Assembly: GCA_964495375.1 (NCBI GenBank)
Contig: CAZBWM010000002.1
Coordinates: 137,780-189,007, forward strand
Direction: 5' to 3'
Source of the DNA: an uncultured Planctomycetaceae bacterium
GTDB taxonomy: Bacteria; Planctomycetota; Planctomycetia; Pirellulales; JAEUIK01
Length of the DNA: 51,228 nucleotides
In this document: piece after piece, positions 1 to 51,228 of the stretch
Numbering within the stretch: position 1 is the stretch's first letter
Layout: every line of letters starts with the position of its first letter
Notes under the pieces: generated by a model
Told to the model about the DNA's origin: nothing
Databases searched by the model: none
The model's input: the letters and a program-made list of their open reading frames with translations, nothing else
Program-made: the position numbers and the translations under genes

Positions 1-510
1 GCGACTGGCCAGCGCGATCTCCGGCATCTCGACCTGGTGCCGGCGGAATTCAGCGATTCGCTCCGCCGAGGCAATCGCTGCCAGACAAGCGAAGTCGGGC
101 TCGGGGCGACCGGCCCGTCGTGCCACGACCAGGGTCGCTAGCTCGCAAACACGTCGCGGTTCGCGCCAGTTGACGAGGTCTTCGAGCGTGTCGGCACCGA
201 CAATCAGAAACAGCTCACGCGTGGCGTCTTCGGCGGCCAACTGTTCGAGCGTATCGACGGTAAAACTAACACCGCTCCGCTCGGCCTCGATGCGGCTGAC
301 GCGCAGCGTTTCCTGTCCACCGACCGCCAGCTCAAGCATCTCGATGCGCTGAACGACAGGCGTGATGCCGGCCCCCTGCTTGTGCGGAGCGATCGCCGCC
401 GGCACGAGCCAGACCTCGTCCAACTGGCATTGCTCGCGAGCGCACTCGGCCAATAGCAGGTGTCCGTAGTGGACCGGATCGAAGGTGCCTCCGAACAAAC
501 CGAGTCGCAT
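1..510 (-). CDS. nadD: nicotinate-nucleotide adenylyltransferase, C-terminus runs off window start
   Basis: Minus-strand ATG at 510..508 translates MRLGLFGGTFDPVHYGHLLLAECAREQ..., the (H/T)xGH nucleotidyltransferase motif typical of NadD. The reading frame stays open to position 1. It is missing from the ORF track because it is incomplete. Confidence 0.8.
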   Translation of the reverse strand, partial: MRLGLFGGTFDPVHYGHLLLAECAREQCQLDEVWLVPAAIAPHKQGAGITPVVQRIEMLELAVGGQETLRVSRIEAERSGVSFTVDTLEQLAAEDATRELFLIVGADTLEDLVNWREPRRVCELATLVVARRAGRPEPDFACLAAIASAERIAEFRRHQVEMPEIALASR

Positions 511-605
511 CGTGCTGAAATCCCTAGCTAAAGCCTCTCCGCGCCGATCATACTCCCCTCGGCCACCGGTCAGCACTATACTGACGTATAGTAATCGATT
601 CGCGG

Positions 606-2930
606 ATGGCTTTCATGACTGAACAGCAACAGCAGCTCTTCATTTCGCCCGACACGCCGTGGGAAGCCGACGACTCCCAGGAGCGGCTCGTGGCGTCGGT
701 CGTCTTTCCGACGGGGCCGCCGCAGCCGTTCGACTACGTGGTGCCTGACGCGCTGGCGGCCGAAGTCGAAGTGGGGCGCCGCTTGCGCGTGCCGTTCGGC
801 CGGGGTGATCGGCAGCAAACTGGCTACTGCGTTGAAGTCGGGCCAAAGCTCTCGACGGGGCGGCGCCTCAAGTCGATTGGCAGCGTGCTTGATCGACGAG
901 CATTGCTCGCCCCCGCCATGCTGCGGCTCACGCGGTGGATGGCCGAATATTACTTGGCCAGCCTGGGTCAGGTGTTCGATGCCGTGCTGCCGGCCGGCGT
1001 TCGCGACCAGGCAGGCACGCGCGACGCAATCTTCCTGGCCTTGGCCCCCGGCGTGCAAGCACAGCTCGCCGAGCTCGAACTTTCCAAGAAGCAACGGGCC
1101 GTGCTCGACGTGCTGGCCGCCGCCGGCGAGGCGATGCCGCCGCAAGAAGTGGCCACGGCCGCGGGCTGCACCTTCGCGCCGATCACGGCGCTCCGCAAAC
1201 GAGGGCTGATCGTGCGGCAATCGCGGCGCGTGCAGCCGCGTCCCAAGCTGCGCGATGCGCCCCAGCGCGGCGACGACTTGGCGCTCAACTCCGATCAACA
1301 GCAGGCGCTCGACTCCATTGTCGGCGCACTGCGAAGTGGTCATCACGAAGTGCAACTACTGCACGGCGTGACCGGCAGCGGCAAGACCGAAGTCTACATT
1401 CGCGCGATTCAGGAAGTGGTGTCGTACGGGCGACAAGCGATCGTGTTGGTCCCCGAGATTAGCCTGACACCGCAAACGGTCGATCGCTTCAGCCGCCGCT
1501 TCGATTCGGTAGCCGTGCTGCACAGCCACTTGACCGACGCCGAGCGGCACTGGCATTGGGAACAGATCGCCAGCGGCGCCGTACAGGTGGTCGTCGGCGC
1601 GCGCAGCGCCATTTTCGCCCCGACGCCCCACTTGGGGCTGATCGTGCTCGACGAAGAGCACGAGTCAACCTTCAAGCAAGAAACGGTGCCGCGTTACCAC
1701 GCTCGCGACGTGGCGCTACGGCGCGCGATTGACGAGGAGATTCCGCTCTTGCTCGGCTCGGCGACGCCGTCGCTGGAGACCTGGCATCAGGCGAAAACCG
1801 GCGCGTATCGCTTGATCGAACTGCCTAAGCGCGTGCTCGACTTGCCGCTGCCGCGTGTGATGACAATCGACCTGGCCAACGAGCGCCAGAGCCACGGCTC
1901 GCGCTGGGCGATCAGTCGGCCCATGTGTCGAGCGATGGAGAAGGCGCTGGCTGAAGGAGGCCAGGTGATCCTGTTTCTCAATCGCCGCGGCTATTCGACG
2001 CACATTCAATGCCCGTCGTGCGCGGCGGTGATGCGCTGCCCGCAGTGCGAGATTCCGCTGACGCACCATCGGCAAGACGACACCGCGCTGTGCCATTACT
2101 GCGACCATCAGGTGCCGGCGCCCGACGAATGCCCCGAGTGCGGTTTCGCCGGCATCCGCTACTCAGGCCTGGGGACGGAGCGGCTCGAAGCCGAAGTGCG
2201 GGCTCGCTTTCCTAATTACAAGGCGCTGCGGATGGATACCGACGCCATGCGCGGCGCCGGCGCGCACGAGCGGGCGCTCGCTGCTTTTCGCGAAGGCGAG
2301 GTGCAGATTCTGCTCGGCACCCAGATGATCGCCAAAGGGCTCGACTTCCCGAACGTCACGCTGGTGGGCGTGGTCAATGCCGACACGGCGATTCACTTGC
2401 CCGACTTTCGCGCGGCCGAGCGGGCCTTTCAACTTCTCTCGCAGGTGTCGGGGCGCACGGGGCGCGGCGCCAAGGGAGGGCACGTCCTCGTGCAGACGCT
2501 CAATCCGCATCATCCCTCGATCGACGCCGCGGTGCGGCACGATTACGAGGGCTTCGCCAAGGTCGAGCTCGACGTGCGCCGCGAGTTGGGCTATCCGCCG
2601 TTCGGGCGATTGATCCGCGTGCTGTTTCGCGGGCCGTTGGAAGACGCCACGCGCGGATTCGCCGAGCAGGCCGCCGATCGGCTGCGTGCCACGGCCGAAT
2701 CTGCTGCGAGCCATGACCATGCCGAAGCGGCCGCCGGATTAGCGGTGCGCGTGCTCGGCCCCGCGCCGGCGCCAATGGCCAAACTGCGCGGCGAGCTGCG
2801 GTTCCATCTCCTGCTGCAAGCAACCGACAGCGACCGCTTGCACGACGTCTTGAAGCGGGGCATGGCCGGCCTTGAACCGCCGACCGACGTGCAGTGGACC
2901 AGCGACGTCGACCCGCTGAGCATGCTCTAA
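606..2930 (+). CDS. priA: primosomal protein N' (replication restart helicase PriA)
   Basis: 774 aa. Walker A GVTGSGKTEVY, DEAD-like LDEEH, and a Cys-rich zinc-binding insert CPSC...CPQC...CHYC...CPEC. C-terminal helicase motifs (QVSGRTGR) are present. Confidence 0.9.
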   Translation: MAFMTEQQQQLFISPDTPWEADDSQERLVASVVFPTGPPQPFDYVVPDALAAEVEVGRRLRVPFGRGDRQQTGYCVEVGPKLSTGRRLKSIGSVLDRRALLAPAMLRLTRWMAEYYLASLGQVFDAVLPAGVRDQAGTRDAIFLALAPGVQAQLAELELSKKQRAVLDVLAAAGEAMPPQEVATAAGCTFAPITALRKRGLIVRQSRRVQPRPKLRDAPQRGDDLALNSDQQQALDSIVGALRSGHHEVQLLHGVTGSGKTEVYIRAIQEVVSYGRQAIVLVPEISLTPQTVDRFSRRFDSVAVLHSHLTDAERHWHWEQIASGAVQVVVGARSAIFAPTPHLGLIVLDEEHESTFKQETVPRYHARDVALRRAIDEEIPLLLGSATPSLETWHQAKTGAYRLIELPKRVLDLPLPRVMTIDLANERQSHGSRWAISRPMCRAMEKALAEGGQVILFLNRRGYSTHIQCPSCAAVMRCPQCEIPLTHHRQDDTALCHYCDHQVPAPDECPECGFAGIRYSGLGTERLEAEVRARFPNYKALRMDTDAMRGAGAHERALAAFREGEVQILLGTQMIAKGLDFPNVTLVGVVNADTAIHLPDFRAAERAFQLLSQVSGRTGRGAKGGHVLVQTLNPHHPSIDAAVRHDYEGFAKVELDVRRELGYPPFGRLIRVLFRGPLEDATRGFAEQAADRLRATAESAASHDHAEAAAGLAVRVLGPAPAPMAKLRGELRFHLLLQATDSDRLHDVLKRGMAGLEPPTDVQWTSDVDPLSML

Positions 2931-3218
2931 CCCGCACTGTTTGACACCCATCTGTCGCGCGGAAACCGAGCCTCGTCGCTCCCCCCGGCATTCCCCAAAA
3001 TCGCGCCAGGTGGCCTCAACTTTCCGGTCGCGGCGCGCCGATGGCGCTAGTGGTGAACCGCCGGCGCGGCCGCGCTCAGGTGCGCGCTCGCTATGAGCCA
3101 TACTTGCCTGTTGGGGCGAGTCGCTCGTTGTCGAGCTTGCGCGCAACGCCCACGGTTCGACTTCGCCGCGCAATTGGTGCGTCAGAAGCGCACCTCACGA
3201 ACGGGAGGGTTCCTGCGA

Positions 3219-3643
3219 TGCAAATGCGATTGCTGCCATTGGCGGCCATGGCCGCGGTTTGGCTGGCCAGCGCCAGTTCCACACTGGCCCAAGAAACCGG
3301 CCGCAAGCCGCTGATCTACGGTGGCGACATCTCGATGGGCGAACTGACGCCGACGCCAGAGATGTGGTTCTATCAGCAGGAGCTGCGGCAGTTCCAGGAC
3401 CCGCACGCGATGGTTCGCCGCAGGGCCGAGGCCAAAGCCGCGCAGCGCCACGCCCGCATCGAATCGTCAGCCTGGTTCGGCGTCTACAACTCGCGCCCGA
3501 CGACGCAGTACACGCCATTTATGGGGGGCACCTACGGCCCGGCGTTTGGTGGCAGCCGCGACTTCAATCGCTGGTATCCGAGCCATCGCCCGATGATCTT
3601 CTTGCGGACCGGCTCGACCGGCTCGAGCTTCGGGCTGTGGTAA
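3219..3643 (+). CDS. hypothetical secreted protein
   Basis: An internal ATG preceded by GGGAGG gives MQMRLLPLAAMAAVWLASASSTLAQE, a signal peptide ending in the AxA-like cleavage motif. The longer upstream start adds a non-protein-like Arg-rich extension. No family recognised. Confidence 0.5.
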
Positions 3644-3696
3644 GCAATTACCCAACCGTTTGACAAGATCACACAAATTGATCGATCACGCGCGAA

Positions 3697-3730
3697 GCCC
3701 GCCGGTTGCAACCGGTGGGCTTTGTTGTTG
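3697..3730 (+). terminator. rho-independent terminator-like hairpin plus T-run
   Basis: GCCCGCCGGTTG/CAACCGGTGGGC forms a 12-bp stem with one G·U pair, followed by TTTGTTGTTG. It lies downstream of the secreted-protein gene. Confidence 0.5.
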
Positions 3731-3793
3731 AAATCGGAAGTGAGCCATGGCCCTTTCTGCCGACGAGCCGGCGATCTTCCGCGAGACCCCGTC

Positions 3794-4969
3794 ATGAAAT
3801 TCGTTGCCCGTCGCTTCGATACGGGCAAGCCGTGCGAAATCACGCTGGCCGACGGCCGGATCGAGGCGATACACGCGCTCTCTGCCGAGGTGAACGATAC
3901 GCCCCCCTGGATCGCGCCGGGCTTCGTCGATATTCAGGTGAACGGATACGGCGGTCAGGAGTTCAGCTCGGCCTCGCTCACCGTCGACGCGGTCCAGCGC
4001 ATCGCGTCTGACTACGCGGCCGGCGGCGTCACGCGTTTCTGCCCCACGCTCACTACAAATTCTTACGAAGCCCTCGCGCACGGCATGCGCACCCTCGCTG
4101 CGGCTTGCCGTGGTTCGGTGCAACTCGCTCGCCAGATCGCCGGCATTCATCTCGAAGGGCCGTACCTTTCGCGCGAAGATGGTCCGCGCGGCGCGCACCC
4201 CGCCGAACATTGCCGGCCCCCCGATTGGGAACACTTCGCGCGGCTGCAAGACGCCGCCGAAGGGCGAATCACACTCCTCACGCTCTCGCCTGAATACGCC
4301 GAAGCGCCTCCGTTCATCCGCCGCGCGACCGCCGCCGGCGTCTGCGTAGCACTGGGGCATTTGAGCGCAACGGGCGACCAGATTCGCGCCGCGGTCGATG
4401 CCGGCGCTCGACTCAGCACCCATCTAGGCAACGGCGCCCACCGCCTGCTGCGTCGTCATCCGAACTATTTGTGGGATCAACTGGCCGAAGATCGTTTGTG
4501 GGCCAGTCTGATCGTCGACGGGCAACATCTCCCGCCTGAAGTCGTCAAAACGTTCGTCCGCGCCAAAGGGCCTAAGCGACTCGTGCTGGTCAGCGACCTG
4601 TCGGGGCTGGCCGGATTGCCGCCTGGCCGCTATGGATCGAGCGGTTGCGAACTGGAGATTCTCACTGATGGTCGTCTCGTAATCGCCGGGCAGGATCAAC
4701 TGCTGGCCGGGGCCTCGCGCACGATCGCCACGGGCGTCGCCAACATCATGCAGTTCGCCGGGCTTGATTTGCCGACCGCCATCGGCCTGGCAACTACTCA
4801 ACCATGTCGGTTGCTAAGGCTGGACGACGTGCGACTACAACCGGGCGATCCGGCCGATCTCGTGCTGTTCGAATTGCACGACGGGCGGCTCGACATTCGG
4901 GCCACGCTGCTGGCCGGCCGCACAATTTATGGCACGGTTCTATCGAAGGGGGCGGCCCCTGCGGGCTGA
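3794..4969 (+). CDS. nagA: amidohydrolase, N-acetylglucosamine-6-phosphate deacetylase-like
   Basis: MKFVARRFDTGKP... has the GFVDIQVNGYGG motif matching the NagA GFIDxQxNGxGG signature, with downstream metal-binding His/Asp. Start taken at ATG 3794; track ORF begins at 3722. Confidence 0.65.
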   Translation: MKFVARRFDTGKPCEITLADGRIEAIHALSAEVNDTPPWIAPGFVDIQVNGYGGQEFSSASLTVDAVQRIASDYAAGGVTRFCPTLTTNSYEALAHGMRTLAAACRGSVQLARQIAGIHLEGPYLSREDGPRGAHPAEHCRPPDWEHFARLQDAAEGRITLLTLSPEYAEAPPFIRRATAAGVCVALGHLSATGDQIRAAVDAGARLSTHLGNGAHRLLRRHPNYLWDQLAEDRLWASLIVDGQHLPPEVVKTFVRAKGPKRLVLVSDLSGLAGLPPGRYGSSGCELEILTDGRLVIAGQDQLLAGASRTIATGVANIMQFAGLDLPTAIGLATTQPCRLLRLDDVRLQPGDPADLVLFELHDGRLDIRATLLAGRTIYGTVLSKGAAPAG

Positions 4970-5106
4970 AGCGAGCGAAAATTACCGCCCGGCGTGTTGA
5001 TCGCAAATGCACCGCTCCGAGGCCGATCGCAGACTCCCTAGCGGCATGACGTTTGCCCCCTCTCTGCCAGGCGGGGAGAAACGATCGGAGAGTGGAGGAT
5101 CAGCCA

Positions 5107-5438
5107 TGAGCAATCCAGACTATGAATCTTGTCTAAGGAGCTGCACTGAGTGCGCTCGGGCCTGTGAATTTTGCGCCAGCGCCTGCCTGGCGGAGCGCGA
5201 CGCTTCGCACCTGGCCGATTGCATTTCGCTCGATATGGATTGCGCGCTGGCCTGTTGGGGGGCGGCCGCGCTGTTAAGCCGCGGGTCGCACTTCAGTTAC
5301 GAGTTCTGCCTGCTTTGTGCCGAGATTTGCGAGGCCTGCGCCGCCGAATGCGCGAAGCATCCGATGAATCATTGCCAGCGCTGCGCGCGGACTTGCGCGG
5401 AGGAATGCCGTCAACTGGCGGGCGCGCGCGCGGCGTGA
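5107..5438 (+). CDS. Cys-rich four-helix-bundle copper-binding protein (DUF326-like)
   Basis: ~110 aa with repeated CxxxCxxC spacing (CLRSCTECARACEFCASACL..., CALACW..., CLLCAEICEACAAECAKH...). RBS GGAGG lies upstream of ATG 5107. Confidence 0.65.
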
Positions 5439-5455
5439 AGTCGCGCCGCGCCCAG

Positions 5456-6484
5456 TTACGTGCCAAAGCGCAGCCCGGCCAACGCCTCGTTGATCCACTC
5501 GGTGGTGATCACGCGCTCGTTGATCGCCGTGTACCACAGCCCGCGGGCTTCGACGTACGACCGCAAATTGGCCAGCGACGCAGCGAGTGTCGCGCGGTCG
5601 ATCTCCATGTCAGCCGGCTGATAGGCGAGGCCCAAACGGTCCATCAGCGCCACGATCTCGGCATGGCGATTCTCTTGTAGCCTGCTCAGCAGATAAACGC
5701 CCAGCCCGACAATTTGCCCATGAATGAAGGGGCGGCCCGTGCGCTCCTCGAGCTCGTAGAACAAGTAGTGCTCCGAGCCCTCTTCGGTGCGGTAGTGGCC
5801 GGCCGGCAGGCAGATCGTGTTCACCAGCAGGTAGCCGTCGACGATCGCTTGCAGGCCGGCGTCGGTCACCCGGCGAATGTCGTCGGCGCGCTCTTCGACG
5901 AGACGCAGAATGTCACGTGCGCGGCGCACATCGTCGGCCGAGAAAGGTTCCGCGGCGTCGCGCCCCGCGCGGTGAGCCAGTTCCCAGTCGAACGTGCCGG
6001 TATGAATCGAAAGCAGATCTCCCACGCCGGCGATGTTGAGTTGCGGCGGCGCGGTGCGAATCAAGTCGTAATCGACCACCAGCGGATCGGGGCTCGCTCC
6101 CCCCAGGTACTCGACGCGATGATTGCGCCGCACGGCCGCCTTCGGTGTCACGAAGGCGTCAACACTCACGATCGTGGGGACGGTCACCAGCCGGCAGCCG
6201 CGCCGATAGGCGAAGTACTTGCCTAAATCGATCGCCTGACCGCCGCCGACCGCCAGCACGGTGTCGCACTGGGGCGCGGCGGCGATCTGCCGCTCGACGA
6301 CGTCCAGCTCCATCGATTCAACCAGAAGCACGGCGGCCGGCGCGGCGCCGAGACGGTCGCGCACCAGGTGCCAGGGGATCTCCATCGACGTGACGACGAA
6401 TCGCCCGAGCTCGCGCCCCAGCCCGTCGATGCTGCCCGAACCGAATCGTTGCGAGCGAACGTTGGTTTCGCCAGTGATGTGCAT
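5456..6484 (-). CDS. iron-containing alcohol dehydrogenase / glycerol-1-phosphate dehydrogenase-like (DHQS-like superfamily)
   Basis: MHITGE... contains VLAVGGGQAIDLGKYFA, the GGGxxxDxxK nucleotide-binding signature of the Fe-ADH/G1PDH/DHQS fold. Start chosen at the internal ATG 6484, because the longer ORF adds an Arg-rich non-protein-like extension. Confidence 0.6.
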   Translation of the reverse strand: MHITGETNVRSQRFGSGSIDGLGRELGRFVVTSMEIPWHLVRDRLGAAPAAVLLVESMELDVVERQIAAAPQCDTVLAVGGGQAIDLGKYFAYRRGCRLVTVPTIVSVDAFVTPKAAVRRNHRVEYLGGASPDPLVVDYDLIRTAPPQLNIAGVGDLLSIHTGTFDWELAHRAGRDAAEPFSADDVRRARDILRLVEERADDIRRVTDAGLQAIVDGYLLVNTICLPAGHYRTEEGSEHYLFYELEERTGRPFIHGQIVGLGVYLLSRLQENRHAEIVALMDRLGLAYQPADMEIDRATLAASLANLRSYVEARGLWYTAINERVITTEWINEALAGLRFGT

Positions 6485-6510
6485 CGTGAAGTCTCGCGAT
6501 GGTGTGTGGT

Positions 6511-8178
6511 TTATTCGAAGTCCTCGTTGAGCGACGAGCCTGGGTTGGCTGGGCCTTCCTCGGTGACGGTGTTCGGTGGCCCTGCCGTGCCGGCGCGCAG
6601 TCGAGGGTTCACTACGCAGAGATACAACGCGACTCCGCAGGCGATTGCCGCTGTCGTCGCGCACAACGGCGCGATCGGTCGCAACTGCGCGAGCAGACCG
6701 AATGAAGTTCGCGGCGCTGCAACTTCCGCAGGCGCGCCGTGCGATTCCGCGGCCGACGGCTGGCCATCGTGAACCGGTAGCGACACCGCGACGACCGCCA
6801 CGAGCGTCCACGTCAGTGCCATCCAGCAGACGGGCTTGCGCCAGCGCCCCAACTCAAAGCCGCGCGGCACTGTGGATGCAGCGCTCGGCTGAGTTTCGTC
6901 GCCAATATCTGAAGAAGTCATGTCCGGCCGCTGTGTCCCCCGCCAGCGCAAACCTAGAATCGCTGCCAACACGATGCCGCCATAGCCCAGGTAGCCGGCG
7001 ATCGTGGCAATCGACGTGATGATCACGAGCACACCGCTCTGTTCAAGCAGCAAGACGACGCCTGTCGACAGCAACCCCACTAGCACGATCGCGGCGCGCG
7101 GCGTGCCATGCGCGGCATCGACCCCCTTAAGCACCGTCGACACCGGCAACATGTTGTCGCGGGCCAGCGCGAACACTAGGCGCGTGGTTGCCGCCATGCT
7201 GGCCACACCGCAAGCGAAGATCGAGGCGAATACAACCAGCATCACCACCGGGGTGACGCGATTGCCCAACTTGTCTTGAATAATCTGCAGCAGCGGCGCC
7301 GAGTTCGCTTGCGTGGCGGTCAGGTTGTCGATCGACAGCAGAAACGCCACCAGCATCAGGAAGCCGCCGATGCCTGAGGTCAGCTCCGACATGATCACGG
7401 CCCGTGGCACCGTGGCGCGCGGTTGATGGGTTTCTTCGGCCAGATCGGCGGCCCCTTCAAAGCCGGTGATGCACCAGGCACCTAACAACAGCGACAGCGC
7501 CCAGGCCTGCCAGTTGGCCGGCGCACCGGTCGCATAGTTGGTCGACTCCAACAAGAACTTGGGAGACTGTTCTCCCGCGATGAACCAGATGCCCAGCAGT
7601 ACGACGACGATCAGCGCGGCGCCAGCGATCTCGGCGATTACCCCCAAGTCGTTCACCAGCGCCGCCAGACGGATGCCAAATAAATGCACGATGGTGATCG
7701 CGCCGATGACGATCGCGGTCAACCCGGCCGGCCCGATCAGCATCTCATAGTCTTGGGGCAAGTATCCCTGAATGAATGGATGGAGCACGCTGGCCAGCCC
7801 GTAGCAGATGCCTGGGAAACCGGTGAGCCATTGCAGCAGCAGGAACCAGCCGACAAAGAAGCCGAAGCGCGTGCCGACCAGCCGCGATGCCCATTGATAT
7901 CCATAGCCCGACAGCGGCATGTGATTGGCCAACTCGGCGACGACGAGCGCCACGAGAAATTGCCCGACGACCGCCACGCACCACGACCAGAGAATCGCGG
8001 GCCCGGCTTGCCGCAGCCCGAAGCCAAAGTTCGTGAAGATGCCCGTGGTGATCGAGATCAGCGAGAAGCTGACGGCGAAGCTCGAGAAGCCCCCCATCGT
8101 GCGGGCCAACTGCTGGCGATAGCCGAACTGGGCGAGGTCGGCATTGTCGCGGCGGTCCGTGTCGGCCCGATTCTTCAT
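6511..8178 (-). CDS. APC-family amino acid permease
   Basis: About 12 predicted TM segments. An APC-like glycine-rich helix SFAVSFSLISITTGIF follows FGYRQQLARTMGGFS. Start taken at MKNRADTD. Confidence 0.8.
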   Translation of the reverse strand: MKNRADTDRRDNADLAQFGYRQQLARTMGGFSSFAVSFSLISITTGIFTNFGFGLRQAGPAILWSWCVAVVGQFLVALVVAELANHMPLSGYGYQWASRLVGTRFGFFVGWFLLLQWLTGFPGICYGLASVLHPFIQGYLPQDYEMLIGPAGLTAIVIGAITIVHLFGIRLAALVNDLGVIAEIAGAALIVVVLLGIWFIAGEQSPKFLLESTNYATGAPANWQAWALSLLLGAWCITGFEGAADLAEETHQPRATVPRAVIMSELTSGIGGFLMLVAFLLSIDNLTATQANSAPLLQIIQDKLGNRVTPVVMLVVFASIFACGVASMAATTRLVFALARDNMLPVSTVLKGVDAAHGTPRAAIVLVGLLSTGVVLLLEQSGVLVIITSIATIAGYLGYGGIVLAAILGLRWRGTQRPDMTSSDIGDETQPSAASTVPRGFELGRWRKPVCWMALTWTLVAVVAVSLPVHDGQPSAAESHGAPAEVAAPRTSFGLLAQLRPIAPLCATTAAIACGVALYLCVVNPRLRAGTAGPPNTVTEEGPANPGSSLNEDFE

Positions 8179-8673
8179 GGCGGCAGTATTGCGGCTCGTC
8201 GTTGCAGGCGTGTCACAGTTCGCAGGTCGCAATCTACCGTGTCGCGCCCCGCCGTGGCATGGGCTTCCAGCCCATGCGCGATGCGTTTCGCGGGGGGGAT
8301 ACGTGACAAACACGGCCAGGATGGCCATGCCACGAGCGTGCCAAAGGTGTCAGGAACCACCTTCGACGACGTGCAGGGCACACGGGACCGTCGCGCGCTC
8401 GGCGGTTCCAGACACCGAACCCCCTGCTGGCAAACCCTTCCTCGCCGCTAGCAAGGCAGCCATCTGCTAGCGCGAAATAGTCCGGTCAGCTAAACCTTGC
8501 CGGCGTGACCGTAACGACTGCGTCGAGTTTGCGGGCGTCGACGTAAATCGTTGGCACGGCACTTCATCCGTACAACCGATCCAGCCGATACGCCCGGTAG
8601 GGTCGGCACGTTCGGCACGAGCGTGCGCGCTGGCCTGATCGCGTCAAACGGACCCAGCCAAGGGATCGCACGG

Positions 8674-9717
8674 ATGCAACGGCCGCTCCTGAAAGTCGCC
8701 TGCCTGTTGGCCATCGCCGCCGCGCTGGTGGGCTGCAAGAACCCGATCCAGATGCGCACGTCGGGGCGGATCGTGGCCGAGATGCCGCCGCAGAACAATA
8801 TCTCGCCGGTGCTTCCAGGGCAGGTGCTCAATACGGGGACCGAGTCGGCCCAACGCATCGCGATCATCGACGTCGACGGGCTGCTGTTGAACATGGACAT
8901 GGTCGGCCCCTCGTCGCATGGCGAGAACCCTGTGTCGCTGTTCCGCGAGAAGCTCGACGCGGCCGCTTGCGACCCCTGCGTGCGGGCGGTCGTGGTCCGC
9001 ATCAATAGCCCCGGTGGCGGCGTGACCGCGACCGACATCATGTGGCACGATCTCGAAGCATTCAAAAATCGCACGGGCCGCCCCGTCGTGGCTTGCCTGC
9101 TGGATGTCGGCACCGGGGGTTCGTATTACCTGGCGACCGCGGCCGACCAGATTGTCGCCAATCCGATCACAATCACCGGCGGCATCGGCGTCATCCTGAA
9201 TCTCTACGACCTGACTGGCGCGATGGCTGAAAGCCAGGGACGCGTCTACAACCTCGCGGTCAAGGCCGGCGACAACATCGACCTGGGGAGCGGTATGGCT
9301 CCGCTCCCCGAGGAGAAGCGCCGCCTGCTGCAAGAGATGGCCAACGAGATGCATCGGCGGTTTCGCGACGTCGTGCTCGAGGCTCGGCCGCAGGTCAACG
9401 CCGACGACAAAACGAACTTCGATGGCCGCGTGTTCACCGCCGCGCAAGCGCTCGAACGCGGCTTGATCGACGAGATCGGCTACCTCGACGACGCGGTCGC
9501 GGCGGCCGAAGGTCTGGCGGGCATCGCGGGCGCCAACGTGGTGCTCTACCACCGCAAGAACGATCCGCCGCGCTCGCTCTATGCCGTGACGCCGAACGTG
9601 CCGCTGCAAGGGGGTGCCATCCTCCCCGGCATGCCCGGCATGGATCGCAGTCGCATGCCGACGCTGCTCTACCTGTGGCAGCCGGAGCCGACCTTGGAAA
9701 AACTGGGCGGGCGGTAG
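8674..9717 (+). CDS. sppA: signal peptide peptidase SppA-like lipoprotein (S49, 36K type), copy 1
   Basis: Lipobox LVGC after MQRPLLKVACLLAIAAA. S49 core RAVVVRINSPGGGVTATD...GTGGSYYLATAAD...ITGGIGVILN. Confidence 0.8.
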   Translation: MQRPLLKVACLLAIAAALVGCKNPIQMRTSGRIVAEMPPQNNISPVLPGQVLNTGTESAQRIAIIDVDGLLLNMDMVGPSSHGENPVSLFREKLDAAACDPCVRAVVVRINSPGGGVTATDIMWHDLEAFKNRTGRPVVACLLDVGTGGSYYLATAADQIVANPITITGGIGVILNLYDLTGAMAESQGRVYNLAVKAGDNIDLGSGMAPLPEEKRRLLQEMANEMHRRFRDVVLEARPQVNADDKTNFDGRVFTAAQALERGLIDEIGYLDDAVAAAEGLAGIAGANVVLYHRKNDPPRSLYAVTPNVPLQGGAILPGMPGMDRSRMPTLLYLWQPEPTLEKLGGR

Positions 9718-9791
9718 GTTGTCCAGGAGTTGATCGAAGAACTGTAGCCGGCGTCAGTGAAGCCGAAGTATCGCGGGATGGAACCCAGGCC

Positions 9792-11069
9792 ATGAATCGA
9801 ACGCTGCAACATCGTCGCGCACTGATGCTCTGCCTCTTCGCGGTGGCGAGTCTGGCCACCGGCTGCAAGAATTGCTGCCTTTCGATGCGTACCAGCGGCC
9901 GGATCGTCAACGAGTCGCCGCCGCAGAACAATATCTCGCCCGTCGTGCCCAATCGCGTGCCGCTCACGGGGCAGTGCGAAGGTCGCCGCGTGGCGATCAT
10001 CGACGTCGATGGCCTGTTGTTGAACGCGGATATGGTGGGCCCGTCTTCGCACGGCGAAAACCCAGTGTCGCTGTTCCGCGAAAAGCTCGAGGCGGCCGCC
10101 GCCGATCCCTGTGTGCGGGCCGTCGTGGTCCGCGTCAACAGCCCGGGTGGTGGCGCCGCCGCGAGCGACATCATGCGGCACGATCTGCTGGCCTACAAAC
10201 AACGCACCGGCATCCCGGTCGTGGCCTGTATTCTCGATCTCGGGACGGGCGGAGCGTATTACCTGGCGACCGCCGCCGACACGATCGTCGCCCACCCCAC
10301 GAGCATCACCGGTGGCATCGGCGTGATCCTCAACCTGTATGGGCTGTGGGATGGCATGCAGGCCCAATCCGTGCTTCCGCGCAACATAGTCGCGGGGGAC
10401 ATGATCGACATGGGAAGCGCGATCCTGCCGCCAGGGCTCGACGACGAATCAACCGATGAGTCGCCTGAAGAATCCGCTACAGAATTAAATGTGGAACCGG
10501 CCGAAACGATTCCGCCTCCCGAAGACACAATGCCCGAAGACACAGCGCCCGAAGCTGGCGGTGGCGACGATGCCGCTGCGCCTGCCGAGTTGGTCGCGCC
10601 GGCCAAGGCGGCCGCAATCGGCGAGCCGTTGTCGCCTGAAGGCGGGACCGGCTTCACCAAGCAGAAGCGGGCTCTGCTGAAGCAGATGGCCGACGACTTT
10701 CACACACGCTTCCGCGAGGCGGTCTCGGCCGCGCGACCGCTGCACGAGGCCGAACTGGAGACCGACTTCGATGGTCGCGTTTTCACGGCCACTCAGGCGC
10801 GCGAGCGCGGGCTGATCGACGAGATCGGTTACCTCGACGAAGCAATCCGGATCGCCGAAGGGATGGCCGGCCTCAACGGGGCGACCGTCGTCTTCTATCA
10901 CCGCAAGAACGACCCCGCCCGCTCGCCGTATGCCATCACGCCTAACGTGCCGCTGCAAGGGGCGGGCATCCTGCCAATCAGCACGCCGGGCCGCGAGCGC
11001 ACCCGGTTGCCGATGTTCCTCTTCATGTGGCAGCCCGAGCCGATGATGGAAAAACTCAGCGGGCGATAG
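9792..11069 (+). CDS. sppA: SppA-like lipoprotein (S49), copy 2, with acidic low-complexity insert
   Basis: Lipobox LATGC. Same S49 core as copy 1 but with GTGGAYYLATAAD (Ala where copy 1 has Ser). Carries an ~80-aa Asp/Glu/Pro-rich insert (DDESTDESPEESATELNVEPAETIPPPEDTMPEDTAPEAGGGDD...). Confidence 0.8.
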   Translation: MNRTLQHRRALMLCLFAVASLATGCKNCCLSMRTSGRIVNESPPQNNISPVVPNRVPLTGQCEGRRVAIIDVDGLLLNADMVGPSSHGENPVSLFREKLEAAAADPCVRAVVVRVNSPGGGAAASDIMRHDLLAYKQRTGIPVVACILDLGTGGAYYLATAADTIVAHPTSITGGIGVILNLYGLWDGMQAQSVLPRNIVAGDMIDMGSAILPPGLDDESTDESPEESATELNVEPAETIPPPEDTMPEDTAPEAGGGDDAAAPAELVAPAKAAAIGEPLSPEGGTGFTKQKRALLKQMADDFHTRFREAVSAARPLHEAELETDFDGRVFTATQARERGLIDEIGYLDEAIRIAEGMAGLNGATVVFYHRKNDPARSPYAITPNVPLQGAGILPISTPGRERTRLPMFLFMWQPEPMMEKLSGR

Positions 11070-11191
11070 GCCGGGGCGTGAGGTCCTTCGTATGCCAGCC
11101 ATTGCATTCGGCCAGCCGCAGTGTTCAATTCCGGCATGCGCGGCGCGCGGTTTTGCGTCGCGCCCGATCCTGTGAATTGGGACATTTTGCC

Positions 11192-12082
11192 ATGCGGTTC
11201 GTGACGTATCTGAGTGATCGTGGGGCGCGCGTCGCCGCCCTGCGCGATGGGCAGTATGTCGATCTGGCCGACGCCGACTCCAAGCTGCCCGCCAACTTGC
11301 GCGCGCTGTTGGCAGCCGGCGACGCCCTGCGACCCGCGATCGCGGCGGCCGCGGCCAAGGGGCGCGCGATCGATCCGGCGACCGTTTCGTTGGCCGCGCC
11401 GATCCCCGATCCACGCAAGATCGTCTGCGTCGGGCTGAACTATGCCGATCACGCCCACGAGAGCGGCGTGCAGCCCCCCAGCGAGCCGGTGATCTTCAAC
11501 AAGTTTCCGACCGCGCTCACGGGGCACCTATCGCCCATCGTGCTGCCACGCGTCAGCCACGAAGTCGATTACGAAGCCGAATTGGTCGTCGCAATTGGCC
11601 GCACCGCCCGGCACGTTTCCGAGGCCTCGGCACTAAGCCACGTGGCCGGCTACCTGTGTGGGCACGACGTTTCGGCCCGCGATTGGCAGTTGCGTAAAGA
11701 AGGCAAGCAGTGGTTATTGGGCAAATCGTTCGATACCTTCGCCCCGTGCGGCCCCTGGCTTGTCACGGCCGACGAAGTCGCCGATCCGCACAAGCTGCGC
11801 GTGCAATTCCGTTTGAATGGCCGCACGCTACAAGACTCGAACACCTCGCAGTTCATCTTCAAGCTGCCCACGCTGATCGCTTACATTTCACAGGTCTGCA
11901 CGCTTGAGCCAGGCGATTTGATCTTTACGGGCACCCCGCCCGGCGTCGGCTTCGCCCGCAAGCCGCCGGTGTTTCTGCAGCCCGGCGACGTGGCCGAAGT
12001 CGAAATCGATGGGCTGGGCACGCTGCGCAACCCCGTCGTTGCTGAATCGGGTAGCAGCGACGACGAAGAAGACGTCAACTAA
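11192..12082 (+). CDS. fumarylacetoacetate hydrolase (FAH)-family protein
   Basis: KIVCVGLNYADHA...VDYEAELVVAIGR...GKSFDTFAPCGPWLVT...GDLIFTGTPPGVG are canonical FAH-family motifs. Confidence 0.85.
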   Translation: MRFVTYLSDRGARVAALRDGQYVDLADADSKLPANLRALLAAGDALRPAIAAAAAKGRAIDPATVSLAAPIPDPRKIVCVGLNYADHAHESGVQPPSEPVIFNKFPTALTGHLSPIVLPRVSHEVDYEAELVVAIGRTARHVSEASALSHVAGYLCGHDVSARDWQLRKEGKQWLLGKSFDTFAPCGPWLVTADEVADPHKLRVQFRLNGRTLQDSNTSQFIFKLPTLIAYISQVCTLEPGDLIFTGTPPGVGFARKPPVFLQPGDVAEVEIDGLGTLRNPVVAESGSSDDEEDVN

Positions 12083-12277
12083 GGCGTTTGGTGCCGGCCG
12101 CGAACCATCTGGTTTGCGCGGTCTTAGATCGCCACAAGCAAAGTTCGCGCCCTATCGACTTTTTGCGCGATGCGGTTTCCCTTGGCGCTGGTGGACGCGC
12201 GCGCGGGGTCAACTACAATGCGCCTCGCATCTTGAGCAGGCCTCATAAGAATTCGCGGCGAGGCGCCTCGACCAATC

Positions 12278-13459
12278 GTGACTGAGCACATCATCACCAC
12301 CGACCAGCAGTTGGAGAGCTTCACGAAGCGGCTGGCCACGGCGCCGTCGATTGCCTTCGACACAGAATTTGTGTCGGAGCACACGTATCGCCCGGAGTTA
12401 TGCTTGATTCAGGTGGCCGCCGGCGACGAGTTGGCCGTCATCGATCCGCTGCCGATCGGCAACGTCGATTCGTTCTGGCACGCCGTGGCGGCCGCCGGTC
12501 ACGAGACAATCGTGCATGCCGGGCGCGAAGAGATCTGCTTCTGTCTCGACGCCATTGGCGTCCTACCAAGCAACTTGTTCGACGTGCAGTTGGCCGCCGG
12601 GCTGGTCGGTTACGAATACCCGGCCGGTTATGGGACGCTCGTCGCCCGCGTATTGGGCAAGCAAGTTCACAAGCGCGAAACGCGCACCGATTGGCGCCGT
12701 CGGCCATTGTCGTCGAACCAAATTCAATACGCGCTCGAAGACGTTCGCGACTTGACGGCGGTTCGCGACGTCCTGCACGCCGAGCTCACGCGGCAAGGCC
12801 GACTGAGCTGGCTGGCCGACGAAATGGCGCAGTGGCTCGCCGACGTGCAGCTCTCGCGCGGTCGCGAGCGCTGGTGGCGCGTGACCGGGAGCGCCAACCT
12901 GTCGAGCCGGGAGCTGGCCATCGTCCGCGAAATCTGGCGCTGGCGCGACGAAGAAGCGCAGCGCCGCGATTGCCCCGTGCGGCGCATCCTTCGCGACGAT
13001 CTGATCGTCGAGTTGGCCAAACGCCGCGCTACCGACGAGCGTCAGATTCGGGCCGTGCGTGGGCTGGAGCGGCGCGACTTGCAACCGGCGTTGGCCGGCC
13101 TGTCGCAAGCGATCGCGCGGGGGTTGGAAGTGCCCGACGATGAGTGCCCGCGACCGCAGCGCCGCGAAACGAGCTCGCACTTGTCGCTGGTCGCGCAGTT
13201 TTTGTCGTCGGCGCTCACGAGCATTTGCCGCGCGGCCCGCGTGGCGACGAGTATCGTTGGCACCGCGCAAGACGTGCGCGATCTCGTGGCCTGGCGGCTG
13301 GCCGCCGAAGGAGGTCGCGAACCAGGCGAGCCCCCGGTGCTGGCCACCGGCTGGCGCGCCGAGGTCGTCGGCCAATTGCTCGATGACTTGCTGGCCGGCA
13401 AAACGTCGATCCGCATTCGCGATCCACGCAGCGACGAGCCGCTGTCGTTCGAGTCGTAG
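12278..13459 (+). CDS. rnd: ribonuclease D
   Basis: GTG start. 3'-5' exonuclease motifs IAFDTEFVSEHTYRPELCLIQVA and YALEDV, with an HRDC-like C-terminal region. Confidence 0.85.
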   Translation: MTEHIITTDQQLESFTKRLATAPSIAFDTEFVSEHTYRPELCLIQVAAGDELAVIDPLPIGNVDSFWHAVAAAGHETIVHAGREEICFCLDAIGVLPSNLFDVQLAAGLVGYEYPAGYGTLVARVLGKQVHKRETRTDWRRRPLSSNQIQYALEDVRDLTAVRDVLHAELTRQGRLSWLADEMAQWLADVQLSRGRERWWRVTGSANLSSRELAIVREIWRWRDEEAQRRDCPVRRILRDDLIVELAKRRATDERQIRAVRGLERRDLQPALAGLSQAIARGLEVPDDECPRPQRRETSSHLSLVAQFLSSALTSICRAARVATSIVGTAQDVRDLVAWRLAAEGGREPGEPPVLATGWRAEVVGQLLDDLLAGKTSIRIRDPRSDEPLSFES

Positions 13460-13523
13460 CAAGATCGATCGCGCGTCGCGCCGCTGCTGCGACCACTTCC
13501 TGATGACTCGCCCCCCAAGGCGC

Positions 13524-14591
13524 TTAGTTCGCGCCCCCGGTCTCGCGCAGATGCCACAGATCGACGAGCCATTGGCCGTTGGACTGCGTCGATGGCGCGA
13601 CGGTACCAAACGACGTTGCGCCACTGACGCCCGTTGGGCCGGCCGGCAGCGGCGGCGGACTAGCAGGGGCCGGCGGCGGGGGCGCGGCACTTGGCGTCGC
13701 AGTCGGCGGTAACGAAACCGGTGACGCCGACGGAGAGGCACCCGCGGGCGCCGCGCTCGCGGGTGGCTGCGATCTCACCGGCGGGAGCGCAGCCGCCGAG
13801 TTCGCCGCGGTCGGGGTCGCCGCGACGAGCGGCGGCGCAGAACCACCGGCGCCGCCAGGTTGTGCGTCGCTGGACTCTTCAAAGCCGTCGCGGTAAACCG
13901 TGCCCGTGGCAATCGGCTCTTCCTCGTGGGTGTCGCGGAACTGATGCCGGCCACCGATGATCGGCACGCTAACCTGATCGCCGGCGAACTTGGTTCCCTC
14001 GTAGACGGTGCCGCGCTGAAAAGGACCCGCGCCAAAGAACCAACTGTTGCGCGCCGTGCTGGTGACCGGCACCACGCCCGACTGCAACACGGGGCGCCCC
14101 GTCTTGCGGTTGTAGGCGAAGACCGCGATCTTGGCGACTGCTCGCTGATTGGTGCTCTTGGCGAAGGGAATCTCGGGGATCGTCGACGGCATCGGGACCG
14201 GCATGCCCGGCACGCTCGGCACCGCGACCGACGGTACACCGAACAGCAAGTCGCTACGGTCGGTGCCGACGCCGCCGGAGCGCGCTTCGACGACAAAGTC
14301 GGCTTCGGTGCGCGCCTCGCGCAGCACCACGCCGCTCGCCAGCAAGTGCTGCCGCAGCGAACTGACCAGGTAGTTCTCGTCGGTCGTGCCGCGCAGATAC
14401 GACGGATCGAAATAGACGTCTCGGCCACCGAGCACGGCGAAATCGAGCTCCGAAACAGCGCGGTCGATCGCGTTGGAGATCAACAACTGCTCGGTCGCCG
14501 TGCGGGCCGTGTCCGACCAGCGCGTGGTGCCGCAGCCAGCGAGAGAAATCAACAACGCTAGCGCCAGCAGCGCGCGGAGTGCGCGAGTCAA
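13524..14591 (-). CDS. hypothetical lipoprotein with Pro/Ala-rich C-terminal tail
   Basis: A TTG start gives (M)TRALRALLALALLISLAGC, a lipobox. The C-terminal ~100 aa are Pro/Ala/Ser low complexity. The track ORF runs to 14756, but that extension encodes the 18-bp tandem repeat. Confidence 0.45.
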   Translation of the reverse strand: MTRALRALLALALLISLAGCGTTRWSDTARTATEQLLISNAIDRAVSELDFAVLGGRDVYFDPSYLRGTTDENYLVSSLRQHLLASGVVLREARTEADFVVEARSGGVGTDRSDLLFGVPSVAVPSVPGMPVPMPSTIPEIPFAKSTNQRAVAKIAVFAYNRKTGRPVLQSGVVPVTSTARNSWFFGAGPFQRGTVYEGTKFAGDQVSVPIIGGRHQFRDTHEEEPIATGTVYRDGFEESSDAQPGGAGGSAPPLVAATPTAANSAAALPPVRSQPPASAAPAGASPSASPVSLPPTATPSAAPPPPAPASPPPLPAGPTGVSGATSFGTVAPSTQSNGQWLVDLWHLRETGGAN

Positions 14592-14615
14592 ATTCGAGTC
14601 ACGGGCGCTGCCTGC

Positions 14616-14670
14616 GCGCAACGCACTGCATCCGCGCAACGCACCGCATCCGCGCAACGTACCGCCCCGC
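14616..14670. repeat. 18-bp tandem repeat x3 (CGCAACGCAYYGCATCCG)
   Basis: cgcaacgcactgcatccg / cgcaacgcaccgcatccg / cgcaacgtaccgccccg lies directly upstream of, or in the N-terminal extension of, the lipoprotein gene. Confidence 0.7.
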
Positions 14671-14997
14671 CGGGTTCTCTGCGCAAGAACCCGGCTGGGC
14701 AATGTCGGGGCACGGCAGCCGATGACTGCCAGCGCGGTAGCGATCGAATCGCGCAAAAGGGTTCTGACCTGCTGAACTGCCTGATGAGAGGGCCCTGATC
14801 CGGGGGCACCGACGAGGGGGCACCAACGAGGGGGCGAAGTGTAGCAAAATTGGCCGAGGGGCTGAACCCACGTTTGCTCCGCAACGCTAGCACGCGCCGG
14901 TCGACTTAACCGCTAGGGGCCACGGGGGTTTCTGTGGTATGCTTCGCGCGACGTTCGCACCCCGTTGCTATCAGCGCGGCAACCGACCCAGCGCGCC

Positions 14998-15336
14998 ATG
15001 GAAGAGAGAACACCCATGCCGACTCGCACCGCTGCAGGCATGCCCGGCGCGCCAGCAGATCAAGAATCCGCCAGCAGATTAGGTGCCGACGCGCGATCGG
15101 CCGCCGACGCCGCGTCAGCATCCGGCGATCGCCTGACGCGGATCGAGCGCAAGCTCACCTGGCTCACGGTCGGCATCTTCGGCGTGGCCCTGGCGCTGTT
15201 GTTCAACGTGGCCGCGGTGTTCGGCACGATCGTCGAATTCCATGCCGGCGAAGGATTGCTGATCGGTTCGGCCAGCGCCGGCGGCGTCGTCATGGGGTTT
15301 GTGTTTGGTTGGCTCGCGCGGCGAGCTATCGTGTAA
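14998..15336 (+). CDS. small hypothetical membrane protein
   Basis: MEERTPMPTRT... has an Ala/Ser/Asp-rich N-terminus, then two hydrophobic helices (LTWLTVGIFGVALALLFNVAAVFG; GGVVMGFVFGWLA). No family recognised. Confidence 0.35.
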   Translation: MEERTPMPTRTAAGMPGAPADQESASRLGADARSAADAASASGDRLTRIERKLTWLTVGIFGVALALLFNVAAVFGTIVEFHAGEGLLIGSASAGGVVMGFVFGWLARRAIV

Positions 15337-15421
15337 CTACCGCTGGCGGACAGACCCTGCTCGTTCGCCCGGCCGCACCAGGCACGATCCCACACCAACG
15401 TACTCGCTCAACCGCCTCTCG

Positions 15422-16084
15422 ATGATCCTCCTCATCGACAACTACGACAGCTTCGTCTTCAATTTGGCACGCTACTTTGAGCGTCTGGGCCAACACGTGC
15501 AAGTGGTGCGCAACGACGCCCTCGATGTCCACTCGCTCGGTGGCCACGAGCCTCGGGCACTCGTCCTTTCGCCGGGCCCTTGCACGCCGGTCGAAGCGGG
15601 GGCCTCGCTCGAACTGGTGCACCACTGGCACCAGCGGCTGCCGATCCTGGGGATTTGCCTGGGGCATCAAACCATTGCCGCCGCACTCGGGGGCCGCGTG
15701 CTGCGCGCGGCCGAAGCCGTACACGGCCAGGCCAGCGAGGTGCATCACAACGGCGCCGACATCTTCGCGGGCCTGCCGAGCCCGCTGCACGCCGGCCGCT
15801 ACCACTCGCTGGTCGTCGAAGAAAGTTCGCTCCCGCCCTACTTGCCAGTGACCGCGCGCACCAGCGACGGCATCGTCATGGCAATCCAGCACCAGAGCCT
15901 CCCCGTCGTCGGCTTGCAGTTCCATCCCGAGTCGATTCTAACTGAGTCGGGCTACGCGCTGTTGGCGAACTTTCTGCAGATGGCCGGGCTCGACGAGGCG
16001 CCGCGGGTGCCGGCGTTTTCCGAAGAACGTCCCCAGTCGCCACGGTACCAATTGCCCACCGGGAGTCCACCGCCCACGTTTTAG
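15422..16084 (+). CDS. class I glutamine amidotransferase, anthranilate/aminodeoxychorismate synthase component II
   Basis: MILLIDNYDSFVFNLARYFERLG...LGICLGHQ...GLQFHPES contains the catalytic Cys-His-Glu triad motifs of TrpG/PabA. Confidence 0.85.
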   Translation: MILLIDNYDSFVFNLARYFERLGQHVQVVRNDALDVHSLGGHEPRALVLSPGPCTPVEAGASLELVHHWHQRLPILGICLGHQTIAAALGGRVLRAAEAVHGQASEVHHNGADIFAGLPSPLHAGRYHSLVVEESSLPPYLPVTARTSDGIVMAIQHQSLPVVGLQFHPESILTESGYALLANFLQMAGLDEAPRVPAFSEERPQSPRYQLPTGSPPPTF

Positions 16085-16141
16085 CGCGCCGATCGGCAAA
16101 CGGTTCTGCGCTGCTCGTCGCGTCAAACCTAGCGCCACCGA

Positions 16142-16765
16142 ATGAGGGTCTCGAACGTGATCCTGGAAGGTCTGGTCACCACGATCAATGCCGATGGCTC
16201 GGTCAACATCGCGCCGATGGGGCCCACGGTCGACGCCGAGATGCACGCGCTGGTGCTGCGACCGTTTCCCACTTCGACGACGCTGGCCAACTTGCAGCGC
16301 GCCGGAGTCGGCGTGTTCCACGTCACCGACGACGTCGAACTGCTGGCCCATGCCGCGATCGGTCGACTGGAAACGATGCCTCGCCTGGCCCCCGCCGGCG
16401 TGATCGAGGGGCAGATCCTGGCCGATGCCTGCCGCTGGTACGCCTTCCGCGTGCGGTCGATCGACGACAGTGGCGAGCGCGTCGTGCTCGAAGCCGAGAT
16501 CGTCGGCCAGGGCGTGCAGCGCGAATTCTTTGGCTTCAACCGCGCGAAGCATGCGGTGCTCGAGGCCGCCATTCTCGCGACGCGGGTGGCGATCTTACCG
16601 CTGGCGGAAATTCAAGCCGAGTTTGCCCGGCTCGCCGCGCTGGTCTACAAAACCGGTGGCCCCGCAGAGCATCGTGCTTTTCTGTTCCTCGACGATTTTC
16701 TGCGGGCCGTAGTGGCAGCCGAAGACGAGGAAGTCATCGCCAGCGAAAGTCAGTCGGAGCTATGA
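16142..16765 (+). CDS. DUF447-like flavin-reductase-fold protein (tentative)
   Basis: 207 aa with no signal peptide. Family assignment is from memory of its pattern and neighbourhood; I recall it as H4MPT-associated. Its stop overlaps the next gene's start (ATGA). Confidence 0.45.
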   Translation: MRVSNVILEGLVTTINADGSVNIAPMGPTVDAEMHALVLRPFPTSTTLANLQRAGVGVFHVTDDVELLAHAAIGRLETMPRLAPAGVIEGQILADACRWYAFRVRSIDDSGERVVLEAEIVGQGVQREFFGFNRAKHAVLEAAILATRVAILPLAEIQAEFARLAALVYKTGGPAEHRAFLFLDDFLRAVVAAEDEEVIASESQSEL

Positions 16766-17817
16766 GCGGCGAGCGCGATCGCGTGGTCGAAGTACACGCG
16801 CCGACCCGGCTGCACTTTGGACTGGTGTCGTTCGCCGGCCAGTCGCGGCGCGGCTTTGGCGGAATCGGCGCGATGGTGGTGCCGCCGGTCTTGCGGGTGC
16901 GCGTCAGTTCCGCGCGGCAGTTTGCCGTGCAGGGTCCGTTGGCCGCACGCGCCGAAGGCATCGCGCGAGAACTGGTGCGGCTCGGGCGGCTACCGGCCAA
17001 GTTGCCCTGCCGCATCGAAGTGCTCGAAGCGCCAGGCGAGCATCGGGGATTAGGTGTCGGCACGCAGTTAACGCTGGCCGTGGCGACGGCGCTGTTAGGT
17101 TGGTTTGATCGGCCTACCGCGGATGTTTCAGCTACTGATGCCCGAGTTGCCGATGTTCGAGTTACTGATGTCCGAAATGCGGATGTCGGAGAGCTGGCGG
17201 TCGCGCTCGGTCGTGGCCGGCGTTCAGCCATCGGCGCGCATGGATTCGTACACGGCGGGCTGCTCGTCGATGGAGGAGTGGGCGAGCCGCCAGGCGCCGC
17301 GCGGCAAATCGCGCCGCTCGTCGCCCGCGTTGAATCGCCGGCGGCGTGGCGCTTTGTACTGCTGGCGCCGCGCGACGCCGAAGGATTGTCGGGGAGCGTC
17401 GAGCGCGCCGCGTTCGATCGCTTGCCCCCCGTGCCAGACGAAGTGACCGCCGAATTGTGCCGCGAGATTCTGCTGGGCTTGCTGCCGGCCGCGATTGAAG
17501 CCGATTGCGACGCATTTGGCGAAAGCTTGTATCGCTACGGGCGGTTGGCCGGCTCGTGCTACCGCAGCGTGCAGGGGGGGGCGTACGGCAGCCCACGTTT
17601 GGAAGCGCTCGTCCAGCGTGCGCGCGAGTTGGGCGCGCGCGGTGTCGGGCAGAGCTCTTGGGGGCCGACAGTGTACGCCCTGCTGCCCGAGCAGGCCGCG
17701 GCCGTGCATTTCGTCGAGCGTCTGCTGCAATCGCCAGAAGGGGCGCAGCTTTCGGCCCTGATCGCGGCGCCGGACAACACCGGCGCGCAGGTGAGCGTGT
17801 CGGGAGGAGACGAGTAA
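16762..17817 (+). CDS. GHMP-kinase-fold protein, beta-ribofuranosylaminobenzene 5'-phosphate (beta-RFAP) synthase-like
   Basis: N-terminal HAPTRLHFGLVSF...GGIGAMV and a PxGxGLGxGT-like loop GLGVGTQLTLAVA are typical of GHMP/RFAP synthase. Contains an imperfect in-frame tandem-repeat insert. Confidence 0.55.
   Translation: MSGERDRVVEVHAPTRLHFGLVSFAGQSRRGFGGIGAMVVPPVLRVRVSSARQFAVQGPLAARAEGIARELVRLGRLPAKLPCRIEVLEAPGEHRGLGVGTQLTLAVATALLGWFDRPTADVSATDARVADVRVTDVRNADVGELAVALGRGRRSAIGAHGFVHGGLLVDGGVGEPPGAARQIAPLVARVESPAAWRFVLLAPRDAEGLSGSVERAAFDRLPPVPDEVTAELCREILLGLLPAAIEADCDAFGESLYRYGRLAGSCYRSVQGGAYGSPRLEALVQRARELGARGVGQSSWGPTVYALLPEQAAAVHFVERLLQSPEGAQLSALIAAPDNTGAQVSVSGGDE
17123..17195. repeat. 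intragenic imperfect ~24-27-bp tandem repeat (ADV-rich insert)
   Basis: gcggatgtttcagctactgat / gcccgagttgccgatgttcgagttactgat / gtccgaaatgcggatgtcggag encodes ADVSATDARVADVRVTDVRNADVGE. Confidence 0.6.
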
Positions 17818-17869
17818 CGCGAAGGGACGTGGGTTTGTTCGCGACCGTTCTGCAAAGCGACGCCAGCAA

Positions 17870-18169
17870 TCAGGTAGGTCGTCGCAGAAGATCGTCTAGA
17901 TCTCGCGCGCCGTGCAAGACACGCACCAACAGAATACCGTTGTTATCGGGCACGAAGAAAACAACATAGACGCCGACGGAAAAGCAGCGTAAGGATCGCC
18001 CATATTCTTCAACGCTTTGGCCAAGGAGAGGGTGAGCGGCGTACGTCTGGCAAACTTGAGAGATCCGATCGATCATGCGGTCGGCGGCCGCGACGCTCGA
18101 TTGCGCGACCTGAAACCAGATCAAGTCGAGATCGGCGTGCGCCGCGTGAGTGTAGCGAACCGTCGCCAT
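17870..18169 (-). CDS. type II toxin, ParE/RelE superfamily
   Basis: 99 aa, MATVRYTHAAHADLDLIWFQVAQ...VGVYVVFFVPDNNGILLVRVLHGARDL is ParE-like. Overlaps the upstream antitoxin gene by 1 nt. Confidence 0.7.
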   Translation of the reverse strand: MATVRYTHAAHADLDLIWFQVAQSSVAAADRMIDRISQVCQTYAAHPLLGQSVEEYGRSLRCFSVGVYVVFFVPDNNGILLVRVLHGARDLDDLLRRPT

Positions 18170-18447
18170 TATCCGTTAGCGCGCAGTCGCTCGCGCCCGG
18201 CGGCTTTGATCAGCTCGGCGTCAAAGCCTTCGATCTCGCCACGAGCCGCCTGCTCAAGTCCGATGTGCAACTCGCTGCGCAGCCATTCCTGAAAAAGTCG
18301 GTCTGCGGACTCCCGCTCCAAAAGCACATACGTCTTTTGTGTCACGTCATCGCAAACCTCGACCGGGCGGCCGGGTTCGCGCTGGAGCGCCTCCCGCATT
18401 TCAGAAGTGATTTTGGGTGTCATGTCGGCATTGTACTCAAGGGCCAC
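18169..18447 (-). CDS. type II antitoxin (ParD/RHH-like, tentative)
   Basis: 92-aa acidic protein immediately upstream of and overlapping the toxin gene; this is the canonical TA operon layout. Confidence 0.55.
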   Translation of the reverse strand: MALEYNADMTPKITSEMREALQREPGRPVEVCDDVTQKTYVLLERESADRLFQEWLRSELHIGLEQAARGEIEGFDAELIKAAGRERLRANG

Positions 18448-18590
18448 CGCGCCAGGCTGCGCTAGTTTGTGGCGGCAACCTTCCGAAACCGTTGCCGGCG
18501 CGGATCGCAGCGTTTCCAGTCCCCCTTGGCAGCGGGTTCCGCCGGGGGGCCAAAGGCTAAAAAAGGTTCAAATTTGTATACCATTTCTAG

Positions 18591-18620
18591 TTGACAAGTG
18601 GACCAACAACCGCCTACAAT
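18591..18620 (+). promoter_or_regulatory. consensus sigma70 promoter (TTGACA-18-TACAAT) with AT-rich UP-like element
   Basis: TTGACA at 18591-18596, an 18-nt spacer, then TACAAT at 18615-18620. It is preceded by ctaaaaaaggttcaaatttgtataccatttc. No convincing ORF follows for ~770 bp. Confidence 0.55.
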
Positions 18621-19398
18621 GCGACTGTTGCCCGGCAGCCATTGCAGGGCTACAGCACGAAATCCGTCGACAAATGACCAGATCCACGGCGCGTTGAGTT
18701 TGCTGCGGACGGTGAACGTTTCCTTGCGAAGCGTCGCCAGCCGTTTTCCTCCGGGCCAGCGCGATCGGATAAGTCCGTCGATGGCTTTTTCGGCCAACGC
18801 CAGCGTTGCGCGCCGGAGACGAGTGTCGCTCCGGCGTCGGTGTCTGGAACCGCCGAGCCGGCCGAGCACATGTCGGCGCCGATCCACCGGCAAGCCAGTG
18901 GCACACGAAGCCAAACAACAGCGACCTGTTCTCCCCTTAGGACCCGACGCAAATGCGTTCAACGGGTCGGTTCGGCGAGTCCGTTCGCCTTGTGCGCGGA
19001 CCATTAGAAATTGCATCCATAGAAACGCACAGAAGAGCGCAGAAGGATCGAGGCCGAGCTACCCGCGCCCCGATGCCAACTTCTGTGTCCTTCGGCGAAC
19101 TGCTGTGAATTGACCACGGATTTCACCGATTGCACGGATTGATTTCGCGGCTTGATTCAATCATCCGTGCAATCCGTGTCATCCGTGGTCCAAAGCTTCG
19201 GACGTAAAACTGCGATCTTGGACGCAAGCCGGACGCAAACGTTTTCAGTTTGCGTCCAAGAATAAGTCCCGACACCACAGAGCCTTAGCTGCGTGGAGCA
19301 CGAACTTTGGACGGTTTGGACGCAAATTCCCGGAACACTTTATTGGGGAGGCCCCCCACGCGCTTGCGACTGCGTGATGTGCGTTTCAGAATGGCCCG

Positions 19399-21837
19399 AT
19401 GGCTGACCGCAAGTCGATTCCCCTGGAAGCAATGACGGCAGATCGCTCGAGCAAGCGTCGCTGGCTCGCCGCGCTGGCGGTCGTCGCGATTTCGCTGGCC
19501 GTGTTTGGCCGCTCGCTGGGCTTTGGTTTCCTGGGGCAAGACGACGTCGACAATATCCTGGTCAATCCACAATTGAATCCGCCCTCTTGGCGACATGTCG
19601 CCAGGTTTTGGCGCGAGCCCTACCTGAGCCTGTACATTCCGGTGACCTACACGTTCTGGAGCGGCGAAGCGTATCTCGCCTGGCAGACCGACCGCGCGGG
19701 GGGGCGCGTCGAGCAGCCAGGCTACGTGCCGCTCGATCCGCGGGTGTTTCGCGCTGGCTCGATCGCGCTCCATACGCTGGTCGTGCTCGTCGTTTACTTA
19801 TTGTTGTTGCGGCTGGTTGCCAACCCGCTCCCCGCGGCGGCCGGCGCGCTGCTGTTCGCGCTGCATCCGCTGCAGGTCGAAAGCGTCGGCTGGATCACGG
19901 AAAATAAGGGGTTGCTCTCGACGCTGTTCAGCACGCTCGCGCTCTGGCAGGTGGTGGTGTTCTGGCAAGCGAGTCCGGTTGCCGAGTCGCGGGCCGACCA
20001 GCCGGCGTCTGCCTCGGAGCGCAACTCGAAGCCGCGCGGCGTGCGCCGCGATCGCCGTCGAACTGCCGAGCGATCTCCAAGCGATCGTCGCTGGCTGCAC
20101 TTTGCCGCCGCGACGGCGTCGTTCGCCCTGGCGCTGTTGGCAAAACCGATCGCCGCCGCGTTGCCCCTGGCGGCGGCCGCCCTGGCGATCGGCTGGCTCA
20201 AACGTCCCTGGCGTTCGACCGTGCTGCAGTTGCTCCCCTGGTGTGCGCTAACCGCCGCTATCGCCGCGCTCACCATGGGCGAGCAAGGGGCGACGACGAT
20301 CACGCACATTCCACCGCTCTGGCAACGACCACTGATGGCCGGCGACGCCCTGGCCTGCTACCTGCTCAAGCTGGTCGTCCCTTGGCCGCTGGGCGGAGAC
20401 TATGGCCGCTCGGGCTGGCAAGTGATGCACAGCGATTGGACCTACGTGATGTGGCTGGTGCCGCTTGGAGTGCTCGCGGCGCTGTGGTGGCTGCCGCGTC
20501 GCGCCATTTGGCTCTCGGCCGCCATCGTGTTCATCGCGGGCTTGCTGCCGGTTTCGGGCCTGGTGCCATTCGCCTATCAGAATGCCTCGACCGTCGCCGA
20601 TCGCTACGCGTATCTGGCAATGCTCGGGCCAGCGCTGGCCGTAGCGGCCTGGCTGGCGACGAAACCTGATTGGCGAAGACTCGTCCCCACCGCGATCGTA
20701 CTGGCGATCTTCGCGGGCTTGAGTTTTCGGCAGCTCGCGGCCTGGCGCGACGATCGCGCCTGGACCGCGCAGACCTTGGCGGTGAACCCGGCCAGCTTCT
20801 TTGGCCTGGAATCCCAGGCCCAGATTCTCGTGACCGAGGGACGCGCGGCGGAAGCCAACGCCACGCGTGAGGCATCGCAGCGATTGAATCCGCAAGCCGT
20901 CGAGCCGTGCTACAACCTGGCGACCGCGGCACTGGCGCGCGGCGATCTCCCCGCGGCCATCCACTGGTATCGCACGGCCTTGACCATTCAGCCCGATTCG
21001 CGCATCGCGCATGGCTACCTGGCGGAGAGTTTTGCGCGCTTGGGGGACCAGCGCGCCGCGCTCGAAGAATTCCATCTGGCAACCGATGGCCTGACGCGCG
21101 ATCGCAATGTCTCCGCTCAGGGCACGCGCATCGGCAACGTCTTTTCGGAGCGCGGCCGCTTGGACCTCGCCCGCGACGTCATGTTGACGGCCCTGCGTTT
21201 GCACCCGACATCCATCGAAGCGCTGAACAATCTGGCCGTGCTTGAAGCCAAACAGCGGAACCTGCCCGAGGGCCTGCGTTACTTGAACGTGGCCTTGTCG
21301 ATCGATCCGGCGCACACGGTAACGCTGGTCAATCATGGAGTGCTGTCGAATGCCGCGGGGCAGGGCGAGACGGCGCTCGCCGAGCTACAGCGGGCAGTTG
21401 CTCAGGCGCCGCACTCGCTCGTGGCGCGCGGCGCATTAGCCGAGTTGCTGGTGCAGGCCAGGCGGACGGCGGAGGCCGCGCAACACTACCGCGCGGGTGT
21501 GGCCGCGCACCCCGAATGGTGGGAAGGTTGCCGCGCCCTGTCCTACCTGCTGGCCACCGACGCCGACGCCCGGGTGCGTCGCGGCCCCGAGGCGTTGTCC
21601 CTGGCCGAGCGGCTTTGCGCGGCGACGAGCAGTCGTGATCCCGCGGCGCTTGAAGCGCTGGCCGCGGCCCGCGCCGAGACGGGGCAATTCGACGGCGCGG
21701 TGGCCGCTCAGTCGCAAGCCATCGACTTGTGGCGCGTCGCCAATCGGCCCGACCGGGTGACGGCCGCCGAGCGCCGGCTCGAGGCGTACCGGCGGTCGCA
21801 GCCCTGGCGGGAGACGCACGCGGTTTTGGCCCGCTAG
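19399..21837 (+). CDS. TMTC/DUF1736-family membrane protein with C-terminal TPR repeats (GT-C fold, O-mannosyltransferase-like)
   Basis: The N-terminal polytopic domain has the loop-1 motif GQDDVDN and the DUF1736 signature ESVGWITENKGLLSTLF. The C-terminal ~400 aa consist of TPR-like helices. Confidence 0.8.
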   Translation: MADRKSIPLEAMTADRSSKRRWLAALAVVAISLAVFGRSLGFGFLGQDDVDNILVNPQLNPPSWRHVARFWREPYLSLYIPVTYTFWSGEAYLAWQTDRAGGRVEQPGYVPLDPRVFRAGSIALHTLVVLVVYLLLLRLVANPLPAAAGALLFALHPLQVESVGWITENKGLLSTLFSTLALWQVVVFWQASPVAESRADQPASASERNSKPRGVRRDRRRTAERSPSDRRWLHFAAATASFALALLAKPIAAALPLAAAALAIGWLKRPWRSTVLQLLPWCALTAAIAALTMGEQGATTITHIPPLWQRPLMAGDALACYLLKLVVPWPLGGDYGRSGWQVMHSDWTYVMWLVPLGVLAALWWLPRRAIWLSAAIVFIAGLLPVSGLVPFAYQNASTVADRYAYLAMLGPALAVAAWLATKPDWRRLVPTAIVLAIFAGLSFRQLAAWRDDRAWTAQTLAVNPASFFGLESQAQILVTEGRAAEANATREASQRLNPQAVEPCYNLATAALARGDLPAAIHWYRTALTIQPDSRIAHGYLAESFARLGDQRAALEEFHLATDGLTRDRNVSAQGTRIGNVFSERGRLDLARDVMLTALRLHPTSIEALNNLAVLEAKQRNLPEGLRYLNVALSIDPAHTVTLVNHGVLSNAAGQGETALAELQRAVAQAPHSLVARGALAELLVQARRTAEAAQHYRAGVAAHPEWWEGCRALSYLLATDADARVRRGPEALSLAERLCAATSSRDPAALEALAAARAETGQFDGAVAAQSQAIDLWRVANRPDRVTAAERRLEAYRRSQPWRETHAVLAR

Positions 21838-22087
21838 TCTGTCTGAATCGGCCGGCCAGCTTGACACCTCAATCAGTCCGAATATCATTTAGTGCAAAGG
21901 GTTTACGTTGAGTGCGCGGGCGGCGGCGGTTTGACCGGTGCTTTTGATCCCGCGTGAGTTTGGCCGCCGAACGGGCGCACCGAGGCGCATGCCGGTGGTT
22001 GGTCGAAACCCGGCCCGGCTGTTTGCCACGCCCACCGATTGGGTTACGTTGGCGGTCTGACCGCAAAGTAGTCGAGGAGTCGAACGC

Positions 22088-22441
22088 ATGGCCGTGCATC
22101 GTGGATTACAAGTTACCGAGGTGGGCGACGTTACCGTCGTTCGCTTCGTCGATCGCAAGATCCTCGACGAAGTCACTATTCAGGAGCTGGGTCAGGAGCT
22201 GTTCAACCTGATTGAAGAGGAGAACCGCTCCAAGCTGCTGTTGAACTTCTCGGCGGTCGAGTTTTTGTCGAGCCACGCGCTCGGCAAGCTGATCACGCTC
22301 GAGAAGAAAGTCAAAGCTCACAAGGGCAAGCTCAAGCTGAGCAACATTCGGCCGGAGATCTACGAAGTCTTCGCGATCACCAAGCTGAACAAGCTGTTCG
22401 ACATTAAAGAAGACGAGGCCGACGCGCTGGCCGCGTTTTAG
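22088..22441 (+). CDS. STAS-domain anti-sigma factor antagonist
   Basis: 117 aa with a SpoIIAA/RsbV-like pattern LLLNFSAVEFLSSHALGKLITLEKKVKAHKGKLKLSNIRPEIYEVFAITKL. Confidence 0.85.
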   Translation: MAVHRGLQVTEVGDVTVVRFVDRKILDEVTIQELGQELFNLIEEENRSKLLLNFSAVEFLSSHALGKLITLEKKVKAHKGKLKLSNIRPEIYEVFAITKLNKLFDIKEDEADALAAF

Positions 22442-22620
22442 TGAGCGGCGATCGTCGTCGAGCGCGCACGGCGACGCGACACCGTCGCTACGCAGGGGCA
22501 CATCACCGATTGCGGAATCACCAATAGGGGAATCTGCCACTCCGGCCGCCGAGGCAAACGCCGTGCGGCCAGCCGTTGGCAACGGCCACGGGAGGGCCCA
22601 GGGGGGTGAGTGCAACTGTT

Positions 22621-23037
22621 ATGATCAACGACGAGTGGCTCTGGTCGTTAAACCGGTTGATCCCCAACGATCCGGTTGTCGGCCGGCAAGTGCTGGAGCA
22701 GATTCGCGAACAGCTCGAAGCCCAGCAATGGGACGAGCGCGAGATCTTCGGCGTGCGCCTGGCCGTCGACGAAGCGCTCGTCAATGCCATGAAGCACGGC
22801 AACCGTCAGGACGCCGGCAAACAGGTGGGCGTCGTCTGCAAGTTATCGGCCAAGCGACTCTGGATCCGGATCGCCGACGAAGGGCCCGGCTTCACTCCCG
22901 AAGCCGTCCCCGATTGCACTGAGCCTGAGAATCTCGAGCGCCCCTGTGGCCGCGGGATCATGCTGATGCGGAGTTTCATGTCGCGCGTCGAGTACAACCC
23001 GCAAGGCAACGCCGTCGAGATGGAAAAGCAGCGCTAG
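22621..23037 (+). CDS. anti-sigma regulatory factor, HATPase_c Ser-protein kinase (RsbW/SpoIIAB-like)
   Basis: Bergerat-fold motifs RLAVDEALVNAMKHGN (N-box) and IRIADEGPGF (G1), then GRGIMLM (G2). A GTG at 22606 is an alternative start. Confidence 0.8.
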   Translation: MINDEWLWSLNRLIPNDPVVGRQVLEQIREQLEAQQWDEREIFGVRLAVDEALVNAMKHGNRQDAGKQVGVVCKLSAKRLWIRIADEGPGFTPEAVPDCTEPENLERPCGRGIMLMRSFMSRVEYNPQGNAVEMEKQR

Positions 23038-23357
23038 CCGGGGCCCGGCGGGCCTGCCCTTGGGCGTCGGGGAAATACCCTGGGGCCTCCGACAGATGCC
23101 CGAGCACCCGCTCGTAGCGATGGCGAATCGCACCCTTGCGGGCCGATGCTTTTGACTGCCGGGGGCTGGAAAGCGCCTCCTCAGGCGGAGCGCACCGGGG
23201 ACACGGATTGCGTCGATTCAACGACGATCGAGAATGTTGGCACGACGTGTCGTGTGCGTCCGCTTTGCGGCAGGAAGGTGCGAAGACTACCCTCGCCTGG
23301 AGGTTCTCGGCGCGGCTTGTCAACGATCCAAGTGCAGACTAAATTCCATAGAGCCAT

Positions 23358-23430
23358 TCCCCGATAGCTCAGTTGGTAGAGCGCGCGGCTGTTAACCGCT
23401 AGGTCCAAGGTTCGAGTCCTTGTCGGGGAG
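23358..23430 (+). tRNA. tRNA-Asn (anticodon GTT)
   Basis: Hand-folded cloverleaf: acceptor TCCCCGA/TCGGGGA, D-arm GCTC-AGTTGGTA-GAGC, anticodon loop CTGTTAA, T-arm CAAGG-TTCGAGT-CCTTG, discriminator G, no encoded CCA. Confidence 0.9.
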
Positions 23431-24449
23431 CTTCGCGATTTCCTCCGAAATCGCTTCCAAAGCCAGTTAACACGATCCGGCCGAGCGAGCAGCTCTCGGC
23501 CGTCCTCGTTTCTCCGCCTTTCGGCGACCCAATCGCAGCAGCTCTTCGGGTTCGAGCCTGATTGCAGCCCAAAGGCGATAGCCGTCGTTCAAATCGCCAG
23601 TTGGTGATCTCGGCGCGCACAGACGCTAGGGTTTCGTCGAAACTCTCTGAGTGCCGCACCTTCATCAGGCGGCGAGTTAACCCCTCCAACGCACCGGCTC
23701 TCGGCCGCGTGAACTCGCCCACTTGTCGGACTCCGGGAACACCGCCTAACTGGCTTCCGAAAATCGATAACCATGGCGTCGATAATGCCACGCGATTGCG
23801 CGCGGCATTTTCAGCGGCGATTTTGACGTCGCCAACCAACTCTGAGTGCTTTTCGGCTGCCCTGAAACCGAGTCTCTCGCGCGCTCAATTCCGCTTGAGC
23901 TTCCTGCGCCGACGGTGCTCACTGTGTTCACGGGTTAACGATCCGAGAACCACCCCAAGGATTCACCGCGTATGACTTTTTCAATCGAAACCGCGCTAGC
24001 CTTTGAAAGCGAAGACGAAGCCTGTGTAATCTGCTTGACTCGCAAAATGGGCAAATTACACTTAGCGCGCGACGGATCGGATAAGTGGCGCTGCCAACCT
24101 TGGCGGCATCACGATAGGGGGGCAATGTGGGCGCCATTAAGATCTTCAACTACGGGCAGAGCGCCGCACCGGTTTGCGGGGAACTTCGATCGTCGTACAC
24201 CTGGGGCTCCGGTTCGCCCAGGGTGGCCCGCATTTCTGGACGCCCAGCGTGGCCGTGCTTTTTGCAGGTGACTGCCGCGGATTCGCGGCTGGGCCATCGC
24301 CCCATTCATAGCGGCGGTCGAGCCGGTCGTGCGGCGCTCGACGAAGCTGTACATTTATCGTTGCGTGCGGCAAGCAGCGTCTACGATCGGCTGGCGATGC
24401 TGCCTAGCGCTCGGCGTTAAGCCTTCAATTGATTCAAAGGGGTGCGGGG

Positions 24450-27400
24450 ATGAGCGACAGGGAGCAGTCGTTTTGGGGGCGCTTTGGCGTCCAGCGGAAA
24501 CGTGGGCGACATCGCAATCGTCGCCCCGCGCCACGCCGCGCGGTCTTTGAGGTGCTCGAAGCACGCCGTGTGCTGACCCACGTTGGCGACGGGGCGCTCA
24601 TTCATAACCCCATGGTTGTTGAGATGGGGAGCGTGCCCATCATCGATCCAGCGCTGGGGATTGTGCCCGCGGATGTTGTCAGCTCGTTAACGGGGCTGCC
24701 GGCGCTGCACAGCCGACCTGGCGCCCCGGCATCGATCTTTTTGGATTTCGATGGGCATTTCGAGCCCGTCTGGGGTGGGTTCACCAACGTCACCACTCCG
24801 GTGTTCGATCTGGACGGCGATACGTCGACGTTCAACGGCACCGAAATCGCGGTCATCAATTCGGTGTGGCAGCGGGTTAGCGAAGACTACGCACCGTTCA
24901 ACATCGATGTCACGACGGTCAATCCCGGTGACTTTAGCAATGGCAAGGGGTTGCGGGTAGCGATTGGGGGCCTGGGTGACTGGCTGGGCTTTGCCGCGGG
25001 CGGCGTGGCCTACATCGATAATTTCACCAATGCGATTGCCAACACGGTTTACGTGTTCCCCGGTCATCTGAGCAACAGCGAAAAGCTGATTGCCGAAGCG
25101 TCGTCGCACGAGGCCGGGCATGCGGTGGGCTTGTACCACCAGAGCACCTACGACTCCAACAGCGTCAAAGTCCAGGAATACAACCCTGGCTCAGGCAACT
25201 GGGCGCCCATTATGGGCAACAGTTATTCGGCCCAGGTGAGCACCTGGTACAACGGCCAGTCGTCGGAAGGCGCGACCGCCTTGCAAGACGACATGTCGAT
25301 CATTGCTCGCCCGCTCAATGGCTTCGGCTATCGAGCCGACGATCACGGGGGAACCACCGCGACGGCTTCGCCGATGACGGTCGACGGCGACAGCGTGCTG
25401 GGCGGCGGCGTCATCGAAACCATGTCTGACGTCGACGCCTTTACGTTTTCGACCGATGCCGGACTGGTGACGCTGACGGCCAACGTGGCCTCGCTCGGAG
25501 CCAATCTCAAGGCGGTGCTCGAGCTCTACGACAGTTTCGGAACGCTCGTCGCCCAGGCGAACCCGGCCAGTCCTGCAATCTTAAGTGCGACCATCAGCAC
25601 CTTTGTGCCCGCTGGCGTTTACACGGTCCTGGTCAAGGCGACGGGCAACTACGGCTGGGTGGGGCAGTACTCGTTAACCGGCGCCGTCAACGGCGGGTTG
25701 TTCGTCGAAGGGCACACCCCGACCGAGGTCGATGTCGTTGACACTCCCCCCACGGACTTCGATATCCATTTCTCGCGATTCCTGGATTCCGACACGATCG
25801 ACGCCAGCGATTTGCTGGTCAATGGCGTGGCGGCCGATTCGTACGAACTGCTGCCGGATTTCCGGACCGTGCGATTCCATTTCAATACAAGCCCGGTGAC
25901 GGTCGAAGGTTTGCAGCACCTGGAGATTGCCGCCGGCGCCCTGCAAGAACTCGACTTGGGCACGCTGCTCAAGCCGTTTGCGGGCACGTTCCGCTACGAC
26001 CCCACGCCACTATCGATCACGTCGATCGTGCCGGCCGATGGATCGGCGGTAACGCTACCAATGACGAACTTGACCGTACACTTCAGCCAGGAGTTCGCAG
26101 CCGGCTCGGTAAGCGCCGGCGATCTGTTGCTCGATCGCGGCACGGTGACCGGCTTCACGATTGTCGACAGCTCGACGATCGACTTTGCCATCGCGGGCCT
26201 CACGACCGAAGGACCGCTCAGCGTGCAGATCCAGGCCGGCAAGCTGACCGATTTGGCGGGTAACCCAAGCCTGCCGTTCGCCGGCAATCTGATTCTCGAC
26301 GTGGGCATCGTCCCCTATCCCAGTCCGCTGGGAGCTGTCGATCCTTTGGGTAGCCAGATCTACGATCCGGCCGTGGCGGGCACCATCGGTTTTGCCGGCG
26401 ACACCGACAGCTTCACCCTCGACGTCCCTGTCGGCCAGACGATTTCCGTCGTGGTCGAATCGGGGACTGGTCTGAAGCCGGCCGTCACGCTGTACGATCC
26501 GCTGGGTGTCGCAATCGGCACGGCAACGGCCCCGGCCGCCGGCAAGGCGGCGGTGCTCAACACTGTGGCTACCTTGTCGGGCGGAACATACACGATTGTC
26601 GTTACGGGAGCGGAGAACTCGATCGGTTCGTACTCCGCGCACGTGCTGATCAACACGGCAATAGAAGAATCGCGGTACGGAGGAGCCACGAACTCCTCGC
26701 GGGCGACGGCCCAGTCGCTGGATGACAGCTTCCTCGACCTGGGTGGCGGCATTTCACGCGGCGCCGTGCTCGGGCAATCGCAACCGCCGATTGGCCCGTT
26801 GGCCAACGAATCGGAACCGAACGATACCTTGCTGACGGCCGACGATGCGACGCGCAACTTCTTGCCGGCCGTCGGCGCCGACAGTCAACGCTATCAATTG
26901 GGATTGCGCGGCCAACTACAAACGTTCGGTGACTCAGATTGGATTCGTTTGGGGACGCTGCGCGCGGGCGACCGACTCAGCCTGGCGGAATACGGTTCTG
27001 GTTCGGCGCGCGGCTCGGTCGGAGATACCTATCTCTATCTTTATCGTGGCACCAGCGCCAGCCCGATTCTAGTCGCCAGCAACGACGACAGTGGTCCTGG
27101 GGCGGACTCGTTTATTTATCGGTTCAATATTTCTACGACGGACGAGTACTACCTGCGAGCGGGCTCATTTAGTGGCGGCACCGGGTTCTACGACATTGCC
27201 CTCTCGCTGGAAGCCGCGGGTGCCGGCCCTGTCACGGGCGGGGCTGTCCCGGTGGAATCGGAGCCCAACGATTCGGCCGCCACGGCGATCGACGCCTCGA
27301 CCAGTTGGCGAGCCGTACAGCACGTATCGCAAACCACCGGCTCGCTCGGCTTCGACTACGACTACTTCAAATACCACTTCACCGCGGGCGACCTGGTGAG

Positions 27401-30293
27401 CTTTGTCGCCCACCCTAGCTCGGGCCTGCCATCCTCTGGCTCGATCGAGCTGCTGAACTCCAGCGGCACGACGGTTTTTCGCGATTTCGGCGAAAGTGCC
27501 ACGGGAGTCGACAACGATCTGGTGCTGCTCACGTATCGAGTGCCGAGCACCGGAGATTACTACCTGCGCACCAGATGGTTCTCCAGCCCTGTCAGCTACT
27601 CGGTGCGCGCGTACTTGTCGACAGACACAGCGCCACTAGCGCCAACTGCCAACGACGACTACTACTCGTTCACCGTCGCTGCCGGCGAAAGCGTCAGCCT
27701 GGCACTCGCAGGGCTGACGACGGGCCCCCTGCACGTCGAGCTGCAGAACGCGGCGGGCGTCGTGCTGGCCAGCGGCCAAACGGGCGCGACTAACCTGGCC
27801 GAGTCGACCGCCCCCTGGATTGCTCCGACCACGGGAGTGTATTACGCACACGTCACCTCAAACACGGTCGCCGACTACAGCCTGACGGTCAATCGCAATG
27901 CCGTGTTTGATCGCGAAGGAAACGACGATCCCGAGGGACCGCTGCAAAGCTTGTTTGGCACCCATGGCGCCTTGGGCTCGCTCAACGCCAATTCGCCCCC
28001 CATGATCGGTGCGCTGCATTTTGAGCTTGACCCCACGCTGTCATACATCACGCTCAGCGGCACCGTCGGTCCGCCGCCGCGGTTTGCCAGGCCACTTACC
28101 GAACAAAGCCCGGGTAGCCTGACCGCTCATTTTGGCGGGCATGTCCTGCTCGATCGGCAGGAGTCGACGATCGAATTCATCACCGGGAGCGAAATCGAGG
28201 CCATCGACCAACCAGGGCCCTTCGCGCCCGGCGACGTCTCCGCAGATTTCGCCATGAACGTGATCATTGCCGGGCTGCAGTCCGCCGGTGTGTTCGAGCA
28301 TATCGTCATTGATGCCGTCAGCCTGCTTTTAGGGCCCCAGCCGGTGGCGGCAGCCGCGGCAGATGGTCCGCAGCTAGCCAGCCATGTGTTCCCGGCTAAC
28401 AGCGTCATCTTCTCGTTGACGTCGGGCGATTTCTCGCTGGAGATTCCTGACACGCTCTTCACGTCATTCGATGTGTCGGGATGGGGGCAAGTCAATCAAG
28501 CGACCGGTAATGGCAGTCTGGATGATTTCGGCGATCACCTGACGTTGAGCATCCCGTTGCATTTTTCGGTCGAATTGATCGTTCCGGGGATCAACGCGCC
28601 GGCCGAACTGATTCTCGACGGGCAACTGGTCGCCAATTACGAAGACCCTGGCCCCATCGACCCGGTCGACTACTATCTGGTACACCTCGAACCGGGCCAG
28701 CAGTTGACGATATCGACCGATACGCCGCTCGACGGAGTTTCGGGAGTCACGCAGAACACCCTCGATGTCTCGCTGGAGCTGCTCGATTCGCTAGGCGGTA
28801 TCGTCGCCAGCGATTTGAACTCGGCCGGCGACGGAAAAAACGCAGCCCTGTCATTCATTTCGCTCAGCGGTGGCGACTATCGCATTGGCGTTCGCGCCCA
28901 GTCGGGCGTGGGTGAATACGTGCTGCATACGGAGTTGAGCAACCTAGCGCCGATTGCCGATGCGGGCGGGCCATACACGGTCACAAAAGGGGGCGGCCTG
29001 ACGCTCGACGCGTCACTTTCTCACGACCCAAATCCCAACGACCTGCTGACCTATAGCTGGGACATCAACGGCGACGGCGTGTTTGGCGACGCCAGTGGCG
29101 TGTCACCGACGCTGACCTGGGCCCAGCTCGAGACCCTGGGAATCGTTGTCAACTCGACCTATCAAGTGCAAGTCTTGGTCACCGACGGCGAATTGCCCGA
29201 CATCGGCGACACGACGTTGACGACACAGTACTCCTCGATCGAAGCGCGGCAAATCTTCTACAATCGCTCGGCTTTCGACGGCAACAACCCCATGCCCAAT
29301 GCGGCCGATGACGGGGCCATTGCCACGGACAAACATGCTTTGCTGCCGGGCGAGACTGCTACGTTTGCCAATTACACAAGCTATAGCCGCGGCATCAACG
29401 GCATCATGATCGACATTGCCGGGCTACCCAATGTGCCCACGGCGGCTGACTTCCAGTTCATCGTCGGCAACCTGGGGGATATTCCGGGGGATTGGTCGGA
29501 AGGCCCCGCGCCGGCGAGCGTCAGCGTCCGGCAAGGCGACGGCGTCGGTGGTGCGGATCGTGTGACGATCATCTGGACTGACAATGCAATCCAGAAGCAG
29601 TGGCTCTTCGTACGAGTTATCGCCAACGACCAGACCGGGCTTGAGCGGGCCGATGAGTTCTATTTTGGTAACGCGCTGGGGGACACGGGCGGCTCGCCGA
29701 CAAACGCGAAGGTGAATGCGACCGATCAAATCGAGATCCGTGGCCATCAACGCGTGGCCGTGATCAACCCAGCGCCGATCACTGATCCGTATGACATCAA
29801 TCGCGACCGCAGCGTTAACGCCACGGACGAGATCTTGGCGCGGCGCAACCAGACAGCCTTCGACTCATTGCGGTTGGTCACTGCGCCGGTGGTGGCATTT
29901 GGCCCGGGTGTAACACTTCGCCTGGCGGCAGCCCTGCTGCCCCCGGCCACGACCGGTGACGCGTTGTCGGCAGCCATGTTTTCGACGGCGACGCCCTTGC
30001 CGACTGCCACGCCGCTGGGCGGCAGCACCTTGCCCGCTTCGCTGGATGTGAGCCTCGCTCGGTCGGTTGTATCCCCTGCGGCACCCAGGCAGTTTGTGGC
30101 GACCTTGACTCGGGACTTGGCGGTGCGAGCCGTGGCCAGCGAACTGGGGCCGCTGACAGTTATCGCGAAAGCTCCCACCAAGGTCTCCGTGTTACAGCCT
30201 GAAACCCCAGCGCTCGACGACTCGTTGTTGACGTTGTTGTCGCAGAACCTGGTTCGCACCTCGGGAATGCGACCAGTGCTCCGTCGTGCTTGA
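24450..30293 (+). CDS. giant secreted multidomain protein: N-terminal metzincin-like metalloprotease, multiple PPC domains, PKD domain, dockerin-like repeat
   Basis: 1948 aa. The N-terminus RRAVFEVLEARRVLT is a motif I recall from large Planctomycete surface proteins. HEAGHAVGLYH is the metzincin HExxHxxGxxH signature. At least six repeats have the pre-peptidase C-terminal (PPC) pattern (D-x-D-x-F/Y ... G-x-Y-x-(I/L)-x-V). A PKD-like segment is PIADAGGPYTVTKGGGLTLDAS...WDINGDG, and a dockerin-like segment is DINRDRSVNATDEIL. An alternative TTG start lies at 24429. Confidence 0.8.
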   Translation: MSDREQSFWGRFGVQRKRGRHRNRRPAPRRAVFEVLEARRVLTHVGDGALIHNPMVVEMGSVPIIDPALGIVPADVVSSLTGLPALHSRPGAPASIFLDFDGHFEPVWGGFTNVTTPVFDLDGDTSTFNGTEIAVINSVWQRVSEDYAPFNIDVTTVNPGDFSNGKGLRVAIGGLGDWLGFAAGGVAYIDNFTNAIANTVYVFPGHLSNSEKLIAEASSHEAGHAVGLYHQSTYDSNSVKVQEYNPGSGNWAPIMGNSYSAQVSTWYNGQSSEGATALQDDMSIIARPLNGFGYRADDHGGTTATASPMTVDGDSVLGGGVIETMSDVDAFTFSTDAGLVTLTANVASLGANLKAVLELYDSFGTLVAQANPASPAILSATISTFVPAGVYTVLVKATGNYGWVGQYSLTGAVNGGLFVEGHTPTEVDVVDTPPTDFDIHFSRFLDSDTIDASDLLVNGVAADSYELLPDFRTVRFHFNTSPVTVEGLQHLEIAAGALQELDLGTLLKPFAGTFRYDPTPLSITSIVPADGSAVTLPMTNLTVHFSQEFAAGSVSAGDLLLDRGTVTGFTIVDSSTIDFAIAGLTTEGPLSVQIQAGKLTDLAGNPSLPFAGNLILDVGIVPYPSPLGAVDPLGSQIYDPAVAGTIGFAGDTDSFTLDVPVGQTISVVVESGTGLKPAVTLYDPLGVAIGTATAPAAGKAAVLNTVATLSGGTYTIVVTGAENSIGSYSAHVLINTAIEESRYGGATNSSRATAQSLDDSFLDLGGGISRGAVLGQSQPPIGPLANESEPNDTLLTADDATRNFLPAVGADSQRYQLGLRGQLQTFGDSDWIRLGTLRAGDRLSLAEYGSGSARGSVGDTYLYLYRGTSASPILVASNDDSGPGADSFIYRFNISTTDEYYLRAGSFSGGTGFYDIALSLEAAGAGPVTGGAVPVESEPNDSAATAIDASTSWRAVQHVSQTTGSLGFDYDYFKYHFTAGDLVSFVAHPSSGLPSSGSIELLNSSGTTVFRDFGESATGVDNDLVLLTYRVPSTGDYYLRTRWFSSPVSYSVRAYLSTDTAPLAPTANDDYYSFTVAAGESVSLALAGLTTGPLHVELQNAAGVVLASGQTGATNLAESTAPWIAPTTGVYYAHVTSNTVADYSLTVNRNAVFDREGNDDPEGPLQSLFGTHGALGSLNANSPPMIGALHFELDPTLSYITLSGTVGPPPRFARPLTEQSPGSLTAHFGGHVLLDRQESTIEFITGSEIEAIDQPGPFAPGDVSADFAMNVIIAGLQSAGVFEHIVIDAVSLLLGPQPVAAAAADGPQLASHVFPANSVIFSLTSGDFSLEIPDTLFTSFDVSGWGQVNQATGNGSLDDFGDHLTLSIPLHFSVELIVPGINAPAELILDGQLVANYEDPGPIDPVDYYLVHLEPGQQLTISTDTPLDGVSGVTQNTLDVSLELLDSLGGIVASDLNSAGDGKNAALSFISLSGGDYRIGVRAQSGVGEYVLHTELSNLAPIADAGGPYTVTKGGGLTLDASLSHDPNPNDLLTYSWDINGDGVFGDASGVSPTLTWAQLETLGIVVNSTYQVQVLVTDGELPDIGDTTLTTQYSSIEARQIFYNRSAFDGNNPMPNAADDGAIATDKHALLPGETATFANYTSYSRGINGIMIDIAGLPNVPTAADFQFIVGNLGDIPGDWSEGPAPASVSVRQGDGVGGADRVTIIWTDNAIQKQWLFVRVIANDQTGLERADEFYFGNALGDTGGSPTNAKVNATDQIEIRGHQRVAVINPAPITDPYDINRDRSVNATDEILARRNQTAFDSLRLVTAPVVAFGPGVTLRLAAALLPPATTGDALSAAMFSTATPLPTATPLGGSTLPASLDVSLARSVVSPAAPRQFVATLTRDLAVRAVASELGPLTVIAKAPTKVSVLQPETPALDDSLLTLLSQNLVRTSGMRPVLRRA

Positions 30294-30659
30294 CTCACAA
30301 AAAGTAGCAGTTAGGCTGCTTGTTGAAACTCTAGGCGGTATCTAGGCCGCTTGGTTCATCGTAAAGGGGACGCTACTGCAACGCACCGCTGGCTCAGTGG
30401 ACCACTCCTAGTCAGTCCACCGTGCCCGGGATGCACAGGAGCTCCTCCGCGGGGTCGTTTTTTGGCCCCGCATGGCAGCCCGTCATGCGCGCTCGATCTC
30501 GCGCATTCGACGGTTGGACAGCTCCCCTAATGGCATGCAGGCGTTGCCGCTGCCATTGCGCTTTCGGAGACGGTTCTGCCTGGCTTGGTTGGGTTGCCGG
30601 GACAACGCGCGTTTCGCAGTTAGCACAACTGCAGATCACATTTTGATTGAGGACCGATA

Positions 30660-31262
30660 GTGATGCGAAACTTGCGATTACTCGGTGGACTGGCGTTGTT
30701 CGTTGTCTCGCTTGGTAGCACCGCGGCACTCGCCGAGCCGATTATCTTTGTCGGCGACCACGCGCTGGTGGGCAATCAGGCCGGACAAAAAATATCGATC
30801 TTTGTCTCCGGTGGCGACGCCGTGGAAGGTCTCAACCTGAACGTGCAAGTCGGCGATGGTGGACCACCTCTCGGCGGCACGACGATCGCCCCCGTCATCA
30901 CCGCGATCGATTTCATCACCGGCACGATCTTCGACGGTAACAACAATGGGCAGTCGGACATCGCGACGTTCCCGTTGTTTTACGCCGGCAGCACGACAAC
31001 GTCGAAGGCTACCGTTGCTGCCGACGGCCTGCTGGCTACGTTGACGATCGACACGACCGGTTTCCTCTTCGGGTCATGGGCCCTGCAGCTTGGCAATACC
31101 GACAACGGACCGACCGATTTCACTGTGGTCGGGGCCGCCATCACCGACGGAACAATCAGCGTCCCTGAGCCGAGCGGATTGGTGCTTGCCTTGGCGACGC
31201 TGTTGCCGATCGCCCTGGCCTGTCGTTGCATCACGAGCCGGCGACGCTACCGCCGATCATGA
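30660..31262 (+). CDS. PEP-CTERM sorting-domain protein
   Basis: Signal peptide MMRNLRLLGGLALFVVSLGSTAALA. The C-terminus is VPEPSGLVLALATLLPIALACRCITSRRRYRRS, the PEP motif plus a TM helix and an Arg cluster. Confidence 0.75.
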   Translation: MMRNLRLLGGLALFVVSLGSTAALAEPIIFVGDHALVGNQAGQKISIFVSGGDAVEGLNLNVQVGDGGPPLGGTTIAPVITAIDFITGTIFDGNNNGQSDIATFPLFYAGSTTTSKATVAADGLLATLTIDTTGFLFGSWALQLGNTDNGPTDFTVVGAAITDGTISVPEPSGLVLALATLLPIALACRCITSRRRYRRS

Positions 31263-31524
31263 TGCTCGCGGCTACGGCTTGCTCGGTCCTGCTGCGGAGG
31301 CGGTTCCGGAAGCCATAGCGGTCGATCTCAATTACCTGGATCGCTGAGATCGATTTCCAGGGGGACGCTAATGCGTTCTGTTCGAACGTTGGTAAGAGAA
31401 TCGAGTCGACGGTGCTCACGACGCCTTGCGGAGTCGCGTGACGAGACTTTTCGCGACCCGAGCGCGCAGCATCAGCGCAGTTGACTGCGGAGAAGGGCAC
31501 ACGGCTATGCCGCTTTGCGGTGGT

Positions 31525-31611
31525 AGTGCTTGAGCAACCCGCCGAGCTTTCGTACGTGGGCAGTCAAAGCCGAAATAACCGCACCACTTAATAGCAAAAG
31601 GTCGGTTTTCG
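31525..31611. repeat. dispersed ~85-bp repeat, copy A
   Basis: AGTGCTTGA...(43 nt)...AACCGCACCACTTAATAGCAAAAGGTCGGTTTTCG matches copy B at 46612-46696 (about 30 of 36 positions in the core, same spacing). Confidence 0.6.
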
Positions 31612-32179
31612 CGTTCAGTTCCTTTGCCGCAGTCCAGTCGTCGCGGCGCTCGCAGTTACCAGCGCCTACTGCAGCCCAGCTTCGCTGGACCAGGACAGCG
31701 GGGTGCCAAGAGGGTGCATGGAGGGTTCAAGGAATTTAGCTTCGGGGTCCATTCGCGTATTTTGGTGGTCTCGACCGTAGAAACTTGTGTGCAAACACCA
31801 AGGCTGCAAATGTCACATAGCAACCGGTGGCCAAGACTCCGAAAAGTGCCCAGTCCGCTCACCATTGAGAGTCAGCCAAAACAAGACGGGCAGGAATACT
31901 AACGTGCCTCCGCTAGAAGTTGGAAGTACATGCTCTCGGAACCAAATCCGGCCGAGTGTTGTTTTGCCCGTAGCGTAGGGATAGATCTCCTATTCCGATT
32001 TTCTCGGCAGTCGCCACCAACTCGTCGCGGAAACGAAAATGCGACCGTATACTACCGCGCTCAAACCAGAAGGCGCCAAGCGCAACCGCGCATGAAGAAC
32101 CCCGCCGAGACTCGGGTGAGCGACCGTCGGGGGTGTCGTGGTCCAACGAATGTTTGCCACAGCGATCAAGGACCAAGCC

Positions 32180-33310
32180 ATGCGGCGCCAAATCTACCTC
32201 GATTTCAATGGCTCAACGCCGATCGCACGAGAAGTCCTCGTAGCGATGCAACCGCACATGGTTGCCAGTTTCGGCAACCCGTCGAGCGGTCACTGGGCCG
32301 CCCAGCCGGCTCACGATGCGGTCGAGCGGGCTCGCGGGCAAGTCGCGGCGCTGATCGGTTGCCAAGCGACCGAAGTCACCTTCACGTCCGGCGGAACTGA
32401 AGCCAACAACCAGGCCTTGAAAGGTGTCTGCTGGGCGAAGAAAGATAGCGTTGCCAAGCCACATTTCGTCGCCTCGGCAATCGAGCATCCAGCGATCCTG
32501 GCCCCACTGCGGTTCCTTGAGCGCCTCGGCGCTGAGGTAACGATCGTCGGTGTTGACCGATTCGGATGCGTCGATCCGGATGATATCCGCCGCGTGATAC
32601 GGGCCAATACAGTGCTCGTCTCCGTGATGCATGCCAACAACGAAGTCGGCACGATTCAGCCCATCGCCGAGATCGGTGCGATTTCCCGTGACCGCGGCGT
32701 GCTGTTTCACACGGACGCGGCACAGAGCCTCGGCAAGATCGCGGTCGACGTGGATGCCTTGCAAGTCGATCTGCTGTCGATCGCCGGCCACAAGCTCTAT
32801 GCGCCCAAAGGAGTTGGCGCTCTCTATGTCCGTGAAGGTACGGGTCTGGAGAGCTTGTTGCACGGTGGCAACCACGAGGCAGGTCGCCGAGCCGGGACAG
32901 AGAGTGCCTTGCTCACCGCGGGACTCGGCGCCGCGTGCGAGGTGAGTCGGCATTGGCTCGCGAGCGAGAGCATCCTGAAGCTGCGAGAGCTGTTTTGGGG
33001 CTTGCTACAGGAGAGCTGCGGAGACGCCGTGGTGCTCAACGGTCATCCAACGCAAAGATTGCCCAATACGCTCAACGTCAGCTTTGTCGGATGCGATGGT
33101 GGTGCGTTACTGGCGCGGTTGGAGGAAGTTGCCGCGTCGACTGGCTCGGCATGCCACTCCGGGGACACGAGCGGAAGCCCGGTGCTGGCCGCAATGGGCG
33201 TAAGTCCGCAGGTGGCAGCCGGCGCGATCCGCTTCAGCCTCGGCCGATCAACCAGCGAGGATGAGATTCGCGACGTCGTTACGCGACTGCGAGGCGCACT
33301 TTCCAGCTAA
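32180..33310 (+). CDS. cysteine desulfurase (class V aminotransferase, IscS/NifS-like); possible selenocysteine lyase partner of SelD
   Basis: RRQIYLDFNGSTP...TSGGTEANN...HTDAAQSLGKI...SIAGHKLYAPKGVGALYV includes the PLP-Lys motif and the active-site Cys loop (GSACHSG). Confidence 0.85.
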   Translation: MRRQIYLDFNGSTPIAREVLVAMQPHMVASFGNPSSGHWAAQPAHDAVERARGQVAALIGCQATEVTFTSGGTEANNQALKGVCWAKKDSVAKPHFVASAIEHPAILAPLRFLERLGAEVTIVGVDRFGCVDPDDIRRVIRANTVLVSVMHANNEVGTIQPIAEIGAISRDRGVLFHTDAAQSLGKIAVDVDALQVDLLSIAGHKLYAPKGVGALYVREGTGLESLLHGGNHEAGRRAGTESALLTAGLGAACEVSRHWLASESILKLRELFWGLLQESCGDAVVLNGHPTQRLPNTLNVSFVGCDGGALLARLEEVAASTGSACHSGDTSGSPVLAAMGVSPQVAAGAIRFSLGRSTSEDEIRDVVTRLRGALSS

Positions 33311-33435
33311 CGAACCCGCGGAGCGCGGCGGGGCTGTGGCGCGCTGACGAAAGCTAGCCGGAGCATTTTATTCGCTGGCATAAAGCTGCGTCGCAACTCC
33401 GCGCCAGGTTGCTCACAACACCAAACGGCAGGTTG

Positions 33436-34536
33436 TTATGCCCCGTCCGTCGTTAGTGTGTGGAGCCGCTCGCGGGCAACGCGATACAGTTCGCTGTCGG
33501 TTGGGGCCGAGGTGACCACTTCGCCGAGTAGTTGCTTGGCCTTGTCGGGGGCGACTTTCGCCAGCCGCTCGGCCCGCTCAAACGTTTTGTGGCAGGCCCG
33601 CAAGTGGCGGCAGCGTTCGGCGGCCGCGACCTCGGTTTTGTCCCGCTTGAGCGCGGTCAGCCGCTTCTGGGCCAATTCGGCCGAGGGGGCGGGCGAAAGC
33701 TTGACTGCCTGCTCGTAGACCAAAAACGCGCAGCACGTCTGATCGTCCTTCTCGTGCTGCTGGCCAAGCTGCCACAACCGCGCCGCCTCCGGCTCGTTAA
33801 GCACCAGGGCGTATTGCGGGCTGCGACGCAATTTGACCAGGCGCCTACGCAGTTCGGGCCCGATACGAGGGACGTCGTCATAGGCCCACAGCAGTTTGTC
33901 GAATTCTTCGAAGCAACTTAGCACGACGGCGTTAGGATCGTCGGGCTTCGCGCCGGTCGCGGGCGGCGCCGGTTGTTGTTCGCCGGGTCCGGCCACTGGG
34001 GTGTCGTCTTCAAGGCCAGGAATCGCGATCGCGTCGCGGTGGTAGCGCGATTTGGAGCCGGTCGACCCCGGGGCAGCGGACTTCGACTTCGAACCAGCCG
34101 CCGGAACTGCCGGCGCGCTGGCCGACGTGGCATCGGCTAGCCGCGTTTCAATATCGTCGAACTTCTGGCGGGCTTCGTCCTGTAAGGCGGTGAGCGCCTG
34201 ACGTGCGGCGGCCGCCTGCTCGGGCGCGTCCTTATTCAACGCGACGCGCGTGTACAGCGTCACCGCTTTGCGAATCAGTCCGGACTTTTGTGCCGACTCG
34301 GCCATGGCCAAGCGCGCCTTGGCATCATCGGTGATGGCCAGGATCGCGGCTTGTTCCGCCTCCCAGGCCATTTGCATGGCCAGCATGGCAGCTTCACGAC
34401 GGGCCAAGGTGGCAGCGCTAACGCCCCCCCCGGGGGCACAGCCTGCAGCGCCTCACAAGCCCACCGCTGGCTTCATGTCAACCAGCGTCAAACCGGCGGT
34501 CAGAACGACCGTGAAGAATCTTGTGCGACGATGCAT
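33436..34536 (-). CDS. hypothetical exported helical/TPR-like protein interrupted by one in-frame TGA (candidate selenoprotein or pseudogene)
   Basis: ATG at 34536 encodes the signal peptide MHRRTRFFTVVLTAGLTLVDMKPAVGL. An in-frame TGA follows at 34455..34453. The same frame then continues GAAGCAPGGGVSAATLARREAAMLAMQ... for 323 aa. A C8G5 homopolymer and a strong hairpin lie 15-35 nt downstream of the UGA. Confidence 0.5.
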
Positions 34537-34899
34537 CGTGATCCCCTCCGTCGCTGAATATTAAAAGCGTTTGTGGCACCGCCAAGTTTATCTGAGGGTA
34601 CCAAACGCTCGATAGCAACGATTGGTAGTCTACGGATGGGCGTTGCCCGCTGCAAGCTGAAGATGGGCAAGCGAACCGCTAATTTGGAGTCTGGTTCGTT
34701 TTTCGGCCCGTTAGCGTCAATTTTGCGTTACGCACATCGACCGAATGCCGGGAGACCGGCCCCCAACTCAATACGCGGCAGGGCTTGTTTTGCGGTGTTT
34801 GCAGCGGCTCGCTCTTTGGCCGACACTGATGTCGAGGCGAATTCTCACCGCGCCGGGAACATCCGTGCCGCGAACGTCCGTCCTGAAAGTGTTGTGGCG

Positions 34900-35961
34900 A
34901 TGAACACGAACGACTTGTCAGTACGGCTTACGCAGTTAGCCAAACGCGCCGGATGCGCTGCCAAGCAGCCCCCTGGCTATTTGTTACCGTTGCTGGGACA
35001 GATTGGTGGCCTGCTCGACCCGAATGTTCTCGTGGGCTGCGCGACGGCCGACGACGCGGCAGTTTATAAACTGTCAGACGACCTGGCGCTTGTCCTCACG
35101 ACGGACTTCTTCACACCCATTGTGGATCGGCCCTACGACTTTGGTGCGGTCGCCGCCGCGAACGCACTGAGCGATGTTTACGCGATGGGGGGCCAGCCCT
35201 TAATGGCCCTGAACCTCGTCGGTTTCCCAGACGAGAAGCTCTCGGTCGATGTGCTCGCCGAGATCTTGCGCGGAGCGGCCGACAAGGCCACCGAGGCGGG
35301 CATCGCCATCGTCGGGGGGCACACCATCAAGTCCGAAGAACCGATTTTTGGACTATGCGTCGTCGGCACGGTTCACCCCAATAAAGTGCATGCGAACTCC
35401 GGCGCCGTGCCAGGAGACTTGCTGGTGCTGACCAAGGCGATCGGCTTGGGAATTATCACTACCGCTGCCAAGAACAACCAGGACCATCTCGGCGCGATCG
35501 GGCAGGTAATCCAGATCATGACCACCCTGAACAAAACCGCGGCCGAAGTGCTCGCGCGGTTCGACGTCCATGCCGTAACGGATGTCACGGGATTTGGGCT
35601 CTTAGGCCATTTGCGAAACGTCACGTCGGCCAGCGGCGTGCATGCCCGAGTCTGGGCCGACGCGGTTCCGCTGCTTCCGCCGGCGCGGGAGTATTTGAGT
35701 AACGGAATTGCTCCCGGCGGGACCCACGCGAACTGGAGATTTCTGGCCGACTGGGTAACGTACGAGGAGGGTTTAACCAAAGAGGAGCAGCTCCTCCTGT
35801 GCGACGCGCAGACGTCTGGAGGCCTGTTGGCTTGCGTTGACAGTGAGCAATGCCCAGAGCTGATCCGTGCGTTACAAAACGCCGGCATCGAGGCGGCTGC
35901 GGTGATTGGCAGGATCGAACATGGCGAGCCAGGCAAGATCAGCGTCTCAGCACATCGATAG
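34900..35961 (+). CDS. selD: selenide, water dikinase (selenophosphate synthetase), Cys-type
   Basis: MNTNDLSVRLTQLAKRAGCAAK matches the E. coli SelD N-terminus [20 protein letters not shown]. Also DPNVLVGCATADDAAVYKL and AIR-synthase-related C-terminal motifs. Confidence 0.9.
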   Translation: MNTNDLSVRLTQLAKRAGCAAKQPPGYLLPLLGQIGGLLDPNVLVGCATADDAAVYKLSDDLALVLTTDFFTPIVDRPYDFGAVAAANALSDVYAMGGQPLMALNLVGFPDEKLSVDVLAEILRGAADKATEAGIAIVGGHTIKSEEPIFGLCVVGTVHPNKVHANSGAVPGDLLVLTKAIGLGIITTAAKNNQDHLGAIGQVIQIMTTLNKTAAEVLARFDVHAVTDVTGFGLLGHLRNVTSASGVHARVWADAVPLLPPAREYLSNGIAPGGTHANWRFLADWVTYEEGLTKEEQLLLCDAQTSGGLLACVDSEQCPELIRALQNAGIEAAAVIGRIEHGEPGKISVSAHR

Positions 35962-36053
35962 AAAACCACCTCCCGATTCTTGCCCGTGGCCCAATTGTGC
36001 AATGTGCGTCGGACTTACCATCACTTCTGCTGCGCGACTAAACGAGGCTCCCG

Positions 36054-37976
36054 GTGACTCGTCGCTCGCTGATTCTGGGAACGGCCGGGCATATCGATCA
36101 CGGCAAGACGACGCTCCTGCGCGCGCTGACCGGGATCGATACCGATCGGCTGCCGGAGGAGAAACGGCGAGGAATTACGATCGACATCGGGTTTGCTAAC
36201 CTCGACATTGGTCCCTGGCACTTGGGAATCGTCGACGTGCCTGGCCACGAGCGGTTTATCAAGAACATGCTGGCCGGTGCGGCCGGCATCGATATCGCTT
36301 TGCTGATCGTGGCCGCTGATGATTCGGTGATGCCGCAGACGCGCGAACACCTGGCGATTCTCCGGCTGCTCGACATCCAACACGGCGTCGTCGTGATTAC
36401 GAAATGCGACCGTGTCGAACCGGCGTGGCTCGACATGGTTGAGGATGATATTCACCGCCTCACGGTCGGCACGTTCCTCGAGAAAGCGCCGATCGTGCGA
36501 ACTGCGGTCCCCGGCGTCGGTCCAAGTCTGGGGCTCGCTAGCTTGCGGGATGCGATCCAAACGGTTTGTCAGCAAGTCGTCGACAAGTCGGCAGCGGAGG
36601 TTTTTCGCATGCCAGTCGACCGAGCCTTCAGCCTGCAAGGTCTGGGCACGGTCGTAACTGGTACGGTTTGGTGTGGTCAACTGAACGTTCGCGACGAAGT
36701 CGAGTGGCTCCCACTGGCAAAGCGACTCAACGTTCGTGGACTGCAGAATCATGGTTGTGACGCGCAAACTGTCGTACGTGGGCAGCGGGCGGCCATCAAT
36801 CTCAGCGGCGTCCACCCTAGTGAGCTTGTTCGTGGACACGAGTTGGCCAGCCCCGGATACCTGGTCCCCTCGAAACTGCTGACGGTCGAACTCCAGGTTC
36901 TGGGCGATAGTCCACGAAGCATCAAGCACCGCTCACGCCAGCGGCTGTATGTCGGCACGCAAGAATTGATCGTGACCGTCGCCTTGTTGGGGCAGCAAGC
37001 GATCGAGCCAGGCCAGAGTGGTCTGGGGCAGTTGCATTGCGCGGAACCAGCCATCGCGGTGGCCGGCCAACCGTTTGTCGTGCGCGCCGAATCACCGCTG
37101 GTCACGATCGGCGGCGGTCATGTCCTGCAGCCGCGCGCCGATCGCATCACTCGTCGACAGTCCGCGCGAATCCAACGGCTCGAAGCACTGCAATCGAAAG
37201 CAGAGGTCGTACGAGCCGCCACGGCGATCTACTTTTATGCGTTCGAGACATGGACTGCACTCGATCTCTGTCGCGATGCGAATCTGGGCATAGATCGCAC
37301 CCCTGCGCTTGTCGAACAGCTTCTACAGGCGGGAGAAGTTGTCGAGCTCTCCATCAAGCCTTCCCAGAGATTGCGCGTCCATCGAGATGTGTTGAACGAC
37401 GGGCAGCAGCAACTACTGAGAATAGTGGAGCAACTTCACGCTCAACACCCCTTGCAGCCGTTGGTGCCGCGTGAACGGGTCGCCGCACTCGACAAGCGAA
37501 TTCAGGGTGCGCCGATAATTGATGCGTTGATCGACCAACTAATTGAGCGTGGATTACTGCGAGGCGATCAGCGTGCCGTGGCCTTGGCCGATTTTGCGCC
37601 GCGGCTTTCAGCCGCTCAAAAGCGACTCCGCGAGCAGGTCTTAGCCGCATTGCAGCAGGACGGCCTACGGCCACCCACCCCGGCAGAGTTGAGCCAGTCG
37701 ATGTCGGCGGACGATGGTAACGTTCGCCAAATCCTCGATCTCTGCACAGCCCAAGGGCTCCTGGTGTACCTGAGCGACGAGCTTTACTTGCACTACGAGG
37801 CCGAAGCTGCGATGCGGCTGCAATTGCAGCAAACCTTGCGCGATGGCGGAGGGCTCACCGTGAGCCAGGTTCGAGACTTGCTGGGAACGAGCCGGAAGAT
37901 CGCCGTGCAAATCTGCGAGCACCTCGACCGGATCGGGTTTACCCGGCGCGTCGGCGACCTGCGCGTCTTGCGATAG
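36054..37976 (+). CDS. selB: selenocysteine-specific elongation factor
   Basis: GTG start. [13 protein letters not shown] (G1), DVPGHERF (G3), ITKCD (G4), and a ~330-aa C-terminal winged-helix extension typical of bacterial SelB. 640 aa. Confidence 0.9.
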
Positions 37977-38049
37977 CAGGCCAGCCGCGCCGAGTCGCCT
38001 GCTATAATTGGACAGATGCGAAAGCGGCTCTGGAAGGTTGGGACCGGAC

Positions 38050-39474
<1,425 letters not shown>

Positions 39475-39552
39475 TTCTAGGTTCCTTGCCATTGCCTAAA
39501 ATAAGACTGGCAAAGTTGAGTGGTGTGATTGGGTCCACTGGTTGAACTATAA

Positions 39553-39649
39553 GGGAGTGTCAGTACGCCTGGTGGCGGCCGCGGGCTTCAAACCCGTTGT
39601 GGGGTCTGTCAAACAAACCCTAGGTGGGTTCGATTCCCATCCACTCCCG
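39553..39649 (+). tRNA. selC: tRNA-Sec (selC, anticodon UCA)
   Basis: Lies 78 nt after selA. 8-bp acceptor GGGAGTGT/CCACTCCC with one terminal mismatch. Anticodon stem GCGGG/CCCGT with loop CTTCAAA (UCA). Long variable arm GGGGT...ACCCT. T-arm GTGGG-TTCGATT-CCCAT. ~97 nt. Confidence 0.7.
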
Positions 39650-40088
39650 CTTTTGTCGGTACTGCAGCCCCCTTGTGAATTCTACGTCGCGAATTCTGGG
39701 CTTGGCGTGCTAGGAAATTTCTGAATCATCGCCTATGTGATTGGGAAGGCCGCGCCGAGTGATCTCAAGCTAGATCAAAGCAAATCGGAGGTCCTGTCCC
39801 TGCCCTGTGCAGAATCAGAATCCGGCGGAATACTAGCGGCACAGTGGAGTTCGAACCTAACACGCGAAGTTGCAATAAACGAGTTCGAGCTGACCCACAG
39901 CGGTGCCGAACGAATCGCAACTTGTTAAGCGGCTTGTCTGAAAGTTCACGGCTGCGGAGAGACGACCCTCCCGTTAACAGCCGGCGTAAGTGGCGGCCGG
40001 CATTTGACGGGTTGCCTTGGCGCTTACTCGGGATCCGTCCGTGGTGCACGGGTTGAACTGGTGACCCTAATCCACACTGCCCGCTGCC

Positions 40089-43000
40089 CTACTCTTTGAC
40101 AGCTCGTCGGCCATCCAAGAAATCAATCGCATGATCGATCTGGGTCGCAATGCGGCTGCCATCAGGGCTGATCGCCATGGCCCTGACCGGGTGAGCTCCG
40201 CGAAGATCCAACAACTCAGCGCCATCCGCGACGCGGTACAGGCGCAGCCCGAGCTCGGTTTGCACAAGCAGAGTTTCCCCTCGATCGAGGAAAACGACTT
40301 TCCAGACGGATGCCGTTTCGGGGATTTCACCGAGTAGCTTCCAAGGACTTCGATCCCACACACGAAGGAAGTGGTCGCCGAGGGTGACCAGACGGTGACC
40401 ATCGGTCGAAGCGGCGACGTGCTCAATCGAGGCGCGATGCGCCGCGTGCTCAAAAACTATTTCGCCGCGCGCCGCATCCCAAATTCTCAGCCTGCGATCG
40501 AGCGAAGCGCTCGCCAGCAGATTAGTTCCGGGAATCGCGGTCACCGCGTTCACAGTTTGTGGATGAATCAGGGAGTGCAGCAACTGGCCGCTTAGCAAGT
40601 CAATCAGCAGCAATTGCTGCTCCGTGGCCAGCGCAGCCCAACCCCCGGCCGAATTCAGCGCAACGCCTTTGACCGGAGCGTCCGTACCCAGACTCCAGAT
40701 TTCGGCCTTCGACTCAAGCTGTATTCCGCGCAATGCCTGCCGATCCGAATTGAGGACGATTGCCAGGTTCTGCTTGTGAGCGAGTTGGGCCCAGGTCGGC
40801 GCCTCGATGCGGAGGGTATCCAGCCAGGCTCCCTCCTTGGCATCCACCAGATAAACAGCATCGTCACGCGGCATGCAGGAGACGATCCGATCGTCGTCGC
40901 TCCAGTTGAGCGAATGGGGCTGACGACCACCGCTCATCAACTTTGGCTCGACGTACCTCAGCCCTGGATAGAGCCGAGCGGTACCGTCGCGGGAGCCGGT
41001 GAGAAACACGTTCCGGCCAGGAACATAGGCCACGCTGTTAATTCGATCGCGGTGCCCATAACGAACGCGAAAGGCGGAGGACGCGTTGCGACTCGCGCGG
41101 GCAATCATGAGCGCACCCGATGCGTCGCCGACGGCCAGCGTATCCTCCGCATCGCTAGTCACGCAGCGCGGCTGCACCAGAAAGTCGTGTGGTCCAGCAC
41201 CCCTGCCAAAGTCCTCGCCTGCGGTTAAGTCCCAACTGAGGACTGCGCCGTTACGGCATGTCCCGACTAAGATCCGCTGGGACGACTCGACCGAAAGCGC
41301 GAAGACGTGGTCTTCCGTCGGATTGCGCAGCTTGCCGTCGGGTAGGCGTGGATCTGGCCCTGCCCTGGCCACGTCCCAGCCCCGCACATCGCCGTCTTCG
41401 CTCGCTGTAAAGAGTTCGCCGCGGCGTGAAAAGGCGATTGTGCGTACAACATCCTCATGACCAGCCAAGACCGCAGCCGACTCGCCGGTCGCGCTATGCC
41501 ATACGCGTACGATCCGATCGCCCCCCGCGGCAGCGATCCACTTGCCATCCGGTGAGAACTTCACGTCAGCCTGCCATTCTGTGGACCCCGTTAAGCTGTC
41601 GATCGGTTGCAGCTCAGGCAGCCGCCAACGATGAACCGGGCCATCCTCGCCAACCGCAGCCAGGGTGCTTCCGTCAGGCGAAAAGGCGATGGCGCTGACT
41701 TTTCCCACCTGCGCCTTCAGTTCGCCGATTTTCAGTCGCGTGTCGGTGTCCCAAAGCTGAATCGCGCCATCGGCCCCGGCGGTTGCCAGGATCCCGCCGT
41801 CGGAACTTACCGCGACCGAGGTCACGCTGCCGTCGTGCTGGCCAAGCTGCTCGGATTCTTGCGTCAGATTATGCAGATACCACCAGGCGAAATCGCGTTG
41901 GTCCTGTTCGCCAGGTTTCGGCGTATGACGCGCCAGGATTTTCAAGGTGCGGTCCCCCGCCGAACCGCGCCACGCTTCCAGAGCCAGGTGCATGTCCGCG
42001 GCATAACCATTTCGACGGGCCTGCGCCTCGGCAGTCCGGGCCGCGTCGCGCTCGCGCGCGGTCTCTTGAAGCAACGAGGAGACGCGCCGATTGTGCTCGA
42101 ACAGCCCGACAAACAGCACCACGATGCCGGCACACACAACGGTGGCCAGGGCCGCCAATGCGGGCCGACGCCGACACCATTTCCAAACGGTCGTGGGCAG
42201 AGACGTCGGTCGCGCGACGATCGGCTCGTCGCGCAGGTAACGGTCCAGGTCGTTTGCCAACTCGAGCGCCGCCTGGTATCGCCGGCTCGGCAGCTTTTCA
42301 AGGCATCGCAAGCAGATCGTCTCAAGGTCCAAGGGAATGGATCTTCGTTGCTTCTTGGGTCTCAACGGCTCGGCATCGTTGATCTGCCGGAGGACTTCGA
42401 TATCGCTCGCGGCCCCGAAGGGAGCCCGGCCCGTCAACAGCTCGTAAAGAACCACGCCCAGTGAGTAGATATCTGCTCTTGGACCGATCTCAGCAGTGCG
42501 ACCACCGGCCTGCTCCGGCGACATATAGCGCACCGTGCCAAACAGCGCACCGGAACGGGTCATGTCTTGATCGGCAGCGATAATCTTTGCCAGTCCGAAG
42601 TCCATCAGTTTGGGGACGCAATCCTCCAGTCGAACTGAAACAGCGTCGGCCCTGGCAGTCATTAGCAAGATATTGCTCGGCTTAATATCGCGGTGCAAAA
42701 CCCCTCGGTCGTGCGCATGAGCAACCGCGGTCGCCAAATCCCGAATCAACCGGGCCGCCGCACGCGGCGGGGCAGCTTCCGAACGGGCCGCCAGCCAAAC
42801 CGCCAAAGTCGGTCAGGCACAGTATACCGAGGCAATGTACGGCAGCATCCCGTCGGCGCCGGCTTCGAGCACGGAAACGATATTCGGATGGTCGAGCTTG
42901 GCCGCGGCATGCGCTTCGCGATCGAAGCGCTGCAGCAATTCAGTCGAGCCGAGCGCTTCCAGTCGGGGGATCTTCAGCGCCACTTCGCGCTGCGTGCTCG

Positions 43001-43439
43001 AATCCCAAGCACGATAGACGATGCCGAATCCACCCGAGCCGAGTCGGTCCCGCAGCTCGAAGCGGCCGATCCGCTCACGCGCACTGAGTGGGGCGAGCAA
43101 GGCTGTGTCTGAGCCAGCATGGGATTCGGGTGCTTGCCCACTCGGGGCGAGATGAGTGTCATCAGATCGCGGATCCTCGGCCGGCGCCAGCAGCCCCGCC
43201 TGAGCCACGCGATTGATCAGCGCCAGGCAGGCTTGTGCTTCGCAAAGCGTCGCCAAGGTATCCTGGGGCAAGTCGGCCAGCGGTCGCTCGTCGATCGTCA
43301 GCTCGCTGCCATTGCTGACCGCTTCATCGCACTTCGCCAGGCATTCGCGAAATAACGCGTCCTCGCACAGTCGCGCATCGGCATCGTCGTGCTCCAGGTG
43401 CCGCTCAGCATTCGAACCGCCATCGAGCATGGCCATCAC
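40089..43439 (-). CDS. ECF-associated Ser/Thr protein kinase with C-terminal WD40 beta-propeller; single in-frame TGA at 42815..42813
   Basis: GTG start overlaps the sigma-factor stop (GTGA). Cys-rich N-terminal extension, then the kinase N-lobe GSGGFGIVYRA...VALK. The reading frame ...LPYIASVYCA-TGA-PTLAVWL... continues in the same frame to HRDIKPSNILL, DFGLA, and more than 8 WD40 repeats. Confidence 0.75.
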
Positions 43440-44089
43440 TTGCCACCTTGCGCGAGTTGCCTTCGCAACTGCAGCACGGCTCTCGCCCAGAGTTTTTGCG
43501 CGGCATCGGCGCCGCGTCCCATCCGCTCTCCGATTTCCACGAACGTCAACCGCTCCCAGTTGCGCAACAGAATGACCTGGCGATGATCCGGTGACAGCCG
43601 TTGGATCAGCCTGTTCAATTTCTCAGCCTCTTCGTTGGCGATGGCCACCGCGCTGGGAGTCGCATCGTCGCCTGCAACCGCCAACTCGAAGGCCTGGGTT
43701 GGATCACCACAGCCGAGGGAAATCTCGCGGGCCGTGGCCCGTTTTTGGGTCCCTTGGTAGCGGCGCCGCTCGTGAGCAAGCTTGTTTTCCAGAATTTTTC
43801 CCGTCCAAGCCAACAGCTCCTGTTGCGACAAGCCTCGGAACCGATCGAACCGCAGCCGGGCCTGGAGCATTGTCTCTTGCACGAGATCCGATCCGCCCAC
43901 CTTTCCCTGTACCGCCGGCGAAATGCTCCGATTGGCCGCCTGCAACAGATAGTGGCGGCAGCTTTCCAGAATCTCGGCAATCGCACTGTCAGAACCGGAC
44001 CGCGCCGCCTCGATTCGCGCTTGAAAACGGGACTGCGTTCGGCTCTGGCTAGCCAGTCCAGGCGGCCGCGCACTCGAGTCGCCCATCAT
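43436..44089 (-). CDS. ECF (sigma-70 family) RNA polymerase sigma factor
   Basis: Region 2 (LVQETMLQARLRFDRFRG) and region 4 (LSPDHRQVILLRNWERLTFVEIGERMG). Confidence 0.85.
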   Translation of the reverse strand: MMGDSSARPPGLASQSRTQSRFQARIEAARSGSDSAIAEILESCRHYLLQAANRSISPAVQGKVGGSDLVQETMLQARLRFDRFRGLSQQELLAWTGKILENKLAHERRRYQGTQKRATAREISLGCGDPTQAFELAVAGDDATPSAVAIANEEAEKLNRLIQRLSPDHRQVILLRNWERLTFVEIGERMGRGADAAQKLWARAVLQLRRQLAQGGK

Positions 44090-44650
44090 TACTTAGATTC
44101 CCAAACGGGAGCGAAAGGGACGCGAAATCGTCGCCAGTATGGGCGAGCCCCCTGCCCGACGACAAGAAATTTTCCGCTGCATTTCATTTTTGGATTTTTT
44201 CTCAAAAGTCCGCGTCGGTTTCTCCGGCAATCGGGAATTGAGTGGTGGTGGGAGACCGTTGACCGTTCCGGGGTCGCTGCTCGGGTGTCACCCGCCCTGG
44301 CTGACCGAGGTGCAATCGCCCTGATCGGCGCCTCGGCCGGCCCCCGGCAAGCGACGCGGGAATGTCACGACATTCGTCGCGAGTTTTCGGCTTTTCGCGT
44401 CGTGTTCCCGCTGGGATGGGGATTGAGTGGTTAGCGAAGCGCGCGGTGCGCCCGCATCGGCAAGACGCTATCAACCCGCAACTATTGACCCCTGCCTCGA
44501 GGGGCGAACGCCGCTAGCAGTGAAAACATCGCAAAACAAGCATGATTTCAATGCTGTCGCCGTTCGGCCATTTGGCAATCGTCAATAGGTTGCCCTGGGG
44601 CGCCATTTCTAAGCCTGCACATAACTCTACTTGAACGAGAGGAGACGCCA

Positions 44651-45780
44651 ATGACATACAAGCCAACCAGGCAGATCTTGCGGCACGTTTTTGAGCAACT
44701 GCCGGGGCTTGGGGCTCGATCGCGCGTCATTCAGAGCTGGTTGCTGGCCCTCTGGGTTCTTTTGGTCGTCAGTTTTTTTCGGCCGCATGCCACTTACGCG
44801 GCGATCATCGTGACCCCACTGCCGGGCGGTCAGGCCCACGCTGTGGCGGACGGCATCTTCGGACCCGTCGACGAGCAACGGACCCTTAGCGCAGGACTGA
44901 GCGGTAGTGTCTCGGCATCTACAACTGGCGCGAGTGCCAATGCATTCTGGTCAATCACAAGCCAAGGCGCAACGTTCGGCACAAAAGCCACAGGCACCTT
45001 GGGGGTCGCGACTTCTAGGGCATATACGGAGATTCGCTACTCTCTGGCATCAACTACCAATGGGCCGATCCGTTTTCGTCCTACCGGCTTTGGTTGCATC
45101 AATACGTATGTCGACGCATATGGCGGCCCTTACGAACAATCCGGGTCCGCTGTTTGGACTTACGGGGATTATTTTCCTGGAGAGCCCGAGAACCCCAAGG
45201 GGTACGACGGTCCAGGAATTTATGTTCCTGAGGGAGATGATGAGCCGGACGTCAAGCGAGGAGCGATAACAGCAAACGATACAACAGGGGACTACCTCAC
45301 TTCTCTGCCCGTCGAAGATAGCTATGGCGTGACAGCGCCGGTCTATTTTGGCAACCAGCCAGCGGCGCTCGCCCTGGCAGCTAGCGATAATCCGAGTCCG
45401 AATGTGGTCGGCTATTACTTTAGCTCGTGGGCGATGCTTCTATCAGTTCCTTCGTCACTCCTGACGGCATCCCCGGCGAGGGGAGCGAGATATCGATTAG
45501 TTTCGGGGACATGTCGGTCCCCTATTTACCAGGCACGACTAACTCGTTCAGTACGCCAGTGACGACGTTCTGGCTCTTGGGGCTTGACCCGATGGTGATG
45601 CCCAGCCACGGCCCGGCGCCTTTCGTGCACGGCCTGACGTTTACCGAAGCGGGGCCGGCACTGGTTGGTCACGGGGCACTGGTCGCCGTGCCTGAGCCCA
45701 GCACAGCAGCGATGGCTGCGGTGGGCCTCGGCGTACTGTGCCTGGCCCGTGTGAAAAACCGTCGCTATACGGCCGGTTGA
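44651..45780 (+). pseudogene. PEP-CTERM protein disrupted by a -1 frameshift near 45424-45440
   Basis: Frame 1 (44651..45562) supplies the signal peptide and body and then degenerates into non-protein-like sequence. Frame 2 (from 45427) continues with protein-like sequence ending in the PEP-CTERM motif VAVPEPSTAAMAAVGLGVLCLARVKNRRY. Confidence 0.55.
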
Positions 45781-45795
45781 ACAATCCTCTCTTAC

Positions 45796-46620
45796 ATGCA
45801 TTCGCTTCGGAGAAACGCTCGTGACTCGGAAACTCCTCGCCCTCCGCCCGATCGCGTCGTGGAATACGAAATCGCCGGAGTCATCTCACTGCCGGGCTGG
45901 CACCTGATCACCAAAGGAGGCTTGCGTACTCGCCATGTCCGATCGGCGGCGCTGGTAATCGCACCGCTGGCCGACGTGCGCCGCGATTTCGGCATCGACC
46001 GTATCCGTTTCCTTTCGCTCAATCTTGACGACGACGCAAGCAAGGAGCAGTTCCAGTCTTCGCTCCAGGCGATCGTGACCGCTGGCCAGGCGAACGACGC
46101 CGGGCCAGAGCGGTCGCAACGCGGTGGTCGCGGAGCGAAAGCTCGACTGCAATCGACGCGCGAACTACGGCAAGTCATTCGTGTGCGATCCGACAGCATC
46201 ATTTGGGGTCTCAGCAAATTGCCGCTCGTCAGGTTGCTGGTCGCCACCTTGGGAGTGGTGGGCACCGTCGTTTCCTCCGTCCGCGTGCGACGCTGGGATT
46301 TCGGCGTGCTCAGGGCGCTCGGCGTCACCCGCTTGGCGCTAATGCGATTGATCGTAGCCGAGGCGCTACTCGTCGGACTGGCGGCTTGCCTGTTGAGCTT
46401 CGGCCTTGGCGCGATGGCGGGTTACTGCGGGAGCGAAGTGACTAGCTACGTTGACGAGCACGGCGGATCGATCACGCCGTTTGTGGTCCCTTGGAGCAAA
46501 TTGGCCATCGGCTTTGGCACTGCGCTGTCCATTTGCCTGGTGGCCGCCCTCGGGCCAGCAATCCACGCGGGGCGTAGTGAGCCACTCGATTTGCTGAGGG
46601 CCGGTCGCGCGAGTGCTTGA
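45796..46620 (+). pseudogene. FtsX/MacB-like ABC permease, C-terminal fragment only
   Basis: Contains the distal periplasmic domain plus three C-terminal TM helices (RVRRWDFGVLRALGVTRLALMRLIVAEALLVGLAACLLSFGLG...). The N-terminal TM1 and ~200 aa are absent, and no upstream continuation exists in any frame. Confidence 0.45.
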
Positions 46621-46696
46621 AACTCATCCGAATGGAATGCTCCGCGCTCCTAGCGTCTACAACCGACCCACTCGATAGCAAAAGGGTCGATGTTCG
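46612..46696. repeat. dispersed ~85-bp repeat, copy B
   Basis: AGTGCTTGA...(40 nt)...AACCGACCCACTCGATAGCAAAAGGGTCGATGTTCG. It begins at the stop codon of the permease fragment. Confidence 0.6.
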
Positions 46697-46826
46697 GAGC
46701 CATGCCGCGACAGGGGATTGACGGGACATCGCCACGCCAGGCAGTTACGAAGGCAGCGGGCTTCCAGTAGTATTTGACCAGTTCCGTTCCTGGTACCCTG
46801 GCGTTTTCTGTTCTGGAGAAAATCAC

Positions 46827-47051
46827 GTGTCGAAGCATCAGCACGATCATCACCGCGGGGACCAGCGTCAACAGGCAACGGCGCAGCGCCGCGGATTGCA
46901 CAAGGACTGGCGGGTGTGGGTCGGTGTTGTCCTGATGCTGGCCGCGATGTGCGCGTACGTGTTCACGATGGACGAATCGATTCAACCGGCTGGCCAGCCC
47001 GGCGGTGAACCCGACAGTGTGCCATCAGATACAATGCCGGCGGCACCATGA
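46827..47051 (+). CDS. small hypothetical membrane protein (His-rich N-terminus, one TM)
   Basis: MSKHQHDHHRGDQRQQ...WRVWVGVVLMLAAMCAYVF. Supported only by the ORF and its hydrophobic helix. Confidence 0.3.
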   Translation: MSKHQHDHHRGDQRQQATAQRRGLHKDWRVWVGVVLMLAAMCAYVFTMDESIQPAGQPGGEPDSVPSDTMPAAP

Positions 47052-47436
47052 TCGACGACACGGCAACCGTTTGTGATCGCTCATCACGCCATACGCCCGC
47101 CGGACTTTGACCGACCGTTCGGCGCGGCGGCGCCACTTGGTCGAGCTACAGTTCCGCCCTGATTGTGTCGCGGTGCTCCGCGCTCATCATGCCCCGAAGG
47201 TTCTTAGTTGCAGTTGGCGACTGTCCGCTCATCGCTCAACTGGTCGCGCTCTTCGAAACTGGCGCCGAAGCTAGCGGAGCTTGGCCCGCTGGCCGGCGGC
47301 CTTGCTGGGCCCCTCGTTGGCGATCGTGGTGGCTAAGTAGTCACCCAAACGAATTGACAAAAATCATTAGCTTATTCATGTTTTGTATGCTAACCTGCTC
47401 CCTGGGTTTCAACACGGCTTCAGGCAGGACTTTCTC

Positions 47437-48858
47437 ATGAAGGCTCAAGAAAAGCGCTCTCGATGGGCATGCTGTTGCGGCACGACCGTGGGGCTGTTCG
47501 TCGGCACGATGTGCGCGATGCTCTCCGCGGGCGATACCCCGAGCACTGATGTCTTCCTGGGACTAACCCCCGATGCGGCAAAGGGTCTCGACATTTTGCT
47601 GCACGAGCCGATGGCGGCGCAAATCATGAAGGTCGCCGATCTCGAACGGCTATGGCTCGTTTGGGAGCCGGAGGAAAAGGCGGCGGCCGAGAAGGCCGAT
47701 CGCAACGAACGCCGACGCATGATGTTCGAACGTTACGGCTGGGCCGAACGACCCGGCGACAGCGAAGGCTTGATTCCGCTCGATTACAACGACGACGGCA
47801 ACGGGAACCTGGTGACCAATTGCTTCTCATGCCACGGGGGTAAGGTCGCCGGCAAGACCATCCCTGGCGCCGGCAATACGCATCTCGATCTGACCACGTT
47901 GTCGACGGACCTGGCCAGGCTACGCTCGCTAGACAAGGGGCGCGACCCTGCGCAGGTAAAAGATGTGCAAGCTCCGTTCAAGACACCGTTGAGTTTTCAT
48001 CGCGGAGTGACCAATGCGGTTATCTTTGCGCCCGTCTTTGCCGGGCTGCGCAATGCAGAGCTTGGCAAGCAATTCACAGAGCATCCCGAGATGCTGTTGC
48101 ACCATGATATGAATCCGCCGCCGTGGTGGAACTTCAAGAAGAAGACGCGGATCTATGCGGACGCCTTTGCCCCGAAGACGCCGCGCCAACTGATGCCCTT
48201 TGCAATGTCTCCCTTGTTCTCCGACGAGAAGTTCCGCTCGTTCGAGCCCAACTTTGTCCACATCTACCAATACATCGAATCGCTCGAATCGCCCAAGTAT
48301 CCTTTCGAGATCGACACGGCCTTGGCCGAGCGAGGCAAAGTTCTTTTCGAGCAGACTTGCTCCGAGTGCCACGGCACCTATGGTCCGGGGGGGGAATTCC
48401 CCAACACTGTTGTGCCGATCGACGTCATCGGCACCGACGATCGCCGGTTCCAGGCAATTTACAGAGAGCGCCGCGAGGCAGCTAACAAAGGATGGCTGCA
48501 GTACTATGGCGAGCACCCCGTCGACGTCGAATCAACGGGCTACCTCGCGCAACCACTGGATGGCATTTGGGCTTCCGCTCCGTACTTCCACAACGGCTCA
48601 GTCCCCACGCTCTGGGCAGTCATGAATCCCTCCCAGCGTCCAAAGATCTGGAAGCGGAGTGAAAACGGGTACGACCAAAAGAAAGTCGGTCTCGAGATCG
48701 AAACGTTCGAAGCCGTGCCTGAAAACCTGAATTCGCGCCGGCGCCGCATGTACTACGATACAGGCCATGTCGGCAATAGCGCCGCGGGGCACACCTTCCC
48801 CGACGCACTAAACGACGACGAAAAGACGGCCGTTATCGAGTATCTGAAAACGCTGTAA
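47437..48858 (+). CDS. di-heme c-type cytochrome, uncharacterised family
   Basis: Signal/TM start MKAQEKRSRWACCCGTTVGLFVGTMCAMLSA. Two CxxCH heme-binding motifs, CFSCHGG and CSECHGT. Confidence 0.7.
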   Translation: MKAQEKRSRWACCCGTTVGLFVGTMCAMLSAGDTPSTDVFLGLTPDAAKGLDILLHEPMAAQIMKVADLERLWLVWEPEEKAAAEKADRNERRRMMFERYGWAERPGDSEGLIPLDYNDDGNGNLVTNCFSCHGGKVAGKTIPGAGNTHLDLTTLSTDLARLRSLDKGRDPAQVKDVQAPFKTPLSFHRGVTNAVIFAPVFAGLRNAELGKQFTEHPEMLLHHDMNPPPWWNFKKKTRIYADAFAPKTPRQLMPFAMSPLFSDEKFRSFEPNFVHIYQYIESLESPKYPFEIDTALAERGKVLFEQTCSECHGTYGPGGEFPNTVVPIDVIGTDDRRFQAIYRERREAANKGWLQYYGEHPVDVESTGYLAQPLDGIWASAPYFHNGSVPTLWAVMNPSQRPKIWKRSENGYDQKKVGLEIETFEAVPENLNSRRRRMYYDTGHVGNSAAGHTFPDALNDDEKTAVIEYLKTL

Positions 48859-48983
48859 CGACTGATCCGATTTAACGAGCAGTCGCGGAAAATCTCCTGC
48901 GACGTAGCCCGCCTTGAGGATTGGGCGCGGCAGCCGCCAGAGTTCTTCGCCTGAGTTGTCGACGACGTTCCAAAGTTGCGGCG

Positions 48984-49014
48984 CGGGCGTCGCGTCAGCG
49001 TGACGCGTCGCCCG
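48984..49014. terminator. bidirectional terminator-like inverted repeat between convergent genes
   Basis: CGGGCGTCGCGTCA-gcg-TGACGCGTCGCCCG forms a 14-bp stem with one mismatch. It sits between the cytochrome c gene (+) and the SPFH gene (-). Confidence 0.45.
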
Positions 49015-49023
49015 GCCGACGAA

Positions 49024-50136
49024 CTACAAGAGGTTGACCACGCGGTTGGTCAGGCCCTGCTCGCCTAGCACCACGTTGAGCTTGGCGCTGGTTGCCACCC
49101 TTTCCAGAACTTCCAGCTCGCGCAGGCGCATGAGCGTCGGGTTGTCCTGCAGCAGCCGAGCCGTGTTGGCCTGGCTGCGGATGGCGGCTGTTTCCTCGCG
49201 ACGGACAATGAGGTTGGCCTCGGCGGCTTTCTTTGCCTCCGTGACCTTGTTCATCAGGTCCTTCATCTCGCCCGGCAAGATTACGTCGCGGACGCCAATC
49301 GTGATCAGTTCCAGACCAAGCGCCTTGGCGCGCGGCCGGACGATCTCTGCCAGTTCGGTGGCAACGGCATCCTTGTCGGTCAGGAACGTATCCAGTTCCC
49401 GAGCGCCAACCACGGCGCGCAGGGCAAGCTGCGCCTCGCGGTACAACGCCTGCTTGGCGTCTTCCGCCGTGCTGACCGCAGCCCGAGCATCGACCACACG
49501 ATAGGTCACCACGGCATTCATCCGCAGCGTGACCTTATCGGCCGTCATGATGTCCTGACCGCTGACGTCGAACATCGCTTCACGCATGTCCTCCTGAACG
49601 AACTTGACTTGCGCCATGTTCTTCCAGAAGGCGTATCGACCTGGCGGCAACGTGGCGACATACTCGCCGTCGATTGTCAGTACGCCCTGGTGGTAGGGCT
49701 CAACCGTGGCCAGGTCGAGCACGCGGTCAACCAACGCCGAACGCGTGATGACCGGCAGGTCCTTGTGCTCGAAGCGCACGCTCCGCGCGTCGACCACTTC
49801 GACCTTCACCTCCTTGAGCGCCGTCCAGTAAGCGTACAGCCCCGGCGGCAGGATGTGGCTGAAGCGGCCTTCAATCCAGACCAGCGCCCGCTCGTAGTCC
49901 TTCAGGTCGAGGACCACGGCGCGGTCCTTGAGCGCACCCGACTTCACGATTACGTCGAGCTTTTCGTGCACGAGCCACGGCTCGCGCAGCGAAACCACGT
50001 CGACCTTCACTTTGCTGAGCGGGTCGAGGAACCAGTGCCGTCCACGACCCAAGAGGCCCTTGAATTCTCCGTCGCGGAAGCAGAGACCCATCTCGTAGTC
50101 GCGGATCTTGAAAGTCTTGATGATGAAGATGTTCAT
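49024..50136 (-). CDS. SPFH/band-7 domain protein
   Basis: Start ATG 50136 with GGGAGG RBS gives MNIFIIKTFKIRDYEMGL.... Two consecutive SPFH-like segments and a C-terminal coiled-coil. Confidence 0.8.
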   Translation of the reverse strand: MNIFIIKTFKIRDYEMGLCFRDGEFKGLLGRGRHWFLDPLSKVKVDVVSLREPWLVHEKLDVIVKSGALKDRAVVLDLKDYERALVWIEGRFSHILPPGLYAYWTALKEVKVEVVDARSVRFEHKDLPVITRSALVDRVLDLATVEPYHQGVLTIDGEYVATLPPGRYAFWKNMAQVKFVQEDMREAMFDVSGQDIMTADKVTLRMNAVVTYRVVDARAAVSTAEDAKQALYREAQLALRAVVGARELDTFLTDKDAVATELAEIVRPRAKALGLELITIGVRDVILPGEMKDLMNKVTEAKKAAEANLIVRREETAAIRSQANTARLLQDNPTLMRLRELEVLERVATSAKLNVVLGEQGLTNRVVNLL

Positions 50137-50534
50137 GAGTGTTGCCTCCCCGACGCGTCCTTGCCGAGCCAGAGCCTGAAAAAGTTGGACGCAGAATTCG
50201 TTGAACTGGTTCGCGATCAAAAAAAAGGCCGTTGGGGGCGAAGCAATACGTCGGCCCCACATCCGTATGCGGAGCTTGCTTGAGCCCGCGCTATCCAAGG
50301 CGATGATTTGGCTCGGCCGAATGCATTGCATGGGCTGAACACCCATGCGCAGCAACCGGCGTCGGTTCGTCGTTGCCGAGGACTTGCGCGAGCGGCATCT
50401 GCGCGCTGCAGAGCACCGCGAGTGTGTTGCCGCCGACATGCCCGTCGTGCGGCGCTTTCGCGCCGCGCCGGCGACGTACCAGTGGCAGACCTTCGTTTGC
50501 CCGCCCCCGCGGGCTTCGTTGGTGGCGTTCTCAC

Positions 50535-50610
50535 GCCGGGACGGGAGTCGAACCCGTTACAGCCAGATTCGCAGTCTGGTGCTCTACCGTTGAGCTACCC
50601 TCTCGGGCAT
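50535..50610 (-). other. tRNA-like element with intact D-, anticodon- and T-arms but a non-pairing acceptor stem
   Basis: Minus-strand D-arm GCTC-AACGGTA-GAGC, anticodon arm CCAGA-CTGCGAA-TCTGG (anticodon would be GCG), T-arm ACGGG-TTCGACT-CCCGT. The 5' GCCCGAG and 3' CCCGGCG do not pair. Confidence 0.4.
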
Positions 50611-50750
50611 TGTCGGTCGATGCAACCATCGTCAGAACCCAATCACGGAACACACTCGCGACAATCGCCTCTGCTAAAGGACGAGCAGCGGTGCGCCGCT
50701 GGAGCCGGCCGAACCAACCTTGCTTGAAACTCCTTGCCAATTCCTTTGAA

Positions 50751-50830
50751 AGACGCCGATGGGAGTCGAACCCACTAAGAACTGCAGACCACCGCTGCGC
50801 GGCGGTGCCCCAGGCAGTCGCCGCGCCGTC
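50751..50830 (-). other. degenerate tRNA-like remnant
   Basis: Only the T-arm (GTGGG-TTCGACT-CCCAT) and a near-complementary acceptor (GACGGCG/CGGCGTC) are recognisable. No D- or anticodon arm. Confidence 0.25.
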
Positions 50831-50853
50831 TGGCTCCAGCGTCAAATCGTCAA

Positions 50854-50927
50854 TGTCCTCGCCAGGAATCGAACCTGGTCCTCGACCTTCGCAGGGTCGC
50901 GTGCTTTCTCCTCCACACCCCAAGGAC
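50854..50927 (-). tRNA. probable tRNA, anticodon GCG by my fold (Arg)
   Basis: Acceptor GTCCTTG/CGAGGAC with one G·U pair. D-stem GTGT/GCAC. Anticodon arm CGACC-CTGCGAA-GGTCG. T-arm CCAGG-TTCGATT-CCTGG. 74 nt. The D-loop is atypical. Confidence 0.5.
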
Positions 50928-50938
50928 AATCGCGGCGA

Positions 50939-51228
50939 CTACGCATCGCCGCGTGGGTTTTCGTCGGACGCATCTCGCCGCGGCTCGACGTGCCGAACCG
51001 CATCCTTCGGCAGTTCGTTGCCGTAGATCACCGACAGGACCGCCGGCAGGTAGTTGTCCAACATCGATAGCGTCGTTCCGATCAGCCGCTCGATGATCTG
51101 ATCGTCCAATTCGTCGGCCGGCAGAATCTGAGCTGCCTGGAAGCGTAAGCTCCCCTCGTCGTAATCCAGCTCAAACTTGCCCACCATCAGACCAAAGTTG
51201 ATCCGTGCCACGGTCTCGGCGATTGCCG
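50939..51228 (-). CDS. hypothetical protein (possibly YbjN-like), N-terminus beyond window end
   Basis: ORF remains open to the window end: ...ARINFGLMVGKFELDYDEGSLRFQAAQILPADELDDQIIERLIGTTLSMLDNYLPAVLSVIYGNELP. Family guess is weak. Confidence 0.35.
   Translation of the reverse strand, partial: AIAETVARINFGLMVGKFELDYDEGSLRFQAAQILPADELDDQIIERLIGTTLSMLDNYLPAVLSVIYGNELPKDAVRHVEPRRDASDENPRGDA

Follow-up and report, generated by a model that had tools for sequence, protein, structure and literature searches.

The gap described here (18448–19398) comprises about 950 bases between a parDE-type toxin–antitoxin pair and a TPR/TMTC-like gene; positions are those of the window, by which we mean the whole 51,228-nucleotide stretch that was analysed, part of a metagenome contig from the Pirellulales (Planctomycetota). 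The ParE toxin gives a match to the Pfam family ParE_toxin (E = 4e-15). In the product of the downstream gene, which had earlier been called TMTC, Pfam finds TPR repeats only, all in the C-terminal half. The features listed for the gap in the initial annotation are all present, and the heptamer cluster and the GGACGCAA cluster are both far above chance expectation. The coordinates are collected in Table 1.

Table 1. Features of the gap and its flanking genes, in window coordinates
Feature	Position	Strand	Remarks
parDE-type toxin–antitoxin pair	17870–18447	-	ParE toxin 17870–18169; antitoxin 18169–18423/18447
Conserved non-coding segment 5' of the promoter	18448–18590	.	ends in A+T-rich tract 18557–18590
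Probable sigma-70-type promoter, TTGACA-18-TACAAT	18591–18620	+	11/12 consensus positions; expected start near 18627
Conserved leader segment	18621–18705	+	with 7-codon mini-ORF 18674–18697 (ATGACCAGATCCACGGCGCGTTGA, MTRSTAR and stop)
Segment of ~170 nt, duplicated in L110	18693–18858	.	GC hairpin 18811–18836 and 22-nt repeat fragment 18837–18858
Segment with two small stem-loops	18924–18997	.	stem-loops 18941–18968 and 18974–18989; conserved in L100 and L110, deleted in L095
Probable decayed inverted doublet of a variant period-9 array	19017–19109	.	pairing of CACAGAA-type with TTCTGTG-type units
Inverted doublet (hairpin) of the 3x9-bp array	19110–19192	.	two arms around a 23-nt centre
One copy of the ~170-nt dispersed GGACGCAA-box module	19186–19366	+	internal stem-loop 19216–19261; right end TTCCCGGAACACTTTATTGGGGAGG
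Promoter-like element TTGCGA-17-CAGAAT	19364–19392	+	ends 6 nt 5' of the ATG
Gene for an 812-aa membrane protein with C-terminal TPR repeats (earlier 'TMTC')	19399–21837	+	orthologues at 94–51% identity

Probable promoters, leader and coding content

The promoter with an AT-rich upstream tract that had been reported for the gap holds up well. TTGACA (18591–18596) and TACAAT (18615–18620) are separated by 18 nt, the preceding 34 nt are 74% A+T by direct count, and the hexamers are kept in five lineages. A promoter scan with a looser threshold of 9/12 positions, at which shuffles average 0.6 sites, found this as the sole promoter-like site within 17800–19800. The orthologous promoters are TTGACG-17-TACTAT (L095), TTGACA-18-TAGGAT (L100), TTGACA-17-TAGAAT (L110/L109/L111) and TTGACA-17-TAAGTT (L113); across the five lineages TTGAC(A/G) and a T-A-x-x-x-T skeleton of the −10 hexamer are retained at a spacing of 17–18 bp, within the 16–18 bp of sigma-70-type promoters, and the spacer sequences are divergent. 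Given this conservation, the sigma-70-type promoter is probably real. The segment 5' of it can be aligned in L095, L100, L110 and L113, with or without parDE. On the 3' side about 100 nt are conserved, with AAATGACCAGATC and GTTGAGT invariant across the five lineages. The start and stop codons of the mini-ORF are in frame in all five, and its differences between the window and L110 are all synonymous.

Between 18740 and 19100 conservation is poor; indels are large, and the length differs between lineages, from about 350 nt up to more than 1100 nt. The segment at 18693–18858 matches L110 twice, at 4196–4371 (91%) and at 4626–4789 (77%), while 18924–18997 is 84% identical to L100 1769–1842 and 18948–18997 is 84% identical to L110 4932–4981. 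The GC-rich hairpins that the initial annotation called strong do exist as stems at 18811–18836 and 18974–18989, but their strength is not exceptional (z of −1.9 and −1.6), as 11 and 16 of 200 shuffles, respectively, fold equally well. The two sides of the probable decayed doublet at 19017–19109 pair in the minimum-energy fold of 18627–19100; its orthologue in L114 is clearer (CCACAGAAACACACAGAAGAACACAGAAC...CTTCTGTGTCCTTCTGCATTCATCTGTGG).

The gap had also been described as free of ORFs, which is correct in substance. ORFs of 184 aa (minus strand) and 171 aa (plus strand) exist but show no coding signature: their codon-position G+C is flat (0.62/0.58/0.60 and 0.60/0.62/0.61, respectively). 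GC3 is 0.74–0.81 in the flanking housekeeping genes (16762–17817 and 19399–21837) and 0.64–0.67 in the small parDE genes, which have a low GC2 of 0.42. A Pfam search of all four ORFs of the gap gave no match, and the 184-aa and 171-aa frames are not preserved between lineages, where the indels are not multiples of three. The conserved protein-coding gene that the initial annotation had named as the case against its own reading was not found by homology, there being neither a Pfam match nor a kept frame.

Immediately before the TPR gene, the proximal element TTGCGA-17-CAGAAT matches eight of 12 consensus positions and therefore falls below the listing of the promoter scan. All nine sequences of the alignment preserve CGCTTGCG and TTYCARAATG, with a spacer that varies; among them are L005 and L101, in which the insertion is missing. 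The end of the element 6 nt before the ATG suggests a leaderless mRNA.

Three families of dispersed repeats

The cluster of ATCCGTG/CACGGAT heptamers was recovered as described, with five exact copies at 19115–19187 and, in addition, the variant CACCGAT; the whole 51-kb window holds only 12 exact heptamers. The layout of the doublet is TTGAC-CACGGAT-TT-CACCGAT-TG-CACGGAT, the 23-nt centre and ATCCGTG-CA-ATCCGTG-TC-ATCCGTG-GTCCAA. Its inverted repeat has 28-nt arms (19112–19139 and 19163–19190) that are 89% complementary, and the hairpin folds with −45 kcal/mol on the plus strand and −48 kcal/mol on the minus strand (z of about −8). The window has no other period-9 triple-heptamer array, and shuffles have none. 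The doublet is present in L095 and L097/L110, absent in L100/L099 and reduced to a two-unit remnant in L114; no clear target-site duplication surrounds it.

The stereotyped array, ttRAC-(CACGGAT-nn)x3, is also found in dozens of uncultivated viral contigs (IMG/VR), usually right after stop codons, with exactly three units, free 2-nt spacers and conserved flanks (ttRAC on the 5' side and GT on the 3' side). The raw count of 89 viral-contig matches is uninformative, a composition-matched control heptamer having given 93, mostly long coding tandem repeats; only the subset whose arrays have exactly three units, spacers that are unequal and flanks that are conserved is specific. Among the distinct viral-contig hits, 41 isolated three-unit arrays have unequal spacers, versus four and one for two composition-matched control heptamers. 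Of 50 arrays that have no exact inverted partner within 120 nt (a count that still takes in about 12 perfect-tandem coding repeats), 22 start at most 60 nt after the stop codon of the upstream gene on the same strand, and in eight cases the array's own TAA or TGA is the stop codon of the upstream gene. About 15% of the viral-contig arrays are inverted doublets like that of the window and most copies are single, non-palindromic arms; at least seven arrays lie on one 29.7-kb contig (L264/L260). A BLAST search with the hairpin against cultured phages and plasmids gave only chance-level matches, and neither a terminase tblastn nor a search for integrase homologues yielded taxon names informative about the hosts of the viral contigs.

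Several known signals were considered for the array and rejected. CsrA/RsmA sites have an invariant GGA core, A(N)GGA / CANGGANG, preferably in exposed loops. CACGGAU fits CANGGA, but the idea was dropped because the sister arrays (CACGAAT, CACAGAT, CACAGAG and CGCAGAG) do not contain GGA; moreover, the GGA cores of the doublet are buried in the stem rather than exposed. Inspected by eye as a sigma-70, sigma-54, sigma-28 or ECF promoter, the array has a −35-like start, TTGACC, but no acceptable −10 at the right spacing, and a Shine–Dalgarno sequence often directly follows its third unit. Some ATCTGTG arrays begin with TTATCCACA, and DnaA boxes were considered; this candidate was dropped since one phage contig has many arrays. 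A T7 class II terminator (ATCTGTT) was discarded because, with respect to the upstream gene, the array lies on the wrong strand more often than on the right one. An intrinsic terminator has a GC-rich stem with a run of T after it; no such terminator-like site was found on the plus strand at either hairpin, and CCAAAGCTTCGG follows the heptamer hairpin and AATAAGTCCC follows the box stem.

The second family is the GGACGCAA-box module, with boxes at 19200, 19220, 19231, 19250 (inverted), 19309 and 19318. GGACGCAA had been counted four times, and four of the five copies in the window do lie at 19220–19325; the nested palindromes described for the same region were confirmed as 19216–19227/19250–19261 and 19231–19240/19248–19257 (−26.5 kcal/mol, z of −5.7). 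A profile HMM built from module copies, the window's own included, aligns to the window solely at 19186–19366 (E = 5e-47) and has 15 strong matches at other loci. The module occurs in at least eight unrelated genomic contexts. Seven metagenome loci that carry it share nothing else with the window, and their neighbouring genes are functionally unrelated and in mixed orientation; L101 carries a copy at a different locus (526–696), and tandem second copies are found in L105 and L107. The module has no terminal inverted repeats, its two ends bearing boxes in the same orientation, and a comparison of filled and empty sites revealed no clear target-site duplications. A viral-contig scan for the box palindrome gave zero matches.

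The base preceding GGACG shifts in concert in most boxes of a given copy: it is mostly T in the window, L100, L102 and L114, A in L095, L101 and L103–L107, and C in L110. The module of the window is mixed, with T at 19220, 19250, 19309 and 19318 and C at 19200 and 19231. Such a concerted change is consistent with homogenisation of the family inside each genome and with a reader protein that varies along with it. The module lies upstream of a co-directional gene in five to six of nine contexts, and in L104 its GGGGAGG end is 6 nt from an ATG; this placement leaves room for a regulatory role.

The third family is an 82-nt hairpin element (GGTGTCTGGAACC...GGTTCCTGACACC), full copies of which are found at 8337–8418 of the window, at 4768–4848 of L110 and twice in L114. 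Within the gap it is represented by a 22-nt fragment of the left arm (18837–18858), identical to 8397–8418 on the minus strand.

Probable mosaic intergenic DNA and the alternatives

Comparison of eight related lineages shows that the pieces of the gap have been gained and lost independently. In L005 and L101 (67% identity) a beta-RFAP-synthase-like gene is directly followed by the TPR gene, which keeps the same conserved proximal promoter-like element, and the whole 750–950 nt are absent. L100 has the promoter, the leader and the box module but neither parDE nor the CACGGAT hairpin; L114 has the module and other repeats but neither promoter nor leader; the gap of L110 is 1563 nt long and contains an internal duplication. 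The parDE pair is itself found in only some lineages: it is conserved in L095 and absent in L100, L110 and L114, which retain the non-coding region downstream of it. Breaks of short-read assemblies fall inside the repeats (19127 and 19323 of the window), a hint that the hairpin and the module may also vary among members of one population. The composition of the gap, the dispersal of its pieces, their presence/absence polymorphism and the lack of a coding signal are direct observations.

We consider it rather likely that the gap is a non-coding intergenic mosaic of a Pirellulales chromosome, with a promoter unit and dispersed-repeat copies brought together stepwise as independent pieces. Since its parts are a conserved promoter and copies of short repeats, from at least three families, that are also found elsewhere, it does not appear to be a riboswitch or operator array dedicated to the TPR gene. 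Promoter activity, the mode of spread, recognition by proteins and any effect on transcription are what we infer. One piece would be a sigma-70-type promoter unit that is confined to certain lineages and followed by a short leader that is conserved; it would most likely fire toward the TPR gene to give a long leader or a non-coding transcript. The rest would be copies, some intact and others duplicated or decayed, of short dispersed repeats from three or more families, among them the 3x9-bp CACGGAT array, which forms a REPIN-like inverted doublet here, the ~170-nt GGACGCAA-box module and the 82-nt hairpin element. These multi-copy elements may have reached new sites in tolerant intergenic DNA through gene conversion or transposition-like insertion, and each family would be recognised by its own trans-acting protein; we identified no transposase or other trans factor. 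Any local effect of the repeats would be incidental, in that strong stem-loops could halt transcripts that come from the upstream promoter, or could stabilise or insulate them. The TPR gene would be served by its own proximal promoter-like element, which is presumably older than the insertions.

The best analogy appears to be REP/BIME-like mosaic intergenic DNA. The GTAG- and CGTC-tagged superfamilies of REPs are imperfect palindromes of 20–40 bp with an unpaired tag at one end, and the CGTC REPs have stems of 8–9 bp and loops of 4–5 nt (PMC3733652). Like REPs, REPINs and BIMEs, the elements described here are short dispersed intergenic repeats that occur as singletons and as inverted doublets folding into long hairpins; they are clustered with other repeat families in mosaic intergenic regions, break short-read assemblies and show a preference for sites just past gene ends and an orientation bias. 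Unlike REPs and REPINs, the array unit consists of three direct heptamers in a 9-bp phase, with ttRAC in front, free spacers and no GTAG tag, and unlike in the CGTC REPs the CGTC of the box module lies inside a stem of 10–12 bp with a 7-nt loop. The apparent copy number here is also low, with one 3x9 doublet, one module and one full 82-nt element in the 51 kb of the window, and the heptamer is common to many viral contigs of very different G+C. REPs and REPINs go with a high copy number per genome and an associated RAYT transposase; no RAYT or HUH/Y1 transposase was seen in the gene lists of the related loci. MITEs and 'putative mobile promoters' resemble the module in being non-coding (here ~170 nt, ~75–80% identical), in lying before or after unrelated genes of related genomes, in being polymorphic for presence or absence at each locus and in forming occasional tandem copies, and the doublet is likewise polymorphic among sister lineages. 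In contrast to MITEs, the module has no visible terminal inverted repeats or target-site duplications and contains five to six direct boxes and one inverted box. Among the multi-copy operator sites of phages, the stoperators of mycobacteriophages are single asymmetric sites of 13–14 bp that are specific to one immunity group. The array shares with them short asymmetric sites repeated many times in short phage intergenic gaps with an orientation bias relative to transcription (L264/L260), but it is a triple heptamer common to unrelated phages and a bacterial chromosome. We found no description of these families in searches of the literature on the heptamers or on the repeats of Planctomycetes.

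The initial annotation had likened the gap to a riboswitch or attenuator, an sRNA gene or a dense operator array controlling the TPR gene. It now seems unlikely that a single long structured 5' leader or sRNA starts at 18627 and controls the gene as a riboswitch or attenuator through mutually exclusive stems at 19216–19261. As in such systems, a promoter and a gene are separated by a long structured region that allows alternative pairings: the conserved promoter is directed toward the gene, five lineages keep the ~100-nt leader and the start and stop of its mini-ORF, the 3' arm GTTTGCGTCCAAG has two upstream boxes as possible pairing partners, and 19100–19400 folds far better than shuffles (z of −5.3). 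Yet the structure-forming parts are dispersed repeats found in unrelated contexts and dispensable in sister lineages. The 'alternative stems' are internal parts of a module that also occurs away from any 5' UTR, and in L095 the outer box has decayed to GGACGAT, which leaves a single pairing; the heptamer hairpin is missing in L100, the promoter and leader are missing in L114, L101 and L005, and 18740–19100 is the poorly conserved part of the gap. A search of 17800–19800 for Rfam families at E values of up to 10, as had been suggested, produced no family match: the best hit was RT-15, with 18 bits against a threshold of 82, the others being miRNA-like matches to the hairpin. The whole window gave tRNAs only, and 14 related loci gave nothing. 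The proposed comparative alignment revealed no covariation either in the leader (RNAalifold on the five-lineage alignment, −20.1 kcal/mol, covariation term +0.84) or in the module (12 copies, term +0.06), the single 'compensated' pair in the latter being the concerted change in all boxes. It is very improbable that the gap is instead a degraded pseudogene, the remnant of a protein-coding gene. Gene calls do exist in two assemblies (the 184-aa ORF here, by metagenome annotation, and a 321-aa ORF in L110/L112) and the L110 ORF matches the window by tblastn at 59% identity over 56 residues, but this similarity tracks the DNA homology and spans two different frames of the window. Every candidate ORF, including that of 321 aa, has flat codon-position G+C, none has a Pfam domain, the indels ignore the reading frame, and the translations are rich in Arg, Ser and Pro, as expected of GC-rich DNA read off-frame. 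Hardly any weight can be given to an integron-type cassette remnant, in which the hairpin would act as the attC recombination site of parDE. Toxin–antitoxin pairs are frequent as integron cassettes, the hairpin is about as large as an attC site and imperfectly palindromic, all three lineages have a mismatch at the same position of its stem, and in the viral-contig family the TAA/TGA of the motif is often the stop codon, as with attC inverse core sites. Against this, the ends are TTGAC and GTCCAA/GTTCAA (in full, AATTGAC and GTCCAAA in the window and GTTCAAG/GTTCAGA in L095/L110) rather than the attC core sites RYYYAAC (R'') and GTTRRRY (R'), 700 nt of unrelated DNA separate parDE from the hairpin, and the two are gained and lost independently; most members of the array family are single arms that are unable to fold, and the neighbouring regions examined contain no integrase or cassette array.

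Two further readings give the repeats a function. That the module is a portable regulatory cassette, its boxes being operators of one transcription factor and the whole a mobile promoter/operator unit controlling any gene that it precedes, here the TPR gene, strikes us as doubtful. The five to six direct boxes and one inverted box keep their spacing in every copy, their flanking base changes in concert, as a cognate binding protein would predict, and the module ends 30–40 nt 5' of the ATG, abutting the proximal −35-like hexamer; in the window, L095, L100, L103, L104 and L105 the gene that follows the module runs in the same direction, and in L104 GGAGG-ATG comes directly after the module. However, the module faces the 3' end of a convergent gene in L101, L102 and L108 and follows a gene end in L107. 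The genes downstream are unrelated in function (TPR membrane proteins, a DUF1501-like protein and ribosomal protein bS18, the families being judged by eye), and a regulator gene is adjacent to none of the copies. The non-box spacers are ~75–80% identical between copies, which points to common descent and not to operator convergence, and the proximal promoter-like element of the gene exists without the module in L005 and L101. We regard as possible, though only tentatively, that the 3x9 array is no selfish repeat but serves to signal gene boundaries and is read by a conserved host or phage DNA- or RNA-binding protein; it might, for example, set termination, processing or translational coupling past a stop codon and here would mark the end of the upstream transcription unit. 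The architecture is rigid, with exactly three units and free 2-nt spacers, and the near-invariance of CACGGAT across contigs of 48–69% G+C bearing unrelated phage genes argues for a conserved function over a purely selfish element. Arrays lie 0–25 nt past stop codons and just 5' of the next Shine–Dalgarno sequence and ATG, or of an intrinsic terminator (L009), an orientation bias of 22:9 favours CACGGAT on the sense strand, and related arrays with other heptamers (ATCTGTG, ATTCGTG, CCCCGTG and CGCAGAG) retain the layout. On the other hand, both orientations are found (L264 and L232 are examples), there is no known candidate for the reader, variants without GGA run contrary to CsrA-type recognition, and one sister lineage does without the element at this locus with no visible consequence. 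By extension, the array and its sister CAC-purine-heptamer arrays could conceivably be sites of a new family of sequence-specific proteins, a gene-boundary signal common to Pirellulales-type bacteria and many uncultivated phages, with the GGACGCAA-box module as a second such system with a co-evolving reader. The array would then be placed directly after stop codons and would act on termination, RNA processing or translational coupling.

Under the mosaic reading that we prefer, a dense, structured and motif-rich gap before a gene can be a pile-up of interspersed repeats and not a dedicated regulator, and telling the two apart needs comparison with sister lineages and a search for further copies. 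The upstream promoter with its seven-codon mini-ORF is a small, testable candidate for a lineage-specific transcript. The interspersed repeats of Planctomycetota are poorly catalogued, and three families are delineated here. The layout of the 3x9 array is unusually rigid and is common to a bacterial chromosome and dozens of uncultivated viral contigs of 48–69% G+C; should a conserved protein read it, the array would represent a gene-boundary signal that is new and in wide use, and it might also serve as a marker that links phages to their hosts.

Composition of the gap

The gap between the parDE pair and the TPR gene (~950 nt) was compared with orthologous loci, which were gathered via the TPR protein and the upstream β-RFAP-synthase-like gene. 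The window belongs to a 204,898-bp JGI metagenome contig, and its nearest named relatives are Pirellulales MAGs. Sister locus L095 (TPR protein 88% identical) has the full set of parDE pair, promoter, heptamer hairpin and box cluster. L100/L099 (TPR protein 80%) have the promoter, leader and box cluster and lack parDE and the heptamer hairpin, and L110, from the same lineage as L097 (TPR protein 94%), lacks parDE and has a 1563-nt gap, in which 170 nt are duplicated. In L114 (81% identical in the upstream synthase-like protein) the promoter and leader are missing, and the box cluster and other repeats are present. The flanking genes of L005 and L101 (TPR protein 67%) are ~70 bp apart, and homology with the window picks up only at ~19361. 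Since the pieces occur in different combinations among the lineages, their histories are independent of one another.

Features of the gap and its flanks (window coordinates)
Feature	Position	Strand	Basis
82-nt hairpin element, full copy	8337-8418	-	
parDE toxin-antitoxin pair	17870-18447	-	Pfam ParE E 4e-15
Promoter TTGACA-18-TACAAT	18591-18620	+	11/12 consensus positions
Mini-ORF, seven codons	18674-18697		start and stop kept in five lineages
GC-rich hairpins	18811-18836; 18974-18989		
Left-arm fragment of 82-nt element (22 nt)	18837-18858		identical to 8397-8418, opposite strand
Decayed CACAGAA-type doublet (probable)	19017-19109		directly upstream of heptamer hairpin
ATCCGTG/CACGGAT heptamers	19115-19187	both	five exact, one variant
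Box module	19186-19366		profile HMM
Nested GGACGCAA palindromes	19216-19261		four exact boxes, last by 19325
Proximal element TTGCGA-17-CAGAAT	TTGCGA 19364-19369; CAGAAT 19387-19392	+	8/12 positions
812-aa membrane protein with TPR repeats	19399-21837 (ATG 19399)	+	ORF and Pfam

The features listed in the initial annotation (promoter, heptamers, palindromes and boxes) all exist, and its statement that no frame holds a credible ORF stands. The four gap ORFs (100–184 aa) have a flat codon-position G+C (~0.60/0.60/0.60) and gave no match in a Pfam search; GC3 is 0.74–0.81 in the flanking housekeeping genes (n = 2) and 0.64–0.67 in the small parDE genes, where GC2 is low at 0.42. Two annotation pipelines did call genes, one the 184-aa ORF and the other a 321-aa ORF in L110; the alignment of the latter falls in two different window frames, and DNA alignments of the gap across lineages contain many indels with lengths that are not multiples of three. 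Flat codon-position G+C, the empty Pfam search, frame switching and non-triplet indels together led us to reject the reading of the gap as a pseudogene.

Upstream of the gap lies a conserved block (15300-17817) of GATase/Peptidase_C26, DUF447 and β-RFAP-synthase-like GHMP kinase genes, which suggests synthesis of a tetrahydromethanopterin-type cofactor, as is known in Planctomycetes. The TPR gene is followed by genes for a STAS protein and an anti-sigma-type HATPase_c_2 protein. About 1.6 kb downstream of this TPR-STAS-HATPase block, L095 (9186-10208) and L101 (9128-9874) have an rve_3 integrase-core (transposase) gene, where the source contig has a very large gene for a surface protein. The window also contains a tRNA-Sec gene (39553-39650); for the last tRNA of the window the tools disagree, ARAGORN giving tRNA-Arg at 50853-50928 (-) and Rfam a partial tRNA match at 50538-50600 (-).

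Putative promoters and leader

The σ70 promoter sequence proposed in the initial annotation is present, and its counterparts are TTGACG-17-TACTAT in L095, TTGACA-18-TAGGAT in L100, TTGACA-17-TAGAAT in L110 and TTGACA-17-TAAGTT in L113. The −35 hexamer and key −10 positions are kept and the spacer has diverged, the signature expected of a working promoter; judged by this pattern, it is probably active, and its product would be either a long leader or a separate RNA. The ~100 nt downstream, the putative leader, are conserved, and past ~18740 conservation drops off sharply. The conserved stretch includes the mini-ORF AAATGACCAGATC...GTTGAGT, the peptide of which is MTRSTAR in the window or MTRSLVC in other lineages, each followed by the stop; only synonymous differences occur within each peptide variant, and likewise between the window and L110.

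The two motifs CGCTTGCG and TTYCARAATG, with a variable spacer between them, are kept directly in front of the TPR start codon in all nine aligned sequences, the insertion-free ones included. This proximal element is a weak consensus match, yet conserved; its CAGAAT ends 6 nt ahead of the ATG, a position which suggests that the TPR mRNA may be leaderless. On the other flank (18421-18435, - strand), a TACAAT with no recognisable −35 hexamer ends 6 nt upstream of the antitoxin ATG (18423-18421), and the octamer TACAATGC is common to this site and the plus-strand promoter (18615-18622). The antitoxin mRNA may also be leaderless.

Repeat families

The nested alternative palindromes and fourfold GGACGCAA of the initial annotation are present, and the clustering is local (four of the five boxes in the window). 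L101 has the same arrangement elsewhere, following a DUF6655 gene, and when metagenomes were scanned with a pattern of 23 bases taken from the right part of the module, seven loci were found that have no other similarity to the window. A profile HMM made from the module copies, including that of the window, aligned to a single window site and to 15 strong copies in other loci, with a tandem second copy in both L105 and L107. The neighbouring genes, judged by eye, are unrelated (fused spermidine-synthase-like/TPR protein, DUF1501/DUF1553-like, DegT-type aminotransferase, HflX, efflux adaptor and bS18), and module orientation relative to them is mixed. Within one copy, most boxes agree in the base before GGACG. 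T predominates in L100, L102, L114 and the window (four boxes, with C in the other two); A is the base in L095, L101 and L103–L107, and C in L110. This concerted base suggests that the sequences are homogenised genome by genome and that a protein, which would co-vary with the base, recognises them. In several lineages, arrays of about five ACAGGNN heptads (for example ACAGGCC ACAGACT ACAGACC TCAGGCG ACAGGAA) adjoin the module (L097, ~195-235; L102, ~136-175, in module orientation; L103, upstream of the module) and may be a fourth repeat type.

The 22-nt fragment is the left arm of an 82-nt hairpin element, GGTGTCTGGAACC...GGTTCCTGACACC, with further full copies in L110 and L114 (two). The window copy sits in the 160 nt between two ORFs on the minus strand (6511-8328 and 8490-9113) and lies ~10 nt upstream of where the first of them starts.

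The heptamers in both orientations were likewise verified, with 5 of the 12 in the window falling in the cluster, an inverted repeat (arms of 28 nt; fold −45 to −48 kcal/mol, z ≃ −8). Each arm is a 3×9 array, three heptamers at 9-bp phasing, and this doublet (19110-19192) is the only such array in the 51-kb window. Scanning IMG/VR for three ATCCGTG units at this phasing gave 89 stretches. The same kind of scan with a control heptamer of matched composition gave 93, most of them long tandem repeats in coding sequence, so that the raw count carries no meaning. The signal becomes specific when only arrays of exactly three units with unequal spacers are counted: 41 for ATCCGTG and 22 for its sister ATCTGTG, against 4 and 1 for the controls ATGCCTG and GTCTACG. 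Their flanks are conserved (ttRAC-CACGGAT-KN-CACGGAT-KN-CACGGAT); most are single arms, and inverted doublets make up ~15%.

Independent short-read assemblies break within the gap repeats (19127 and 19323; loci L002, L003, L004, L096 and L098). One JGI contig begins at 19127, within the hairpin, and two Logan contigs begin exactly at 19323; two further lineages have contigs beginning at the corresponding site (L096) or ~11 nt before it (L098). These breaks suggest graph branching from repeat copies or structural polymorphism in populations.

Possible roles of the repeats

A riboswitch or attenuator, as proposed in the initial annotation, is disfavoured: Rfam gave no match for the leader or gap, RNAalifold found no covariation backing a leader structure, and the 'mutually exclusive stems' are internal boxes of a dispersed module. 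The strong GC-rich hairpins do exist, but neither beats shuffled sequence. A gene-boundary role common to phages and hosts is a tentative and rather unlikely reading of the 3×9 arrays. They occupy short intergenic gaps on viral contigs with ordinary phage genes (for example terminase, portal, endolysin and integrase), and 22 of 50 start at most 60 nt past the stop codon of an upstream same-strand gene (the 50 have no exact inverted partner within 120 nt and still include ~12 perfect-tandem coding repeats). In eight cases the TAA or TGA of the array is itself that stop codon. The element that follows an array is a Shine–Dalgarno sequence with ATG or an intrinsic terminator; the orientation is biased, not absolute. 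The layout is kept with other heptamers (ATTCGTG, CCCCGTG, CGCAGAG and CACAGAG), which argues against CsrA-type GGA recognition.

In L013 (- strand, ~13296) and L006 (~5547) two different arrays stand in direct tandem, CACGGAT ×3 and then CGCAGAG ×3 or CACRGAG ×3, both with a TTAAC-C prefix. One 29.7-kb viral contig (L264/L260; IMGVR_UViG_3300037264_001851) has at least seven ATCTGTG ×3 arrays in intergenic gaps, several of which begin, read on the other strand, with TTATCCACA, the Escherichia coli DnaA-box consensus.

By definition the repeat families are not GTAG/CGTC REPs, classical MITEs, attC sites or intrinsic terminators, nor do they belong to any Rfam family, and the literature searched gave no account of them. 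The description that suits the gap best is mosaic intergenic DNA with a conserved promoter unit at its left end; BIME or REP clusters and the mosaic intergenic regions of Neisseria (PMC3733652) are comparable. We favour the reading that its repeats are interspersed elements recognised by proteins, with incidental effects on transcripts.

What the first reader, a model, noticed from the sequence alone, without database searches (positions are those of the whole stretch)
31525..31611. Dispersed ~85-bp repeat present twice (31525-31611 and 46612-46696), both in non-coding DNA
Both copies share AGTGCTTGA, a 40-43-nt spacer, and then AACCG..CCACT..ATAGCAAAAGG(G)TCG.T.TTCG. Copy B begins at the stop codon of the truncated permease. 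Copy A also begins with a tiny ORF ending ...GGSA-TGA. So A may be a fossil of a duplicated permease 3' end plus its downstream element. Alternatively both could be a conserved small-RNA or terminator module, or a MITE end. Copy A lies in the GC-poor tract upstream of the sel cluster.
Basis: seen in the sequence. Interest (0 to 1): 0.5.

Follow-up and report, generated by a model that had tools for sequence, protein, structure and literature searches.

The report
Decayed insertion-sequence transposase gene ends
The two ~85-bp look-alike stretches are worn-down leftovers of the tail end of a jumping-gene (insertion sequence) transposase gene lying on the opposite strand, an ordinary kind of genomic debris and not a small RNA, terminator or permease fossil.

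Summary

Statistics inside the window cannot separate this pair from chance. Outside sequences settle it.

Read on the minus strand, copy A encodes ...KTDLLLLSGAVISALTAHVRKLGGLLKHYHRKAA*. RLGGLLKHYYR.AA* ends a multi-copy DDE transposase family (HTH_32 + rve/rve_3, nearest NCBIfam model IS481). This family is common in Planctomycetota.

Window 31413-31547 matches the 3' end of such an element in a Pirellulales MAG at 82% over 135 nt (E 4e-33). The match also covers 92 nt past the stop codon.

The 9-mer is the antisense of the L-K-H-Y codons. The block is the linker just upstream of them.

Copy B keeps about 51 nt (46648-46698). These are homologous to a third relic found in another metagenome (L033). 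B's spacer is unrelated, and its 9-mer is also the permease's last codons, so that match may be coincidence.

No Rfam hit, no covariation, no terminator, no terminal inverted repeats and no permease trace at copy A. Verdict: ordinary IS debris in lineage-specific DNA; low interest.

The parts
31413..31504 (-). Relic A, part 1: the non-coding sequence that follows the transposase stop codon inside the insertion sequence (IS 3' region). The rest of the IS end is missing.
   Evidence: blastn places window 31413-31547 against L037 907-773 at 82% over 135 nt, E 4e-33. The same region also matches L036 and L070. Similarity to L037 stops near 31413, while L037 and L036b stay alike for about 120 nt more.
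31505..31642 (-). Relic A, part 2: the last ~44 codons plus the stop (31505-31507) of a DDE (rve/rve_3) transposase gene. It reads DDWTAAKELNAKTDLLLLSGAVISALTAHVRKLGGLLKHYHRKAA*.
   Evidence: Translation is. tblastn of 60+ family proteins hits 31508-31552 at up to 93% identity. The best extended hit is L077, 44 aa at 43%, reaching 31639, E 6e-5. blastn matches about 60 gene 3' ends at 75-91%.
31525..31533 (-).
   Evidence: the same codons occur in nearly all 80 loci.
31577..31611 (-).
   Evidence: Alignment with the family tails (KTTNELPPLDVVPIS...) is. The DNA version of this block is shared only with L033 983-1018 and copy B.
46648..46698 (-). Relic B: about 51 nt homologous to the linker part of the same IS lineage. 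In the same minus frame as A it reads ..TSTLLLSSGSVV.. No transposase C-terminal motif is left.
   Evidence: Against L033 968-1020, 26 of the 35 positions not forced by the search pattern are identical (P about 8e-8). blastn gives 89% over 38 nt.
46612..46620 (.). The 9-mer in copy B. It is the last three codons (S-A-stop, preceded by A) of the FtsX permease remnant. It sits where the IS L-K-H-Y codons would be (spacer 40 = 43-3), but homology is not demonstrable.
   Evidence: The intervening 46621-46647 is unrelated to A or L033 (p 0.8-0.9). Permease homologues also end three codons after the conserved AGR/QGR.
45796..46620 (+). Context: a 5'-truncated FtsX-type permease remnant abutting relic B.
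   Evidence: Pfam FtsX. In relatives the homologues are the C-terminal part of much larger permeases next to ABC ATPase genes.

Best explanation
Both copies are non-functional, decayed remnants of the 3' end of an insertion sequence whose transposase gene ran on the minus strand. The IS belongs to a multi-copy family of HTH_32 + rve/rve_3 DDE transposases, IS481-like, that is widespread in Planctomycetota.

Copy A (about 31413-31640) keeps the last ~44 codons, the stop codon and about 92 nt of the element's downstream non-coding sequence. Copy B keeps only about 51 nt of the linker-coding part.

Inferred:
- The similarity between A and B reflects common descent from one IS lineage, not any function at these sites.
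- The relics mark old insertions in lineage-specific, rearranged DNA.
For: (1) The metagenome pattern scan found a third copy, L033 912-1018, homologous to A over 110 nt including the spacer.

(2) The minus-strand frame of A reads ...VRKLGGLLKHYHRKAA*. A second L033 relic reads ...CKQRLGGLLKHYYRQAA*.

(3) A scan of GTDB genomes for LGGLL[KE]H[YN][YH] gave 205 stretches, of which 167 were confirmed. Most are Planctomycetota, often several per genome. The motif is always at the C-terminus of 350-460-aa ORFs, or of truncated ones.

(4) Full-length members carry HTH_32 + rve/rve_3. Their best NCBIfam model is the IS481 family transposase. RefSeq plasmid homologues are annotated 'integrase core domain-containing protein'.

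(5) Window 31413-31547 versus L037 gives 82% over 135 nt, E 4e-33, running 92 nt past the stop (alignment). About 60 further gene ends match 31503-31552.

(6) tblastn of the family against the whole window hits the transposase C-terminus at copy A only, apart from one weak stray hit at 39434-39556, E 0.007.

(7) B versus L033-1 shares 26/35 non-forced identities, P about 8e-8.

(8) Both sites lie in DNA with no counterpart in close relatives. Synteny with the 90%-identical relative stops exactly at 32179. The cytochrome c neighbourhood is not conserved. Copy B abuts a truncated permease and a frameshifted PEP-CTERM gene.

(9) Planctomycetes are reported among IS-rich phyla (PMC9208149).
Against: Copy B has no recognisable transposase motif and no tblastn hit. 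Its assignment rests on one 51-nt similarity to another relic, L033-1, which was itself found with a pattern derived from A and B.

B's 27 nt between the block and the 9-mer are unrelated to A and L033. Uniform neutral decay would not predict that.

No intact parent carrying the same linker version was found: phmmer of the A relic against 1.84 billion representatives gave 0 hits. The block version is seen only in relics.

No terminal inverted repeat or target-site duplication could be defined.

The rest of the source genome could not be searched. The source contig was not among the hits of either collection scan.
Confidence: 0.83

Rival explanations
1. Copy A is an IS relic, but its resemblance to copy B is coincidence. 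On this view B is just unrelated intergenic DNA after a permease remnant.
For: Within-window statistics do not reject chance. B gives no tblastn hit to the transposase family. B's spacer is unrelated to A and L033. B's 9-mer is native-looking permease coding sequence, because homologues also stop three codons after AGR.
Against: B matches the independent relic L033-1 at 26/35 positions not forced by the search pattern (P about 8e-8). The match includes shared states absent from A: TGTTCGGA and TC.TAGC. The block lies in the same minus frame as in A, with a 3-nt spacer difference.
Confidence: 0.08
2. The copies are members of a non-autonomous, MITE-like derivative of the IS that has spread as a short element.
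For: Three short copies (A, B, L033-1) share a linker version not seen in any intact gene retrieved. All three lie in non-coding DNA. A 14-nt inverted repeat, 31483-96/31621-34, brackets copy A.
Against: Homology of A to the IS continues beyond that inverted repeat, to 31413. No inverted repeat exists at B. The copies have different extents (A ~230 nt, L033-1 ~110 nt, B ~51 nt) and no common ends. Only two copies occur in 57 kb, 20% diverged. The right flanks are not similar.
Confidence: 0.05
3. The block is a functional RNA or DNA module, such as a small RNA, a hairpin, a terminator or a regulator binding site, that is conserved by selection.
For: Both copies can form a 6-9-bp hairpin with a shared 14-nt loop ACTNNATAGCAAAA. 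The block is the best-preserved part of three otherwise decayed relics.
Against: No Rfam hit at E up to 10. Fold z-scores range from -0.4 to -1.8. There are no compensatory pairs, 4 of 10 pairs are broken in one copy, and the covariation term is +1.33. No terminator-like or promoter-like site is present. The motif is absent from the corresponding regions of relatives. The high block identity in L033 is partly forced by how L033 was found.
Confidence: 0.03
4. One reading: copy A is a fossil of a duplicated permease 3' end together with its downstream element.
For: Both copies start with AGTGCTTGA, which in B ends the permease ORF. A tiny ORF at A also ends ...GGSA-TGA.
Against: There are stops in the frame upstream of A and no tblastn similarity to the permease. 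In A the 9-mer is part of a 135-nt match to IS 3' ends on the other strand. The neighbouring genes are not paralogues.
Confidence: 0.01

Closest known systems
IS481-family (and the related IS3-family) insertion sequences with DDE 'integrase core' (rve/rve_3) transposases
   Same: Full-length relatives of the relic carry HTH_32 + rve/rve_3. They score best against NCBIfam NF033577 (IS481 family transposase), with IS3 second. They are multi-copy within genomes. RefSeq homologues are annotated 'integrase core domain-containing protein'.
   Different: Scores of 93-103 bits are far below the curated IS481 cutoff of 224, so the family is IS481-like rather than a curated member. The window holds only the last ~44 codons plus downstream sequence, with no catalytic domain. 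Terminal inverted repeats were not defined.
Solo IS remnants / transposase pseudogene fragments in bacterial genomes
   Same: Short, frame-damaged or truncated pieces of a transposase gene lie in non-coding, poorly conserved DNA next to other pseudogenes and at synteny breaks. Truncated copies of 25-100 codons are also common among the GTDB loci.
   Different: Nothing notable, apart from the fact that the two relics here share a linker version not yet seen in an intact copy.
MITEs (miniature inverted-repeat transposable elements)
   Same: Short, dispersed, IS-derived DNA in intergenic regions.
   Different: There are no shared termini, no terminal inverted repeats common to the copies and no target-site duplications. 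The copies have different lengths and 20% divergence.

Membership tests
IS481-like rve/rve_3 DDE transposase IS (relic of) | C-terminal protein motif ...C..RLGGLLKHYYR.AA followed by a stop | tested here: met
   Copy A reads VRKLGGLLKHYHRKAA*, compared with 80 loci. Copy B does not have it: it reads IRMSFKHSRDR.
IS481-like rve/rve_3 DDE transposase IS (relic of) | Nucleotide similarity to the 3' end of intact family members, including non-coding sequence beyond the stop | tested here: met
   A: 31413-47 versus L037 gives 82% over 135 nt, E 4e-33, plus about 60 other gene ends. B matches only the relic L033-1.
IS481-like rve/rve_3 DDE transposase IS (relic of) | DDE catalytic core (rve/rve_3) and N-terminal HTH present (intact element) | tested here: not met
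   tblastn of the family against the window finds only the last 14-44 codons at A. These are remnants, not an element.
IS481-like rve/rve_3 DDE transposase IS (relic of) | Full-length relatives reach the curated IS481 family score | tested here: not met
   NF033577 scores 93-103 bits against a cutoff of 224, and IS3 scores 46-76 against 160. The assignment is therefore 'IS481-like', not curated membership.
IS481-like rve/rve_3 DDE transposase IS (relic of) | Terminal inverted repeats and target-site duplication | tested here: inconclusive
   L036a, L036b and L037 share a common end ...GATTTGCACAGGRCG about 190 nt past the stop. No matching left end was found. A lacks that end.
IS481-like rve/rve_3 DDE transposase IS (relic of) | Multiple copies per genome | tested here: met
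   Several loci per MAG, e.g. CAWKBR010000002, CAWDWE, JAVJSD and JAJDEG. L033 holds three copies or relics. The source genome itself could not be scanned.
MITE | Terminal inverted repeats shared by the copies, and common termini | tested here: not met
Known RNA family / structured sRNA | Rfam covariance-model match, or covariation supporting a conserved fold | tested here: not met
   No Rfam hit at E up to 10. 0 of 10 pairs are compensatory.
Intrinsic terminator | GC-rich stem with a short loop followed by a T-run | tested here: not met
   No site at either copy. The hairpin loop is 14 nt and no T-run follows in B.

The most novel reading that the evidence does not exclude
The 36-50-nt block survives at 80-92% identity in three otherwise eroded relics from two organisms, and it has not been seen in any intact transposase gene. 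It might be an exapted functional module, for example a hairpin or protein-binding site. Alternatively it might be the core of a short non-autonomous element derived from the IS, rather than neutral debris.
Probability: 0.05. Interest if true: 0.35.

Novelty: new member of a known kind. Interest (0 to 1): 0.08.

Why it matters
It matters little beyond annotation.

It accounts for part of the odd 917-nt gene-free tract upstream of the selenocysteine gene cluster. It also explains the debris after the truncated permease: these are traces of past IS activity, consistent with the loss of synteny at both places.

It is also a useful caution. A short 'dispersed repeat in non-coding DNA' should be translated on both strands before RNA or regulatory roles are proposed. 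Here the apparent 9-mer-plus-block architecture is simply two better-preserved patches of one antisense reading frame.

Tried and rejected
Searches of known RNA and terminator signals
- Rfam at gathering and at E=10 thresholds found nothing at either copy.
- The promoter/terminator scan found nothing at either copy.
- Single-sequence folds were unremarkable. The alignment fold showed no covariation.

Collection scans
- Genome contigs with AACCGNNCCACTNNATAGCAAAAGG gave 0 hits.
- Viral contigs with the 16-base core gave 8 unrelated phage coding hits.
- The metagenome scan gave 8 hits, only one of them related (L033). The source contig was not among the hits.

Orthologous loci
- Permease homologues at about 50% identity are not syntenic and carry no motif.
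- The NifS-like relative at 90% loses synteny at the gene start, and its intergenic tract cannot be aligned.
- Cytochrome c relatives at 80-86% are not syntenic upstream.
- All contigs carrying the exact flanking proteins are identical, so there is no strain variation to exploit.

Tests around the two copies
- Permease fossil and methyltransferase fossil upstream of A: no tblastn signal.
- Paralogy of the two upstream PEP-CTERM genes: none.
- The 74-aa ORF after B has no homologue in relatives' loci.
- An nhmmer profile of the block against 56.6 kb found no third copy.

My first minus-strand frame
- PFAIKWCGY... was the wrong frame. Pfam and NCBIfam gave nothing for it, and tblastn of a 24-aa peptide against plasmids was uninformative.

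Other negatives
- phmmer of the 57-aa A relic against 1.84 billion representatives gave 0 hits.
- A left inverted repeat of the IS was not found.
- One look-up failed because the ORF start differed from the called gene.

Full report
OBSERVATION

The two copies are exactly as described:
- The exact 9-mer AGTGCTTGA lies at 31525-31533 and 46612-46620.
- The spacers are 43 and 40 nt and cannot be aligned.
- A 35/36-nt block lies at 31577-31611 and 46661-46696, with 29/36 identical and one indel.

Copy B's 9-mer is the last three codons plus the stop of ORF 45796-46620, a Pfam FtsX permease. Copy A lies in a 917-nt tract (31263-32179) in which neither my ORF listing nor the JGI gene calls find a gene.

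IS IT MORE THAN CHANCE?

From the window alone, I could not show that.
- With +1/-1 scoring the block scores 31.1 bits, and 39 non-self HSPs in the window score at least as high.
- In an all-against-all comparison of about 7 kb of intergenic DNA, the A/B local score (22) ranks third. The maximum of 32% of dinucleotide shuffles reaches it.
- A collinear exact 9-mer within 100 nt accompanies 1.3% of the other (non-A/B) HSPs. The two-part match is therefore suggestive, not compelling.
- A profile of the block finds no third copy in the window plus 5.4 kb of extension.

WHAT IT IS NOT

- Rfam gives nothing at either site even at E=10.
- There is no terminator-like or sigma-70-like site at either copy.
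- Both blocks can form a 6-9-bp hairpin with a shared 14-nt loop, but fold energies are within about 1-2 sd of shuffles.
- With three copies, none of the 10 consensus pairs is compensatory, four are broken in one copy, and the covariation term is unfavourable.
- The permease-fossil idea fails for copy A. The frame has stops and tblastn of the permease finds nothing. Permease homologues in other Planctomycetota carry nothing similar after their stops. The two upstream PEP-CTERM genes are not paralogues.

CONTEXT

The window comes from a 204,898-bp JGI metagenome contig. By its best protein relatives it is a Pirellulales planctomycete.

Both copies sit in DNA without counterparts in relatives:
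- A relative whose NifS-like gene is 90% identical at the nucleotide level loses all similarity exactly at that gene's start, window 32179.
- The cytochrome c gene downstream of copy B has different upstream neighbours in relatives at 80-86% identity.
- Copy B abuts a permease ORF that is only the C-terminal ~270 aa of what is a much larger protein elsewhere. Beside that is a frameshifted PEP-CTERM gene.

THE KEY RESULT

A single metagenome scan with CGNNCCACTNNATAGCAAAAGG returned eight hits. Seven are unrelated. One, L033 (GC 0.60), is homologous to copy A across 110 nt including the spacer. L033 also has a second, partial match (3252-3295) to the left part of copy A.

Translating the minus strand explains both:
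- The second L033 copy ends ...VRCKQRLGGLLKHYYRQAA*.
- Copy A reads, in one unbroken frame, DDWTAAKELNAKTDLLLLSGAVISALTAHVRKLGGLLKHYHRKAA*, with its stop at 31505-31507.

A scan of GTDB species genomes for LGGLL[KE]H[YN][YH] found 205 stretches, of which 167 were confirmed. Most are Planctomycetota (Pirellulales, Gemmataceae, Phycisphaerae), often several per genome. The motif is always the extreme C-terminus of ORFs of 350-460 aa, or of truncated ones down to 25 codons.

Full-length members have HTH_32 + rve/rve_3 domains. Their best NCBIfam model is the IS481 family transposase, at 93-103 bits against a cutoff of 224, with IS3 second. RefSeq plasmid homologues are annotated 'integrase core domain-containing protein'.

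HOW COPY A FITS

- tblastn of the family hits the window at 31508-31552 on the minus strand at up to 93% identity. The best extended hit runs to 31639 (44 aa, 43%, E 6e-5). The only other hit in the window is one weak stray match at 39434-39556, E 0.007.
- At the DNA level about 60 transposase gene ends match 31503-31552 at 75-91%.
- The closest element, in Pirellulales MAG JAIESQ01, matches 31413-31547 at 82% over 135 nt, E 4e-33. That is 92 nt beyond the stop, into the element's own downstream sequence. Similarity to that element ends near 31413, about 120 nt short of the element's apparent end.

So relic A spans about 31413-31640.

HOW COPY B FITS

In the same minus frame copy B reads AWLRTSTLLLSSGSVVDARSAEHSIRMSFKHSRDRPSA. 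Its spacer is one codon shorter than A's.

Its block region (46648-46698) is homologous to L033 968-1020. Of the 35 aligned positions not forced by my search pattern, 26 are identical (P about 8e-8), including states that B shares with L033 but not with A.

Three points weaken the case for the rest of copy B:
- The 27 nt between the block and the 9-mer are unrelated to A or L033 (p 0.8-0.9).
- The LGGLL codons are gone.
- The 9-mer coincides with the native-looking end of the permease, whose homologues also stop three codons after AGR/QGR.

I therefore treat the block in B as a genuine IS relic (about 0.8). Whether the 9-mer in B is homologous or coincidental I leave at roughly even odds. The flanks to the right of the block are not similar among the copies.

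MECHANISM

Shown: A is a truncated 3' piece of an IS481-like element on the minus strand. B shares about 51 nt with the same lineage.

Inferred: an element of this family inserted at, or was carried to, both places and was then eroded by deletions and substitutions. The A/B resemblance is common descent, not function. The IS activity plausibly contributed to the local loss of synteny and to the neighbouring pseudogenes. Planctomycetes are reported among the IS-rich phyla (PMC9208149).

UNRESOLVED

- The linker version shared by A, B and L033-1 was not found in any intact gene.
- phmmer of the A relic against 1.84 billion representatives found nothing.
- The IS termini are undefined.

A MITE-like derivative or an exapted module is therefore not strictly excluded. 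However, the copies share no ends and no inverted repeats and have different extents.

VERDICT

Interest is low.

Noticed in passing
window 44651-45780: A PEP-CTERM-type gene appears frameshifted. A 303-aa ORF (44651-45562) is followed by an overlapping ORF in another frame (45427-45780) that carries the VPEPS...membrane anchor. JGI calls two genes there.
   Followed up: partly
window 45796-46620: The FtsX permease ORF is only the C-terminal ~270 aa of a protein that in relatives is much larger and sits next to an ABC ATPase gene. Neither the N-terminal part nor the ATPase is present here, so it is probably a 5'-truncated pseudogene.
   Followed up: partly
window 32179 (start of the NifS-like gene 32180-33310): Nucleotide similarity (90%) to a congeneric metagenome contig (L008) begins exactly at this gene's start. 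Everything upstream differs: here a giant 1947-aa protein and a PEP-CTERM gene, there redoxin genes. This is a sharp synteny breakpoint.
   Followed up: partly
window 32180-33310 and relatives P0018-P0038: Most relatives of the NifS-like/selenocysteine-lyase-like protein at about 70-76% identity are 645-650 aa, with N-terminal methyltransferase domains fused on. This genome has the short 376-aa form and no trace of the extra domain upstream.
   Followed up: partly
   Followed up: partly
window 8397-8418 and 18837-18858: A perfect 22-nt inverted pair (GCTCGGCGGTTCCAGACACCGA) with arms 10.4 kb apart.
   Followed up: no
window 19112-19190: A 28-nt-arm hairpin (89% complementary, 23-nt loop) in the intergenic tract 19017-19398.
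   Followed up: no
window 8652-9292 vs 9783-10419, and 9305-9718 vs 10654-11070: Tandem paralogous gene pair, about 72% identical at the DNA level.
   Followed up: no
window 50538-50600 (-): The tRNA model match covers only model positions 5-66 of 71. It may be a truncated or unusual tRNA.
   Followed up: no
L033 912-1018, 3256-3730, 5670-6470: This 6.5-kb metagenome contig carries three copies or relics of the same transposase family. The largest, about 250 codons, runs off the contig end. It comes from a sample series that also yielded the 90%-identical relative (L010).
   Followed up: partly
L036 4090-5155, L037 812-1000: The sequence downstream of the transposase stop in intact elements contains an internally repeated module (GATGCYGCGCGC...CGTTTCGCGGTTCCG...CTTCGTC). 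In L037 the element ends next to what looks like a tRNA gene 3' end.
   Followed up: no

Follow-up and report, generated by a model that had tools for sequence, protein, structure and literature searches.

We found that a minus-strand gene at 33436..34536 of the window (the whole stretch of 51,228 nucleotides that was analysed, from an uncultured Planctomycetaceae bacterium) very probably encodes a selenoprotein, the in-frame UGA within it being a genuine selenocysteine (Sec) codon as judged from comparative sequence evidence. An undescribed selenoprotein had been proposed in an earlier note on this DNA, and the proposal is now supported by a conserved UGA, by homologues that carry Cys at the same site and by a hairpin downstream of the UGA, in a family without a profile or literature match. 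The GC-rich window holds 83 TGA-interrupted open frames (200 or more codons overall, with no fewer than 25 on either side of the TGA); it is the comparison with relatives, not the single sequence, that places the finding beyond chance.

Gene structure and conservation

The features of the gene are as follows.

33436..34536, minus strand: predicted selenoprotein CDS, 366 codons including Sec at codon 28, plus TAA (translation)
34627..34655, minus strand: possible promoter block TTGCAG-17 nt-TAGACT, about 90 nt 5' of the ATG, conserved in L001-L006
34542..34549, minus strand: Shine-Dalgarno-like GGAGGGGA, 5 nt 5' of the ATG (sequence)
34456..34536, minus strand: predicted signal peptide, codons 1-27, with n-region RR.R, h-region FFTVVLTAGLTLV and c-region PAVG/L (sequence, hydrophobicity scan)
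34453..34455, minus strand: putative Sec codon UGA, codon 28, kept in 10/10 loci from 6 lineages
34438..34440, minus strand: partner Cys codon of the U-x4-C motif, constant across Sec forms
34421..34439, minus strand: SECIS-like hairpin core GUGCCCCC/GGG loop/GGGGGCGU, an 8-bp stem that fits the bSECIS constraints

Translation of the minus strand gave a frame that opens with ATG 34536..34534, is interrupted by TGA 34455..34453 and ends with TAA 33438..33436. Codons 1-27 read MHRRTRFFTVVLTAGLTLVDMKPAVGL, and the TGA is followed by 338 open codons until the TAA, which confirms the signal peptide, the in-frame TGA and the open frame of about 340 residues that had been described before. The Cys noted five residues after the UGA is likewise present, its codon TGT at 34440..34438 giving U-GAAG-C in the window protein. 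The reported C8G5 run at 34424-34436 was also found; on the minus strand it reads C5G8 (34436..34424) and lies 17 nt 3' of the TGA. The same CDS architecture was observed in L001-L004, L006, L007, L008, L010, L011 and L014.

Among orthologues, the Shine-Dalgarno-like site is either GGAGGGGA or GAAGGGGA, and the remaining upstream region is divergent. Inspection of the sequence upstream of the internal Met codons 51, 54 and 56 revealed no comparable site. The TTGCAG/TAGACT block is conserved in L001-L006, with flanking intergenic DNA only 40-51% identical between distant pairs, and it may be a promoter on the strength of this conservation; a sigma-70 consensus scan upstream of the gene called no promoter, the block included.

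Relatives were collected by a word-indexed protein search, which returned six proteins, each called from an internal Met. DNA retrieval together with genome and metagenome scans gave five loci of the window clade (L001, L002, L003, L004 and L006). Their identity to the window protein is about 73% for L001 and L004 (Pirellulales MAG), about 95% for L002 and L006, and about 77% for L003. The scans of genome contigs and metagenome contigs detected near-identical relatives only, and DNA of distant relatives was obtained via exact-protein look-ups, of which one yielded no DNA. All relatives stem from metagenomes or MAGs.

The same ATG, signal peptide, TGA and frame were present in all five window-clade loci. 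From the TGA to the first Met, the variable sites of this clade are spread 4/1/11 over the three codon positions (chi-square p 0.007), and 10/5/22 when the signal peptide is included (p 0.002). Codon columns of the clade comprise nine with purely synonymous changes vs four with residue changes. The sole indel in the stretch from TGA to Met is an exact 3-nt deletion shared by L001 and L004, which yields UGALC instead of UGAAGC and a spacing of x3. The N-terminal coding DNA is 83-86% identical vs 43-51% for upstream non-coding DNA in the same pairs, and the recovered loci contain no further stops or frameshifts on either side of the TGA. The third-position bias, the synonymous changes and the 3-nt indel imply that translation continues past the UGA without a change of frame. 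As read from these substitution patterns, purifying selection acts on both sides of the TGA.

Distant homologues and Cys forms

An exhaustive profile search gave 127 cluster representatives, in which mainly a C-terminal domain of about 160 residues is conserved; the best-conserved stretch spans profile positions of about 145-312. Among about 90 distinct cluster representatives with a length of 200 aa or more, only 6 had been called with a signal peptide. DNA was fetched for five distant truncated proteins from different sources (L007, L008, L010, L011 and L014; 30-37% identical to the window protein). In all six lineages fetched, the DNA upstream of the N-truncated proteins contains, in frame, a signal peptide, a TGA and the motif [G/R]-x3-C-x-P-[G/S]-x-G. 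The junctions in the distant lineages are listed below.

L007: LEAA-U-GVHGCAPGLG
L008: AQAG-U-GVRVCPPGSG
L010: LQGG-U-GAGSCSPGSG
L011: AEAG-U-RARSCRPSSG
L014 (NCBI Pirellulales MAG): IEAG-U-GVSSCPPSSG

Altogether, UGA and frame are kept in 10 of 10 loci, representing six lineages, down to about 33% identity. Three homologues among those called with a signal peptide are uninterrupted ORFs with Cys-x4-Cys at the UGA site.

P0053 (Cys form): SWAACGGKSCSAG, motif AACGGKSCSAG
P0060 (Cys form): LAAQCGASMCAPG, motif AQCGASMCAPG
P0068 (Cys form): SNAGCGGKTCAAG, motif AGCGGKTCAAG

A Cys aligns with the UGA position in these three proteins and in P0066, and the second Cys of the motif is constant in all Sec forms and the three Cys forms. 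The orthologue alignment that had been suggested as a check thus gave UGA in ten loci of six lineages and Cys in three uninterrupted homologues. Since the Sec form L010 is 41-46% identical to P0053, P0060 and P0068 end to end, Sec and Cys appear to interchange within one subfamily; such interchange at an aligned position is what classically marks a genuine Sec site. By the sequences recovered, the family apparently consists mostly of Sec forms with a minority of Cys forms.

Hairpin downstream of the UGA

The 8-bp stem with a GGG loop that had been pointed out near the UGA proved to be correct (34439..34421): the stem begins 13 nt and the loop 21 nt after the UGA. Its energy is -11.3 kcal/mol as a simple hairpin, and the MFE fold extends the helix to 34446..34412. 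The bSECIS model asks for a loop of 3-9 nt that has G in its first two positions and lies 16-37 nt from the UGA, an upper stem of 4-16 bp and an MFE at or below -7.5 kcal/mol (PMC13188914). These constraints were tested by our own hairpin enumeration on the ten Sec forms. All ten contain a contiguous hairpin of 4-8 bp with a loop of 3-5 nt that starts 18-22 nt after the UGA, and they share an unvarying CCC...GGG core. The window clade has the loop GGG and the other lineages GGGCU, GUU (twice) and AGUUC (twice), G standing at position 1 or 2; the GGG loop has no G-U of the kind present in the loops of other lineages. Simple-hairpin energies range from -8.4 to -16.1 kcal/mol in nine of the ten and all pass the -7.5 cut, while the L011 hairpin has -5.2 kcal/mol and passes only in a form with a bulged extension (-9.9). 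The best hairpins of the three Cys forms have 4 bp only and other spacings, and the Pro...Gly codons that form the arms are missing. A bSECIS-fitting hairpin accompanies all Sec forms and is absent from the Cys forms, so the SECIS check advised by the earlier note came out positive in our enumeration.

Compared with shuffled sequences, the folding energy is unexceptional for GC-rich sequence (z +0.7 to -1.7). Covariation in the hairpin was not significant, the observed measures being reached by 67-120 of 500 shuffles; we saw compensatory changes at only two pairs (G-C to A-U, and G-U to C-G), and the CCC/GGG pairs of the core, which fall on the conserved Pro and Gly codons, are identical throughout. 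Each of the six Sec lineages uses CCC for this Pro, a codon that accounts for only 29% of Pro codons in the window genes. Assuming similar codon usage in the other lineages, this uniformity hints at a constraint at the RNA level.

Predicted export and protein structure

In all lineages the signal peptide closes with AxA or AxG and a single further residue, after which comes the U or C. This pattern suggests cleavage at AVG/L, one residue before Sec, and export as a periplasmic protein via a Sec-type signal peptide.

Two other export routes were considered and rejected. A lipobox was defined as L-[AS]-[GA]-C directly after the h-region, position -1 being small and position -3 Leu or otherwise hydrophobic. 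The conserved Cys is preceded by AAG, GAL, VHG, VRV, AGS, ARS or VSS; two lineages have Leu or Val at -1, and the Cys follows the h-region only after about 18 residues, neither of which fits a lipobox. For Tat export, S/T-R-R-x-F-L-K in the n-region, conserved across the family, was taken as the criterion. The window clade has RRTRFF, but there is no RR pair in L007, L008, L010, L011, L014 and the Cys forms, and from these n-regions a Sec-type signal peptide appears the simpler reading.

An AlphaFold2 model built from an alignment of 73 sequences (pLDDT 86, pTM 0.73) is all-helical, with two TPR-like domains and a disordered linker. The tail bearing G-A-A-G-C-A-P is modelled as disordered (pLDDT <50). 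The predicted parts of the chain after Sec are as follows.

34117..34416, minus strand: N-terminal TPR-like helical domain, residues 13-112 after Sec (AlphaFold2, pLDDT mostly >90)
33937..34116, minus strand: Ala/Pro/Ser/Gly low-complexity linker, residues 113-172 (pLDDT about 45-54, predicted disordered)
33445..33936, minus strand: C-terminal helical domain, residues 173-336, the family signature (pLDDT 94-98, profile search)

In the alignment the linker is variable in length and indel-rich among orthologues. The C-terminal domain contains an invariant CC (33735..33730), an invariant Cys (33612..33610) and a near-invariant Cys (33594..33592) in a C-x5-C-H arrangement; the alignment columns C240, C241 and C281 are invariant, and C287 is kept in at least 90%. 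Structural matches of the model were of generic TPR type only, and Pfam TPR models scored below threshold on the window protein. Pfam gave no match for the window protein and none consistent across the 73 family members, NCBIfam 20.0 returned only MamA (15 bits vs a cutoff of 200), and a sequence search of the PDB found no relative.

Genomic context

The neighbouring genes are as follows.

32138-33310, plus strand: class-V aminotransferase (NifS, cysteine desulfurase or selenocysteine lyase type; Pfam Aminotran_5, E 8e-67)
about 34900-35961, plus strand: selD (Cys form, AIRS/AIRS_C; Pfam), likely start 34900
36054-37976, plus strand: selB (Pfam)
38008-39474, plus strand: selA (Pfam)
39553-39650, plus strand: tRNA-Sec (selC), 69 bits (ARAGORN and Rfam)

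A complete set of selA, selB, selC and selD lies within 5 kb of the predicted selenoprotein gene. The Sec machinery is divergent from this gene, and the Aminotran_5 gene is convergent with it. The sel genes are arranged likewise beside the orthologues in L001 and L002; the Aminotran_5 gene follows the orthologue in L002, not in L001. In L003, L007, L011, L013 and L014 the neighbourhood differs from the sel arrangement. Adjacency to the sel cluster is limited to the closest clade (L001, L002) and is not a family property. The earlier placement of the gene between the Aminotran_5 gene and selD-selB-selA-tRNA-Sec therefore holds for this window, but as a family trait it does not extend beyond the closest clade. 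The gene neighbourhood, which is not conserved across the family, gave no guide to function.

Alternative explanations

A single in-frame stop has the look of a fresh nonsense mutation in an exported-protein gene with a decaying downstream frame, and a likely example of such a pseudogene exists in the same window (the kinase gene described below). The present TGA, in contrast, recurs in ten loci of six lineages diverged to about 33% identity, loci that stem from separate samples and show numerous differences, and so are not one sequence assembled repeatedly. Both flanks are under purifying selection and carry no other stops or frameshifts, which excludes the nonsense mutation raised as an alternative before and leaves a pseudogene with practically no probability. 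An equally negligible probability attaches to a false stop caused by a sequencing or assembly error, which had been suspected near the C5G8 homopolymer, since such runs are error-prone and this one begins 17 nt downstream of the TGA. The TGA lies outside the run, independent assemblies (NCBI, ENA, JGI, Logan) share both the TGA and the in-frame C5G8, which excludes a base-call error, and the TGA is also found in distant lineages that lack this homopolymer.

The locus could also consist of two units, a 27-codon upstream ORF ending at the UGA and a non-exported protein translated from an internal Met. Database entries are indeed called from internal Met, GTG or TTG codons, and Met codons are available at 51, 54 and 56. 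These called starts, however, vary arbitrarily among homologues, and the internal Met codons have no Shine-Dalgarno site. Moreover, the 23 codons that separate the TGA from Met51 show coding-type evolution (4/1/11; 3-nt indel), the G-x3-C-x-P-G motif within them is conserved to 33% identity, and the Cys forms run uninterrupted through the UGA site; two separate units are thus highly improbable. Decoding of the UGA as a standard amino acid, by near-cognate Trp, Cys or Arg tRNA or under a reassigned code, was judged improbable too. Leaky UGA read-through exists in bacteria, and the inserted residue cannot be identified from sequence alone. Against this reading stand the complete selA, selB, selC and selD set next to the gene, the Cys that uninterrupted homologues have at the aligned position and the restriction of the SECIS-type hairpin to UGA forms; a reassigned code is further opposed by a 1954-aa ORF in the same window, for which TGA is the ordinary stop. 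With high confidence, we take the UGA to be read by SelB-dependent insertion of selenocysteine.

A second in-frame TGA was observed in a Ser/Thr kinase-WD40 gene of the window (42815..42813). Motif counting showed an invariant Gly at this site in 38 of 38 homologues and no Cys, and a homology search on this gene detected no close orthologue. The kinase TGA likely behaves as a nonsense mutation or an error, to go by its homologues. It fails the tests applied to the Sec codon, which indicates that these tests discriminate.

Discussion

The selenocysteine reading entails the following course of events. Translation would start from ATG 34536 behind the conserved Shine-Dalgarno site, and UGA codon 28 would be decoded as selenocysteine by the neighbouring SelB/tRNA(Sec) system, directed by the coding-region hairpin over the C-A-P-G-G-G codons whose loop starts 21 nt past the UGA. 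Residues 1 to 26 or 27 would serve as a Sec-type signal peptide, and the mature protein would begin X-U-G-x-x-x-C-x-P-G, so that the predicted selenium-bearing N-terminal peptide is L-U-G-A-A-G-C-A-P-G-G-G-V-S-A-A-T-L-A-R. A selenol/thiol pair would then sit on a flexible Gly-rich N-terminal tail tethered to the two TPR-like domains, the second of which carries four conserved cysteines (CC and C-x5-C).

In its recoding the gene resembles canonical SelB-decoded genes of the E. coli fdhF/fdnG type, which have an in-frame UGA and a downstream coding SECIS hairpin as here; the selA-selD set and the Cys homologues are also shared with canonical selenoproteins. Unlike these, the window protein is unrelated to the listed selenoprotein families and has no recognisable oxidoreductase fold, and its Sec would stand at about residue 2 of the predicted mature chain instead of in the active-site pocket of an enzyme. 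The recoding mechanism is apparently the standard bacterial one and the protein family is apparently new. The selenoproteome surveys, the 2026 review, BSepDB, deep-Sep, Haft & Gwadz and the planctomycete selenoprotein analysis that were consulted do not mention it, though a listing as 'hypothetical protein' in the BSepDB family table is possible. Unusual among its predicted features are that the protein is exported, carries Sec at the N-terminus of the mature chain, has a fold other than that of an enzyme and occurs mostly in the Sec form.

SaoB, the substrate-binding protein of an ABC transporter, is an exported selenoprotein and has a CU motif (Haft & Gwadz, bioRxiv 10.1101/2022.07.06.499078). 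The window protein shares with SaoB a signal peptide, an extracytoplasmic location, a Sec paired with a nearby Cys, a predominance of Sec forms, and the splitting or truncation of database entries where the UGA falls. SaoB, however, has the fold of a substrate-binding protein with a vicinal CU in the pocket and is found in anaerobes (bioRxiv 10.1101/2022.07.06.499078), whereas the present family has a TPR-like helical repeat and U-x4-C on a disordered tail, occurs in Pirellulales and has no sequence similarity to SaoB. By this comparison SaoB is the nearest analogue in kind, with no homology. Generic helical-repeat matches only connect the model with periplasmic TPR scaffolds (the BepA TPR domain, YfgM, BamD and CpoB/YbgF), and these scaffolds, unlike the window protein, are without Sec and without the CC and C-x5-C cysteines.

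Mammalian thioredoxin reductase carries its Sec redox centre on a flexible C-terminal Gly-Cys-Sec-Gly tail. The window protein is similar in having a Sec/Cys pair on a mobile Gly-rich terminus, which is an analogy only: its tail is N-terminal, the pair is spaced by x4 and not vicinal, a flavoprotein domain is absent, the location is predicted to be periplasmic, and there is no homology. By this analogy, a selenenylsulfide could arise on the Sec/Cys tail and electrons could be exchanged with a Cys-containing domain of the same protein. As for function, we tentatively consider the U-x4-C tail a redox-active selenenylsulfide centre or a soft-metal/metalloid site, a possibility held at less than even chance. 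The tail would act with or on the Cys-rich C-terminal domain, or on a bound partner held by the TPR-like surfaces. A wider and rather doubtful proposal is a new periplasmic selenium chemistry, in which the first residues of the mature chain (X-U-x4-C) would give a non-enzymatic TPR-like scaffold a mobile arm for redox reactions or for handling soft metals or metalloids, with Sec both ancestral and dominant in the family.

Most known bacterial selenoproteins are cytoplasmic redox enzymes, and to our knowledge Planctomycetota are barely covered by selenoproteome surveys. An exported helical-repeat protein with Sec beside the signal-peptidase site would widen the contexts of selenium use. Gene callers truncate the family almost everywhere, so its export, N-terminal motif and selenium content are invisible in databases; the present reading would mend the annotation of more than 100 clusters and give Planctomycetota a new selenoprotein family. 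The RGUUC or GGG loops on a CCC/GGG stem also afford a first glimpse of SelB-SECIS specificity in Planctomycetota.

The family may supply the main selenoprotein for which these Pirellulales retain the Sec machinery, and if so, its position beside selD-selB-selA-selC and the NifS-like gene would be explained. With the UGA placed directly behind the signal peptide, a failure to decode it would leave no more than a peptide of 27 residues; speculatively, the gene may be cheap to keep under selenium limitation.

Intergenic region and start of selD

A short non-coding block was located in the divergent intergenic region shared by the selenoprotein gene and selD, and the selD reading frame as mechanically called reaches into the same region:
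34627-34655, minus strand, conserved non-coding block (TTGCAG, 17 nt, TAGACT), some 90 nt before the ATG of the selenoprotein gene
34573-35961, plus strand, mechanical selD ORF, extended at its N-terminus by about 109 codons

The block was present in all orthologous loci, with flanking DNA only 40-51% identical. It may serve as a promoter or as a binding site for a regulator, and was not called by the sigma-70 scan. The AIRS domain of the mechanical selD ORF begins at residue 160, and the true start is likely the ATG at 34900 (MNTNDLSV...). The SelD encoded in the window is the Cys form (RAGCAAK) and is not itself a selenoprotein.

Other TGA codons in the window

Two further genes were considered with respect to TGA:
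40089-43622, minus strand, Ser/Thr kinase-WD40 gene with an in-frame TGA at 42813-42815
24429-30293, plus strand, giant ORF of 1954 aa; domains PPC (pre-peptidase C-terminal) and Big_5

In the kinase-WD40 gene, the N-lobe of the kinase (GRFELRDRLGSGGFGIVY...YIASVYCA) is encoded upstream of the TGA and the remainder (PTLAVWL...HRDIKPSN) downstream of it. Gly occupies this position in 38/38 homologous kinases, matched by motif. Rather than a Sec codon, the TGA looks like a GGA-to-TGA nonsense mutation, which would make the gene a pseudogene, or a base error. The giant ORF, whose PPC/Big_5 architecture is typical for large planctomycete surface proteins, terminates at a TGA, showing that the source genome uses this codon for ordinary termination.

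Family members lacking the N-terminal pair, and genes next to other members

The protein cluster P0026 (7 members) and P0038 are full-length family members with a signal peptide in which both Sec and the C-x4-C pair are missing; P0026 reads ...SAYGRGHMHGFSPRGGGFGG. In P0026 the C-terminal C-x5-C has lost its second Cys as well, a hint at a possible functional link between this residue and the N-terminal pair.

A GFO_IDH_MocA oxidoreductase gene adjoins family members, one Sec form and one Cys form, at two unrelated loci (L011, 4413-5747; L013, 1656-3062), and a CMD/AhpD-like gene is also close by at L013. Because both kinds of gene are very common in planctomycetes, their proximity may be coincidence.

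tRNA calls near the window end

On the minus strand of the window, ARAGORN and Rfam gave discordant tRNA calls:
50853-50928, minus strand, tRNA-Arg(GCG), ARAGORN
50538-50600, minus strand, partial tRNA match (model positions 5-66), Rfam

Rfam had no match at the ARAGORN site (50853-50928).

Follow-up and report, generated by a model that had tools for sequence, protein, structure and literature searches.

A gene for an ECF-coupled serine/threonine kinase with WD40 repeats is interrupted by a single in-frame TGA in an uncultured Planctomycetaceae bacterium, and this TGA is very probably an ordinary nonsense mutation that has made the gene a nascent pseudogene, with no part played by the selenocysteine (sel) genes encoded next to it. 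As found for nonsense pseudogenes, a single base separates the stop from the sense codon that an intact orthologue has there, and the stop recurs in five samples and with two assemblers. All coordinates refer to the 51,228-nucleotide stretch of DNA analyzed here, which we call the window.

The interrupted kinase frame

Translation of the window yields a single 1117-codon frame on the minus strand at 43439..40089 with one internal stop, exactly as quoted in the original prediction, and the ORFs 43439..42813 (208 aa) and 42806..40089 share this same reading frame. Around the stop, the minus strand encodes ...MLPYIASVYCA*PTLAVWLAARSEAAPPRAAARLIRDLA...HRDIKPSNILL..., the peptide after the stop beginning with PTLAVWL. 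A Cys precedes the stop by two residues (C-A-stop, or C-A-U as first described), the base following the TGA is a C, and the site is located outside of homopolymers and repeats. The relevant features are as follows:

43436..44089, minus strand: ECF sigma factor gene, 217 aa (Pfam Sigma70_r4, Sigma70_ECF)
42816..43436, minus strand: upstream fragment, 207 aa, with a family-specific N-terminal region (~125 aa) and the kinase N-lobe
42813..42815, minus strand: in-frame TGA, codon 209 counted from the GTG at 43439 and residue 208 from the ATG at 43436
40089..42812, minus strand: downstream open stretch of 907 codons plus TAG, with the C-lobe (HRDIKPSN, DFG, SPE), a membrane helix and WD40 repeats

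The upstream fragment carries the P-loop GSGGFG, the VALK lysine, the alpha-C Glu and the hinge, and it lacks the catalytic loop. The Pfam Pkinase model (PF00069) is matched at positions 2-69 before the TGA and at positions 91-254 after it, while Pfam WD40 and beta-propeller models span ~590 C-terminal residues of the frame. When a Gly is placed at the stop, an NCBIfam PknB-type model spans residues 124-408 continuously, and once the stop is bridged, a complete Hanks-type catalytic domain emerges with its motifs (GSGGFG, VALK, HRDIKPSN, DFG and SPE) in collinear order. As it stands, the domain is not encoded without interruption, with the P-loop and lysine on one fragment and the HRD and DFG motifs on the other. 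Its best solved relative is M. tuberculosis PknB (PDB 1MRU/3ORI, E 1.7e-49), whose kinase domain is alike and collinear over 282 residues, and the stop aligns with PknB Gly97, just past the hinge residues E93-V95 (numbering hand-counted from the alignment). The two proteins differ outside of the kinase domain, as PknB has PASTA sensor domains, whereas the window kinase carries WD40 repeats and an additional region at its N-terminus.

There is no good internal restart for the downstream 907 codons. The nearest candidate is a TTG at 42806, 4 nt (two codons) past the stop and without a Shine-Dalgarno sequence, while the first downstream ATG at 42662, chosen as the start by gene callers, lies 3' of the HRD motif. 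The HRD and DFG motifs as well as the activation segment are all beyond the TGA, which agrees with the original prediction that the stop would leave a non-catalytic N-lobe. Presumably, neither fragment is able to act as an active kinase.

The ancestral codon and the base call

In an exact-sequence look-up, the downstream ORF clustered at 90% identity or above with P0126, an uninterrupted 1118-aa protein encoded on a locus from another metagenome (L006, JGI sample 3300038435). This is the nearest orthologue, with 92.3% nucleotide identity in the coding sequence, and its aligned codons read GCC GGA CCG, compared to GCC TGA CCG in the window. Among the 120 best homologues drawn from 5.8 billion clusters, the residue at the position of the stop is Gly in 114, Asp in three, and Ser, Ala and Glu in one each, with Cys in none. 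Given the GGA codon of L006 and the predominance of Gly among homologues, the TGA arose from GGA by a G-to-T transversion at the first base of the codon for a conserved structural Gly. A GGA-to-TGA nonsense mutation at a conserved hinge Gly was precisely what had been proposed, and the orthologue alignment suggested as its test supports it, since the nearest orthologue is intact and has Gly at the site between identical flanking codons. Beyond L006, a kinase scan of genome contigs returned only Pirellulales and Planctomycetaceae MAG relatives of at most 60% identity, none of them a species-level orthologue. Exact-pattern scans of genome and metagenome contigs with a 48-mer across the site, degenerate at the codon, gave no match because the contigs concerned are absent from these collections; the pattern does fit the window and all six loci retrieved.

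The possibility that the organism truly carries GGA and that the TGA stems from an error in sequencing or assembly deserves consideration, as the window differs from the orthologue by a single base at this codon and all observations derive from the samples of one study, with consecutive SRR and JGI identifiers. However, the TGA is found in the contigs of five samples (JGI 3300028830 and 3300028901; Logan SRR10823749, SRR10823750 and SRR10823759) produced by two assembly pipelines, and each contig matches the window perfectly (100% identity, 0 mismatches) along 1.8-12.6 kb. Likewise, the exact 207-aa upstream product is called in the NCBI, JGI and Logan assemblies, the site lacks the homopolymers and repeats that might favor such an error, and an intact version of this exact allele is not on record: an otherwise exact window sequence carrying Gly, Trp, Cys or Arg in place of the stop was not found among ~15 billion proteins. 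An artefact is therefore very improbable, and because two pipelines and several libraries agree, the base call is sound, in contrast to the assembly error that the original prediction had left open. The five samples represent one clone from one study, and accordingly they confirm the base call rather than serve as independent evolutionary observations.

The neighboring selenocysteine genes

A complete set of sel genes is encoded beside the kinase on the opposite strand, with a second in-frame UGA beyond it:

34453..34455, minus strand: the other in-frame UGA, in a gene at 34535..33436 that is divergent from selD; 8.4 kb from the kinase UGA
34573..39474, plus strand: selD, selB and selA (Pfam AIRS/AIRS_C; GTP_EFTU and SelB wing domains; SelA)
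36054-37976, plus strand: selB (GTP_EFTU and SelB wing domains)
38050-39474, plus strand: selA (Pfam SelA)
39553..39650, plus strand: tRNA-Sec, anticodon TCA (ARAGORN; Rfam RF01852, 69.1 bits)

The three sel genes and the tRNA-Sec sit between the two in-frame UGAs, and the tRNA-Sec lies 440 bp beyond the stop codon of the kinase frame. SelD is of the Cys type (AGCAAK), and MNTNDL is likely its true start. Thus, the description of two in-frame UGAs within 9 kb beside full sel machinery is accurate, the second being that at 34455..34453.

This arrangement invites the idea that the adjacent SelA/SelB/SelD/tRNA-Sec machinery inserts selenocysteine at the kinase UGA, yielding a selenocysteine-containing kinase with a C-A-U motif. 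Like bacterial selenoprotein genes, the kinase gene has an in-frame UGA, a full set of selenocysteine machinery in its genome (here, within 3.2 kb) and a Cys nearby, two residues upstream. In addition, one predicted fold of the downstream RNA has a small GC-rich hairpin with a GUUC loop ~21 nt past the UGA. Published selenoprotein criteria demand Cys/Sec pairs that are conserved among homologues, together with a SECIS element immediately downstream of the UGA (PMC1088965), and the window kinase differs from selenoprotein genes in having neither of these, nor a conserved UGA. A bacterial SECIS is a stem-loop with a G in its apical loop and is read by SelB. The ancestral residue is a structural Gly rather than a redox Cys, there being no Cys at the site in any of the 120 homologues, and the sole close orthologue, L006, reads GGA. 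An Rfam scan of 42650-42900 returned no SECIS or other match at E<=10, and the RNA downstream of the UGA shows no excess stability over shuffled sequences (z-scores of -1.09 and +0.19). As for the small hairpin, the sequence that forms it (42769..42790) is identical in the GGA-containing L006, which differs within the 60 nt after the UGA at two synonymous positions only, neither of them in the hairpin. Even by a loose definition of SECIS, the minimum free energy fold of the 60 nt after the kinase UGA contains no hairpin that qualifies, although one does occur at 26% of 6541 codon positions drawn at random from the window. Taken together, the residues seen in homologues, the GGA of the orthologue, the Rfam and folding results and this hairpin background led us to reject selenocysteine recoding of the kinase UGA, which we regard as extremely improbable. 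The original prediction had likewise ranked selenocysteine and read-through below a nonsense mutation.

The proximity of the kinase to the sel genes is itself not conserved, which also weighs against selenocysteine. L006 is homologous to the window over 39923..44295 only, corresponding to the sigma-kinase module and short flanks, and it has other genes on both sides of the shared segment and no tRNA-Sec. Conversely, relatives that share the sel cluster diverge from the window just past the tRNA-Sec, L009 at 39689 and L010 at 39991, and carry other genes there: an rpoD-like gene in L009 and phage-like genes in the others, namely a terminase and a methylase in L010, and DUF669 and DnaB-like genes in L091, for which the divergence was judged from gene calls only. 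Because L006 lacks the sel context and the sel relatives carry other genes after the tRNA-Sec, the kinase sits beside the sel genes by strain-specific chance, at a site that is variable and linked to a tRNA. On the same grounds we rejected any functional tie between the two, the adjacency being absent in these loci, and the earlier hint that sel proximity matters for the kinase UGA does not hold.

The other in-frame UGA shows what a genuine site looks like in this lineage, and its gene does fit the bacterial selenoprotein pattern. It starts with an ATG at 34535 preceded by the Shine-Dalgarno sequence GGAGGGG and reads MHRRTRFFTVVLTAGLTLVDMKPAVGL-UGA-GAAGCAPGGG.... Five lineages retain its UGA in frame, the most distant at 71% protein identity, and one of the five has lost 3 nt between this codon and the Cys without a change of frame. 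Following the UGA is an invariant GCCCCCGGGGGGGGCGTTAGCGC hairpin, with a sub-hairpin of -22.6 kcal/mol and values of -27 to -32 kcal/mol over 60 nt. The UGA at 34455..34453 therefore has the look of a real selenocysteine codon, whereas the kinase UGA shares none of its properties. Within the window, a non-conserved UGA replacing Gly thus contrasts cleanly with a conserved UGA followed by an invariant hairpin, which cautions against taking a complete sel operon nearby as evidence that an in-frame UGA encodes selenocysteine.

Age of the lesion, read-through and the genetic code

The 907 codons downstream of the kinase TGA contain no second stop or frameshift; the independent downstream truncation that the original prediction had linked to pseudogenisation is thus not seen. 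In comparison to L006, dN/dS is lower after the stop (0.144) than before it (0.233); the kinase C-lobe alone gives 0.044, the WD40 part 0.216 and the ECF sigma gene 0.11. Since the downstream codons are intact and dN/dS is low, the lesion is recent relative to the ~8% divergence from L006, and the downstream frame would still bear a signature of purifying selection from before the mutation. The same 907 open and strongly conserved codons would be equally expected if a full-length protein were still made.

This last point touches upon the possibility that the UGA is leaky, with near-cognate read-through (e.g. by tRNA-Trp) or reinitiation at the TTG keeping the pathway working, such that the allele would be a hypomorph rather than a null. 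The intact downstream codons and the low dN/dS, particularly that of the C-lobe, are consistent with a leaky stop, as is the TTG only 4 nt past it. Furthermore, the stop is followed by a C, and UGA followed by C is reportedly a weak termination context in E. coli, which makes some leakage plausible. The D, S, A and E residues found in 6 of the 120 homologues also indicate that the site tolerates some residues other than Gly. However, low dN/dS is equally expected of a very recent null, as the comparison averages over the ~8% divergence; the TTG has no Shine-Dalgarno sequence, and a product restarted from it would be missing the N-lobe. Spontaneous read-through usually amounts to a few percent or less, and there is no evolved signal near the site, where the mutation and synonymous changes account for all differences from the GGA orthologue. 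A hypomorphic allele is for these reasons improbable, and residual leak-through at the UGA-C context similarly so. A related reading has the kinase remaining functional via frequent read-through of the UGA-C, whether by a near-cognate tRNA or opportunistically by Sec-tRNA/SelB, with the downstream conservation reflecting ongoing selection and not recency; this we consider distinctly improbable, although if true, the kinase UGA would constitute a natural stop-codon "dimmer" on the ECF/kinase pathway.

One further reading would have UGA encode Gly genome-wide, as in genetic code 25, and it does account for the ancestral Gly at the kinase UGA. Nevertheless, TGA terminates 4 of the window's 21 long ORFs, one of which, the ECF sigma gene, matches its orthologue at the C-terminus, while the long, Pfam-supported selD, selB, selA and ECF sigma genes contain no internal TGA. 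The kinase TGA is the only in-frame TGA at a Gly position in the window, the other being a conserved selenocysteine-like site and not a Gly site. Since TGA is an ordinary terminator for these ORFs, a change of code is barely conceivable, and UGA reassignment was rejected on account of normal TGA termination in the neighboring genes.

Consequences for the ECF/kinase module

With an ordinary nonsense mutation as the preferred reading, the course of events is as follows. A G-to-T transversion converted GGA to TGA at the post-hinge Gly in one clonal population of a Pirellulales-like planctomycete. We infer that this allele is fixed and that translation actually terminates at the UGA, which would release a 207-residue product devoid of the catalytic loop, DFG motif, activation segment, membrane helix and WD40 sensor. 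The remaining 907 codons would be left untranslated, or be made only from poor internal starts without an N-lobe, and kinase activity would be lost. Consequently, the co-transcribed ECF sigma factor may be left without its activator, silencing one of many paralogous ECF/kinase pathways.

The coupling of the kinase to an ECF sigma factor, as originally described, is evident from the gene arrangement: the two genes are co-oriented, the TGA stop of the sigma gene shares its A with the kinase ATG, and the pair is also adjacent in L006. Pairing of ECF sigma factors with serine/threonine kinases (STKs) and activation by phosphorylation have been documented for ECF43, and for two sets of planctomycetal groups, ECF59-62 and ECF217, both are predicted (PMC7826278, PMC8999054). 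Since the kinase of ECF43 activates its sigma factor by phosphorylation, and those of other such pairs presumably do so too, loss of the kinase should, by analogy, silence the ECF sigma pathway. The window module resembles planctomycetal ECF/Hanks-type kinase pairs, of which EcfP/PknT and EcfK/PknS serve as experimental examples, in coupling a sigma gene to a membrane STK. [quoted passage not shown] The corresponding region here, VGGSDLVQETML, would have GGSD when aligned by eye to that description. No recognizable anti-sigma domain is present in the neighbors examined, including a 303-aa gene with no Pfam match. Unlike known ECF/STK pairs, the window kinase is interrupted and its C-terminal sensor is a long WD40 propeller, while the best NCBIfam match of the sigma gene, TIGR02984 (Planctomycetaceae-specific subfamily 1), scores below the cut-off.

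Decay of single copies appears to be common in this kinase family, since truncated copies on long contigs of other genomes are all broken at places other than the kinase TGA. Short homologues run through the Gly and end elsewhere, with the exception of P0189, which has no contig on record and breaks off at YIA, a few residues short of the Gly, and among the homologues and short family members checked, none was found to end at the codon of the kinase TGA. The window kinase matches what is typical of a nonsense-mutation pseudogene in a large paralogous family: a one-base change, an intact orthologue, an undamaged remaining frame and relatives truncated elsewhere. There is no substantive difference from this pattern, the only oddity being its chance location beside the sel operon. 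Taken alone, the lesion is of little importance, as it would be one of many paralogous planctomycete ECF/kinase modules just knocked out by a point mutation. In annotation, the ORFs 43436..42813 and 42662..40089 should be joined into one entry and marked as a single pseudogene.

A candidate selenoprotein gene beside selD

The gene divergent from selD in the window is probably a genuine selenoprotein gene.

33436-34535, minus strand: putative selenoprotein gene, with an in-frame UGA at 34455..34453
34573-35961, plus strand: selD, Cys form

The putative selenoprotein gene begins with an SD sequence plus ATG and encodes a hydrophobic N-terminal segment. The UGA stands in the context AVGL-U-GAAGC (spacing U-x4-C; the version in L091, a relative sharing the sel cluster, has U-x3-C instead), and a helical, TPR-like body of 316 aa comes after it. 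Both the frame and the UGA are kept across five lineages, with a lowest identity of 71%, and the 23 nt 3' of the UGA are invariant and fold into a strong hairpin. Searches of Pfam and NCBIfam returned no family for this gene, and no Cys-form homologue of its product was found. In its 20-member 90% cluster, 14 of the 15 members listed take the internal ATG as their annotated start (316 aa), so that their annotations miss the Sec-containing N-terminus.

SelD itself is a Cys form, as seen from its motif LAKRAGCAAK, and its start differs among gene callers, so that different assemblies give it a length of 353, 381, 424 or 441 aa. Since the conserved core starts at MNTNDL, the long extension at the N-terminus is probably spurious; the TGA at 34555-34557 is a mere boundary of the selD open frame. 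Across the whole window, TGA is the rarest terminator despite 63% G+C (TAA 9, TAG 8 and TGA 4 among 21 long ORFs, a small sample that includes some unverified ORFs).

Variable content beyond tRNA-Sec and the ECF-kinase module

The stretch directly after tRNA-Sec (39650-40089 in the window; downstream of selA in the relatives L009, L010 and L091) varies among close relatives.

Window: ECF-kinase module
L009: rpoD-like gene
L010 and L091: phage-like genes (terminase, N6/N4 methylase, DUF669, DnaB-like)

Such differing content suggests that tRNA-Sec is a hotspot of integration or rearrangement. Window positions 39923-39991 (69 bp) are common to L010 and L006, the locus with the uninterrupted kinase orthologue.

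Short kinase-family products of 143-307 aa (P0185, P0186, P0191 and P0012) occur in other genomes on contigs of 90-370 kb, and their ends fall at different points within the kinase domain, which suggests that pseudogenisation is frequent in the planctomycetal family of the kinase at 43439..40089. The ECF sigma factor (43436-44089, minus strand) carries GGSD in its sigma-2.2 region where, in an alignment made by eye, canonical ECFs have the acidic DAED motif, which would fit a sigma factor that is activated when the Ser is phosphorylated. The top NCBIfam match of this sigma factor, TIGR02984 (Planctomycetaceae subfamily 1), scores under the cut-off.

tRNA-Arg-like sequences near the window end

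Several tRNA-Arg(GCG)-like sequences lie on the minus strand.

50538-50600, minus strand: 52.8 bits with Rfam, acceptor-stem ends absent, no ARAGORN tRNA call
50752-50809, minus strand
50862-50916, minus strand

ARAGORN calls a tRNA-Arg at 50853-50928, where Rfam gives only 29.0 bits. These sequences may be tRNA-derived repeats or fragments.
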